This document shows positions 1 through 5,474 of a stretch of DNA of 5,474 nt, piece by piece. Source of the stretch: a virus (taxonomy: Duplodnaviria > Heunggongvirae > Uroviricota > Caudoviricetes); IMG/VR virus record IMGVR_UViG_2684622670_000024, positions 1 to 5,474 of that record. One strand, 5' to 3'. Made by a program: the position numbers and the translations under genes. The notes below the pieces were generated by a model. That model saw only the letters and a list, made by a program, of their open reading frames with translations. It was not told the DNA's origin and did no database searches. Numbering within the stretch: position 1 is the first letter of the stretch; the number at the start of each line of letters is the position of its first letter.

Positions 1-417
1 GATTCACATAACCCACTGATTTTTGTCAGTTAAAAACAAATTTACACGTAGCAATTTATCAAAAGTGATACACCGAATGATATACGGATCGATACACAGC
101 GCCACAATCTCAAAAAAGCACCAGCACAATTAGAAGGCCGCGAGTATACAACATCAGAAACAGGAGAGGGCAAAGCACGTAATAATTTTCGTTTTTCACA
201 AACGCAAAAATTTGGCGAGGCTGGCGGTCCCGGCAACATGAAGCTACATAGATTTTGATCCCCTGCATGGTGATGATGCCCATACAGGGCTATTTCATTT
301 CAACGGAACCAGTATGACGAACATGATCGCACCTTCTCCCGAAAACGGTGCGACCTCCATAGAGGAAATGCCTATTCAGATCCCCGGTGATTTTCACCAT
401 TCAGAATCTGGAGGGTG

Positions 418-433
418 AGTTTTCCAGTTTTCC
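418..433 (+). repeat. Tandem direct repeat AGTTTTCC x2, with related GTTTYC motifs at 582-589, 728-736 and 793-802
   Basis: AGTTTTCC at 418-425 and 426-433. GGTTTCCG (582-589), GGTTTCCCC (728-736) and GGTTTCTTCC (793-802) each lie beside an IHF-consensus site. Confidence 0.4.
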
Positions 434-453
434 CCAATGGGGGATTCTGGAAC

Positions 454-466
454 AATCAACGGGTTA
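454..466 (+). promoter_or_regulatory. IHF core-consensus match (AATCAACGGGTTA), site D
   Basis: Exact fit to WATCARNNNNTTR. The 13-mer is identical to site B except for the first base; it lacks the upstream CGAAAA tract. Confidence 0.4.
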
Positions 467-587
467 CGCCTTACCAGCAAAAAAGCACATCAACTGTAAC
501 GGAAATCGTTATGGCTGCTGGTGGGCCAAATCATCATTACGGTGATGCAGCTATGTAGACGTTCCGGTCTCCTCAAATCGAGGTTTC

Positions 588-606
588 CGAAAATATCAGT
601 GAGTTA
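588..606 (+). promoter_or_regulatory. IHF core-consensus match with upstream A-tract (CGAAAATATCAGTGAGTTA), site A
   Basis: TATCAGTGAGTTA fits WATCARNNNNTTR (R=G); preceded by the CGAAAA tract shared with sites B and C. Confidence 0.45.
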
Positions 607-628
607 GCGATTAAGCTGGCGAGTAATT

Positions 629-651
629 AAACTACGAAAATTTCGTAGTTT
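629..651. repeat. Perfect 23-bp palindrome AAACTACGAAA-A-TTTCGTAGTTT (11-1-11)
   Basis: Arms 629-639 and 641-651 are exact reverse complements. AT-rich; shares CGAAAAT with the IHF-site flank. Looks like a dimeric-protein operator rather than a terminator (no GC-rich stem or U-tract). Confidence 0.6.
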
Positions 652-653
652 GT

Positions 654-672
654 GACTATCTGAAAGATAGTC
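654..672. repeat. Perfect inverted repeat GACTATC-TGAAA-GATAGTC (7-5-7)
   Basis: Arms 654-660 and 666-672 are exact reverse complements; it lies 2 bp from the 23-bp palindrome. Confidence 0.55.
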
Positions 673-703
673 GGTTGATCCGGCCTCAGCCGTTGGCTGT
701 TCC

Positions 704-722
704 CGAAAATATCAACGGGTTA
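704..722 (+). promoter_or_regulatory. IHF core-consensus match with upstream A-tract (CGAAAATATCAACGGGTTA), site B
   Basis: TATCAACGGGTTA is an exact fit to WATCAANNNNTTR; the A-rich 5' flank resembles high-affinity IHF sites. Flanked by the inverted CCCG...CGGG. Confidence 0.5.
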
Positions 723-757
723 GGCTGGTTTCCCCGATGTTCGCCGCTGGCGAATTT

Positions 758-776
758 CGAAAATATCAACCAGTTA
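758..776 (+). promoter_or_regulatory. IHF core-consensus match with upstream A-tract (CGAAAATATCAACCAGTTA), site C
   Basis: TATCAACCAGTTA is an exact fit; it overlaps the 8-bp palindrome TTTCGAAA (755-762) and the stop codon of the 96-aa ORF. Confidence 0.5.
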
Positions 777-1064
777 CCGCCGTAACCGTTCCGGTTTCTT
801 CCAGTGGTAAGTATTTTTCGCGCTCTCCCTCCGTTGCTGAGAACGGCGACGACATGCCAGCAACTCGAGAACTCTGGTTCGTATGTTGCGCATATCCACG
901 CCGTTAAGCTCGATACCGTCACGGCGCATCACCTCAGCCACTACACGCGCGTAATTTTCGGCTATCACGCTGTCCGGCTGCGTGGCCTGTTCGTCATGCT
1001 GCTGGCTGATTCCGGTAACGCGGCGGATTATTTTTAGTAGTTCGGTTTCGCTCATTCTCGTCAT
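774..1064 (-). CDS. Hypothetical protein, translationally coupled to terL; function unknown
   Basis: 96 aa (MTRMSETELLKIIRRVTGISQQHDEQ...RRRSQQRRESAKNTYHWKKPERLRR). ATG at 1062-1064 overlaps the TerL stop (ATGA). Same strand as the operon, helical-looking body with a strongly basic C-terminal tail. I do not recognise a family. Its stop codon (774-776) coincides with the TTA of an IHF-consensus site. Confidence 0.5.
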   Translation of the reverse strand: MTRMSETELLKIIRRVTGISQQHDEQATQPDSVIAENYARVVAEVMRRDGIELNGVDMRNIRTRVLELLACRRRSQQRRESAKNTYHWKKPERLRR

Positions 1065-2722
1065 ACCCCATCAAACGCCGCAAGCCGCTCTTTGTGGCTG
1101 TCGCTTATATCAAATGCAAATTCCTCATGCTCTGCCTGGAATGTGCCAAACGCCATCAGCGCCGCAACGCTCGGATCTATCTTGTTGGATGATTTTTTCT
1201 TGTTCGGCTTGATATTGGCGTTCGCGTCACTCTGCATCACAACATTACTCATTGACCAGGCCAGCACCGGATCACCACGATGCACAATCACCTTCCGGTT
1301 AACAAAAACTTCGAACGATTTCGCCGCCGGACTGAAACGAAGGTATGTTTGCGGGAACGGCTCCACCTCAAATCCTGCGCCCTGTAGCTGCGTCCTCAGG
1401 TGCGTGGCGTTCCATGTATCGAAGCCCACCAGTCTGATATTGAAATTCTCTGCATCCGCCATGATGTCATCGCGGATACGGTCATAATCAATGCAGTCAC
1501 CCGGTGTTGTGCGTATCCAGCCCGCCTTTGCCCACTGGCGATAGATGGCGCGGTTTTTATTGGCGGGGTTCTGTAGCTGAAATTCCGGCAGATAGTGACG
1601 GGAAACCAGCATAATCTTTTTACCGACCGGAAAGGCATAGCACACGCTGGAAATATCGCTGGTTGATGATAAGTCCAGCCCCGCGTAGCACTCCTGCCCG
1701 TATAAATCCGCCTCCGCGAACGTTCCGGCGCACTCCGCCCATGCACCGTTACCCATCCACGGCGTAGCCCCCTGACACCAGATATTGAATCGCTTGGTGA
1801 GCATTTCCACCCACTGCGACGGAATACCCCGCGCTTTCTGGATGGTTGAGGCCAGTTTTTCACGATCGACGGAAACATCGATATTGGGATTCGCCTTTAT
1901 CCACATCGCCGGATCGTCAACCTCGCTTTCATCATCCAGCTCGTAAATAAGCACGAACATGGATTCGTTCACCTCTTCACCATCCAGTATCTGGCAGCAA
2001 TAGTCGTAGTGTTGTTTACAGGCTGAAACAACGTTGCTCCCCGATGTGGTGATGGCAAATAATAACCCCTCCGGACGCGCCCCCATTCCCAGTTCAAGCG
2101 CGGAATAAACCCCGTTGTCAGGGTGCAGGTGATATTCATCCACAATGGCGAGACTCGGGTTTGTCCCCTCAATGGTTGCCGCTTTTGCTGCCAGTGGCTT
2201 TAACAGGCTGTTGGTTTTCGGGTGTATCACCTTGTGCGCCTGAATATTTACCCGCTTTCGTAACGGTCGGGATAAAAGGCACATCTGACGCGCATCATCA
2301 AACACGATCCGCGCCTGATCACGACTCACGGCGGCGGTGTAAATATCCTGCTGCCCGTGTTCCATAACCAGAAACCAGTTAGCCAGGATAGCGGCGACCG
2401 TGGATTTGGCATTTTTTCGCGGTACTTCAATGAATGCGCTGGTGTATTTGCGCCGTCCGGTGGCCTTAACCTTAAAGCCCAGGATGCAGGCAAAGGCGAA
2501 CTGCTGCCACGGCTCCAGCTCAATGGGGCTACCGCGCATTGCGCCTTTTACGTGCGGACACACCCTGGAAAAGGCAATAAACCGCTCCACGACCTCCGGA
2601 TCGAACGTGTAAAGGGGGTTTTCAAGGTCAGAAAAATACCGTTTAACGGCCTGTTTCAGTCGTTTACAGGCCGTAATTTTGCCGTTTTTTACGCCTTCTG
2701 CGTACTCATGCCAGGCGGTCAA
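1061..2722 (-). CDS. terL: Terminase large subunit (ATPase + nuclease)
   Basis: 553 aa. Deviant Walker A (EVPRKNAKST), Walker B (LAIVDEYH, hydrophobic run + DE), and a C-terminal RNase-H-like nuclease region with acidic residues in GLDLSSTSD, VGFDTWNA and KIDPSVAALMA. The only in-frame start candidate after the upstream stop (TAA 2765-2767) is TTG at 2720-2722, preceded by a strong SD (GAGGAAGAGGA) and lying 17 nt inside the 3' end of terS. Stop TGA 1061-1063 overlaps the ATG of the next ORF. Confidence 0.9.
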   Translation of the reverse strand: MTAWHEYAEGVKNGKITACKRLKQAVKRYFSDLENPLYTFDPEVVERFIAFSRVCPHVKGAMRGSPIELEPWQQFAFACILGFKVKATGRRKYTSAFIEVPRKNAKSTVAAILANWFLVMEHGQQDIYTAAVSRDQARIVFDDARQMCLLSRPLRKRVNIQAHKVIHPKTNSLLKPLAAKAATIEGTNPSLAIVDEYHLHPDNGVYSALELGMGARPEGLLFAITTSGSNVVSACKQHYDYCCQILDGEEVNESMFVLIYELDDESEVDDPAMWIKANPNIDVSVDREKLASTIQKARGIPSQWVEMLTKRFNIWCQGATPWMGNGAWAECAGTFAEADLYGQECYAGLDLSSTSDISSVCYAFPVGKKIMLVSRHYLPEFQLQNPANKNRAIYRQWAKAGWIRTTPGDCIDYDRIRDDIMADAENFNIRLVGFDTWNATHLRTQLQGAGFEVEPFPQTYLRFSPAAKSFEVFVNRKVIVHRGDPVLAWSMSNVVMQSDANANIKPNKKKSSNKIDPSVAALMAFGTFQAEHEEFAFDISDSHKERLAAFDGV

Positions 2723-3062
2723 GCTCGTCCTCTTCCTCTGTTTCCGGTGGATTTCTGCGGCGGCTTACCGGGTCAAAACCCAGCAAAGAAGCCATTTTGA
2801 TCATTATTCTTTCTGCGTCAGCCTTTGCGCTCAGGGCGGGGTTTCTGCTCTCGCTGCCCTGACTGTTAACAATGCTGAACCCGCGCGTCGCAAGGTCTTC
2901 GACGGCTTTGCGGTATATAGAGTAGTTAACGCAATACAGTTCCAGATTGCTCCAGTCGGCGGGGGTAAGGTCTTCCCGCCCGGAAAGCTGGCGCGATTTT
3001 TCCTTCCACTGCCTGACCGCGATTTCATCCAGGTAAGCGGGGGCTTTTGGTGGTCTTGCCAT
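2706..3062 (-). CDS. terS: Terminase small subunit, P27-family-like (start placed at the internal ATG 3060-3062; the six-frame ORF extends to an ATG at 3201-3203)
   Basis: From the internal Met the product is 118 aa beginning MARPPKAPAYLDEIAVRQWKE..., which matches the M-x-(G)RPPK N-terminus and size typical of P27-family small terminases. The 47-aa upstream extension (MFSQSLVRPSEGVGEVFRTKPPLPDTDRLLKFLCTGIFLKIIGRKKN) is not protein-like to my eye, but the ATG at 3201-3203 has a better SD (GAGGT, 6-nt spacing) than the ATG at 3060-3062. Acidic C-terminal tail ...PETEEEDELDRLA. Stop TGA at 2706-2708. Confidence 0.7.
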   Translation of the reverse strand: MARPPKAPAYLDEIAVRQWKEKSRQLSGREDLTPADWSNLELYCVNYSIYRKAVEDLATRGFSIVNSQGSESRNPALSAKADAERIMIKMASLLGFDPVSRRRNPPETEEEDELDRLA

Positions 3063-3350
3063 GTTCTTTTTTCGCCCAATTATTTTCAAAAAAATTCCCG
3101 TGCACAAAAATTTGAGGAGGCGGTCGGTGTCCGGCAGGGGCGGTTTCGTCCTGAAAACCTCCCCCACCCCCTCTGACGGCCTCACCAGCGATTGCGAAAA
3201 CATTCCATGACCTCGCGGTCACGGTCGGTTAATCGCTTCGCTGTGGTGCGTTCTGTGCGCTCTGTCCTGTTGGCTTTGTGCCCTGTCTCCTGTGTCTTCC
3301 ATAAGTCACGCTGCCTTATCAGTCCACGTATCAGCCTGTTTTGCTCCTGT
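3063..3350 (-). promoter_or_regulatory. Structured HNH-terS intergenic region; candidate cos / terminase-recognition region
   Basis: About 288 bp non-coding if terS starts at 3062. Contains a CTGT-rich block (eight CTGT in 3241-3350; ACAG(G) on the coding strand), an imperfect dyad GACC-TCGC-GGTC (3209-3220) flanked by inverted AGCGATT (3187-3193) / AATCGCT (3231-3237), and a C5-A-C5 tract (3161-3171). In HK97-like phages cos lies between the HNH gene and terS. Confidence 0.4.
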
Positions 3351-3791
3351 TCAGTCATCATCGCCATACATCCAGTCGTTACGATGTGCCGCCCGTTCTT
3401 CCTGCTCGCGATACATGCCCGCCTTACGGTTCGCTTTCGTGGCTGGATCTTCCCGTGTCGTCTTACGGTTGTGGCACGTCTGGCACAATGCCTGGTGGTT
3501 CCACTCAGGCCAGAAGAGAACATCACCGCCGCCATTGATGGGAATGATGTGATCCACCACAAGAGCTGGCGTATAAATACCCTTAGCCAGACAACGCACG
3601 CATAACGGATTTTTTTTCAGGTACAGGGCGCGGTATTTGTCCCACAGTCGGGAATACCCACGTGCGCGGCGGTGTCCCCGTCTGGCATCCTCTGCACGCC
3701 ATGCAGCCCGCCTGTGCTCTTCACACTTGCCGGACTTCACGCGCTTATTACAGCCCGGCTCAGTGCATCGCCTTAATGGTTGCCATGGCAT
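3351..3791 (-). CDS. HNH endonuclease, terminase-associated type
   Basis: 146 aa; N-terminal Cys cluster (RCTEPGCNKRV...GKCEEH) and a classic HNH core (VVDHIIPINGGGD ... WNHQALCQTCHNRKT). It sits immediately upstream of the small terminase, the arrangement known for HNH proteins that assist cos-cleaving terminases in HK97-like phages. Possible SD GGGGGTG about 7 nt upstream of the ATG. Confidence 0.88.
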   Translation of the reverse strand: MPWQPLRRCTEPGCNKRVKSGKCEEHRRAAWRAEDARRGHRRARGYSRLWDKYRALYLKKNPLCVRCLAKGIYTPALVVDHIIPINGGGDVLFWPEWNHQALCQTCHNRKTTREDPATKANRKAGMYREQEERAAHRNDWMYGDDD

Positions 3792-4087
3792 CAGTACACC
3801 CCCACATCACGATAAACCGACCAGAGCGCGGAAATCGTCAGGGGAATTTCTTTTGTATCGGTATCGCCAAGCGTTGTCCGGTACTCGTACAGTTGCGAGA
3901 TATACATCAGGCAACCAATTTTTATTGCAGGGGTAAATTCCAGGCCGTCATCAAAACGCCTGCCAATATGCTTCTGGCATACCTCCAGCGCCGCGCTTAT
4001 GTATGCCTGAATCAGTGTGTCTTCTGTGTTACCATCTATGCGGCAGTGAAGTTTGGCCTCTTCCAGGGTTATTTTTTCTGCTGTCAT
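3791..4087 (-). CDS. Phage gp6-like head-tail connector protein
   Basis: 98 aa; N-terminal ...ITLEEAKLHCRIDGNTEDTLIQAYISAALEVCQKHIGR... fits the gp6-like connector pattern (L-E-x-A-K-x-H-x-R-I-D, then D/E-D-x-L-I-x-x-Y-I-x-A-A). ATG 4085-4087 overlaps the upstream stop; stop TGA 3791-3793 shares one base with the HNH ATG (3789-3791; TGATG junction on the coding strand). Confidence 0.78.
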   Translation of the reverse strand: MTAEKITLEEAKLHCRIDGNTEDTLIQAYISAALEVCQKHIGRRFDDGLEFTPAIKIGCLMYISQLYEYRTTLGDTDTKEIPLTISALWSVYRDVGVY

Positions 4088-4422
4088 TTTTCTGTACCCA
4101 CCTTTGCCAGAATTTCCAGCCGGGTTCTTTTCGCATCAGGTAAGGGGATCCCGATGATATTAAGCGTGCTCCCGGCAAAAGCGCCGGTAAGCACTTTCAG
4201 GCGACTGGCGGCGGATATGTCGCCACGATAGCGAACCCATACCCGAATCGTTGCAGGTGCGGTTTCTGCGCCTGCGGTCAGCAATTCCCGTCCGCTGATC
4301 CCCTTGACCTCTGCCCAGATGGTTTCCCCTTCCGTCCATATCTGCTGGATCGCACCTGACGGCAGGCGCTGTGTGGTAAATGTCATAATCGTCACCCGGT
4401 CCCGCATCTTTCCGGCTATCAT
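4084..4422 (-). CDS. Phage head-closure / head-tail adaptor protein (head-tail joining family)
   Basis: 112 aa; N-terminal MxxGKMRDRVTI... is the signature opening of head-tail joining/head-closure proteins as I recall them. ATG at 4420-4422 overlaps the portal stop (ATGA arrangement); its own stop TGA at 4084-4086 overlaps the next ATG (4085-4087). Confidence 0.75.
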   Translation of the reverse strand: MIAGKMRDRVTIMTFTTQRLPSGAIQQIWTEGETIWAEVKGISGRELLTAGAETAPATIRVWVRYRGDISAASRLKVLTGAFAGSTLNIIGIPLPDAKRTRLEILAKVGTEK

Positions 4423-5474
4423 TCGTCACCGCCCTTACTGTTCTTGCTGATTGTCACTTCCTGCTTCCATGCCTGGCTGAACTCGTCACCACCTTCACGC
4501 GGCGGCATCCCCTCACGCTCACGGGCTTCGTTCGGATTCATGATCCCGTTCTTAATCCCTTTCTCATACGTGGCGTAACGTTCGGTAGGGGTGGCGCGCA
4601 GTAAATCGGCTGAATCAAACTCAACCAGATAACGGGTACCAGGTACGGGAGAAGCCATCAGCAAAGCAGCCTTGATTTGCTGTTCGAAGTTCGCCAGCCA
4701 CGGGCGCATTGTCATGGTCAGAAACGCGCGGCTTGCCTCACTGAAATTGCTGTAGGTGCTGTTGCTGTATTCCTGAAGAAAAATCGGCGACACGTTGAAC
4801 ATACGAGCAATGTCTTCAATGGAGAAGCGACGGGAGGCCAGCCATTCCGCATCCTGGTTACTCATCCCCAGTTGCTTGTAATCCATGCCCCCTTCAAGGA
4901 TTGGCGTTTTTCCGGCATTTTTCGCCCCCTTATAGCGTTCCAGAGCATCTAATGCCTGTTTACCTTTCACGCCGTCCAGCCATTCGCCTGACGTGATAAT
5001 CCCTGCCGCCATCATGCCATCTTTCATAATGCTGGCTCCGTGACGCTGTTGAGCAAGGCCAAGCCCAAGTGCCTCACGGCAAATCGTGACAGGGGAGCGC
5101 CCCAGAAAGCCATCATCCGAGGCATAGCGGAGATGCAGAACTTCTTCCTGTAAATACGTGCGCACCGTTCCTGTATAGGGTTCGGTGATGGTATAGCGGT
5201 ATTTGTGTGCGCCTGTGCGTTCCGGTACAACACAACCCGGTGCATAAGGATGAAGTGATTTTGGCTGACCGTCCCGCCCCCACTCAATAACCGCATAGGC
5301 GTTACCGTTCAGCAGGCAGTGACGCATCATTGTGCGTTTAAACTGGTAAGGTGTCTGGCATGAATTTGGCTGCTCATTCAGCAGAATATCTACCGGGTGA
5401 CTGTCCAGCCATTCCCGCGCCTCCCTGCCCTTGTCATTACGTACCAGATACAGATAACACGGCATCGTGGCCAC
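4419..5474 (-). CDS. Phage portal protein (HK97-family-like), 5'-partial; the ORF runs off the right edge of the window, so the true N-terminus is not in view
   Basis: 351 aa visible. Central and C-terminal segments (e.g. ...DAEWLASRRFSIEDIARMFNVSPIFLQEYSNSTYSNFSEASRAFLTMTMRPWLANFEQQI... and ...RYLVEFDSADLLRATPTERYATYEKGIKNGIMNPNEAREREGMPP...) match what I recall of the conserved core and C-terminal region of HK97-type portal proteins. Stop TGA at 4419-4421 overlaps the next gene's ATG (4420-4422). The first codon in the window is GTG, which is not the real start. Confidence 0.82.
   Translation of the reverse strand: MATMPCYLYLVRNDKGREAREWLDSHPVDILLNEQPNSCQTPYQFKRTMMRHCLLNGNAYAVIEWGRDGQPKSLHPYAPGCVVPERTGAHKYRYTITEPYTGTVRTYLQEEVLHLRYASDDGFLGRSPVTICREALGLGLAQQRHGASIMKDGMMAAGIITSGEWLDGVKGKQALDALERYKGAKNAGKTPILEGGMDYKQLGMSNQDAEWLASRRFSIEDIARMFNVSPIFLQEYSNSTYSNFSEASRAFLTMTMRPWLANFEQQIKAALLMASPVPGTRYLVEFDSADLLRATPTERYATYEKGIKNGIMNPNEAREREGMPPREGGDEFSQAWKQEVTISKNSKGGDE

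Follow-up and report, generated by a model that had tools for sequence, protein, structure and literature searches.

The window, by which we mean the whole 5,474-nt stretch of DNA analysed here (positions 1 to 5,474 of the Caudoviricetes record IMG/VR IMGVR_UViG_2684622670_000024), carries on its minus strand a block of late genes: a partial portal gene, head-completion, head-tail connector, HNH, TerS and TerL genes, and a 96-aa ORF ending at 774. Pfam matches in the window are to TerL, Terminase_4, HNH, Phage_connect_1, Phage_HCP and Phage_portal. The last gene, orf96 (774-1064), was considered as a candidate Rpp and rejected: it has no PDB match, and RppA corresponds to a 144-aa gene upstream of the orf96 homologue in EcCICFT073. 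At the left edge of the window lies the flank under study (1-453), whose first part (1-286) is an att arm module on the integrase-distal, hpt side and whose second (287-453) opens a hairpin-rich terminal module that continues to ~547 and beyond.

The closest relatives with the entire window, Br_190_kylling and E2528-C1 (96-97% identity), have hpt and gcd separated by an element of 15.3 kb. Its genes are, in order, int, a 309-aa ORF, an alpA-type HTH gene, an icd-like gene, DUF4222, primase or helicase and ssb, continuing with ProQ/FinO, capsid, protease, portal, connector, HNH, terS, terL and orf96, and all these genes are oriented toward hpt. Prohead protease and major capsid protein are annotated in these two relatives, and no tail or lysis gene was found between their att copies. 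The Phage_HCP gene (4084-4422) occurs in the window and in capsid-forming PICIs (cf-PICIs) at the yifB site; it is missing in Br_190_kylling, E2528-C1 and D8, where the portal gene abuts the connector gene. In the yifB-site cf-PICIs, whose late module is nearly the same, insertion is at the 5' end of yifB (comM-like; L005 1973-3337, L007 2282-3646), and since PGAP calls yifB partial there, its N-terminus missing, this site may not be repaired like hpt.

Composition and coding content of the left flank

The earlier note put the first 120 bp at about 35% G+C, and the computed fraction for 1-120 is indeed 0.350, versus 0.45-0.63 in the coding block. The first 120 nt are similarly low in G+C (29-35%) in 11 of 11 homologous arms from other strains and genera, so that low G+C is a genuine trait of this element end and not noise. 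The same note saw no coding ORF of 65 aa or more, which stands insofar as 1-453 contains no credible gene but overlooks a minus-strand ORF of exactly 65 aa (42-239); a second minus-strand ORF has 57 aa (110-283). A Pfam search of the small ORFs in the flank, including the 65-aa ORF and a 34-aa plus-strand ORF at 314-418, gave no match, and a comparison of homologous arms found no ORF kept across the diverged ones. In three annotated relatives with the window's arm, PGAP leaves the interval from hpt to the last element gene without a CDS.

The 34-aa ORF is present with the translation given earlier, and a purine run lies 1 nt from its ATG. In relatives it is either 34 or 21 aa long, an 87%-identical copy having many non-synonymous changes, and because its start falls in an invariant block at 313-360, its first 12 codons are conserved as DNA. 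On these sequence comparisons the ORF is judged non-coding. A PGAP "hypothetical protein" over the homologous region of strain O177:H21 was likewise set aside as DNA-level repeat conservation, not protein conservation.

The absence of a tRNA-like T-arm is borne out by ARAGORN, which finds no tRNA or tmRNA, and an Rfam search of 1-1100 at a permissive threshold returned two chance-level matches only, none below E = 0.3. A regulatory or ncRNA role had also been proposed for the flank: the regulatory half is plausible in view of a promoter-like box facing hpt (see below), while the ncRNA half meets with no Rfam match and no covariation. We therefore weighed the reading in which the flank encodes a small RNA or a small protein (from the 34-aa ORF or the minus-strand 57/65-aa ORFs). 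The minus-strand fold of 150-453 beats shuffled sequences (z = -2.54; 0 of 100 shuffles fold as well), and the 48-nt block at 313-360 (GTATGACGAACATGATCGCACCTTCTCCCGAAAACGG...) is identical in 8 of 8 aligned relatives while its flanks are at 76-92% identity (alignment A2), both of which would suit such a product. However, RNAalifold on eight relatives of 287-470 detects no compensatory pair, neither the length nor the sequence of the ORFs is conserved, and the Rfam, Pfam and PGAP results point the same way, which makes this reading improbable. The motif TTCGTCATRC of the invariant block recurs as inverted copies at 988-1001 and 1056-1066, inside and at the start of orf96.

Element boundary and att core

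The flank 1-453 is most probably the integrase-distal terminus of a ~15-kb capsid-forming PICI, a small phage-parasite island that a tyrosine integrase placed within the first codons of hpt. The boundary itself is read in relatives: window 1-800 is 99.8% identical to E. coli U90 (L001), in which the minus-strand gene hpt lies leftward and its ATG immediately precedes base 1; L003 and L004, the other two relatives that were read, show the same junction. As hpt is outside the window, its adjacency comes from relatives that are 100% identical over 1-290 and ~96-97% identical over the rest of the window. We infer that the DNA left of base 1 in the source would read ATGAAACATATTGTAGAAG..., that is, hpt on the minus strand.

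The att core is a 19-bp sequence (CTTCTACARTATGTTTCAT, hpt codons 1-6) that adjoins the left edge of the window, ending exactly one base before it, and is repeated ~15.3 kb away, the far copy standing beside a tyrosine integrase gene, next to gcd. The direct repeat reads CTTCTACAATATGTTTCAT at hpt and CTTCTACAGTATGTTTCAT at gcd and is the reverse complement of hpt nucleotides 1-19; its inverted symmetry is weak (ACA-nnn-TGT around the T/C position), and literature searches with the core sequence found nothing. Elements of 10.8-16.1 kb are bracketed by this repeat, and when the element plus one repeat copy is excised in silico from five independent occupied genomes, what is left matches the K-12 hpt-gcd spacer, with 0-2 mismatches over 400 nt. 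Of 5426 complete E. coli genomes, 5354 have the site empty, matching without interruption a 120-nt probe that spans it in K-12, and 71 have it split. The Hpt N-terminus reads MKHIVEV in occupied genomes versus MKHTVEV in K-12; the element allele (Thr4Ile) is kept on the hpt side, which places the crossover within TGTAGAAG, hpt nt 12-19. In all five annotated occupied genomes hpt is an intact ORF with an identical protein accession.

These data also bear on where host DNA begins. The suggestion that the flank marks an element boundary or host junction was right about a boundary with strain polymorphism and an attachment-site function, which falls immediately before base 1, and the search for a direct repeat at the opposite end of the element recovers the core copy at the gcd side; the junction, though, is at the left edge of the window and not within 1-453, and the core att site and host DNA expected inside the flank both lie immediately left of base 1. 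A junction and core inside 1-453, with part of the flank being host chromosome, would agree with an AT-rich, gene-free stretch that adjoins the last element gene and with the weak similarity of 1-45 to the native hpt leader. Against it, window 1-290 is absent from 5400 of the 5426 E. coli genomes, all of which have the hpt-gcd spacer, and the repeated core stops short of the window. Found at ≥98.6% identity in only 9 of the 5426, 1-290 is thus element DNA and not host DNA. An internal junction is refuted for the E. coli relatives and extremely improbable for the window itself. With the placement at the first hpt codons, the exact left boundary of the element is now set, and 1-453 is free of host DNA.

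Anatomy of the two att arms

Diverged E. coli hpt-site elements (D8, QL57) have only 8-148/160 in common with the window, at 70-75% identity. PICIs at the yifB, yejO and clpS sites have common sequence only right of ~287 and possess their own arms with a different repeat (ATAACCCGCAA, three copies). The arm module, whose base 1 directly follows the core, therefore travels with the integrase type.

The first segment of the arm (1-45, minus strand) is a replacement leader for hpt that copies the native 5' leader in degenerate form (AAATCA..TGG.TTA....ATG, ATTTGTTTTTAA); the local alignment of the two leaders is weakly significant (p about 0.02). Homology of the element's -10 region to native hpt promoters was also considered and rejected, the weak similarity being limited to the ATG-proximal leader. 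Photorhabdus and Xenorhabdus arms provide a different in-frame hpt start (MSKPKHIVEV). Overlapping the leader are an imperfect palindrome at 15-30 (ACTGATTTTTGTCAGT; perfect, ACTGATTTTAATCAGT, in related arms of alignment A1) and a predicted IHF site at 9-21 (minus strand, AATCAGTGGGTTA), which lies between the core and the arm-type repeats. The IHF pattern WATCARNNNNTTR has 5 matches in the window versus 0.32 expected; in the arms of D8 and QL57 the site at 9-21 does not fit the consensus.

Three arm-type repeats follow on the plus strand at 66-98 with a 12-nt period: TGATACACC (66-74), TGATATACG (78-86) and CGATACACA (90-98). The arm-repeat pattern has 2 matches versus 0.00 expected, and the first two repeats are invariant in ten aligned arms from seven genera (A1: E. 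coli, Raoultella, Klebsiella, Erwinia dacicola, Serratia, Photorhabdus and Xenorhabdus). A co-oriented trio stands beside int (L003 27135-27170), 24-59 nt from the int start codon, the repeat centres being ~85 nt (hpt side) and ~147 nt (int side) from the core centre. Beyond the repeats come a conserved block at 112-128 (AAAAAAGCACCAGCAC; AAAGCATGAGMAC in other arms), in which A115-C127 is nearly invariant (A1), and a lineage-specific spacer (149-286) with a hairpin at 261-289 that has a 10-bp stem with a G-U pair on the minus strand. This spacer is found in only the 9 genomes with the window's arm, a fragment of it (206-290) occurring in one more.

At the other end, L003, L004, L008 and L009 each encode a 406-408 aa Int at the gcd end, and the L003 Int has Pfam matches to Phage_integrase and Arm-DNA-bind_3. 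Int orthologues at 58-80% identity lie beside the TGATAYAC motif in five other genera, and the arm architecture is found beside hpt or int in Klebsiella, Raoultella, Serratia, Erwinia, Photorhabdus, Xenorhabdus, Kluyvera and Winslowiella. The pattern used for the genome collection, with 17 specified bases, was too loose, most of its 120 matches being chance and ~14 Enterobacterales loci useful. The TGATAYAC repeats are presumably what the arm-binding domain of the integrase recognises. In the excised circle, the three repeats of the hpt-side arm and the int-side trio would then be held by the arm-binding domains, and an IHF bend of the AT-rich spacer would bring about an intasome on the core.

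The hpt locus of Photorhabdus kayaii (L084 4434-7549) has two complete tandem hpt genes separated by 2 kb. The one adjoining a satellite arm starts in the satellite fashion (MSKPKHIVEV); the other resembles native hpt (MKHTVEV) and is preceded by a degenerate arm-like repeat. GNAT/RHH toxin-antitoxin-like ORFs lie between the two.

The terminal module

From ~287 rightward, the sequence is 76-97% identical to many E. coli PICIs, those at other att sites and EcCICFT073 included, and a query with 150-560 matches 251 genomes. In PICIs this module is always positioned between the last gene (an orf96/c1504-like ORF) and the att arm. It is mosaic, with breakpoints at ~287, 423-430, 547, 711 and 755-786 that coincide with the edges of repeat units. 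These units (repeat family D1) are 45 nt long and consist of a variable hairpin followed by an IHF consensus: the first is at 423-467 on the plus strand, its IHF consensus at 454-466, and further ones are at 563-607, 679-723 and 733-777. Hairpin pairing is kept in relatives despite changes from CCCCC/GGGGG to CCACC/GGTGG.

Strain U90 has a classical PICI of 10.8 kb, not capsid-forming, which at L001 20001-21059 is 97.8% identical to window 1-1056 and then diverges completely. The 1,056 terminal nucleotides that the two have in common comprise the att arm, the repeat units and orf96. A classical PICI with the terminus of a cf-PICI indicates that the terminal module is exchanged between PICI types.

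The Roi protein of phage HK022 binds a site inside its own gene, next to an IHF site. The 45-nt units are homologous to a segment within the roi genes of lambdoid phages, which also has an IHF consensus (PhiR49_2 roi, GTCCGGTCTCCTCAAATTGAGGTTTCCGAAAGAATCAATAACTTAGG, is 96.7% identical to window 563-592 over 30 nt), and window 490-520 matches ant genes of Stx phages in 254 records. The units could be mimics of Roi/IHF sites, or else relics of recombination with helper phages.

Because IHF-type sites and repeats recall the layout of lambda cosB, and because the flank comes after the terminase genes, the satellite's packaging (cos) region was another candidate for this stretch. We give it hardly any credence: a search for lambda-type cosN gave no more matches than shuffled sequences, and the two perfect cosN copies of EcCICFT073 flank rppA and do not lie in the 45-nt repeats (PMC6739421). 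The virion-derived genome of vB_KppS-Ant, a related fis-type cf-PICI, starts 22 nt before terS and ends after an HNH-side small ORF; with the ends of the virion DNA between that ORF and terS, cos would by homology fall at window 3063-3350, a G+C-rich stretch.

A candidate substitute promoter for hpt

Integration of such an element would strand the native hpt promoter on its far side. In occupied genomes, the native promoter region, including TGGTATACT at 83 nt upstream of the ATG, is found on the gcd/int side, 15 kb from hpt, and the arm would thus supply hpt's replacement signals: a new leader, a start-codon context and, most likely, a promoter (TATACT, 148-143, minus strand). This -10-like hexamer (143-148), followed by the G+C-rich CGCGGCC, faces hpt with a predicted transcription start near 136. 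Located ~148 nt upstream of the ATG, it is the top-scoring -10-like site on the hpt-sense strand of the window's arm; its reverse orientation is not promoter-like. Of 12 arms compared, 11 have such a box at 145-151 nt before the ATG, where it ranks best or second-best of 231 positions; the Serratia arm has none there. Its variants are TATACT, TATGCT and, in two arms, TATAAT, none of which alters the critical T and A or the final T, and five related arms, the window's not among them, have a TG extension. From its constant position in 11 of 12 arms, we infer that it may drive hpt. If the box is used, the conserved block 112-128 lies within the transcribed leader.

The arrangement of terminators bears on the same question. 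In QL57-type, Raoultella and several metagenomic arms, an intrinsic terminator of the late operon, with hairpin sequences that differ, stands ~25 nt upstream of the box (173-198 nt upstream of the ATG in QL57-type arms), so that any hpt transcript in these arms must start inside the arm. QL57-type arms have a second, better-looking promoter candidate at -94 (TTCGCA-17-TGcGATAAT) that the window's lineage does not have. This lineage is also without the strong terminator found just upstream of the -10 box in other hpt-site arms; the sole terminator-like hairpin in 1-1100 is at 771-788 on the minus strand, where it overlaps the orf96 stop and the fourth IHF unit.

The window's arm has no usable -35 element, the best being TTGCCC at a 19-nt spacer, and a consensus scan requiring a -35 hexamer finds no promoter in 1-1100. 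This agrees with another reading, in which 112-150, TATACT included, holds sites for accessory proteins (an AlpA-type excisionase or further Int) and hpt is expressed weakly or by read-through only; the element does encode an AlpA-family protein, and two similar half-blocks lie ~23-27 nt apart in several lineages (A1). The box could in that case be the second copy of a direct repeat (GAAAG-N4-5-GAGYA) bound by a protein such as AlpA/Xis. Hpt is non-essential and may thus simply be poorly expressed when its site is occupied. However, variation in the box keeps TAnnnT, with TG extensions or a perfect TATAAT gained in independent arms, and the strong terminators immediately upstream in other lineages argue for a transcription start here. 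The block is also placed outside the arm-type repeats, which is not where the excisionase sites of lambda attP are found. Accessory-protein sites are thus an unlikely explanation of this block, and that the TATACT box is a substitute promoter for hpt appears to us an even proposition.

On the int side, the proximal arm contains a promoter-like site for int itself, 100-125 nt before the gene, and hence int does not depend on the distal box. In Serratia and Winslowiella this site is a strong one (TTGAAA-16-TAAAAT). In L003 (27111-27510), the displaced native hpt promoter and RBS face the core, then the proximal arm, then int, the displaced hpt start now opening a 29-codon hybrid ORF (MKHTVEVKIIL...). 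The host hpt promoter may drive int after integration. A complete promoter swap, in which the distal promoter takes over hpt, the native hpt promoter reads into int and, in the circle, the distal promoter reads int, is a possibility that we advance tentatively and are inclined to doubt.

Discussion

Judged by its genes and its site, the element is most probably an hpt-site capsid-forming PICI, a class already published. The relatives 100% and 98.6% identical over 1-290 have the 5'-hpt insertion and the block repeated at both ends that characterise an hpt-site PICI. The report of 2023 describes 49 PICIs inserted in hpt as a new subfamily and, in its attL/attR alignments, an identity block TATGAAACATA (PMC10111431). 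The published elements have the same target gene, junction, orientation and int-alpA-primase layout as those studied here, and the published hpt attR alignment (...aatcagtgggatataaagttTATGAAACATAttgtagaagtaatgatcccc) is that of a D8-type arm, which we recovered independently in L008 (PMC10111431). The window's arm belongs to another sequence lineage, ~75% identical to this D8-type arm over 8-148, and is associated with a full capsid-forming late module. In its part on hpt PICIs, that report gives the sites and the identity block, without arm repeats or a promoter (PMC10111431). As for the cf-PICIs, the late module of the prototype EcCIEDL933 matches that of the window (HNH, TerS, TerL, portal, connector, head-completion), and our relatives resemble it in their ~15 kb, their int/alpA/primase genes and their lack of tail and lysis genes (bioRxiv 10.1101/2022.09.08.507074); six attB sites are described there for E. 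coli cf-PICIs (bioRxiv 10.1101/2022.09.08.507074).

A doubled, co-oriented attP motif (tgTGTATTGCantgTGTATTGCa), 81 and 132 bp from the attP centre, is described for helper-embedded PICIs and, in the report's account of it, for those only (PMC10111431). The hpt-type repeats are also tandem, with one co-oriented set on each side of the core at comparable distances; they differ in being TGATAYACC, with a 12-nt period and three copies in the window's lineage.

In lambda, attP has arm-type Int sites and IHF sites around the core. The hpt type resembles it: the Int has a domain of its own for arm binding, both arms carry repeats, and a match to the IHF consensus lies between core and repeats. It differs in that the repeats are all co-oriented, the core is in coding sequence and the arm carries a gene-replacement sequence. 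This last property is shared with integrators at icd, tRNA genes and fis, whose attP substitutes the displaced part of the gene, an attP with a replacement sequence that keeps the target gene functional being presented as a general rule (PMC10111431). The distal arm of the fis-type cf-PICI vB_KppS-Ant, for example, carries a near-copy of the fis terminator. Unlike in those systems, it is the 5' end of hpt that is replaced and not the terminator end, and the substitute consequently needs start signals for both translation and transcription.

What is new here is the arm-repeat anatomy of the hpt type together with a testable outward promoter. This anatomy (arm repeats, predicted IHF site, replacement leader) provides a tool to find and delimit such satellites in further genera. 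The outward promoter, if real, would show how a mobile element can insert at a housekeeping gene's 5' end and yet leave the gene unsilenced, the mirror image of the well-known 3'-end replacement at tRNA, icd and fis sites. And if the promoter swap should prove true, recombination itself would rewire both the expression of the satellite integrase and host purine salvage.

Follow-up and report, generated by a model that had tools for sequence, protein, structure and literature searches.

What is a cluster of co-oriented IHF-consensus matches doing downstream of terL, near one end of the 5,474-nt stretch of DNA analyzed here (the window)? A first-pass annotation had counted four same-strand matches with spacings of 140, 116 and 54 bp, judged the clustering non-random, and proposed an attachment-site arm or element boundary, or alternatively a replication origin. 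The matches and their spacings are correct: WATCARNNNNTTR occurs on the + strand at 454-466, 594-606, 710-722 and 764-776. A fifth match, which had been missed, lies on the - strand at 9-21. Five occurrences in the window compare with 0.32 expected, a count reached in 0 of 200 shuffles, and the clustering is indeed non-random. The 19-bp direct repeat described in three of the sites was likewise recovered, as CGAAAATATCA-N4-GTTA is present in the window in exactly three copies (588-606, 704-722 and 758-776). However, the repeat is longer than these 19 bp. The co-oriented matches are each part of one of four 45-48-nt units, in which a hairpin of variable sequence and fixed position is followed by YCGAAAATATCA-N4-GTTA.

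As a 45-nt repeat family the units occupy 423-467, 563-607, 679-723 and 733-777. A profile HMM of the unit (nhmmer) has significant matches only at 422-469, 561-609, 677-724 and 734-780, with E-values of 7e-7 to 1e-11, and no further significant match in ~135 kb of window, islands and flanks. The short hairpins differ from copy to copy (CCCCAATGGGG, CCTCAAATCGAGG, CAGCCGTTGGCTG and TTCGCCGCTGGCGAA) and each ends 3-5 nt before the box. All four units and their boxes are on the + strand. Unit 1 (422-469, E 6.7e-7) carries a nested hairpin, CCAG..CTGG around CCCC-AAT-GGGG, at ~424-450 and a degenerate box, GGAACAATCAACGGGTTA, at 449-466, with the IHF-consensus core at 454-466. In unit 2 (561-609, E 1.1e-11) the hairpin CCTC-AAATC-GAGG at 571-583 is followed by TTTC and by the box CGAAAATATCAGTGAGTTA at 588-606 (core 594-606), and in unit 3 (677-724, E 2.1e-9) the hairpin CAGCC-GTT-GGCTG at 687-699 is followed by TTCC and by CGAAAATATCAACGGGTTA at 704-722 (core 710-722). 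Unit 4 (734-780, E 1e-7) consists of TTCGCC-GCT-GGCGAA at 740-754, then TTT, and the box CGAAAATATCAACCAGTTA at 758-776 (core 764-776), whose TTA (774-776) is the TAA stop codon of a 94-aa ORF on the opposite strand.

Two further hairpins lie between the units. The first, AAACTACGAAA-A-TTTCGTAGTTT at 629-651, has an A-run before it and a T-run after it and looks like a bidirectional terminator in its sequence; it is kept in other tails and shows a compensatory change from A:T to G:C in L004, whose tail (8945-9372) corresponds to the one between phoQ and the 93-aa ORF in O157:H7 strains such as EDL933 or 86-24. The second, GACTATC-TGAAA-GATAGTC at 654-672, is kept in related tails. The array region folds far better than shuffled sequence (z -6.8 and -5.3), giving strong predicted structure on both strands. 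The unit hairpins were also considered as classical terminators and rejected: T-tracts are weak on the + strand and there are none on the - strand, and most unit hairpins are not classical terminators on the late-operon strand because no U-tract is found there. A Chi site is present at 517-524. Because Chi sites abound on either strand all along these islands, a link to RecBCD protection was dropped.

The window covers the hpt-proximal end of a capsid-forming PICI (cf-PICI) of ~15 kb, inserted in the first 22 nt of hpt. According to the annotation of a 96%-identical island (L002) and Pfam searches with the window ORFs, the element has the gene set of cf-PICIs (bioRxiv 10.1101/2022.09.08.507074), namely integrase, HK97-type capsid, protease, portal, connector, HNH, TerS and TerL, without tail genes. 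The insertion junction and core att repeat that the first-pass annotation proposed to look for are directly left of window base 1, where a 22-bp att core, TTACTTCTACA[A/G]TATGTTTCAT, corresponding to hpt nt 1-22 (codons 1-7), ends. The island replaces the promoter region of hpt. The suggestion of an element boundary was therefore right in that the att core abuts the window and a terminal non-coding arm follows it, but the array itself is not the recombination arm. That role fits other sequences. At 9-21 on the - strand, 9 bp from the att core, there is a lone IHF-consensus match in inverted orientation, AATCAGTGGGTTA, which lacks a unit hairpin, has a weak unit-profile match (E 4.6) and is likely the core-proximal IHF site of the true att arm. 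On the + strand at 67-97, the direct repeats GATACAC / GATATAC / GATACAC, 12 bp apart, form a GATAYAC triplet of candidate integrase arm-type sites, and a mirror triplet (GATATAC / GATACAC / GATACTA; L002 30137-30167) stands beside int, 115-145 bp from the other core copy. By these sequence features, the att arm proper is ~1-100 of the window and not the array. For hpt-targeting PICIs, the predicted minimal att consists of hpt codons 1-7 as the core, one IHF site close to it and the GATAYAC triplets of the arms.

The attachment-site proposal took the array boxes to be IHF or arm-type sites of the intasome. It could draw on the IHF consensus, the direct repeats and their place in the terminal arm of an integrase-bearing island. 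However, the array lies 420-780 bp from the core in the hpt island and 346-740 bp from the 36-bp att repeat in a phoQ-site island; a lambda-type attP arm stays within about 250 bp of the crossover core, and the array, at 422-780, does not. Better candidates are present less than 100 bp from the core here and 115-145 bp from it on the int side. Motifs of an attP arm are expected on both arms or to be specific to the integrase; the GATAYAC triplets occur on both arms and the array box satisfies neither expectation. The matching repeat anticipated at the other end of the island is missing, as the box is absent from the int-side arm, and the units are unchanged in islands with 48%-identical integrases that target other sites. 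Because of the distance from the core, the absence on the int side and the independence of the integrase, this reading is unsupported and we consider it highly improbable.

The second proposal, an origin or cis-replication region with the units as iterons carrying IHF sites, fares no better. Direct repeats and IHF-type sites in non-coding DNA are shared with several plasmid origins, but the array is at the end of the island opposite the replication genes, its spacing is irregular and its hairpin sequences vary, and the rep genes have no comparable repeats beside them. Islands with unrelated initiators carry identical units. Since the same units occur with RepA-helicase and with DUF927-primase modules, far from both, the origin alternative is unsupported and an origin here would be very surprising. 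In our best reading the array belongs to neither the intasome, the origin nor cos.

Array-matching DNA was found in 1132 of 5426 complete E. coli genomes, in 1-4 places per genome. Arrays occur in PICIs of E. coli, Salmonella and Citrobacter, both capsid-forming and classical, and one stands at the end of every related island inspected. Near-identical units are found at hpt, phoQ/roxA and clpS sites, together with an integrase only 48% identical that targets a different site, with replication modules of the RepA-family helicase or DUF927 primase type, and with either terS/terL/HNH or MCP/decoration/Nu1-like modules. In every sequence examined the array is confined to island tails, and it is independent of the type of integrase, replicase and packaging. 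Each tail holds 1-7 co-oriented units whose spacing is irregular (43 to 177 nt or more) and differs between close relatives; adjacent spacings of 48 and 54 bp show no helical phasing. Among INPHARED phages there was no DNA match to window 1-1100, and the 94-aa ORF gave one weak protein match. A query of genome contigs with a single protein returned no match, and a two-box pattern run on genome contigs returned, among the matches listed, chance matches in unrelated phyla, the pattern being too degenerate. No description of the array was found in the satellite literature searched, and it appears to be undescribed.

The pattern of variation indicates which parts of the unit are retained. We compared 102 distinct units from 65 loci, collected by a box pattern that largely contains WATCARNNNNTTR. 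A perfect stem of at least 5 bp is present at the fixed position in 50% of these units, against 7% (maximum 14%) in control chimeras with arms joined from different units, when stems are counted in a register-aware manner. Counting covariation in a single register on a MAFFT alignment gives diluted values, since stems with 3-nt loops and those with 4-nt loops fall into two registers. Ten different stem sequences among the units amount to arm-to-arm covariation, with stems of 4-7 bp, loops of 3-5 nt and hairpins of 13-17 nt. The N4 spacer is variable, and TCA and GTTA are invariant or nearly so. In the tails WATCARNNNNTTR reaches 4.5 per kb in the unit orientation vs 0.28 in the opposite one, with a background of 0.06 per kb per strand in the rest of these loci (~510 kb), densities that are inflated by ascertainment because the loci were found with a motif-containing pattern.

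These observations also bear on whether the array is a selfish or neutral micro-repeat that amplifies and decays in a dispensable tail, as has been put forward to explain the expansion of BIMEs, or mere stuffer that brings the packaged DNA to capsid size, in which case the IHF-like box would be inherited and not selected. Such an origin would account for a copy number of 1 to 7 and for spacing that changes between close relatives, for the 295-bp indel by which the L002 tail differs from the window tail, 96% identical to it elsewhere, and for the mosaic and degenerate units. Against it, stems and N4 are randomised with TCA and GTTA near-invariant and the arms complementary, and therefore purifying selection seems to act on both features. 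Co-orientation is moreover strict (147 vs 9). We regard a repeat free of function as improbable.

The "ORF-poor" description of this region stands for the array, which is non-coding, but not for its flank, where the island's last gene, a conserved 94-aa ORF (phrog_1561; 774-1058, - strand), separates terL from the array. The ORF has three predicted helices and a conserved basic C-terminus, Y.WKKPERLRR. In 65 related loci the array is directly beyond the stop codon of a 93-94-aa ORF, in a fixed relative orientation, and the last box supplies that stop codon. This linkage raises the question of whether the array binds an island-encoded protein, most obviously this small, basic and helical one, as an autoregulatory, centromere-like or packaging-accessory site. 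Homeodomain-like sequence matches of the ORF would agree with this but are weak (E about 0.1), and no recognisable DNA-binding family or fold was found in it. In addition, arrays occur without the ORF (L239, L170 and L245), and ORF homologues occur with one unit or none (L252, L253 and L212). The box core is unchanged at 49% ORF identity and equals the IHF consensus. In the locus concerned (L248), five co-oriented units keep the hairpin and WATCAA-N4-TTA and the remaining box has changed, a sequence pattern more in keeping with a conserved host factor than with an island protein that co-evolves. Binding by an island protein is thus rather unlikely, if less so than a neutral repeat. A coding reading of the array itself, with the boxes as ENINGL/ENINQL and 73 of 124 spacings multiples of 3, was rejected, as the spacing classes are non-independent and there are stops in all frames of the window array.

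Among the alternatives, an element acting at the RNA level deserves the most weight, though we still consider it unlikely. The units would then be part of the 3′ UTR of the late operon (- strand) or of an antisense RNA (+ strand) and would block exonucleases, offer sites to RNase E or to a chaperone, or be precursors of small RNAs. The strong predicted structure of both strands, the covariation of the arms over 10 stem sequences, the position directly after the last stop codon and an AU-rich box next to the hairpin on the - strand all agree with such a role. On the other hand, no Rfam family (Rfam 15) matched at E<=1 on either strand, and a sigma-70 scan found no promoter-like sites in 1-1200. 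A tRNA/tmRNA scan found none. The stems are almost all perfect Watson-Crick, and their G:T and A:C mismatches (4 vs 6) show no G:U asymmetry between the strands and are uninformative on which strand would act. Conserved blocks around a free 4-nt spacer resemble protein-DNA half-sites, and the positions that survive in the diverged L248 tail are exactly those of the IHF consensus.

The explanation we prefer, tentatively and at somewhat less than even odds, is that the array is a satellite-specific, BIME-1-like repeat that binds host IHF at the 3′ end of the late operon. WATCAR-N4-TTR is matched by 4 of the 4 window units, and WATCARNNNNTTR by 78 of the 102 distinct units, although the sampling pattern contains most of this consensus. 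Two conserved blocks with a free N4 spacer are, at the sequence level, the half-site pattern expected for IHF. Accessory elements of an IHF site are an A-tract in its 5′ half and a pair of kink steps, usually AA, that are separated by 9 bp (PMC1874591). Where R is A, the GAAAA of the unit supplies an AA step that precedes the TCAA step by 9 bp. The 4-A tract adjoins WATCA, not farther 5′ as in lambda H′, and TCAG units are without the second AA step. E. coli-type units are conserved beyond the minimal IHF consensus, at the G before TTA, at the last position (A, not R) and at the C of YCG, and some degenerate units have TTCAG or CTCAG in place of ATCAR. The unit hairpins have no clear role in IHF binding. 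The literature searched yielded no IHF ChIP data set for an island-bearing strain.

From these features we infer IHF occupancy and an insulating or terminal role. One to seven units occupy the non-coding stretch that follows the last gene, with the late operon on one side and the att arm on the other. Host IHF would bind each box and bend the DNA, producing a compact nucleoprotein array at the 3′ end of a late transcription unit of ~10 kb. In the transcript, the palindromes and the two A/T-flanked hairpins (629-672) could act as 3′-end barriers or terminators. Such a module may insulate the late operon from the host gene when the island is integrated, or from attP and int in the excised circle; a role of this kind has been proposed for E. 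coli BIME-1 elements. If IHF does bind, the array would add a new case of satellites that recruit an architectural protein of their host, and would offer a natural set of clustered IHF sites for studying insulation, termination or IHF titration. Titration might itself be the function. With 4-7 putative high-affinity sites per copy, replication after induction could present thousands of sites per cell, a decoy that would disable lambda-like helpers, which need IHF for cosB and for recombination, and spare the satellite, whose own cos would be IHF-independent. This would be a DNA-encoded, protein-free interference of a satellite with its helper, but we consider it very unlikely.

How does the array compare with known systems? 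The lambda attP sites H1, H2 and H′ share with it WATCAR-N4-TTR, an A-rich 5′ flank and a place near the boundary of an integrase-bearing element. In lambda, the attP IHF sites are within ~160 bp of the core and interleaved with arm-type Int sites, a role that here fits 9-21 and 67-97 and not the 420-780 array, which is independent of integrase type. Lambda cosB, with I1 between R sites, is likewise a packaging-related part of a cos element that contains an IHF site. However, cosB adjoins cosN and the terS start, and here the array, which ends at 780, is separated by more than 2.2 kb from the HNH-terS gap (terS start at 3062). The cos of classical PICIs lies just upstream of rpp and has been described without I1 (PMC9026076). 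Unlike cosB, the array is common to islands with different terminase systems.

Iteron origins, as in plasmids, satellite ori and P4 ori/crr, resemble the array in having direct repeats of one orientation in non-coding DNA, in some cases accompanied by IHF sites. Copies of an iteron are near-identical, follow a regular phase and are initiator-specific; they adjoin the initiator gene and co-vary with it. The array has irregular spacing and variable hairpins, does not track the initiator type and stands at the far end from the RepA/DUF927 genes. Repeat-RNA arrays such as type III antitoxins and CRISPR repeats also consist of tandem hairpin-containing units, which are near-identical and of constant period. 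Here the stems differ by unit, the spacing ranges as widely as given above, there is no associated nuclease gene, and Rfam has no match.

The closest parallel is BIME-1, an inverted pair of palindromic REP units around an IHF-binding linker. The RIB/RIP (BIME-1) class reportedly lies at the 3′ ends of transcription units, according to work attributed to Boccard and Prentki and to Oppenheim et al., both from 1993. The array is alike in this position, in combining hairpin palindromes with an IHF site, and in being extragenic with a strain-variable copy number (1-7 units per tail). Differences are also clear. Compared without alignment, there is no obvious sequence resemblance; BIME-1/REP palindromes are imperfect, 30-40 nt long, with a GTAG foot and in inverse pairs, whereas the array hairpins are 13-17 nt in direct repeats, and GTAG precedes only some array units. 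REP elements have hundreds of dispersed chromosomal copies, in contrast to the array units, whose significant profile matches in ~135 kb are only in island tails. An IHF site is frequent in BIME-1 linkers, and the activities connected with REP/BIME elements include termination, stabilisation of mRNA, topological insulation and the binding of IHF (PMC3333891).

The genes of the window all lie on the minus strand: a partial portal gene, two head-tail connector genes, HNH (3351-3791), TerS (2709-3062), TerL (1064-2722; Pfam TerL_ATPase and TerL_nuclease) and a 94-aa ORF (774-1058). E. coli chromosomes match window 1-1100 at 95.9-97.7% identity, and there this stretch forms the hpt-proximal end of an island of ~15 kb between hpt and gcd encoding an integrase, HTH regulators, an Icd-like gene, a RepA-family helicase, SSB, HK97-type capsid, protease, portal, connector, HNH, TerS and TerL. 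As read from sequence, this gene content is that of a capsid-forming PICI, a phage-satellite island. Of 5426 complete E. coli genomes, 1483 were matched by some part of window 1-1100 and 1132 by the array region (420-780), while a search of the INPHARED phages for DNA matches to 1-1100 returned none. The HNH-terS gap (3063-3370), where the first-pass annotation had placed a cos candidate, is partly filled in a near-identical island (L002, strain Br_190) by an annotated 61-aa ORF on the minus strand (L002 18478-18663, about window 3185-3370), and the non-coding remainder is G+C-rich and spans only about 3063-3184.

The four co-oriented IHF-consensus sites of the first-pass annotation were recovered as plus-strand matches to WATCARNNNNTTR at 454-466, 594-606, 710-722 and 764-776, and the window scan added a fifth match on the minus strand (9-21). 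The cluster is indeed non-random, as five matches compare with 0.32 expected and none of 200 shuffles reached five. The 19-nt direct repeat said to be shared by three sites, CGAAAATATCA-N4-GTTA, occurs exactly three times in the window, but the repeat is longer than this. It forms a 45-nt family in which each copy carries its own short hairpin sequence, ending 3-5 nt before the IHF-type box. A profile HMM of the unit gave significant matches only at 422-469, 561-609, 677-724 and 734-780, with no further one in the roughly 135 kb scanned, which took in the window, complete islands and flanking chromosome. The description of the region as ORF-poor applies to 1-773, which is non-coding, and stops there because the last box shares bases with the stop codon of the 94-aa ORF. 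The TTA of box 4 serves as this stop codon, so that protein and repeat constrain the same bases. The DNA encoding the conserved C-terminus of the ORF (WKKPERLRR*, window 774-800) also resembles the 5′ flank of a repeat unit, 782-801 being 80% identical to 555-574.

To collect further arrays, IMG/VR was scanned with the box pattern, and the resulting 119 loci were analysed together with the window and six E. coli regions (126 loci). The unit set comprised 102 distinct units, 50 of which are covered by the alignment. In this alignment TCA and TA of the box never vary and G44 and T45 hardly do, while the 4-nt spacer and the hairpin sequence vary freely. At the fixed position, half of the 102 units form a perfect stem of 5 bp or more, compared with 7% (maximum 14%) of chimeras that combine 5′ and 3′ arms from different units. 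Since ten different stem sequences occur and stems are far commoner than in chimeras, it is pairing, not sequence, that is maintained. In the box, a 4-A run and an AA step that precedes the TCAA step by 9 bp may be counterparts of the accessory elements that canonical IHF sites have (PMC1874591). The strict IHF consensus is matched by 78 of the 102 units, although the collecting pattern itself contains most of that consensus. Its density in the tails, the non-coding DNA between last gene and att site, is 4.5 per kb in the unit orientation and 0.28 per kb in the opposite one, against 0.06 per kb per strand elsewhere in the array loci, a contrast inflated by ascertainment of the loci with a motif-containing pattern.

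The order 93-94-aa ORF (phrog_1561), repeat-bearing tail and att site was found in every related island inspected. These islands occur in E. coli, Salmonella enterica and Citrobacter portucalensis, at sites including hpt, phoQ/roxA, the clpS side, a tRNA gene next to mug/rpoD and thiM, with RepA-helicase or DUF927-primase replication modules and HNH/TerS/TerL or MCP/decoration/Nu1-like packaging modules. The array lies directly past the ORF stop in 65 of the 126 loci, and the relative orientation of the two never changes. There are also a few arrays without the ORF, and a few homologues of the ORF with a single unit or no unit at all. The ORF family is narrow and enterobacterial (39 representatives at 50% clustering), without a match in Pfam, NCBIfam or PADLOC, and is modelled as three helices with a conserved basic C-terminus and no significant structural neighbour. 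That the units are a binding array for this protein is a possibility to which we give a low weight. In the most diverged array found (L248), whose ORF is 49% identical, the hairpin and WATCAA-N4-TTA are retained by five co-oriented units, but the box has otherwise changed, so the IHF consensus is what outlasts divergence; this argues for a conserved host factor rather than a co-evolving island protein. A neutral or selfish micro-repeat, consistent with tails of 1-7 units (one only in the tRNA-site island L253), seems slightly less probable still, given also the maintained pairing and constant orientation.

Common unit spacings are 48, 54, 96, 99, 116, 135, 140, 154 and 177 nt. Box-to-box spacing is a multiple of 3 in 73 of 124 cases (48, 54, 96, 99, 135, 177; 43 distinct tails, L127-L245), and in one frame the box translates as ENI(N/S)xL. 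A coding reading of the boxes was rejected, as the window array has stops in all frames, the spacing classes are non-independent and the excess was judged not significant. The 96%-identical Br_190 island has a fifth unit within some 295 bp of additional sequence (L002 15723-16017 against window 723-733); insertion or deletion therefore changes array length between very close relatives.

The first-pass annotation was right to expect an element boundary nearby. When the two island junctions were set against the unoccupied hpt-gcd site of K-12, the att core emerged as a 22-bp direct repeat, TTACTTCTACA[A/G]TATGTTTCAT, corresponding to hpt coding nt 1-22. One copy (L002 14979-15000) abuts window base 1 and the other (30282-30303) lies 170 bp upstream of int. 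Insertion here restores the start of the gene. The hpt-side copy carries A in place of the G of K-12 and of the int-side copy (predicted Thr4Ile in Hpt), and the native hpt 5′ UTR and promoter region are replaced by window 1-60, with only TTAAAAACAAAT common to K-12. Beyond the core on the window side lie the minus-strand IHF-consensus match at 9-21 and direct repeats GATACAC/GATATAC/GATACAC with 12-bp spacing (67-97), candidate integrase arm-type sites. The int side has a one-mismatch IHF site and then a candidate triplet GATATAC/GATACAC/GATACTA, also at 12-bp spacing (L002 30137-30167, 115-145 bp from the core), whose third repeat is a one-mismatch variant. Five of 13 GATAYAC matches in 31 kb fall in the two att arms. 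The layout of core, core-proximal IHF site and arm-type sites is like that of lambda attP, with the triplets arranged like its P and P′ arm sites, and these elements would make up a recombination site extending from about -150 to +100. At the tRNA site next to mug/rpoD (L253; L256 in Citrobacter), an IHF-consensus match, TATCAAGGGGTTA, about 10 nt beyond the tRNA 3′ end parallels the site at 9-21.

The array itself, which had been favoured as an attachment-site arm, begins at a distance of 420 bp from the core, and the int-side arm lacks its box. In the phoQ/roxA-site island, with a 36-bp att repeat, the array is 346-740 bp away, and the integrase is only 48% identical to that of the hpt island, yet several units are identical between the two. 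An att arm is thus very improbable. We consider a replication origin, the other earlier suggestion, equally improbable; the array accompanies two kinds of replication module. A cos reading is ruled out by position and by the sharing of the array among different terminase types; according to a published analysis, the PICI cos lies directly upstream of rpp and has no IHF I1 site (PMC9026076).

An element acting at the RNA level is the likeliest of the alternatives, though still improbable. The region 415-800 folds much better than shuffles, whichever strand is taken (z -6.8 and -5.3). Two conserved non-unit hairpins are situated between units 2 and 3, one (629-651) preceded by an A-run and followed by a T-run, resembling a bidirectional terminator and showing a compensatory A:T to G:C change in the phoQ-site island L004, and another at 654-672 (GACTATC-TGAAA-GATAGTC). 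No sigma-70-like promoter was predicted in 1-1200, and there was no Rfam match. The unit stems are almost all Watson-Crick, and since G:U pairs are biased toward neither strand, the hairpin may function in RNA or single-stranded DNA, or else as a DNA palindrome. A Chi site, GCTGGTGG, is present between units 1 and 2 (517-524, plus strand) and in the tails of further islands (L004 8782, L005 8855, L006 8361); Chi is numerous on both strands of the islands, with about 11 in the ~15-kb L002 island.

The best-supported reading is that the array is a satellite-specific extragenic repeat, combining a hairpin-forming palindrome with a predicted IHF site, at the 3′ end of the late operon. We propose that IHF-bent DNA and transcript hairpins would together insulate this strongly expressed operon from its neighbours, which are the host gene while the island is integrated and attP plus int once it has excised as a circle. 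No description of the array was found in PICI or cf-PICI papers or by sequence-string literature searches. It is widespread, conserved and directly testable, with a function that is putative. The functional likeness is to E. coli BIME-1, the linker of which frequently carries an IHF site, and REP/BIME elements have been tied to termination, to the stabilisation of mRNA and to topological insulation (PMC3333891). The array falls outside the BIME-1 family, since its units differ in size and arrangement, its distribution is different and no sequence resemblance is obvious. Extragenic repeats with an IHF site and a palindrome are an already known kind, and we rate the satellite array as a new form of such a repeat.

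Follow-up and report, generated by a model that had tools for sequence, protein, structure and literature searches.

Two palindromes in a capsid-forming satellite lie within an array of putative protein-binding dyads and IHF sites related to phage roi and antirepressor genes

The DNA analyzed here (the window; 5,474 nucleotides, positions 1 to 5,474 of the IMG/VR virus record IMGVR_UViG_2684622670_000024) is the distal end of a capsid-forming PICI-type (cf-PICI) satellite located between hpt and gcd. Near-identical DNA was found between these two genes in E. coli chromosomes, where the island measures about 15 kb and has the layout int-alpA-rep-capsid-portal-HNH-terS-terL. It codes for an integrase, AlpA, an Icd-like protein, an AAA_25 helicase, SSB, a ProQ/FinO protein, a capsid protein, and a protease. 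A Pfam search of the island found no Rha, Roi, ANT, or Bro-N protein encoded there. The capsid-forming PICI family has been described previously (bioRxiv 10.1101/2022.09.08.507074). All genes of the window lie on the minus strand: portal, two head-tail connectors, HNH endonuclease, a 61-aa ORF, P27-type TerS, TerL, and a 96-aa ORF. The boundary of the island is given by the att core TTAAAAACAAAT (30-41), which is present as a direct repeat at the int-proximal island end (L001 26823, L002 31321). An IHF-consensus site, AATCAGTGGGTTA, abuts the core on the minus strand (9-21). Three plus-strand GATAYAC repeats with 12-nt spacing (63-100) are probable arm-type sites of the integrase, and such repeats were seen on both arms of the island, also beside int (L001 26640-26680). 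In the part of the island outside the window, a ProQ/FinO-family RNA-binding protein and an Icd-like protein are encoded at L002 23864-24406 and 27768-27971.

The last gene of the late operon (774-1064, minus strand) encodes the 96-aa protein (phrog_1561), which is all-helical with a basic C-terminus and has more than 1000 homologues in enterobacteria. Pfam, PDB sequence, and fold comparisons of this protein returned no family and no match, and no DNA-binding fold was detected. At its stop codon, a minus-strand hairpin (771-788) followed by GUUGAUAUUUUCG forms a weak terminator-like site of the late operon; the variants of this hairpin in relatives keep G.U pairs on the minus strand. In several satellite types, the gene always precedes a non-coding array of dyads and IHF sites, and the two together make up a module common to satellites at other att sites (yifB, yejO, allC, and phoQ). 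The satellites sharing it have other packaging modules (capsid, decoration protein, and TerS) or no terminase genes. The array was found in about one quarter of complete E. coli genomes, at 1-7 places per genome.

Two palindromes lie in this array, about 590 bp inside the island as counted from the att core. Palindrome 1 (H1, AAACTACGAAAATTTCGTAGTTT, 629-651) is a perfect 23-bp palindrome, as given in the preliminary description of this DNA; it reads AAACTACGAAA-A-TTTCGTAGTTT, and its 11-nt arms are 100% complementary. Palindrome 2 (H2, 654-672) had been described as a 7-5-7 inverted repeat, GACTATC-TGAAA-GATAGTC. The repeat is present, but it is in fact a perfect 8-3-8 dyad, GACTATCT-GAA-AGATAGTC. 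Both had been considered rare by chance, which is correct for H1, as only 2 of 300 dinucleotide-shuffled versions of the whole window gave a stem of at least 11 bp, but not for H2, because an 8-bp stem arose in about 46% of them. The perfection of H1 depends on the lineage. It is perfect in some lineages, such as the phoQ satellite of O157:H7, and has 1-2 transitions in others, with AAACTGCGAAA or AAACTGTGAAA in the left arm of many relatives. The H1 segment was found in 415 of 5,426 complete E. coli genomes, and H1 together with H2 in 22 only.

The surroundings are also rich in dyads. The region 290-790 contains 14 stem matches of at least 5 bp, against 3.2 ± 2.1 expected (0 of 500 shuffles reached 14), and coding DNA gave 1.6 stem matches per 500 nt in comparison. 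The further dyads noted earlier at 687-699, 741-753, and 773-786 were all recovered, the second one spanning 740-754. The IHF sites A and B, said to flank the palindromes, are exact matches to WATCARNNNNTTR at 594-606 and 710-722. More matches to this consensus were found at 454-466, 764-776, and 9-21 (minus strand), so that the window holds five, all within 1-776, against 0.32 expected; no shuffle reached five. Both strands of the array region fold far better than shuffled sequences (z of -7.1 for the plus and -5.3 for the minus strand). The mismatches found in the stems are balanced, with 23 of G.T type and 24 of A.C type, and thus give no strand bias and no sign of selection on a single RNA strand.

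The array extends over about 420-790 and contains four plus-strand units of about 45 nt, each with a variable dyad of 4-6 bp and a perfect IHF consensus. Unit 1 (423-470) consists of the dyad TCCCCAATGGGGGA (431-444) and the IHF consensus AATCAACGGGTTA (454-466). The corresponding elements are CCTCAAATCGAGG (571-583) and TATCAGTGAGTTA (594-606) in unit 2 (563-612), CAGCCGTTGGCTG (687-699) and TATCAACGGGTTA (710-722) in unit 3 (679-725), and TTCGCCGCTGGCGAA (740-754) and TATCAACCAGTTA (764-776) in unit 4 (733-779). In all four units, the dyad is located 8-12 nt upstream of the WATCAANNNNTTR site; H1 and H2 do not keep this spacing to an IHF site. Comparison of about 60 loci from E. coli genomes and IMG/VR gave the unit consensus CCGR-N3-[5-7 bp stem, A/T-rich loop]-TTYCGRAAA-WATCAR-NNNN-TTA. 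At these loci, the stems differ completely between units, yet they are always complementary, which amounts to full covariation. Examples are CAGCC/GGCTG, CCTCA/TGAGG, TTCGCC/GGCGAA, TCCCCC/GGGGGA, TCCACC/GGTGGA, CCTGC/GCAGG, and AACGCA/TGCGTT. The region as a whole is a mosaic, in which the units and other palindromic "words" are shuffled among satellites.

Other arrangements were observed in the end regions of relatives. In some of them (L150, L211, L148, L220, and others), there is a conserved block of about 130 nt with four hairpins, CGATACCC..GGGTATCG, GAGTAAGCCCC..., ACTACCCAAACTACGGGTAGTTTCCGTAGTTT, and GAGTTGCAGATCTGCAACTC, in which two mutually exclusive pairings reuse the H1 words AAACTACG/CGTAGTTT. 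This block had no match in Rfam. The unit hairpin AAAGCCCGAAAAAGGGCTTT of L005 and L194 closely resembles what we take to be the lambda nutR boxB, GCCCTGAAAAAGGGC, and a few dyads presumably recall the lambda ori iterons and boxB/nut. The homology to roi described below accounts for the units better than these likenesses do. In the terminal region of another group of relatives (L146, L155, L156, L159, L195, L219, and L003), TAACCCGC iterons, three direct and three inverted, flank an AT-rich stretch. PICI replication origins of this architecture have been published, and they adjoin rep (PMC6092414). A PICI origin was rejected for the present locus, as the iteron and AT-rich structures of these relatives are absent from the window.

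The comparison of unit 2 with a phage collection gave 286 matching records, at 82-87% over 45-50 nt and with a best E value of 1e-5. The matches fall inside genes annotated as roi, "anti-repressor Ant", KilA, or "DNA-binding protein Roi", and the phages include HK620, HK75, H-19B, many Stx phages, and the P1-like phage D6. Unit 4 matches the Roi-like "DNA-binding protein" gene of Stx2 phages. The homologous phage segment of about 45 nt encodes residues ~40-56, in the Rha-like N-terminal domain, and is organized like the satellite units: a dyad, about 10 nt, and the IHF consensus. These elements are CCTCAAaTTGAGG and AATCAATAACTTA in HK620/HK75, CGCCAaTGGCG and AATCAACAACTTA in Stx2_EH2201, CCTCCAaTGGAGG and TATCAATAACTTA in D6, and CTGCAtTGCAG and AATCAATGATTTA in HK022 roi. 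The phage dyads differ by compensatory changes, and the residues of the HTH recognition helix differ as well, in a comparison of four alleles only. A scan for further roi homologues gave near-identical genes of the HK620 type only. The dyads of the HK620 and HK022 types recur exactly in satellite units, and a variant of the Stx type recurs there too.

The HTH protein Roi reportedly binds a site in its own gene that is closely linked to an IHF site, and IHF is said to stabilize this binding. The candidate Roi and IHF sites of HK022 roi are CTGCATTGCAG and AATCAATGATTTA. The intragenic site of HK022 resembles the satellite units in having a short dyad followed, after about 10 nt, by a perfect IHF consensus and in its homology to units 2 and 4. 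It differs in that the satellite modules are non-coding, stand four in tandem with different dyads, and belong to an island that encodes no Roi-like protein; H1 and H2, moreover, are not of the dyad and IHF type. The conceptual translation of window positions 627-785 aligns to Roi residues 34-56, with peptide E values of 1e-4. This frame is broken in other satellites, and the units are therefore non-coding derivatives. In the window itself, 627-785 of the plus strand can be read as a stop-free frame, LNYENFVVCDYLKDSRLIRPQPLAVPENINGLGWFPRCSPLANFENINQLPP followed by a stop, in which H1, H2, and units 3-4 resemble shuffled pieces of the Roi/Ant wing region.

The 17-mer core of H1, CTACGAAAATTTCGTAG, is present exactly in more than 119 IMG/VR contigs, many of them 40-50-kb prophages. 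Its sequence contexts are unrelated, and it was seen in both orientations. A search of the genome contigs for related loci found none, and scanning them with the 17-mer gave chance matches. Non-coding copies of the core adjoin P22_AR_N, Bro-N, Rha, AntA/B, ORF6N, or KilA-N genes. The coding copies lie in ANT/KilAC antirepressor genes, including those of Stx2a phages and P1-like ant1/ant2, and encode NYENFVV. For these genes, we used a sample of 79 ant homologues, drawn by patterns away from the palindrome site. All 13 distinct ant sequences with NYENFVV are identical over 26 nt, TTAAACTACGAAAATTTCGTAGTTGG, and the flanking codons vary synonymously. Where homologues encode a different peptide here, they have a different palindrome, either ACCGGAAAAAAATTCCGGT or GTCGCGGAAAACTTTTACGTGAC, so that three different palindromes are found at one codon position of homologous genes. 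The identity over 26 nt amid varying flanks and the presence of other palindromes in homologues indicate that the palindrome itself, and not the peptide, is conserved. GTCGCGGAAAACTTTTACGTGAC is also present in satellite end regions. In P1 and D6, icd is located directly upstream of ant, the gene carrying H1 or unit-type sites.

H1 of the satellite has the exact 17-mer and shares AATTAAAC...GTAGTT with the version in ant genes, up to 26 nt in all. It starts 22 nt past the IHF site of unit 2, which corresponds to the order of the dyad/IHF and YE(H/N)(Y/F)V segments in Roi-family genes. H1 thus has the core of the ANT/KilAC internal palindrome, which is conserved beyond coding need. Unlike the palindrome of these genes, it is free-standing and non-coding, and neither the window nor the island contains an antirepressor-type gene in or beside which it could lie. 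H2 is of another kind. Exact copies of it were found in eight IMG/VR contigs only, and those examined are satellite end regions with H1 directly upstream. Its 19-mer had no match in the phage collection, and the phage genes have nothing that corresponds to it. Elsewhere among the satellites, CGTAGTTTGTGA is followed by different sequences in this slot, some of them again palindromic, e.g., GAATATATTC. H2 is a lineage-specific occupant of a variable position.

The palindromes had been proposed to be operators of dimeric regulators, or binding sites of a recombination directionality factor or terminase. A protein-binding dyad at the DNA level is still the best reading of them, but none of the three specific roles was supported. 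An operator set should recur, and within the window, as well as across the full 15 kb of the island, no further copy of an H1 or H2 half-site was found, which leaves no such set. In addition, no sigma-70-like promoter was found in 1-1200, nor any terminator-like site besides the stop-codon hairpin of the last gene. A classical HTH operator set was rejected on these grounds. The related idea of sites for a regulator of the satellite itself, such as AlpA, the 96-aa ORF product, or an unannotated protein, which would control transcription into att/int after circularization, has some appeal. Perfect dyads are suitable targets for dimeric proteins, the array is never without the 96-aa ORF, and by geometry minus-strand transcription through the array would enter int in the circular form. 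We consider it quite unlikely, given the single-copy half-sites, the lack of promoter-like sites, a 96-aa protein with no detectable DNA-binding fold or family, and the wide occurrence of H1 in phages that lack this ORF; the Pfam result for the island likewise argues against an element-encoded binder of the Roi/Ant type. Sites for a directionality factor or for terminase (cos/pac) would fit with the flanking IHF sites, which occur in att arms and in lambda cosB. Such a role is nevertheless very improbable. A large distance separates the palindromes from the att core and from the Int arm sites at 63-100, and the module is common to satellites with different integrases and does not co-vary with integrase type. 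As to packaging, no lambda-type cosN was found, cos1/cos2 of EcCICFT073 are unrelated, and the module is also present where terminase genes are not. For a related Klebsiella cf-PICI (LR881103), the end of the linear record falls in the HNH-terS gap, immediately after the conserved minus-strand GGGGTGGGGGAGGTTTTCAGGAC, a position equivalent to about 3147/3148 of the window, between the HNH-linked 61-aa ORF and terS. The cos of the present satellite is, on this sequence comparison, most likely in the same gap, at 3063-3181 (about 3137-3175). Mimicry of CRISPR repeats (an RNA anti-CRISPR) was rejected too, as the best match to type I-E/I-F repeats of the host had 9 mismatches in 28, the level of control DNA.

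A second group of explanations concerns RNA and recombination. The dyads might act as RNA hairpins, either in an ncRNA of their own or as part of a structured 3' UTR at the end of the minus-strand late operon, and would then be exonuclease barriers or weak terminators comparable to REP/BIME (RIB/RIP) elements. The array is directly downstream of the last gene, with a terminator-like hairpin and U-rich tail at the stop codon. The covariation of the stems fits selection for structure, a few variants of H1 would allow G.U pairs on the plus strand, and the very favorable folding (z of -7.1 and -5.3) makes an RNA role possible. We still judge it improbable, since the mismatch types show no strand bias, no promoter was found, and Rfam gave no family in the window or its relatives. 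The stems of H1 and H2 are AT-rich and lack U-runs (their tails are UUUGUG and GGUUGA), and the terminator scan reported neither of them, in agreement with the earlier statement that they are not intrinsic terminators. Furthermore, the exact identity of H1 in both orientations and in coding sequences of unrelated genes speaks for sequence-specific recognition rather than for structure alone. The array could also be debris of recombination, that is, fragments of helper roi/ant genes acquired by illegitimate or short-homology recombination, with the palindromes as junctions or hotspots that have no role in the satellite. The translation of units into Roi-like peptides in a frame broken in relatives points in this direction. 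So does the highly mosaic character of the region, with breakpoints right after H1 (compare the 415 genomes with H1 to the 22 with both palindromes) and mosaic junctions at H1 in phage contexts too. Debris would not be expected to keep only the site-bearing segment of about 45 nt and multiply it 4-6 times per satellite while always lacking the rest of roi, which is strongly conserved. It also fits poorly with compensatory changes that preserve dyad symmetry, with conserved positions that are exactly the IHF consensus, with the fixed position of the array after the last gene in many satellite types, and with the perfect palindrome H2, for which roi genes offer no palindromic equivalent. This explanation therefore seems unlikely to us.

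On the sequence comparisons, the best-supported reading takes H1 and the four units, and probably H2 as well, for putative protein-binding dyads that act at the DNA level and derive from cis-sites of helper Roi/antirepressor genes. The array would have been built from copies of cis-acting sites located in or beside the Roi/antirepressor genes of helper-type temperate phages. Palindrome 1 would exactly reproduce the one inside antirepressor genes of the ANT/KilAC type, and palindrome 2 would be a satellite-specific dyad in the adjoining variable slot. With no Rha, Roi, ANT, or Bro-N protein encoded in the island, a helper phage would have to supply the binders. During helper growth, Roi/Ant-family proteins of the helper and host IHF would assemble on the array, the former occupying the dyads as dimers. 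The resulting nucleoprotein complex would be bent and would lie between att/int and the end of the late operon. As for the outcome of binding, we purely infer that the complex may serve as a helper-dependent roadblock or insulator, the array being situated between the late operon and att/int in the circular form; alternatively, it may sense the helper or, as a decoy, titrate Roi/Ant proteins. Several observations stand against the reading of the palindromes as copied binding sites: H1 and H2 have no IHF site at unit spacing, H2 has no phage-gene counterpart, and H1 is imperfect in many relatives. Overall, we give slightly less than an even chance to the palindromes being part of an array of putative binding sites that were copied from helper-phage Roi/Ant genes and act together with IHF.

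The array may be compared with known systems other than roi. The RIB/RIP (BIME) elements of E. coli are reportedly found at operon 3' ends and consist of an IHF site with REP hairpins on either side. Like them, the array combines hairpin-forming dyads and IHF sites just downstream of a transcription unit. Unlike them, it is confined to satellites, its units share homology with the coding DNA of phage roi, and its dyads differ by eye from what we take to be the REP consensus. The lambda cosB (R3-I1-R2-R1) and att arms are similar in that protein-binding repeats, putative in the case of the array, are interleaved with IHF bends; the array differs in having no cosN or terminase linkage and in lying too far from the att core. 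Roi of phage HK022 has been described as a DNA-binding protein (Clerget & Boccard 1996, J Bacteriol 178:4077). A search of a limited collection of papers found no description of the present palindromes or of those in ANT genes, nor of a link between Roi, IHF, and satellites, and the one PICI paper that mentions IHF leaves this region uncovered. The intragenic Roi/IHF site is thus already known, and its multiplication and diversification in satellites, as well as the palindromes of ANT genes, appear to be undescribed.

Palindromes that are conserved at the DNA level within phage coding sequence, with compensatory variation, are an apparently overlooked feature of these genes, and they suggest that many genes of the Bro/KilA/Rha/ANT family contain autoregulatory or cis-acting sites. 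The distal ends of enterobacterial phage satellites might further hold a "library" of operator mimics, with IHF-paired units that would be copies of the self-binding sites of several helper Roi and ANT/KilAC alleles; we regard this as possible but rather doubtful. If true, the library would enable a satellite to sense, exploit, or titrate the Roi/Ant proteins of any lambdoid helper that infects the cell, and it would be a DNA decoy or sensor array, an undescribed kind of satellite-helper interface. The means by which Gram-negative PICIs and cf-PICIs sense and manipulate their helpers are only partly understood, and the array offers a concrete and testable link. If it binds helper proteins, it would represent a new mode of interaction between satellite and helper, and would provide a handle on the obscure function of Roi/Ant proteins and their dependence on IHF.

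Follow-up and report, generated by a model that had tools for sequence, protein, structure and literature searches.

Capsid-forming PICIs (cf-PICIs) are satellites with EcCIEDL933 as their prototype, and it is for this island and a few others only that helper-phage induction and transfer by means of helper tails have been established experimentally (10.1101/2022.09.08.507074). The region that follows the packaging operon of cf-PICIs is described as variable and is expected to encode immune systems (10.1101/2025.02.11.637232), and cf-PICIs that are inserted inside a prophage terL have been described as 'helper-embedded' satellites (10.1101/2022.07.18.500453). For EcCICFT073 two cos sites are reported, of which cos1 is required and cos2 dispensable (PMC6092414, PMC6739421).

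The stretch of DNA analysed here (5,474 nucleotides, referred to as the window) is the right end of an EcCIEDL933-like cf-PICI of E. coli. All genes of the window lie on the minus strand. They encode the portal (4419-5474, truncated by the window edge), a head closure protein (4084-4422), a gp6-like head-tail connector (3791-4087), an HNH endonuclease (3351-3791), a P27-family small terminase (terS, 2706-3203) and the large terminase (terL, 1061-2722), the last of which matches the Pfam families TerL_ATPase (4.8e-26) and TerL_nuclease (3.3e-52) and is the cistron upstream of the open reading frame (ORF) studied here. Islands with 96-98% identity are present among complete E. coli genomes (megablast). 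Ahead of the packaging block these related islands carry genes for a major capsid protein, a prohead protease, ProQ/FinO, SSB and a RepA-type helicase, and in addition an Icd-like gene, a helix-turn-helix regulator and a tyrosine integrase; an AlpA-type helix-turn-helix gene adjoins int, host genes lie on both sides, and tail genes are absent. EcCIEDL933 has the same gene order, including a homologue of the ORF (10.1101/2022.09.08.507074). When the portal-to-TerL part is read from the window and the remaining genes from the 96-98% identical islands, the element has its own capsid, protease, portal, connector, closure protein, HNH endonuclease, TerS and TerL. It further comprises int, genes for replication and one for an AlpA-type regulator, while tail genes are missing. 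By this gene content, the window element is a capsid-forming PICI.

In the related island L001, which occupies the same site as the window island, the element is bracketed by the direct repeat TCTACA(A/G)TATGTTTCAT, which contains the start codon of hpt. Because this flanking repeat marks the att core, position 1 of the window is the first base of the island, and window 1-773 is island DNA extending from the att core to the ORF. The copies of the att core (window 1-30; L001 11984-12010 and 27287-27313) span the hpt start codon and the first five codons, so that the insertion point of the island is exactly the 5' end of hpt. Window 1-773 takes the place of the native promoter region of hpt, which is co-directional with the island gene row. 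Candidate arm sites lie by the att core, in the form of another match to the IHF consensus (9-21, minus strand) and GATACAC/GATATAC repeats (about 67-100). In L001, the region 5' of the RepA-type helicase gene (21625-21842) contains three iterons TTTT(G/A)CT(C/A)CCCACTTTTT, 83-85 bp apart, as well as CCCCAC repeats, and is probably the replication origin of the island.

The ORF is present in the list of reading frames at 774-1064 (minus strand) as a 96-residue frame with an ATG start. The plus strand reads TCAT at 1061-1064, and the ATG (1064-1062) overlaps the TGA stop codon of terL (1063-1061), so that the ATGA overlap from which the initial annotation deduced translational coupling does exist. 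The conserved start, however, is the next ATG (1055-1053, Met4), 5 nt past the terL stop. PGAP annotates the relatives from this second ATG, the alignment with the PHROG 1561 profile begins at residue 4 of the 96-residue reading, and ATA replaces the overlapping ATG in two of the 24 islands with the window type of terL, one of these two having GTG at the downstream start. The conserved coding sequence is 774-1055 (93 residues, MSETELL...WKKPERLRR), as defined by the profile match, the PGAP start, the intact frame and dN/dS, whereas the sequence 1056-1064 is an optional 9-nt 5' extension (MTR) from the terL-overlapping ATG, which is not conserved. In other island classes a separate Shine-Dalgarno sequence serves the equivalent Met, which is located 2, 11, 13, 73 or about 255 nt from the preceding gene. 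In the window island, where the ORF is the last cistron after terL, as originally proposed, coupling by reinitiation across the 5-nt gap is plausible; it is not conserved in the family.

That the ORF is a real gene is borne out by a comparison of 89 loci (88 fetched tblastn loci and the window, representing 55 unique DNA sequences and 52 unique proteins), in all of which the full-length frame is uninterrupted. The median pairwise dN/dS across the homologues is 0.23. The pN/pS ratio is 0.57 for residues 1-33, 0.17 for the core (residues 34-72) and 0.037 for the last nine residues, which form the C-terminal tail. The synonymous divergence of the tail (pS 0.36), with synonymous codons varying beneath invariant residues, indicates that this segment is constrained as protein and not merely as DNA. 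Over the whole frame, the variable sites are distributed over sense codon positions 1, 2 and 3 as 36, 36 and 67. Rather than being absent or disrupted beside an intact terL, the ORF directly adjoins it in 492 of the 538 E. coli genomes with a terL 3' end of the window type.

The window also contains an antisense frame of 77 residues (804-1037, plus strand), which had been judged less likely to be real. An explanation in which the ORF is unexpressed, with the antisense frame as the true gene or with conservation stemming from DNA repeats only, could appeal to the antisense frame being open for 81-90 codons in most homologues, and to the resemblance of the ORF 3' end to part of a repeat unit (family D2). 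An open antisense frame is expected, however, where TTA, CTA and TCA codons are rare, as they are in the sense frame. Moreover, the antisense frame has a pN/pS of 1.35, versus 0.29 for the sense frame, the variation is concentrated at sense third positions, and the invariant tail residues show synonymous changes. Pfam and PHROG profile searches gave no family match for the antisense frame, which is not considered a gene, and the explanation as a whole is so improbable that hardly any weight can be attached to it. From these patterns of sequence conservation it is concluded that 774-1055 (minus strand) encodes a real protein of 93 residues.

The protein was initially described as unrecognised. 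This description holds for Pfam and NCBIfam, in which no match was found at E<=0.1 (Pfam scans of 35 relatives were likewise negative), but not for the PHROGs: residues 4-96 match positions 1-93 of the 93-position profile of PHROG 1561, a family of unknown function, with E=6.9e-54 (181 bits), and the C-terminal half weakly matches the short relative PHROG 7271. RefSeq relatives, annotated as 'hypothetical protein', include WP_000133425 from EcCIEDL933, where the gene has the locus tag EDL933_RS08745, and WP_000133395 from E. coli Nissle 1917. Both the PHROG 1561 family and the RefSeq hypotheticals match over the full length and have the same last-gene position, with no difference observed; on sequence grounds, the ORF is a further copy of a catalogued, uncharacterised family and not a new kind of element. 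In a large protein collection the family occupies more than 1000 clusters at 90% identity, and all members among those listed are unnamed or 'hypothetical'. An exhaustive search of representatives at 50% identity gave 39 clusters only, most of which are fragments or fusions, and repeat proteins of 2175 and 318 residues among them were rejected as spurious; the family is therefore narrow, though abundant. A second search, seeded with distant members, adds versions of 62-63 and 86 residues from Klebsiella, Enterobacter, Citrobacter, Pluralibacter and Pectobacterium. One 75-residue protein (P0152) consists of the N-terminal 50 residues of the island TerS joined to the last 25 residues of the ORF, a chimera that implies that a deletion in some genome took away the remainder of terS, the whole of terL and most of the ORF.

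The unit that is conserved across all members comprises approximately residues 34-93, with D54, I58, R59, L66, W85 and K87 as invariant residues and YQW(K/R)KPERLRR as tail consensus. The AlphaFold2 model contains a variable N-terminal helix, a confident helix-loop-helix (residues 28-81) and a basic tail. The basic character of the C-terminus, already pointed out from the sequence, is pronounced: the last 27 residues have a net charge of +9 and the pI of the whole protein is 10.5. The tail is also the best-conserved part of the protein, with YxWKKPERLRR as the most constrained segment (near-invariant form Y-x-W-K/R-K-P-x-R-L-R-R). In the window allele, residue 66 of the 93-residue protein is Cys (codon 858-860), where 53 of the 55 unique homologues have Tyr (AYRRR to ACRRR). 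The model may be compared with homeodomain-like three-helix DNA-binding domains, as three helices are predicted, the third is rich in Arg, and a long loop separates it from the second. The best sequence match in the PDB is the atypical homeodomain of HMBOX1 (2cuf/4j19), in which the recognition helix aligns with helix 3; its E-value of 0.07-0.16 is not significant, and no significant PDB match was obtained by sequence (two profiles) or by fold. The AlphaFold2 model yields no fold relatives. The earlier view that no family could be assigned holds insofar as there is no named family. Membership of the TerS/Rpp families (Terminase_4, DUF1441 and related) finds no Pfam or NCBIfam match at E<=0.1 and no match by sequence or fold in the PDB. 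For the excisionases and recombination directionality factors (Xis, TorI and AlpA types) there is no Pfam match either, and the model is all-alpha with no winged helix. PADLOC-DB gave no family at E<=1 for the ORF and two distant relatives. Across Pfam, NCBIfam, PADLOC and the PDB, no significant homology or fold match supports any function.

DNA of the ORF is found in 1588 of 5426 complete E. coli genomes (about 29%; 2040 places), including EDL933 and Nissle 1917, which is about three times as many genomes as contain the terL 3' end (538). In the 89 loci the preceding gene is a TerL of the window type (24 loci), a TerL of the EcCIEDL933 type (12), the 180-residue TerS of Nissle 1917-like islands, which encode a capsid protein, a decoration protein and TerS (34), DUF1441/Rpp (one, with further cases in the search of E. 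coli genomes), or another gene or none within range (18). A specific partnership with the TerL type of the window, for which co-occurrence had been suggested as a check, does not hold, as the ORF also follows a second TerL type, TerS, Rpp/DUF1441 and other genes, sometimes at a distance of 255 nt; in the Rpp-type islands it starts 2 nt past rpp. It is the last gene in the EcCIEDL933, Rpp-type, Nissle-type, Citrobacter and Klebsiella islands. The Klebsiella cf-PICIs have two genes between terL and the 63-residue homologue, and this homologue is still the last gene, followed by a strong terminator and the host gene fis. In several enterobacterial PICI classes, in short, the rightward gene row ends with the ORF. 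The two extra Klebsiella genes are found at 5026-5993 in L091-L093; one encodes a 206-residue protein whose weak match to the lambda tail assembly protein I narrowly misses the Pfam cut-off (E=7.8e-5), which is surprising for a satellite that is said to borrow helper tails.

The alleles of the ORF are distributed independently of terL. TerL proteins that are at least 98.7% identical precede ORFs with only 80-84% identity to that of the window, and alleles with 90-92% identity to the window ORF are located behind TerS of the Nissle type. Megablast breakpoints at 1053 and 772 coincide with both ends of the gene, which, together with the mismatch between ORF alleles and terL, indicates that the gene is exchanged as a module of its own. 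A tblastn search of 50,697 phage records gave no match except a partial, unannotated one in a Klebsiella phage record, which is located between TerL and an integrase and looks like a satellite end. When one genome per species was scanned, the sole locus was in Shigella flexneri. In about 9% of the E. coli genomes with the window type of terL, the ORF does not adjoin terL. Two such exceptions that lack the ORF were examined (L003 and L096); both have intact packaging genes, in a module nearly identical to that of the window type, and are inserted inside a prophage terL. As these helper-embedded cf-PICIs do without it, the ORF is dispensable for maintaining a complete packaging module. Directly 3' of terL, the two islands contain repeats TTGCGGGTTAT (L003 2754-4008; L096 4140-4670), which are likely integrase arm sites; in L005 the TTGCGGGTTAT arm repeats are located after the ORF.

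In 33 of the 89 loci, all of them non-cf PICIs, an inverted lambda-type cosN (GGGCGGCGACCT) separates the TerS-like gene from the ORF homologue, 64-66 nt before the start of the latter (for example, L008 5923-5938). A second copy, in direct orientation, lies upstream of the TerS-like gene. The inverted and direct copies probably correspond to cos2 and cos1 of EcCICFT073, respectively. A lambda-type cosN downstream of the ORF was also considered and was rejected, the site being found upstream instead and in non-cf PICIs only. With cosN upstream in the non-cf PICIs, the ORF is, in all E. coli classes, the immediate neighbour of the determinants for terminase and cos.

The present ORF goes unmentioned in the mutational analysis published for the EcCIEDL933 packaging module. 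A cf-PICI preprint states that mutating 'each gene of the packaging module' abolished transfer, with the sole exception of 'hypothetical gene 1792', for which a severe reduction is reported. Identity of gene 1792 with the ORF was considered and rejected: with RefSeq locus tags spaced by five, and with the capsid gene numbered 1786 in a later preprint, locus-tag arithmetic makes the ORF gene 1795. By the same arithmetic, gene 1792 is probably the small ORF between the HNH and terS genes (window 3182-3367). This frame (minus strand, 61 residues) is annotated by PGAP in relatives; it overlaps the end of the HNH gene and lies upstream of terS, likely in the cos region. Residues 1-41 of a long, 165-residue reading of terS match PHROG 32378, which makes the gene starts in 3062-3367 ambiguous. 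The number 1795 was not found in the texts of the PICI literature searched, literature searches with the accessions, the PHROG number, the tail peptide and PICI plus IHF gave nothing relevant, and no paper naming the family was found.

Tentatively, and with low confidence, the ORF protein is proposed to be a small nucleic-acid-binding accessory protein of the packaging or transfer stage of the satellite. The nucleic-acid-binding part of this proposal draws on the predicted basicity of the protein (pI 10.5, and +9 in the last 27 residues), and the packaging part on the position beside TerL, TerS or Rpp and on the cosN 65 nt upstream in 33 of 89 loci. The protein would be made together with the terminase genes upon helper-phage induction of the island, in the window island by reinitiation 5 nt past the terL stop, and would act at the packaging or transfer stage on DNA at the cos-proximal right end, with the Arg-rich third helix and the tail contacting the nucleic acid. 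Its role would be accessory and not essential, because helper-embedded cf-PICIs with a complete packaging module lack the gene.

Against a role in nucleic-acid binding, the basic tail could equally bind a protein partner. The tail might dock on part of the terminase, portal or capsid, whether of the helper or the satellite, and in this way interfere with helper packaging or favour packaging of the satellite. This takes up the initial suggestion, itself speculative, of a packaging-redirecting or interference factor. Such a mode of action would liken the protein to SaPI Ppi and PICI Rpp (DUF1441), which are small satellite proteins that redirect or block helper packaging, and to small helical scaffold-type proteins, whose C-terminal tails bind the capsid protein. 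The ORF protein is likewise small and encoded beside terminase and cos determinants, with constant adjacency to Rpp, TerS or TerL genes and cos; its tail is the most constrained segment, its core is a helical hairpin and the family is restricted to satellites. Unlike Rpp and Ppi, however, it is found in cf-PICIs as well, whose packaging relies on a terminase of their own, and it shows no sequence or fold similarity to these proteins, to Rpp/DUF1441 and TerS families at large or to any PDB chain. The same protein (80-94% identity) is found in islands with three unrelated packaging strategies, so that there is no obvious common partner on the satellite side. The weak ribosome-binding site and the last place in the gene row of the window island are, moreover, ill-suited to a protein required in many copies. 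Docking on a protein partner is therefore regarded as unlikely, if still worth considering.

Support for DNA as the partner of the proposed accessory protein may come from the region downstream of the gene. As noted initially, the ORF ends inside an IHF-site repeat: the stop codon TAA (776-774) forms the 'TTA' of the IHF-consensus match TATCAACCAGTTA at 764-776. The window contains five matches to the IHF consensus WATCARNNNNTTR versus 0.32 expected, and none of 200 shuffles reaches five. Four of the five belong to 45-nt direct repeats (423-467, 563-607, 679-723 and 733-777), which by virtue of their match to the consensus and enrichment over chance are candidate IHF sites. The first unit (733-777), which overlaps the stop codon, combines the consensus match TATCAACCAGTTA (764-776, plus strand) with the hairpin TTCGCC-GCT-GGCGAA. 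The second (679-723) contains TATCAACGGGTTA (710-722) and the hairpin CAGCC-GTT-GGCTG, the third (563-607) TATCAGTGAGTTA (594-606) and CCTC-AAATC-GAGG, and the fourth, degenerate unit (423-467) AATCAACGGGTTA (454-466) and CCCC-AAT-GGGG. Two perfect palindromes are located between units 2 and 3 (629-672), at 629-651 (AAACTACGAAA/TTTCGTAGTTT) and 654-672 (GACTATC/GATAGTC). The stop codon itself is held in a hairpin CGGTTACGGCGGTAACTG that is followed by GTTGATATTT (771-788, minus strand) and is terminator-like, with the same site in the Nissle island. It is the sole terminator-like site; the hairpins of the array are not standard operon terminators, because they have no U-tract downstream on the sense strand.

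The predicted RNA fold of 400-800 (minus strand) is more stable than that of shuffled sequences (z = -4.8). On the sense strand each unit reads TAAC-NNN-YTGATATTYYCGR, followed by an extended hairpin with an outer stem from conserved CGR...YCGG. The inner stem occurs in at least six sequences in which complementarity is kept (TTCGCC/GGCGAA, CAGCC/GGCTG, CCTC/GAGG, ACGCA/TGCGT, GCGCA/TGCGC and CCCCC/GGGGG). RNAalifold gave no consensus structure for the ungapped alignment of repeat units, because the hairpin register shifts by one base between subfamilies, and the hairpin covariation thus rests on the folds of individual units and on direct reading. Rfam gave no match in window 1-3400.

Across the loci, 51 distinct units were found, every one on the downstream side of the ORF at offsets of -3 to +460, with no unit upstream. 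At least one unit is present in 33 of 52 distinct flanks and at least two in 25, and in 24 the first unit overlaps the stop codon. The IHF consensus in the same orientation has a density of 1.70/kb in the 700 nt downstream, versus 0.011/kb upstream, a difference of about 160-fold. In two complete islands the motif is almost confined to the region downstream of the ORF, and one repeat unit used as query has matches in only 92 of the 5426 genomes. In Escherichia, a likely target of the proposed nucleic-acid-binding protein would be this orientation-fixed array of IHF-consensus matches and hairpins that begins at the stop codon of its own gene, a suggestion that draws on the occurrence of the motif only downstream and on the first unit lying over the stop in 24 of the 52 flanks. 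The array is missing from 19 of the 52 distinct flanks and from islands without the ORF, and also from the Klebsiella islands, in which an ordinary terminator takes its place; given its absence from those flanks and from Klebsiella, the array would not be a universal DNA target.

The array bears comparison with the RIB/RIP-type BIME elements of E. coli, in which an IHF site is flanked by REP palindromes. Both consist of units that lie outside genes, at operon 3' ends, and join an IHF consensus to a hairpin. Unlike BIMEs, the array has short non-REP hairpins and a single orientation throughout, and its motif is seen only at the right ends of PICIs.

The position of the gene and its repeats next to the att site could also point to a function in recombination or in organising the island end. 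The protein could be a directionality factor similar to TorI of KplE1, the gene for which lies at the far end of the prophage from the integrase, or a regulator or insulator that is placed just upstream of attP-int by circularisation and acts with IHF on the array. Like the recombination directionality factors of the TorI and lambda Xis types, the protein is small, basic and encoded by attR, with repeats and IHF-consensus sites near, and its gene is always the last before the att site. The downstream array has a fixed orientation, and the circularised island would have the order ORF - repeats - attP - int, all co-directional. In contrast to these factors, the protein is predicted to be all-alpha with no winged helix, it has no excisionase or AlpA-type Pfam match, and the islands already have an AlpA-type helix-turn-helix gene adjoining int. 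ORFs with 90% identity occur with integrases of only 47% identity and different att sites, so that there is no co-divergence with the integrase, and the array is common to islands with different integrases and att sites. The repeats are, furthermore, about 420-770 bp from the att core, at a spacing interrupted in one case by a 293-bp insertion and in another by a gene cassette, so that the array cannot be a rigid integrase arm. A recombination or end-organising factor at attR is, on balance, rather improbable.

The insertions that break the spacing are a non-coding insert of 293 bp between repeat units in L001 (about 12723-13015) and, in L004 (4465-5181), a gene for a PerC-family regulator and a 99-residue ORF, likewise between repeat units. 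With cargo located between its units, the array may be a boundary or hotspot for insertions. The ORF itself might be cargo without a role in the satellite life cycle, such as a host- or phage-directed modulator or a defence component. The description of the post-packaging region as variable and expected to encode immune systems (10.1101/2025.02.11.637232) would agree with this, as would the adjacency of PerC to the ORF in some islands and the existence of islands without the ORF. Cargo status is nevertheless quite doubtful, as both position and sequence of the ORF are conserved across PICI classes and genera while its neighbours vary, the gene is under strong purifying selection and PADLOC gave no match.

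Returning to the proposed accessory protein of packaging or transfer, a more far-reaching version would take the ORF and the repeat array as an undescribed terminal module, common to several otherwise unrelated PICI classes; this appears improbable. A new type of small DNA-binding protein would organise the right end of the island with IHF. It might assist in terminating or orienting packaging beside cos, or, in the circular island, shield attP-int from the late operon.

In Enterobacteriaceae, PICIs and cf-PICIs are among the major agents of gene transfer. The ORF family is common to satellite classes with quite different packaging strategies and is unmentioned in the PICI papers searched, and it is this breadth across PICI classes, together with the attached repeat array, that makes the ORF of moderate interest. 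In practical terms, the ORF is a marker for the right boundary of the islands and for their cargo hotspot. That a protein restricted to satellites is conserved and keeps a fixed position suggests that it performs a function these satellites have in common.

Follow-up and report, generated by a model that had tools for sequence, protein, structure and literature searches.

[quoted passage not shown] The prototype is EcCIEDL933 of E. coli O157:H7 EDL933 (Alqurainy et al., bioRxiv 10.1101/2022.09.08.507074; L004, ~25330-40600). Helper-dependent induction, small T=4 capsids and transfer needing only helper tails have been shown experimentally only for EcCIEDL933 and for KpCIDSM30104 of Klebsiella pneumoniae ATCC 13883/DSM 30104 (L013). 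In the cf-PICI discovery paper the organisation conserved in Proteobacteria is described as 'capsid-protease-portal-head connectors' and then 'hnh-terS-terL', and the mutants studied there show that every gene of the module is needed for transfer and that phage tails are required, the island being without tail genes. The head closure protein ('adaptor') has been reported in published cf-PICI work as a determinant of helper-tail compatibility.

With a probability of about 0.93, the window analysed here, a stretch of viral DNA of 5474 nt, forms over its full length (1-5474) the right end of an integrated island belonging to the EcCIEDL933 family of cf-PICIs, the site of which is probably the 5' end of hpt. 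Its genes are all encoded on the minus strand, in the order portal, closure, connector, HNH, 61-aa ORF, TerS, TerL and 96-aa ORF (Table 1). Of the nine genes that make up the cf-PICI packaging operon, it contains seven (portal, closure or 'adaptor', gp6-like 'connector', HNH, 61-aa protein, TerS and TerL). The criteria for class membership were those of the SatelliteFinder model and of the Penades laboratory. The portal, adaptor and connector on which they depend are recognised in the window by PF04860, PF05521 and PF05135, backed by PHROG and NCBIfam matches, and the island's own HNH, TerS and TerL by PF01844, PF05119, PF03354 and PF20441, at 83-94% identity to the EcCIEDL933 proteins. The proteobacterial cf-PICI order was read directly in the window from portal to TerL, and in full in the relatives and the prototype. 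The criteria also include an integrase, an AlpA-type regulator, a primase/replicase and a size of ~10-18 kb, and forbid a tail module, holin and lysis genes; no tail, holin or lysis gene was detected within the 5474 nt by ORF calls, Pfam or PHROG. The window stops inside the portal gene, and the capsid, protease, replicase, alpA and int of its own element are predicted from its relatives. It is a mosaic, in which 1-714 matches L001 (99.6%) and 772-5474 matches L002 (98.2%); no full-length identical record was found.

Table 1. Features of the 5474-nt window, listed from the portal to the island end
Feature	Coordinates	Strand	Length	Evidence or content
Portal protein, HK97 family	5474..4419	-		PF04860 Phage_portal 3.5e-87; phrog_12 8e-106; NCBIfam TIGR01537 portal_HK97 3.4e-68
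Head closure protein (PHROG 'Hc1')	4422..4084	-	112 aa	PF05521 1e-18; phrog_25 1.5e-29; TIGR01563 gp16_SPP1
gp6-like head-tail connector (PHROG 'Ad1')	4087..3791	-	98 aa	PF05135 7.8e-12; phrog_40 1.5e-33; TIGR01560 1e-24
HNH endonuclease	3791..3351	-	146 aa	PF01844 8.8e-10; phrog_144 2.2e-44
Conserved ORF between HNH and TerS	3367..3182	-	61 aa	RefSeq-annotated in L001, L002 and EDL933
Putative cos, non-coding element directly 5' of terS	3181..3063	-	119 nt	GGGGTGGGGG ... GACGAAA ... ACCGACCGCCTCCTCAAATTTTTGTGCACGGGAATTTTTTTGAAAATA
TerS, P27 family	3062..2706	-	118 aa	PF05119 Terminase_4 4.2e-23; phrog_83 1.3e-38; TIGR01558 6.7e-18
TerL, TTG start	2722..1061	-	553 aa	PF03354 TerL_ATPase and PF20441 TerL_nuclease; phrog_9 2e-180
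ORF, function unassigned	1064..774	-	96 aa	phrog_1561 6.9e-54 (function-unknown PHROG)
Hairpin-repeat block	423..777	-		four ~45-nt paralogous units (repeat family D1) and two hairpins
Terminal non-coding or accessory region of island	1..422			window 1-714 = L001 15001-15714 at 99.6%

Base-by-base reading of the head genes revealed ATGA overlaps at portal/closure and closure/connector and a TGATG overlap at connector/HNH, and so bears out the packaging-gene order and the start/stop overlaps claimed in a preliminary description made from the sequence alone. Its further claims, that neither a protease nor a capsid gene lies between portal and connectors and that the closure gene stands 5' of the gp6-like one, opposite to the arrangement in HK97, also hold, and its identification of the 351-, 112- and 98-aa proteins as portal, adaptor and connector is confirmed by the Pfam, PHROG and NCBIfam profile matches. 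The portal, 82.7% identical to that of EcCIEDL933, is represented in the window by 351 of about 404-407 aa (the lengths in L001 and L002), its N-terminal ~55 aa lying beyond the window edge. In the naming of the cf-PICI authors, the PF05521 closure protein is the 'head-tail adaptor' and the PF05135 protein the 'connector'. The closure protein is the most divergent of the module (53.6% identity to EcCIEDL933, family median 42%), and the connector is 68.4% identical. These two most divergent proteins are exchanged between modules that are otherwise 98-99% identical (L001 versus the window), matching the published pattern, and their low identity to EcCIEDL933 points to a different tail-compatibility allele in the window.

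The terminase genes overlap by 17 nt, again read base by base, and TerS and TerL display 88.9 and 93.7% identity to their EcCIEDL933 counterparts. The TerS start ATGGCAAGA is conserved across all genera aligned and sits at 3062; a 165-aa TerS ORF from 3203 was thus rejected as an over-extension. The records deposited as 'phage' that come closest to TerL are satellites of 10-17 kb.

Relatives with 96-98% identity are E. coli islands of 14.6-15.3 kb, with direct repeats and core genes at their borders (hpt|gcd; inside yifB) and the order int-alpA-replicase-capsid-protease-portal-closure-connector-HNH-small ORF-TerS-TerL. They carry an integrase (PF00589), AlpA (PF05930, 3e-18), a RepA-type helicase (RepA/AAA_25, 7.5e-43) and SSB, and no tail or lysis genes were found in them. 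Directly 5' of the portal they encode a capsid of the HK97 fold and a protease of family S78 (PF05065, 2e-71, and PF04586, 9e-46, in L002), as does every relative with enough sequence. The preliminary description had held that a full-size prophage in which the protease and capsid genes immediately precede the portal in a known order would contradict a satellite; the genes do take that position in the relatives, but within a 15 kb satellite. Its proposal of a capsid-forming PICI is supported by these ~15 kb relatives with int, alpA and replicase, by the identical order of EcCIEDL933 and by the published cf-PICI organisation.

The HNH protein is 82.9% identical to that of EcCIEDL933, where the HNH mutation abolished transfer, and by analogy it would act as an accessory factor in terminase cleavage of cos. 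What had been taken for a gap between HNH and TerS is not empty, as it holds the 61-aa ORF; a non-coding element of 119 nt does remain. The ORF is 80% identical to the EDL933 copy, is present in 27 loci of several genera (tblastn) and has a C-terminus (...REVMECFRNRW) in which the base changes are synonymous; it has no family match. Counting genes from the capsid (1786), together with the '9 genes' of the published work, makes it the probable counterpart of 'hypothetical gene 1792' of EcCIEDL933, which is number nine in the packaging module.

An alignment of the 119-nt element comprises 68 distinct loci, which range from Escherichia to Pasteurellaceae and Gilliamella, and the bin 3131-3102 has the joint-highest conservation (0.86) of the whole HNH-to-TerL stretch. 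Two assemblies of particle DNA, vB_KppS-Ant and P12620-1 (2 records), both break inside the HNH-TerS gap, and cohesive ends have been reported for cf-PICI DNA. Conservation, breaks and cohesive ends together give indirect support to the earlier placement of cos between HNH and terS, and the element 3181-3063 is most likely the cos of the island. The breaks in the assemblies may have arisen otherwise, e.g. from the G-rich tract. The likeness of the element to the HK97 cos is not statistically significant, and no lambda-type cosN was found in the window within 2 mismatches.

The 96-aa ORF overlaps TerL by ATGA, is translationally coupled to it, and is 76% identical to the 93-aa ORF after TerL in EcCIEDL933; its homologues also close the classical PICIs L087 and L088. 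It has no match in Pfam, NCBIfam, PADLOC or PDB. An assignment as Rpp was rejected, as the protein is too short (Rpp, 139-154 aa). Each unit of the adjoining repeats consists of TAAC-N4-TGATATTTTCGG and a stem-loop, the stem sequence of which varies among copies, and two additional hairpins lie at 629-651 and 655-673; the RNA fold of the block has a z of -4.8, with no Rfam match. The motif is restricted to Escherichia/Shigella islands, EcCIEDL933 included, always 300-760 nt 3' of terL on the same strand; it occurs at about one place per genome, and classical PICIs, too, carry it at their ends. The 96-aa ORF and the hairpin repeats form a terminal block common to the window and classical PICIs. 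No convincing ORF or family match was obtained in 1..422. In the relative inserted at hpt, the counterpart of window base 1 directly adjoins the start codon of that gene, and the att core of L001, TCTACARTATGTTTCAT, is present at the 5' end of hpt and next to int.

Comparison with the described cf-PICIs, recommended in the preliminary description, showed that EcCIEDL933 has gene for gene the same order as the window and its close relatives from capsid to the ORF after TerL, the small HNH-TerS ORF included, at 54-94% protein identity. Closure, connector, HNH, TerS and TerL are equal in length (112/112, 98/98, 146/146, 118/118 and 553/553 aa), and the conserved gap element and the hairpin motif 3' of terL are shared. 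The prototype differs in its site (roxA|phoQ, as against the probable hpt site of the window's element) and in its replicase (DUF927, as against RepA/AAA_25 in the closest relatives). KpCIDSM30104, which is nearly identical to vB_KppS-Ant (L003), also has the order and module of the window, with 82% identity in TerL, 85% in TerS and 78% in the connector but only 40% in the adaptor. The pair carry a D5-type primase and, where the window has the 96-aa ORF, a 765-aa accessory gene after TerL; in the deposited vB_KppS-Ant record the gap core is shorter or absent.

The module proteins all belong to families of HK97-type phages, and the element, to judge from its relatives, has an integrase and occupies a chromosomal att site, as would a decaying HK97-like prophage that has lost its tail, lysis and regulatory genes, has been rearranged internally and persists as a defective remnant rather than a satellite. 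The order is, however, kept in 63/63 informative loci (those with portal, connector and TerL all present) from ~30 genera, with no exception; random decay would not yield the same compact ~15 kb architecture time after time. The ORFs of the window are all intact and as long as those of the functional prototype, TerL is at most 37% identical to that of any true phage, the left arm of the relatives is the int-alpA-replicase backbone common to classical PICIs, and the prototype is experimentally mobile. A defective prophage is therefore very improbable, and the 'rearranged prophage module' offered as an alternative in the preliminary description finds no support, the order being the family-wide cf-PICI arrangement.

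Still less credible is a complete autonomous phage with a permuted head and packaging module, even though close TerL proteins occur in records deposited as phages (vB_KppS-Ant, Pasteurella Pmp7/Pmp8 and the 106 kb Klebsiella P12620-1). HK97 (NC_002167) shares with cf-PICIs the P27/HK97-type terminase, HK97 portal, S78 protease, HK97-fold capsid, gp6-like Ad1, Hc1 and HNH, but has 39.7 kb and the order terS-terL-portal-protease-capsid-Ad1-Hc1-tails...HNH, whereas the element of the window, as completed from its relatives, would have ~15 kb, no tail, lysis or immunity genes, and the order capsid-protease-portal-Hc1-Ad1-HNH-small ORF-cos-terS-terL. The order of the window thus differs from that of an autonomous HK97-like phage, and its relatives are without tail and lysis genes in an att-bounded 15 kb; complete E. 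coli genomes have core genes on both sides of the island within 15 kb. As to the deposited phages, vB_KppS-Ant, at 16.5 kb, follows the cf-PICI order and carries int, AlpA and a D5-type primase, its sole 'tail' annotation being the 765-aa protein without a Pfam match, and Pmp7 and Pmp8 have only 10.7 and 15.3 kb. In P12620-1 the cf-PICI fills just the final ~16 kb; it sets in without transition at terS codon 2, behind unrelated sequence, and extends as far as the record does, which gives the record the look of a concatenated assembly. Equally hard to credit is a classical PICI, which forms no capsid of its own, or a P4-like satellite, either of which would divert the capsids and terminase of a helper; the genes of the window themselves refute it. 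Classical E. coli PICIs (EcCICFT073 type; L087, L088) do share with the window's relatives the int-alpA-icd-DUF4222-RepA-SSB backbone and att sites at the same loci, as well as the terminal block, L087 being 99.7% identical to window 400-790 (the block of a ~95-aa ORF and hairpin repeats). They possess a lambda-E-like capsid-remodelling pair together with Rpp or TerS, which redirects the helper terminase at a lambda-like cos, and are without portal, protease, connectors, HNH and TerL; the window has its own portal, closure (adaptor), connector, HNH and TerL, which define cf-PICIs and are forbidden in the PICI model, and has neither a lambda cosN nor an Rpp-sized wHTH protein.

The mechanism has been demonstrated for the prototype and is extended by homology to the cf-PICI of the window. 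A helper prophage would induce the island, leading to its excision, replication and expression of the packaging operon, and the island's capsid, protease and portal would assemble small T=4 heads. Its TerS, TerL and HNH would cleave the cos of the island itself, for which the element 3181-3063 is the likeliest candidate, such that the packaged unit of ~15 kb would start with terS-terL, continue through att-int-alpA-replicase-capsid-protease-portal-closure-connector-HNH-small ORF and end at cos. Closure and connector would finish the portal vertex, to which they would attach tails taken from the helper, and their alleles would determine which tails fit. The gene order differs from the HK97-like one in that the head genes are placed before HNH and are internally reversed. 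The order in the window is non-canonical with respect to HK97-like phages and canonical for cf-PICIs. The novelty implied earlier is not borne out, as the order is unusual only next to phages; within cf-PICIs it is nothing new but a published, conserved arrangement, fixed and family-wide rather than the product of a local rearrangement.

All sizeable ORFs of the window lie on the minus strand, and the portal gene is cut by the window edge, leaving 351 aa as against about 404-407 aa in full-length relatives. The matches to PF04860, PF05521 and PF05135 sustain the homologies proposed for the portal, adaptor and connector proteins in the preliminary description, and the start-stop overlaps it reported were recovered at each junction: ATGA between portal and closure genes, ATGA between closure and connector genes, and TGATG between connector and HNH. 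TerS and TerL overlap by 17 nt, and TerL meets the 96-aa ORF in an ATGA. The gene order given there also stands; the 'gap', though, is not empty and holds a 61-aa ORF and a conserved non-coding stretch, and the TerS start at 3203 had to be moved to 3062. Nomenclature clashes at this point, as the 'adaptor' of the authors describing phage-inducible chromosomal islands of the capsid-forming type (cf-PICIs) is PF05521, the head closure protein Hc1 of PHROGs, while their 'connector' is PF05135, the PHROGs adaptor Ad1.

Features of the window, with coordinates, strand and supporting matches
Feature	Position	Strand	Match or remark
Portal	5474..4419	-	PF04860 3.5e-87; TIGR01537 portal_HK97
Head closure protein	4422..4084	-	PF05521 1e-18; TIGR01563 gp16_SPP1; PHROG 'Hc1'
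gp6-like connector	4087..3791	-	PF05135 7.8e-12; TIGR01560; PHROG 'Ad1'
HNH	3791..3351	-	
61-aa ORF	3367..3182	-	annotated in RefSeq relatives and EDL933; detectable in 27 loci
Non-coding stretch, 119 nt, putative cos	3181..3063	-	conserved blocks
TerS, P27 family	3062..2706	-	
TerL, ATPase and nuclease domains	2722..1061	-	phrog_9 2e-180
96-aa ORF after TerL	1064..774	-	
Four ~45-nt paralogous units	423-777	-	TAAC-N4-TGATATTTTCGG then stem-loop
Two further hairpins	629-651, 655-673		

This arrangement has been published as the hallmark of cf-PICIs, which have been characterised genetically and structurally and are routinely detected. The order in HK97 is cos-terS-terL-portal-protease-capsid-Ad1-Hc1-...tails...-HNH-cos, and this comparison confirmed that the window, with closure ahead of the gp6-like gene, is truly different from HK97-like phages, as had been claimed. 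The prototype island, EcCIEDL933, is 15.4 kb long without tail genes and encodes int, alpA, rep, capsid, protease, portal, head-tail connectors, HNH, TerS and TerL, the published cf-PICI organisation including (hnh-terS-terL) (Alqurainy et al., bioRxiv 10.1101/2022.09.08.507074). It was located in the roxA to phoQ interval of the EDL933 chromosome (L004), and follows the window gene for gene in the same order, down to the small ORF that follows HNH and a 93-aa ORF behind TerL. Identities of its proteins to those of the window are 82.7% (portal), 53.6% (closure), 68.4% (connector), 82.9% (HNH), 80.0% (small ORF), 88.9% (TerS), 93.7% (TerL) and 76.3% (last ORF). About 25 kb away on the same chromosome, a lambdoid prophage (L004 1-7000) displays the canonical portal-connector-closure-gp10-gp17-major tail order, in contrast to the closure-then-connector order of the island.

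Of 5426 complete E. coli genomes, 1538 matched DNA of the window, at least 80% of its length being covered in 175 of these (best identity 98.1%). The closest annotated islands, L001 (99.6% identical to window 1-714) and L002 (98.2% to window 772-5474), are 14.6-15.3 kb long with direct repeats at their ends, are inserted at the hpt 5' end and inside yifB/comM, respectively, and carry no tail or lysis genes, core genes lying on both flanks. In each the order is int, AlpA regulator, icd-like gene, DUF4222, RepA helicase, SSB and ProQ-like gene, followed by major capsid, HK97 protease, portal, (closure), connector, HNH, 61-aa ORF, TerS, TerL and a ~95-aa ORF; Pfam searches on the relatives identified the integrase, AlpA (3e-18), AAA_25 (7.5e-43), capsid (2e-71) and S78 protease (9e-46). 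The lack of capsid and protease genes noted earlier therefore holds between portal and connectors, but in L001 and L002 both genes stand directly upstream of the portal, i.e. just past the window edge. The earlier suspicion of a satellite of the cf-PICI type proved right, the relatives being islands of ~15 kb and the prototype having the same order. Iterated TTTTACTCCCCACTTTTT-type repeats occur directly downstream of the RepA helicase gene in L001 (24625-24842), and are probably the island replication origin.

Scanning one genome from each species with TerL as anchor yielded 80 loci, which span about 30 genera; these include Shigella, Klebsiella, Enterobacter, Proteus, Xenorhabdus, Photorhabdus and Serratia, as well as Yersinia, Pantoea, Erwinia, Aeromonas, Pasteurellaceae and Gilliamella. 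In 63/63 loci holding portal, connector and TerL, the genes run capsid-protease-portal-(closure)-connector-HNH-(small ORF)-TerS-TerL, with no deviating order among them. The cfPICI model of SatelliteFinder has 11 core components and forbids tails and holins; six of the 11 are present directly in the window and the remaining five in all close relatives. A survey with this tool recorded 969 cfPICI, their median size being 14 kb, and 13% of Enterobacteriaceae genomes contain them.

Phage database searches returned only three DNA matches to the window, all below 80% identity. TerL relatives above 40% identity were confined in that database to satellite-sized records of 10-17 kb (vB_KppS-Ant, Pasteurella Pmp7/8) and one record of 106 kb, and TerL of true phages reached at most 37% identity. 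The phage-labelled vB_KppS-Ant (LR881103.1) is a 16.5 kb cf-PICI, whose 765-aa 'tail length tape measure protein' has no Pfam match. The 106 kb 'Klebsiella phage P12620-1' (PQ569648.1 76984-106503) carries a cf-PICI in its last ~16 kb, abruptly joined to unrelated sequence, and looks like a chimeric assembly.

In EcCIEDL933, gene-by-gene mutation of the packaging module abolished island transfer, leaving replication and the helper phage unaffected, with the exception of 'hypothetical gene 1792', whose loss severely impaired transfer. Helper tail mutants also abolished transfer, and the small capsids, T=4 with an HK97 fold and matured by proteolysis, are island-made; we infer that the same transfer steps would serve the island of the window. 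Adaptor and connector alleles of cf-PICIs determine the compatible phage tails, and in the window the adaptor and connector are the most divergent module proteins (family medians of 42 and 61%, as compared to 78% for TerS and TerL). They are also swapped between modules that are otherwise 98-99% identical: the L001 connector is only 60% identical to that of the window and the closure gene is absent, yet HNH, TerS and TerL of L001 are 98-99% identical, an exchange which agrees with the published modular exchange of cf-PICIs. The divergence of the window's adaptor and connector from the prototype (54 and 68%) suggests a different helper-tail specificity, which would bear on host range and horizontal transfer by tail-less cf-PICI capsids. 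In 10/63 loci (L001 at 19087-20593, L016, L019, L028, L033, L046, L058, L064, L065 and L076), the portal to gp6-like gene spacing is -4 to 61 nt, leaving no room for a closure ('adaptor') gene; hence a subset of cf-PICIs is without this gene altogether.

The C-terminus of the 61-aa ORF is kept through synonymous changes. Counting the nine genes of the module from the capsid, gene 1786, we infer that this ORF is the homologue of EcCIEDL933 gene 1792, and hence the ninth module gene. In the adjoining stretch, 3181..3063, the blocks GGGGT-GGGGG, GACAAA and ACCGcCCcCcTCCTcAAATTTTTAcGCAcGGcAATTTTTTTGAAAATA are kept from Escherichia to Pasteurellaceae and Gilliamella, and bin 3131-3102 reaches 0.86, a conservation not surpassed by any coding bin from HNH to TerL. 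Two assemblies from particle or lysate DNA have breaks in the HNH-terS interval: vB_KppS-Ant ends in ...GGGGTGGGGGAGGTTTTCAGGAC and resumes ~30 nt upstream of terS, a ~75-nt core being missing, and in P12620-1 the cf-PICI portion begins with terS codon 2 and ends 4-5 nt short of the small ORF stop. None of the IMG/VR contig matches, mostly prophage-style excerpts from isolate genomes, begins at terS, so these contigs gave no information on physical termini. Cohesive ends have been reported for cf-PICI DNA, in reports that leave the cos site unmapped. The conserved element, the two assembly breaks and the reported cohesive ends support the placing of cos between HNH and terS that was a premise of the preliminary description; the 119-nt element 3181-3063, kept across Enterobacterales, Pasteurellaceae and Orbaceae, may be the cos of cf-PICIs. 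Packaged DNA would then start with terS-terL and end with ...portal-closure-connector-HNH-small ORF.

A 165-aa TerS ORF starting at 3203 was rejected, as it would run across the conserved non-coding element and all genera keep the ATGGCAAGA start at 3062. The upstream ATG adds a spurious 47-aa N-terminal extension (window 3063-3203) across the putative cos; it matches phrog_32378 (unknown function, 2.6e-11), which suggests that some phage records list the conserved DNA as a small ORF. Homology of the element to HK97 cos was also discarded: by eye only, both show a G-run, GACCGCC..AAA and a T7 run followed by terS, but the local alignment scores 17, which is the dinucleotide-shuffle mean, and 571 of 1000 shuffles reach or exceed it.

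At the left end, window base 1 is the base adjoining the hpt start codon in L001, where a 17-nt core, TCTACARTATGTTTCAT, recurs, once at the 5' end of hpt and once next to int. The integration target is the first 17 nt of hpt (window 1-20; L001 14984-15010 / 30287-30313). In the integrated state, the hpt 5' end and upstream region are island-derived, codon 4 changing from ACT to ATT (Thr to Ile); the native upstream region has been moved ~15 kb away, next to int, and the late operon and hpt are co-directional.

The hairpin units sit between the last gene and att, and are common to cf-PICIs and classical E. coli PICIs. Their flanks are conserved and their stems differ (CCCC/GGGG, CCTC/GAGG, CAGCC/GGCTG, TTCGCC/GGCGAA), G.U pairs of the outer stem being needed on the minus-strand RNA only, and region 423-777 folds with a z of -4.8. 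An Rfam scan of the whole window (E <= 1) gave no match, and promoter and terminator scans gave nothing above shuffles. The motif is confined to islands of Escherichia/Shigella, EcCIEDL933 among them, and its position is invariably 300-760 nt downstream of terL. The same terminal block (~95-aa phrog_1561 ORF and hairpin repeats) ends the classical PICIs L087 (17001-17660) and L088 (12001-12465), and such block-bearing PICIs use cf-PICI att sites, namely hpt|gcd, where the integrase is identical, and, in O55:H7, the site of EcCIEDL933, roxA|phoQ. The block therefore belongs to a shared PICI backbone, on which whole packaging modules appear to have been swapped.

Integrase arm sites were rejected as an explanation of the repeats, since L001, L002 and L004 share them although their integrases and att sites differ, and since their distance from the core is 420-780 nt. 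A general E. coli extragenic repeat was likewise rejected, each genome having about one such place, invariably at the end of a PICI. A lambda-type PICI cos in the terminal region was rejected, there being no lambda cosN match within 2 mismatches. The 96-aa ORF has no match in Pfam, NCBIfam, PADLOC or PDB, and was rejected as Rpp, a family of 139-154 aa wHTH proteins. The four covarying units could be an insulator separating the late operon from attP-int or host hpt. The joint reading, in which 3181-3063 is the cf-PICI cos and units 423-777 are an undescribed RNA-level insulator or processing signal, is tentative, with a probability of roughly 0.3.

As cf-PICIs were described in 2022-2023 and are detected automatically by SatelliteFinder, the arrangement is already known and the family assignment brings nothing new; the probable cos placement, the ninth module gene in the 'gap' and the hairpin block are modest additions. 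The value lies in annotation, with little for discovery: automatic pipelines and some GenBank 'phage' records mislabel cf-PICI islands as prophages or phages, which is avoidable by knowing the fixed order capsid-protease-portal-closure-connector-HNH-small ORF-cos-terS-terL.

Follow-up and report, generated by a model that had tools for sequence, protein, structure and literature searches.

The DNA analysed here, a stretch of 5,474 nt referred to below as the window, is the packaging end of an Escherichia coli capsid-forming PICI (cf-PICI), a phage satellite. All of its sizeable genes lie on the minus strand. In coding order, they specify a portal protein (5474..4419, cut off by the window edge), a head-closure protein (4422..4084), a gp6-like connector (4087..3791), an HNH endonuclease (3351..3791), the small and large terminase subunits, TerS (2706..3062) and TerL (1061..2722), and, after terL, a 96-aa ORF (1064..774). 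The HNH protein (146 aa; Pfam HNH, E = 9e-10; PHROG 144) is a packaging-associated nuclease whose top match among solved structures is the packaging HNH of phage GVE2 (5H0M, E = 5e-15). TerS (118 aa) belongs to the P27/Terminase_4 family (PF05119, E = 4e-23) and starts at an ATG at position 3062, PGAP calling the gene as a 357-nt CDS. It is 85% identical to the TerS of KpCIDSM30104 and 36% identical to that of phage SfV (E = 7e-21); no sequence similarity to HK97 TerS (gp1) is detectable. TerL (553 aa) is an HK97-type large terminase with Pfam TerL_ATPase and TerL_nuclease domains. Its sole match among solved structures is the HK97 large terminase, gp2 (6Z6D, E = 8e-43), which it matches over its full length (residues 46-541).

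The same DNA was found in 1,538 complete E. coli genomes. In NZ_CP016546, a copy 98% identical to the window forms part of a 15-kb island (about 14.8 kb) located inside yifB/comM and carrying genes for an integrase, regulators, a RepA helicase, SSB, capsid, protease, portal, connectors, HNH, TerS and TerL. Between the two yifB halves, the annotation lists neither tail nor lysis genes. Since this architecture fits the published definition of cf-PICIs, the window element was classed as a member of this group. Both the island architecture and the packaging module are as in the cf-PICIs EcCIEDL933, KpCIDSM30104 and EcCIGN02175, and the O157:H7 (EcCIEDL933-type) copy matches the region between the HNH and terS genes at about 84% identity. 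For the relatives EcCIEDL933 and KpCIDSM30104, it has been demonstrated that a helper phage induces the element and that transfer depends on helper tails only. For comparative purposes, 71 related loci were gathered from Klebsiella, Citrobacter, Enterobacter, Serratia, Erwinia, Xenorhabdus, Photorhabdus, Aeromonas, Gilliamella, Haemophilus and other genera. The HNH gene adjoins terS directly on its upstream side in 68 of them, the remaining three being short or truncated contigs.

A small gene overlapping the end of the HNH gene

The 288 bases separating the HNH gene from terS (3063-3350) had been described in a first-pass annotation as a structured, non-coding gap of about 290 bp. This description does not hold: 169 of these bases (3182-3350) belong to a small conserved gene (3182..3367, minus strand) that overlaps the HNH stop codon, and just 119 nt (3063-3181) are intergenic. 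The gene encodes a 61-aa protein (MAMMTEQEQNRLIRGLIRQRDLW...KRLTDRDREVMECFRNRW; full translation of 3367..3182, MAMMTEQEQNRLIRGLIRQRDLWKTQETGHKANRTERTERTTAKRLTDRDREVMECFRNRW) and is a PGAP-annotated CDS in a copy 100% identical to the window over 3000-3420. The protein gives a full-length match to PHROG 3173 (E = 1.3e-28), residues 4-60 aligning with positions 1-57 of the 57-position profile. PHROG 3173 is a family of small phage proteins without assigned function. A Pfam search gave no match for the protein and neither did tblastn against phage records, where the protein is too short and divergent. In a set of 15 orthologues, the N- and C-termini are kept, conforming to (M)TEQE..L..GL..R(D/E)..(F/W) and KR(M/L)..R(D/E)R(D/E)..E(C/A)FRNR, respectively, and are separated by a variable basic linker. 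The conserved ends are basic and helix-like. Insertions and deletions among the 15 sequences are all multiples of three, change is highest at third codon positions (0.53 versus 0.37 and 0.32 at the other two) and the median dN/dS is 0.37. The PGAP call, the PHROG 3173 match, the existence of orthologues, the dN/dS value and the in-frame indels together establish that the gene is real and under purifying selection.

Most intervals between HNH and terS belong to one of two classes, of 100-147 nt and of 262-338 nt, and a few are intermediate or longer. In Enterobacterales loci, the long intervals carry an ORF of 49-61 aa overlapping the HNH stop codon, and short-gap elements are without the small gene. 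Where present, the gene always lies between the HNH gene and the putative cos site described below; it is translationally coupled to HNH. The first-pass annotation had allowed that most of the segment might be coding, by virtue of terS translation beginning at position 3203. This was half borne out, the coding function belonging to a separate gene. The 3203 start itself was ruled out, as alignments with the TerS proteins of relatives begin with residue 1, at the ATG at 3062, and PGAP agrees; in relatives, an in-frame stop two codons before the terS ATG closes the upstream frame.

The intergenic region and its likeness to phage cos sites

The region 3063-3181 matches the gap of the short-interval class in both length and sequence and is kept in every locus with an intact HNH-terS interval. 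On the coding strand, the family consensus reads, on the HNH side, GGGGTGGGGG - (T)TTCA(A/G)GAC(A/G)AA - followed by about 20 variable nt and, on the terS side, GGAACCGCC(C)NCCTCC(T/C)(C/A)AATTTTTACGCACGG(C/T)(A/G)-(A)TTTTTTTGAAAATAAA - followed by about 20 nt and the ATG. Four parts can be recognized in the window, all read on the minus strand. A G-rich block, GGGGGTGGGGG (3161..3171), is the complement of the C5-A-C5 tract listed in the first-pass annotation and lies about 45 nt from the predicted cut, towards HNH; in a set of 49 distinct cf-PICI sequences, conservation of its columns ranges from 0.82 to 1.00. Directly after it comes TTTCAGGACGAA (3145..3156; consensus ..A.GACAAA), in which columns 3146-3152 are mostly 0.92-1.00 conserved, with 3151 at 0.65. 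A C-rich block follows, containing the predicted 10-nt cohesive end, CGACCGCCTC (3117..3126). Lastly, on what would be the first-packaged side of the cut, CTCAAATTTTT then GTGCACGGGAATTTTTTTGAAAA (3083..3116) make up a predicted cosB-like TerS recognition site. Nowhere in the region is conservation higher, T7 and AATTTTT being essentially invariant (0.96-1.00 for the T7 run, 3088-3094).

Mean pairwise identity among the 49 distinct sequences is 85% in the core (3083-3127), compared to 80% for terS overall and 59% for terS third codon positions; the sample is dominated by Xenorhabdus loci and the contrast between coding and non-coding DNA, being drawn from the same sequences, is an internal control only. 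Conservation is best 20-65 nt upstream from the terS ATG and lowest (64%) in the 20 nt nearest the ribosome-binding site. The core is retained in elements from Pasteurellaceae and Orbaceae whose TerS is just 62-77% identical, and a motif scan found it in at least 120 IMG/VR contigs, mostly of 14-17 kb. As the core is better conserved than terS synonymous sites, from Enterobacteriaceae to Pasteurellaceae, selection must act on the DNA itself: the non-coding core is under strong purifying selection at the DNA level.

The comparison was then extended to phages with records that begin at a cos end: their HNH-to-terS regions were set against those of the islands, using MAFFT for HK97, SfV and ST64B and direct reading for phi644-2. 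HK97, SfV and ST64B align collinearly with the island sequences and the phi644-2 layout is alike. SfV reads ...GGGGAGGGGCGGGTCAAATC...GACGTCT | TCCGGACTGCCCGCCCCATCGTTTTTTTATACCCGCGAAAAATGAAA..., ST64B being nearly identical; HK97 reads ...GGGCAGGGGGGGGGATCAAATC...ATGACCGCCGCCAAA | GTTTGAATTTAACGCTAACCCGATTTTTTTAG...; phi644-2 reads ...GGGGAGGGGGGTGAAAAAGTC...GGGACCGCCCGCTTC | GTCAAATTTTCACGCCCGCGAAAAATGAAA... Run-off sequencing of virion DNA has identified a 10-nt cohesive end, TGCCCGCCCC, in SfI, a close relative of SfV (PMC3636060). This 10-mer, present in SfV and ST64B as well, aligns to CGACCGCCTC at 3117-3126, and the final 10 nt of the records for HK97 and phi644-2 align to the same position, at most 1 nt off. 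The SfV GenBank record begins 7 nt upstream from the SfI-mapped 10-mer, indicating that the ends of deposited records are not always exact termini. Thus, at the sequence level, 3063-3181 is collinear with phage cos sites having mapped ends. The comparison with HK97-family cos sites, suggested in the first-pass annotation, therefore upheld its proposal of a cos site between HNH and terS, the site being confined to the terS-proximal 119 nt, where homology to phage cos sites coincides with DNA-level conservation. The cut is predicted at about 3117-3126, give or take 1-2 nt.

For 3' cos packaging, HK97 serves as the reference phage (PMC5557969). Its TerS binds a minimal site from +15 to +29 (CTAACCCGATTTTTT), in which the A/T tract is essential, and its HNH protein, gp74, stimulates cutting (PMC11331095, PMC9410871). 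Segment 3083..3116 of the window aligns with HK97 +1 to +30, and the T7 run starts 23 nt from the predicted cut in the island, as against +24 in HK97. By this comparison, we infer that the overhang is 3' and that TerS contacts the DNA at about 3088-3105; since the window TerS has no detectable similarity to that of HK97, transfer of the HK97 footprint is based on the DNA alignment alone. The G-rich block also has counterparts in HK97 (GGGCAGGGGGGGGGATCAAATC), SfV (GGGGAGGGGCGGGTCAAATC) and phi644-2 (GGGGAGGGGGGTGAAAAAGTC); the pattern G4-5TG5 then TTTCA(A/G)GAC is common to HK97, SfV/ST64B, phi644-2 and all cf-PICIs. The HK97 studies assign the block no role (PMC11331095, PMC9410871).

A close likeness is to the HNH-dependent temperate phages SfV, SfI, ST64B and Burkholderia phi644-2, which share with the window element the gene order HNH, cos, terS, terL, homologous TerS proteins of the P27 family and a common layout of the site: G-rich block, TCAAA, a spacer of about 25 nt, C-rich cohesive-end block, (C)TCRAATTTT, GC-rich decamer and A/T run. 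These phages have genomes of 37-49 kb whereas the window belongs to a 15-kb satellite; moreover, the window TerS is about 45 residues shorter than SfV TerS at the N-terminus, the predicted cohesive end (CGACCGCCTC) differs from that of SfI (TGCCCGCCCC) and the A/T run is T7 then GAAAAT instead of A5TGAAAT. With HK97, the element has in common a homologous TerL, an HNH gene beside cos and collinear cos DNA, including the TerS site (opposite T7) and the upstream G-run. HK97 differs in that its HNH gene lies about 310 nt from the cut and a PHROG 3173-type gene is absent. With an HNH gene beside terS and terL, an HK97-type TerL, a P27-family TerS and collinear DNA, the site is a clear member of the known class of HNH-dependent, HK97/SfV-type 3' cos sites.

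Some evidence on physical ends comes from KpCIDSM30104. Particles present in a lysate of Klebsiella pneumoniae DSM 30104 yielded, through Nextera XT libraries and SPAdes assembly, the sequence of "phage vB_KppS-Ant" (LR881103.1; reads in project PRJEB40148), which agrees with the host chromosome at over 99% (PMC8006926) and is the cf-PICI KpCIDSM30104 of later studies. The record is linear and unit-length; it ends in ...GGGGTGGGGGAGGTTTTCAGGAC and starts with ACGAAAAGGAAAAC...ATG(terS). Relative to the chromosomal copy, exactly 69 nt are absent, from -91 to -23 with respect to the terS ATG, and this hole spans the C block and the T7 site, including the predicted cut. Tagmentation libraries cover true ends poorly, so a unit-length molecule with its cut in the C block would be expected to leave such a hole. 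The hole brackets the cut to 69 nt, no finer, and assembly trouble in G/C- and T-run sequence could have contributed to it. The packaged DNA of KpCIDSM30104 forms concatemers, which its authors credit to cohesive ends. Scans of IMG/VR, based on terS and on the cos-core motif, gave no contig shown to end at the predicted cut among the matches listed. The papers on cf-PICIs that were consulted contain no mapped cos site or physical ends, nor any mention of the small gene between hnh and terS.

Considered as a whole, the data are best explained if the interval comprises a small gene coupled to HNH (3182-3367) and an HNH-dependent cos site of the HK97/SfV type (3063-3181), a reading to which we give a probability of roughly 0.78.

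Alternative readings of the interval

The first-pass annotation looked for terminase recognition elements elsewhere in the interval. In its reading, the CTGT/ACAG repeats and dyads in 3187-3350 would be cosB-like repeats and a cosN-like dyad. All of the motifs that it listed exist: eight CTGT in 3241-3350, the dyad GACCTCGCGGTC at 3209-3220, mutually inverted copies of AGCGATT (3187-3193) and AATCGCT (3231-3237), and the C5-A-C5 tract, CCCCCACCCCC, at 3161-3171. The CTGT clustering is statistically real within the window, eight being the maximum of any 110-nt segment (mean 0.69) and a value reached in 0 of 20,000 shuffles. The block also holds an imperfect 17-nt direct repeat with a spacing of 23 nt. 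The dyad makes a hairpin that was caught by a terminator scan as well; this being the lone terminator-like hairpin in the gap, and made of DREV codons, a terminator was rejected. Apart from the C5-A-C5 tract, which falls in the conserved region, the motifs map to codons of the gene under purifying selection: the dyad to DREV, AGCGATT to NRW, AATCGCT to KRL and the CTGT block to the linker stretch EQEQ...TERTTA, part of which is a 7-codon insertion found only in the window element and in a Shigella flexneri locus (L047). Orthologues do not keep the dyad and the CTGT richness at the DNA level (in KpCIDSM30104, GACCGGGAGTTGC replaces the dyad) and more than 35 relatives, with TerS proteins about 79-85% identical and gaps of 100-147 nt, are without the whole motif-bearing segment. 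Being codons, unconserved in orthologues and absent from short-gap relatives, the CTGT block, the GACC dyad and the AGCGATT/AATCGCT pair are coding by-products and not conserved DNA signals. A short genuine gene in a seemingly intergenic gap gave rise to regulatory-looking motifs, likely a mis-annotation trap that is now corrected.

The same reading drew on a 10-nt identity to the neighbourhood of lambda cosN. The identity is genuine (GACCTCGCGG, lambda bases 8-17) but at chance level: lambda 1-40 shares a 10-mer with 23% of shuffled windows, and the window contains a further, unrelated lambda match of 11 nt. Since equal matches arise in shuffled windows, the likeness is coincidental, and the link to lambda cosN was rejected, the 10-mer sitting in coding DNA besides. 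Beyond this 10-mer, the site proposed here would follow the general logic of lambda cos: binding takes place on the side packaged first, the cut is staggered and the side packaged last may carry a termination element. Lambda differs in its unrelated terminase (Nu1/A), its 12-nt 5' overhang and the absence of an HNH partner. The window terminases are of the Terminase_4 and HK97 TerL types, which does not place the site in the lambda class. Overall, we regard recognition elements in 3187-3350 as very improbable. Still less credit can be given to headful packaging with the conserved region serving as a pac site, a reading that nothing specific favours. Against it stand the HNH-dependent, HK97-type TerL and the P27-family TerS, the report of cohesive-end concatemers in the close relative KpCIDSM30104 and the assembly of particle DNA into a unit-length linear contig with fixed ends. 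A third possibility is that the main task of the conserved 119 nt is to control terS-terL at the level of transcription or translation, through a promoter, 5' UTR or RNA element, cos lying elsewhere. The region does lie directly upstream from terS, takes in the ribosome-binding region and, as a single strand, folds slightly better than its shuffled versions (z = -1.9, a value too weak to favour a hairpin between the G and C blocks). However, this fold is weak, conservation peaks 20-65 nt before the ATG rather than near the ribosome-binding site, the same blocks flank mapped genome ends in three phage lineages and the particle-derived contig breaks precisely in this region. Scanning the gap revealed no sigma-70-like promoter on the coding strand, no tRNA and no Rfam family at gathering score (one match had a noise-level E-value). 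We therefore consider a primarily regulatory role improbable, if somewhat less so than the readings above. Finally, where the gap is long, the cos machinery might have been enlarged by the small gene or its DNA, for instance by an accessory protein that binds cos or by a longer right-end signal. The gene's invariable position between HNH and cos, its translational coupling to HNH and the conserved basic, helix-like ends of its product speak for this, as does the finding that deleting "hypothetical gene 1792" from the EcCIEDL933 packaging module, which may be either the small gene or the ORF after terL, strongly cuts transfer. Short-gap elements, however, manage without the gene, and neither PHROG 3173, a family of no known function, nor Pfam offers any support. 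Such dual use is unlikely in our estimation, although it is the alternative that we would discount the least.

A packaging model and its implications

Returning to the interpretation of 3063-3181 as an HNH-dependent cos site, the following sequence of events can be proposed. The ring formed by the island TerS would bind the GC-then-T7 tract at about 3088-3105 on concatemeric island DNA. Within the C-rich block (about 3117-3126), TerL and HNH would then nick the two strands at staggered positions some 10 nt from each other, producing 10-nt 3' cohesive ends. Packaging would start with terS and terL, take in the HNH gene and the small gene last and halt at the next cos. There, the G-rich block at 3161-3171 would belong to the side packaged last, a position that, speculatively, hints at a role in termination or nuclease docking. 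A bolder version of this idea, in which the G block is a second functional element of cos (cosQ-like, or a docking site for HNH) and the PHROG 3173 protein a packaging accessory, possibly gene 1792, can be entertained only tentatively. If true, the PHROG 3173 protein might help the satellite terminase discriminate between its own cos and the cos of an HK97-like helper.

This discrimination is central to the biology of the elements. cf-PICIs package only their own DNA, in their own small capsids, and this exclusivity must lie in cos and in the TerS/TerL/HNH proteins. The 119-nt interval provides testable targets, namely the predicted cut, the predicted TerS footprint and the G block, for studying how satellite packaging is kept separate from that of HK97-like helpers. 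If it proves sufficient by itself, the interval could also serve as a compact signal with which to engineer DNA for packaging. That the site is almost unchanged across islands from Escherichia, Klebsiella, Xenorhabdus, Aeromonas, Gilliamella and Haemophilus fits with the cross-genus spread reported for these satellites.

The terS start region and cos variants in related loci

The region preceding the terS start codon on the minus strand (window 3063-3080) departs from the pattern found in related elements. Its ribosome-binding segment, TTGGGCGAAAAAAGAAC-ATG, differs from the family consensus ACAAGGAA..A.A..ATG, and the in-frame stop present upstream of terS in relatives is absent here. Lack of this stop leaves a spurious 165-aa terS reading frame open back to position 3203.

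Several of the loci compared carry rearrangements in or around the cos core, the conserved part of the HNH-terS intergenic region. Two are from Xenorhabdus hominickii, each with its terS ATG at 3001. In one (L040), the G-rich block lying on the HNH side of the predicted cut (window 3161-3171) is enlarged to five tandem GGGGTA units, GGGGTAGGGGTAGGGGTAGGGGTAGGGGTATC, approximately 100-130 nt upstream of the ATG. In the other (L072), a 16-nt deletion approximately 55 nt upstream of the ATG causes the loss of TCAATTTTTACGCACG. The deletion takes part of the predicted TerS site as well as cut-proximal sequence, and the locus is possibly incompetent for packaging. In the Symbiopectobacterium loci (L052/L053, 2471-3001), HNH and the cos core are separated by an inserted ORF of about 140 aa, the gap measuring 529 nt; in the Rodentibacter locus (L060), the distance from cos core to terS exceeds the usual one by about 100 nt.

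Database records of related elements

One related locus (L002) corresponds to GenBank LR881103.1, entitled "Escherichia phage vB_KppS-Ant"; the accompanying publication (PMC8006926) treats it as a filamentous ssDNA prophage. This record is the capsid-forming PICI (cf-PICI) KpCIDSM30104; 69 nt are missing from it at the cos core. The gene following terL is annotated there as a tape-measure protein, a label that is doubtful as the island has no tail genes. A 10-nt cohesive end has been mapped in SfI, a close relative of the HNH-dependent phage SfV, and the SfV record (NC_003444; L155/L156) begins 7 nt upstream of that sequence. Thus, the ends of deposited cos-phage records are not always exact termini.

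From terL to the island end

Immediately after terL, on the minus strand, lies a 96-aa ORF (774-1064) with a full-length match (E = 7e-54) to PHROG 1561, a family annotated as of unknown function. The non-coding DNA downstream from these two genes, close to the island end, contains a unit of about 45 nt in four dispersed copies (423-777; start-to-start spacing 140, 116 and 54 nt). Each copy consists of a short hairpin (e.g., CCTCAAATCGAGG or TTCGCCGCTGGCGAA) followed by TTYCSGAAAATATCAAC.GGTTA, and the repeats gave neither an Rfam nor a tRNA match. Situated between copies is a perfect 9+9 palindrome, ACTACGAAA/ATTTCGTAGT (631-649), which could form a terminator-like or protein-binding hairpin. 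Positions 1-431 have no match in the closest genome (H4) and are found in others (H5). This segment looks like a variable portion of the island end, a reported site of accessory or immunity genes in cf-PICIs.
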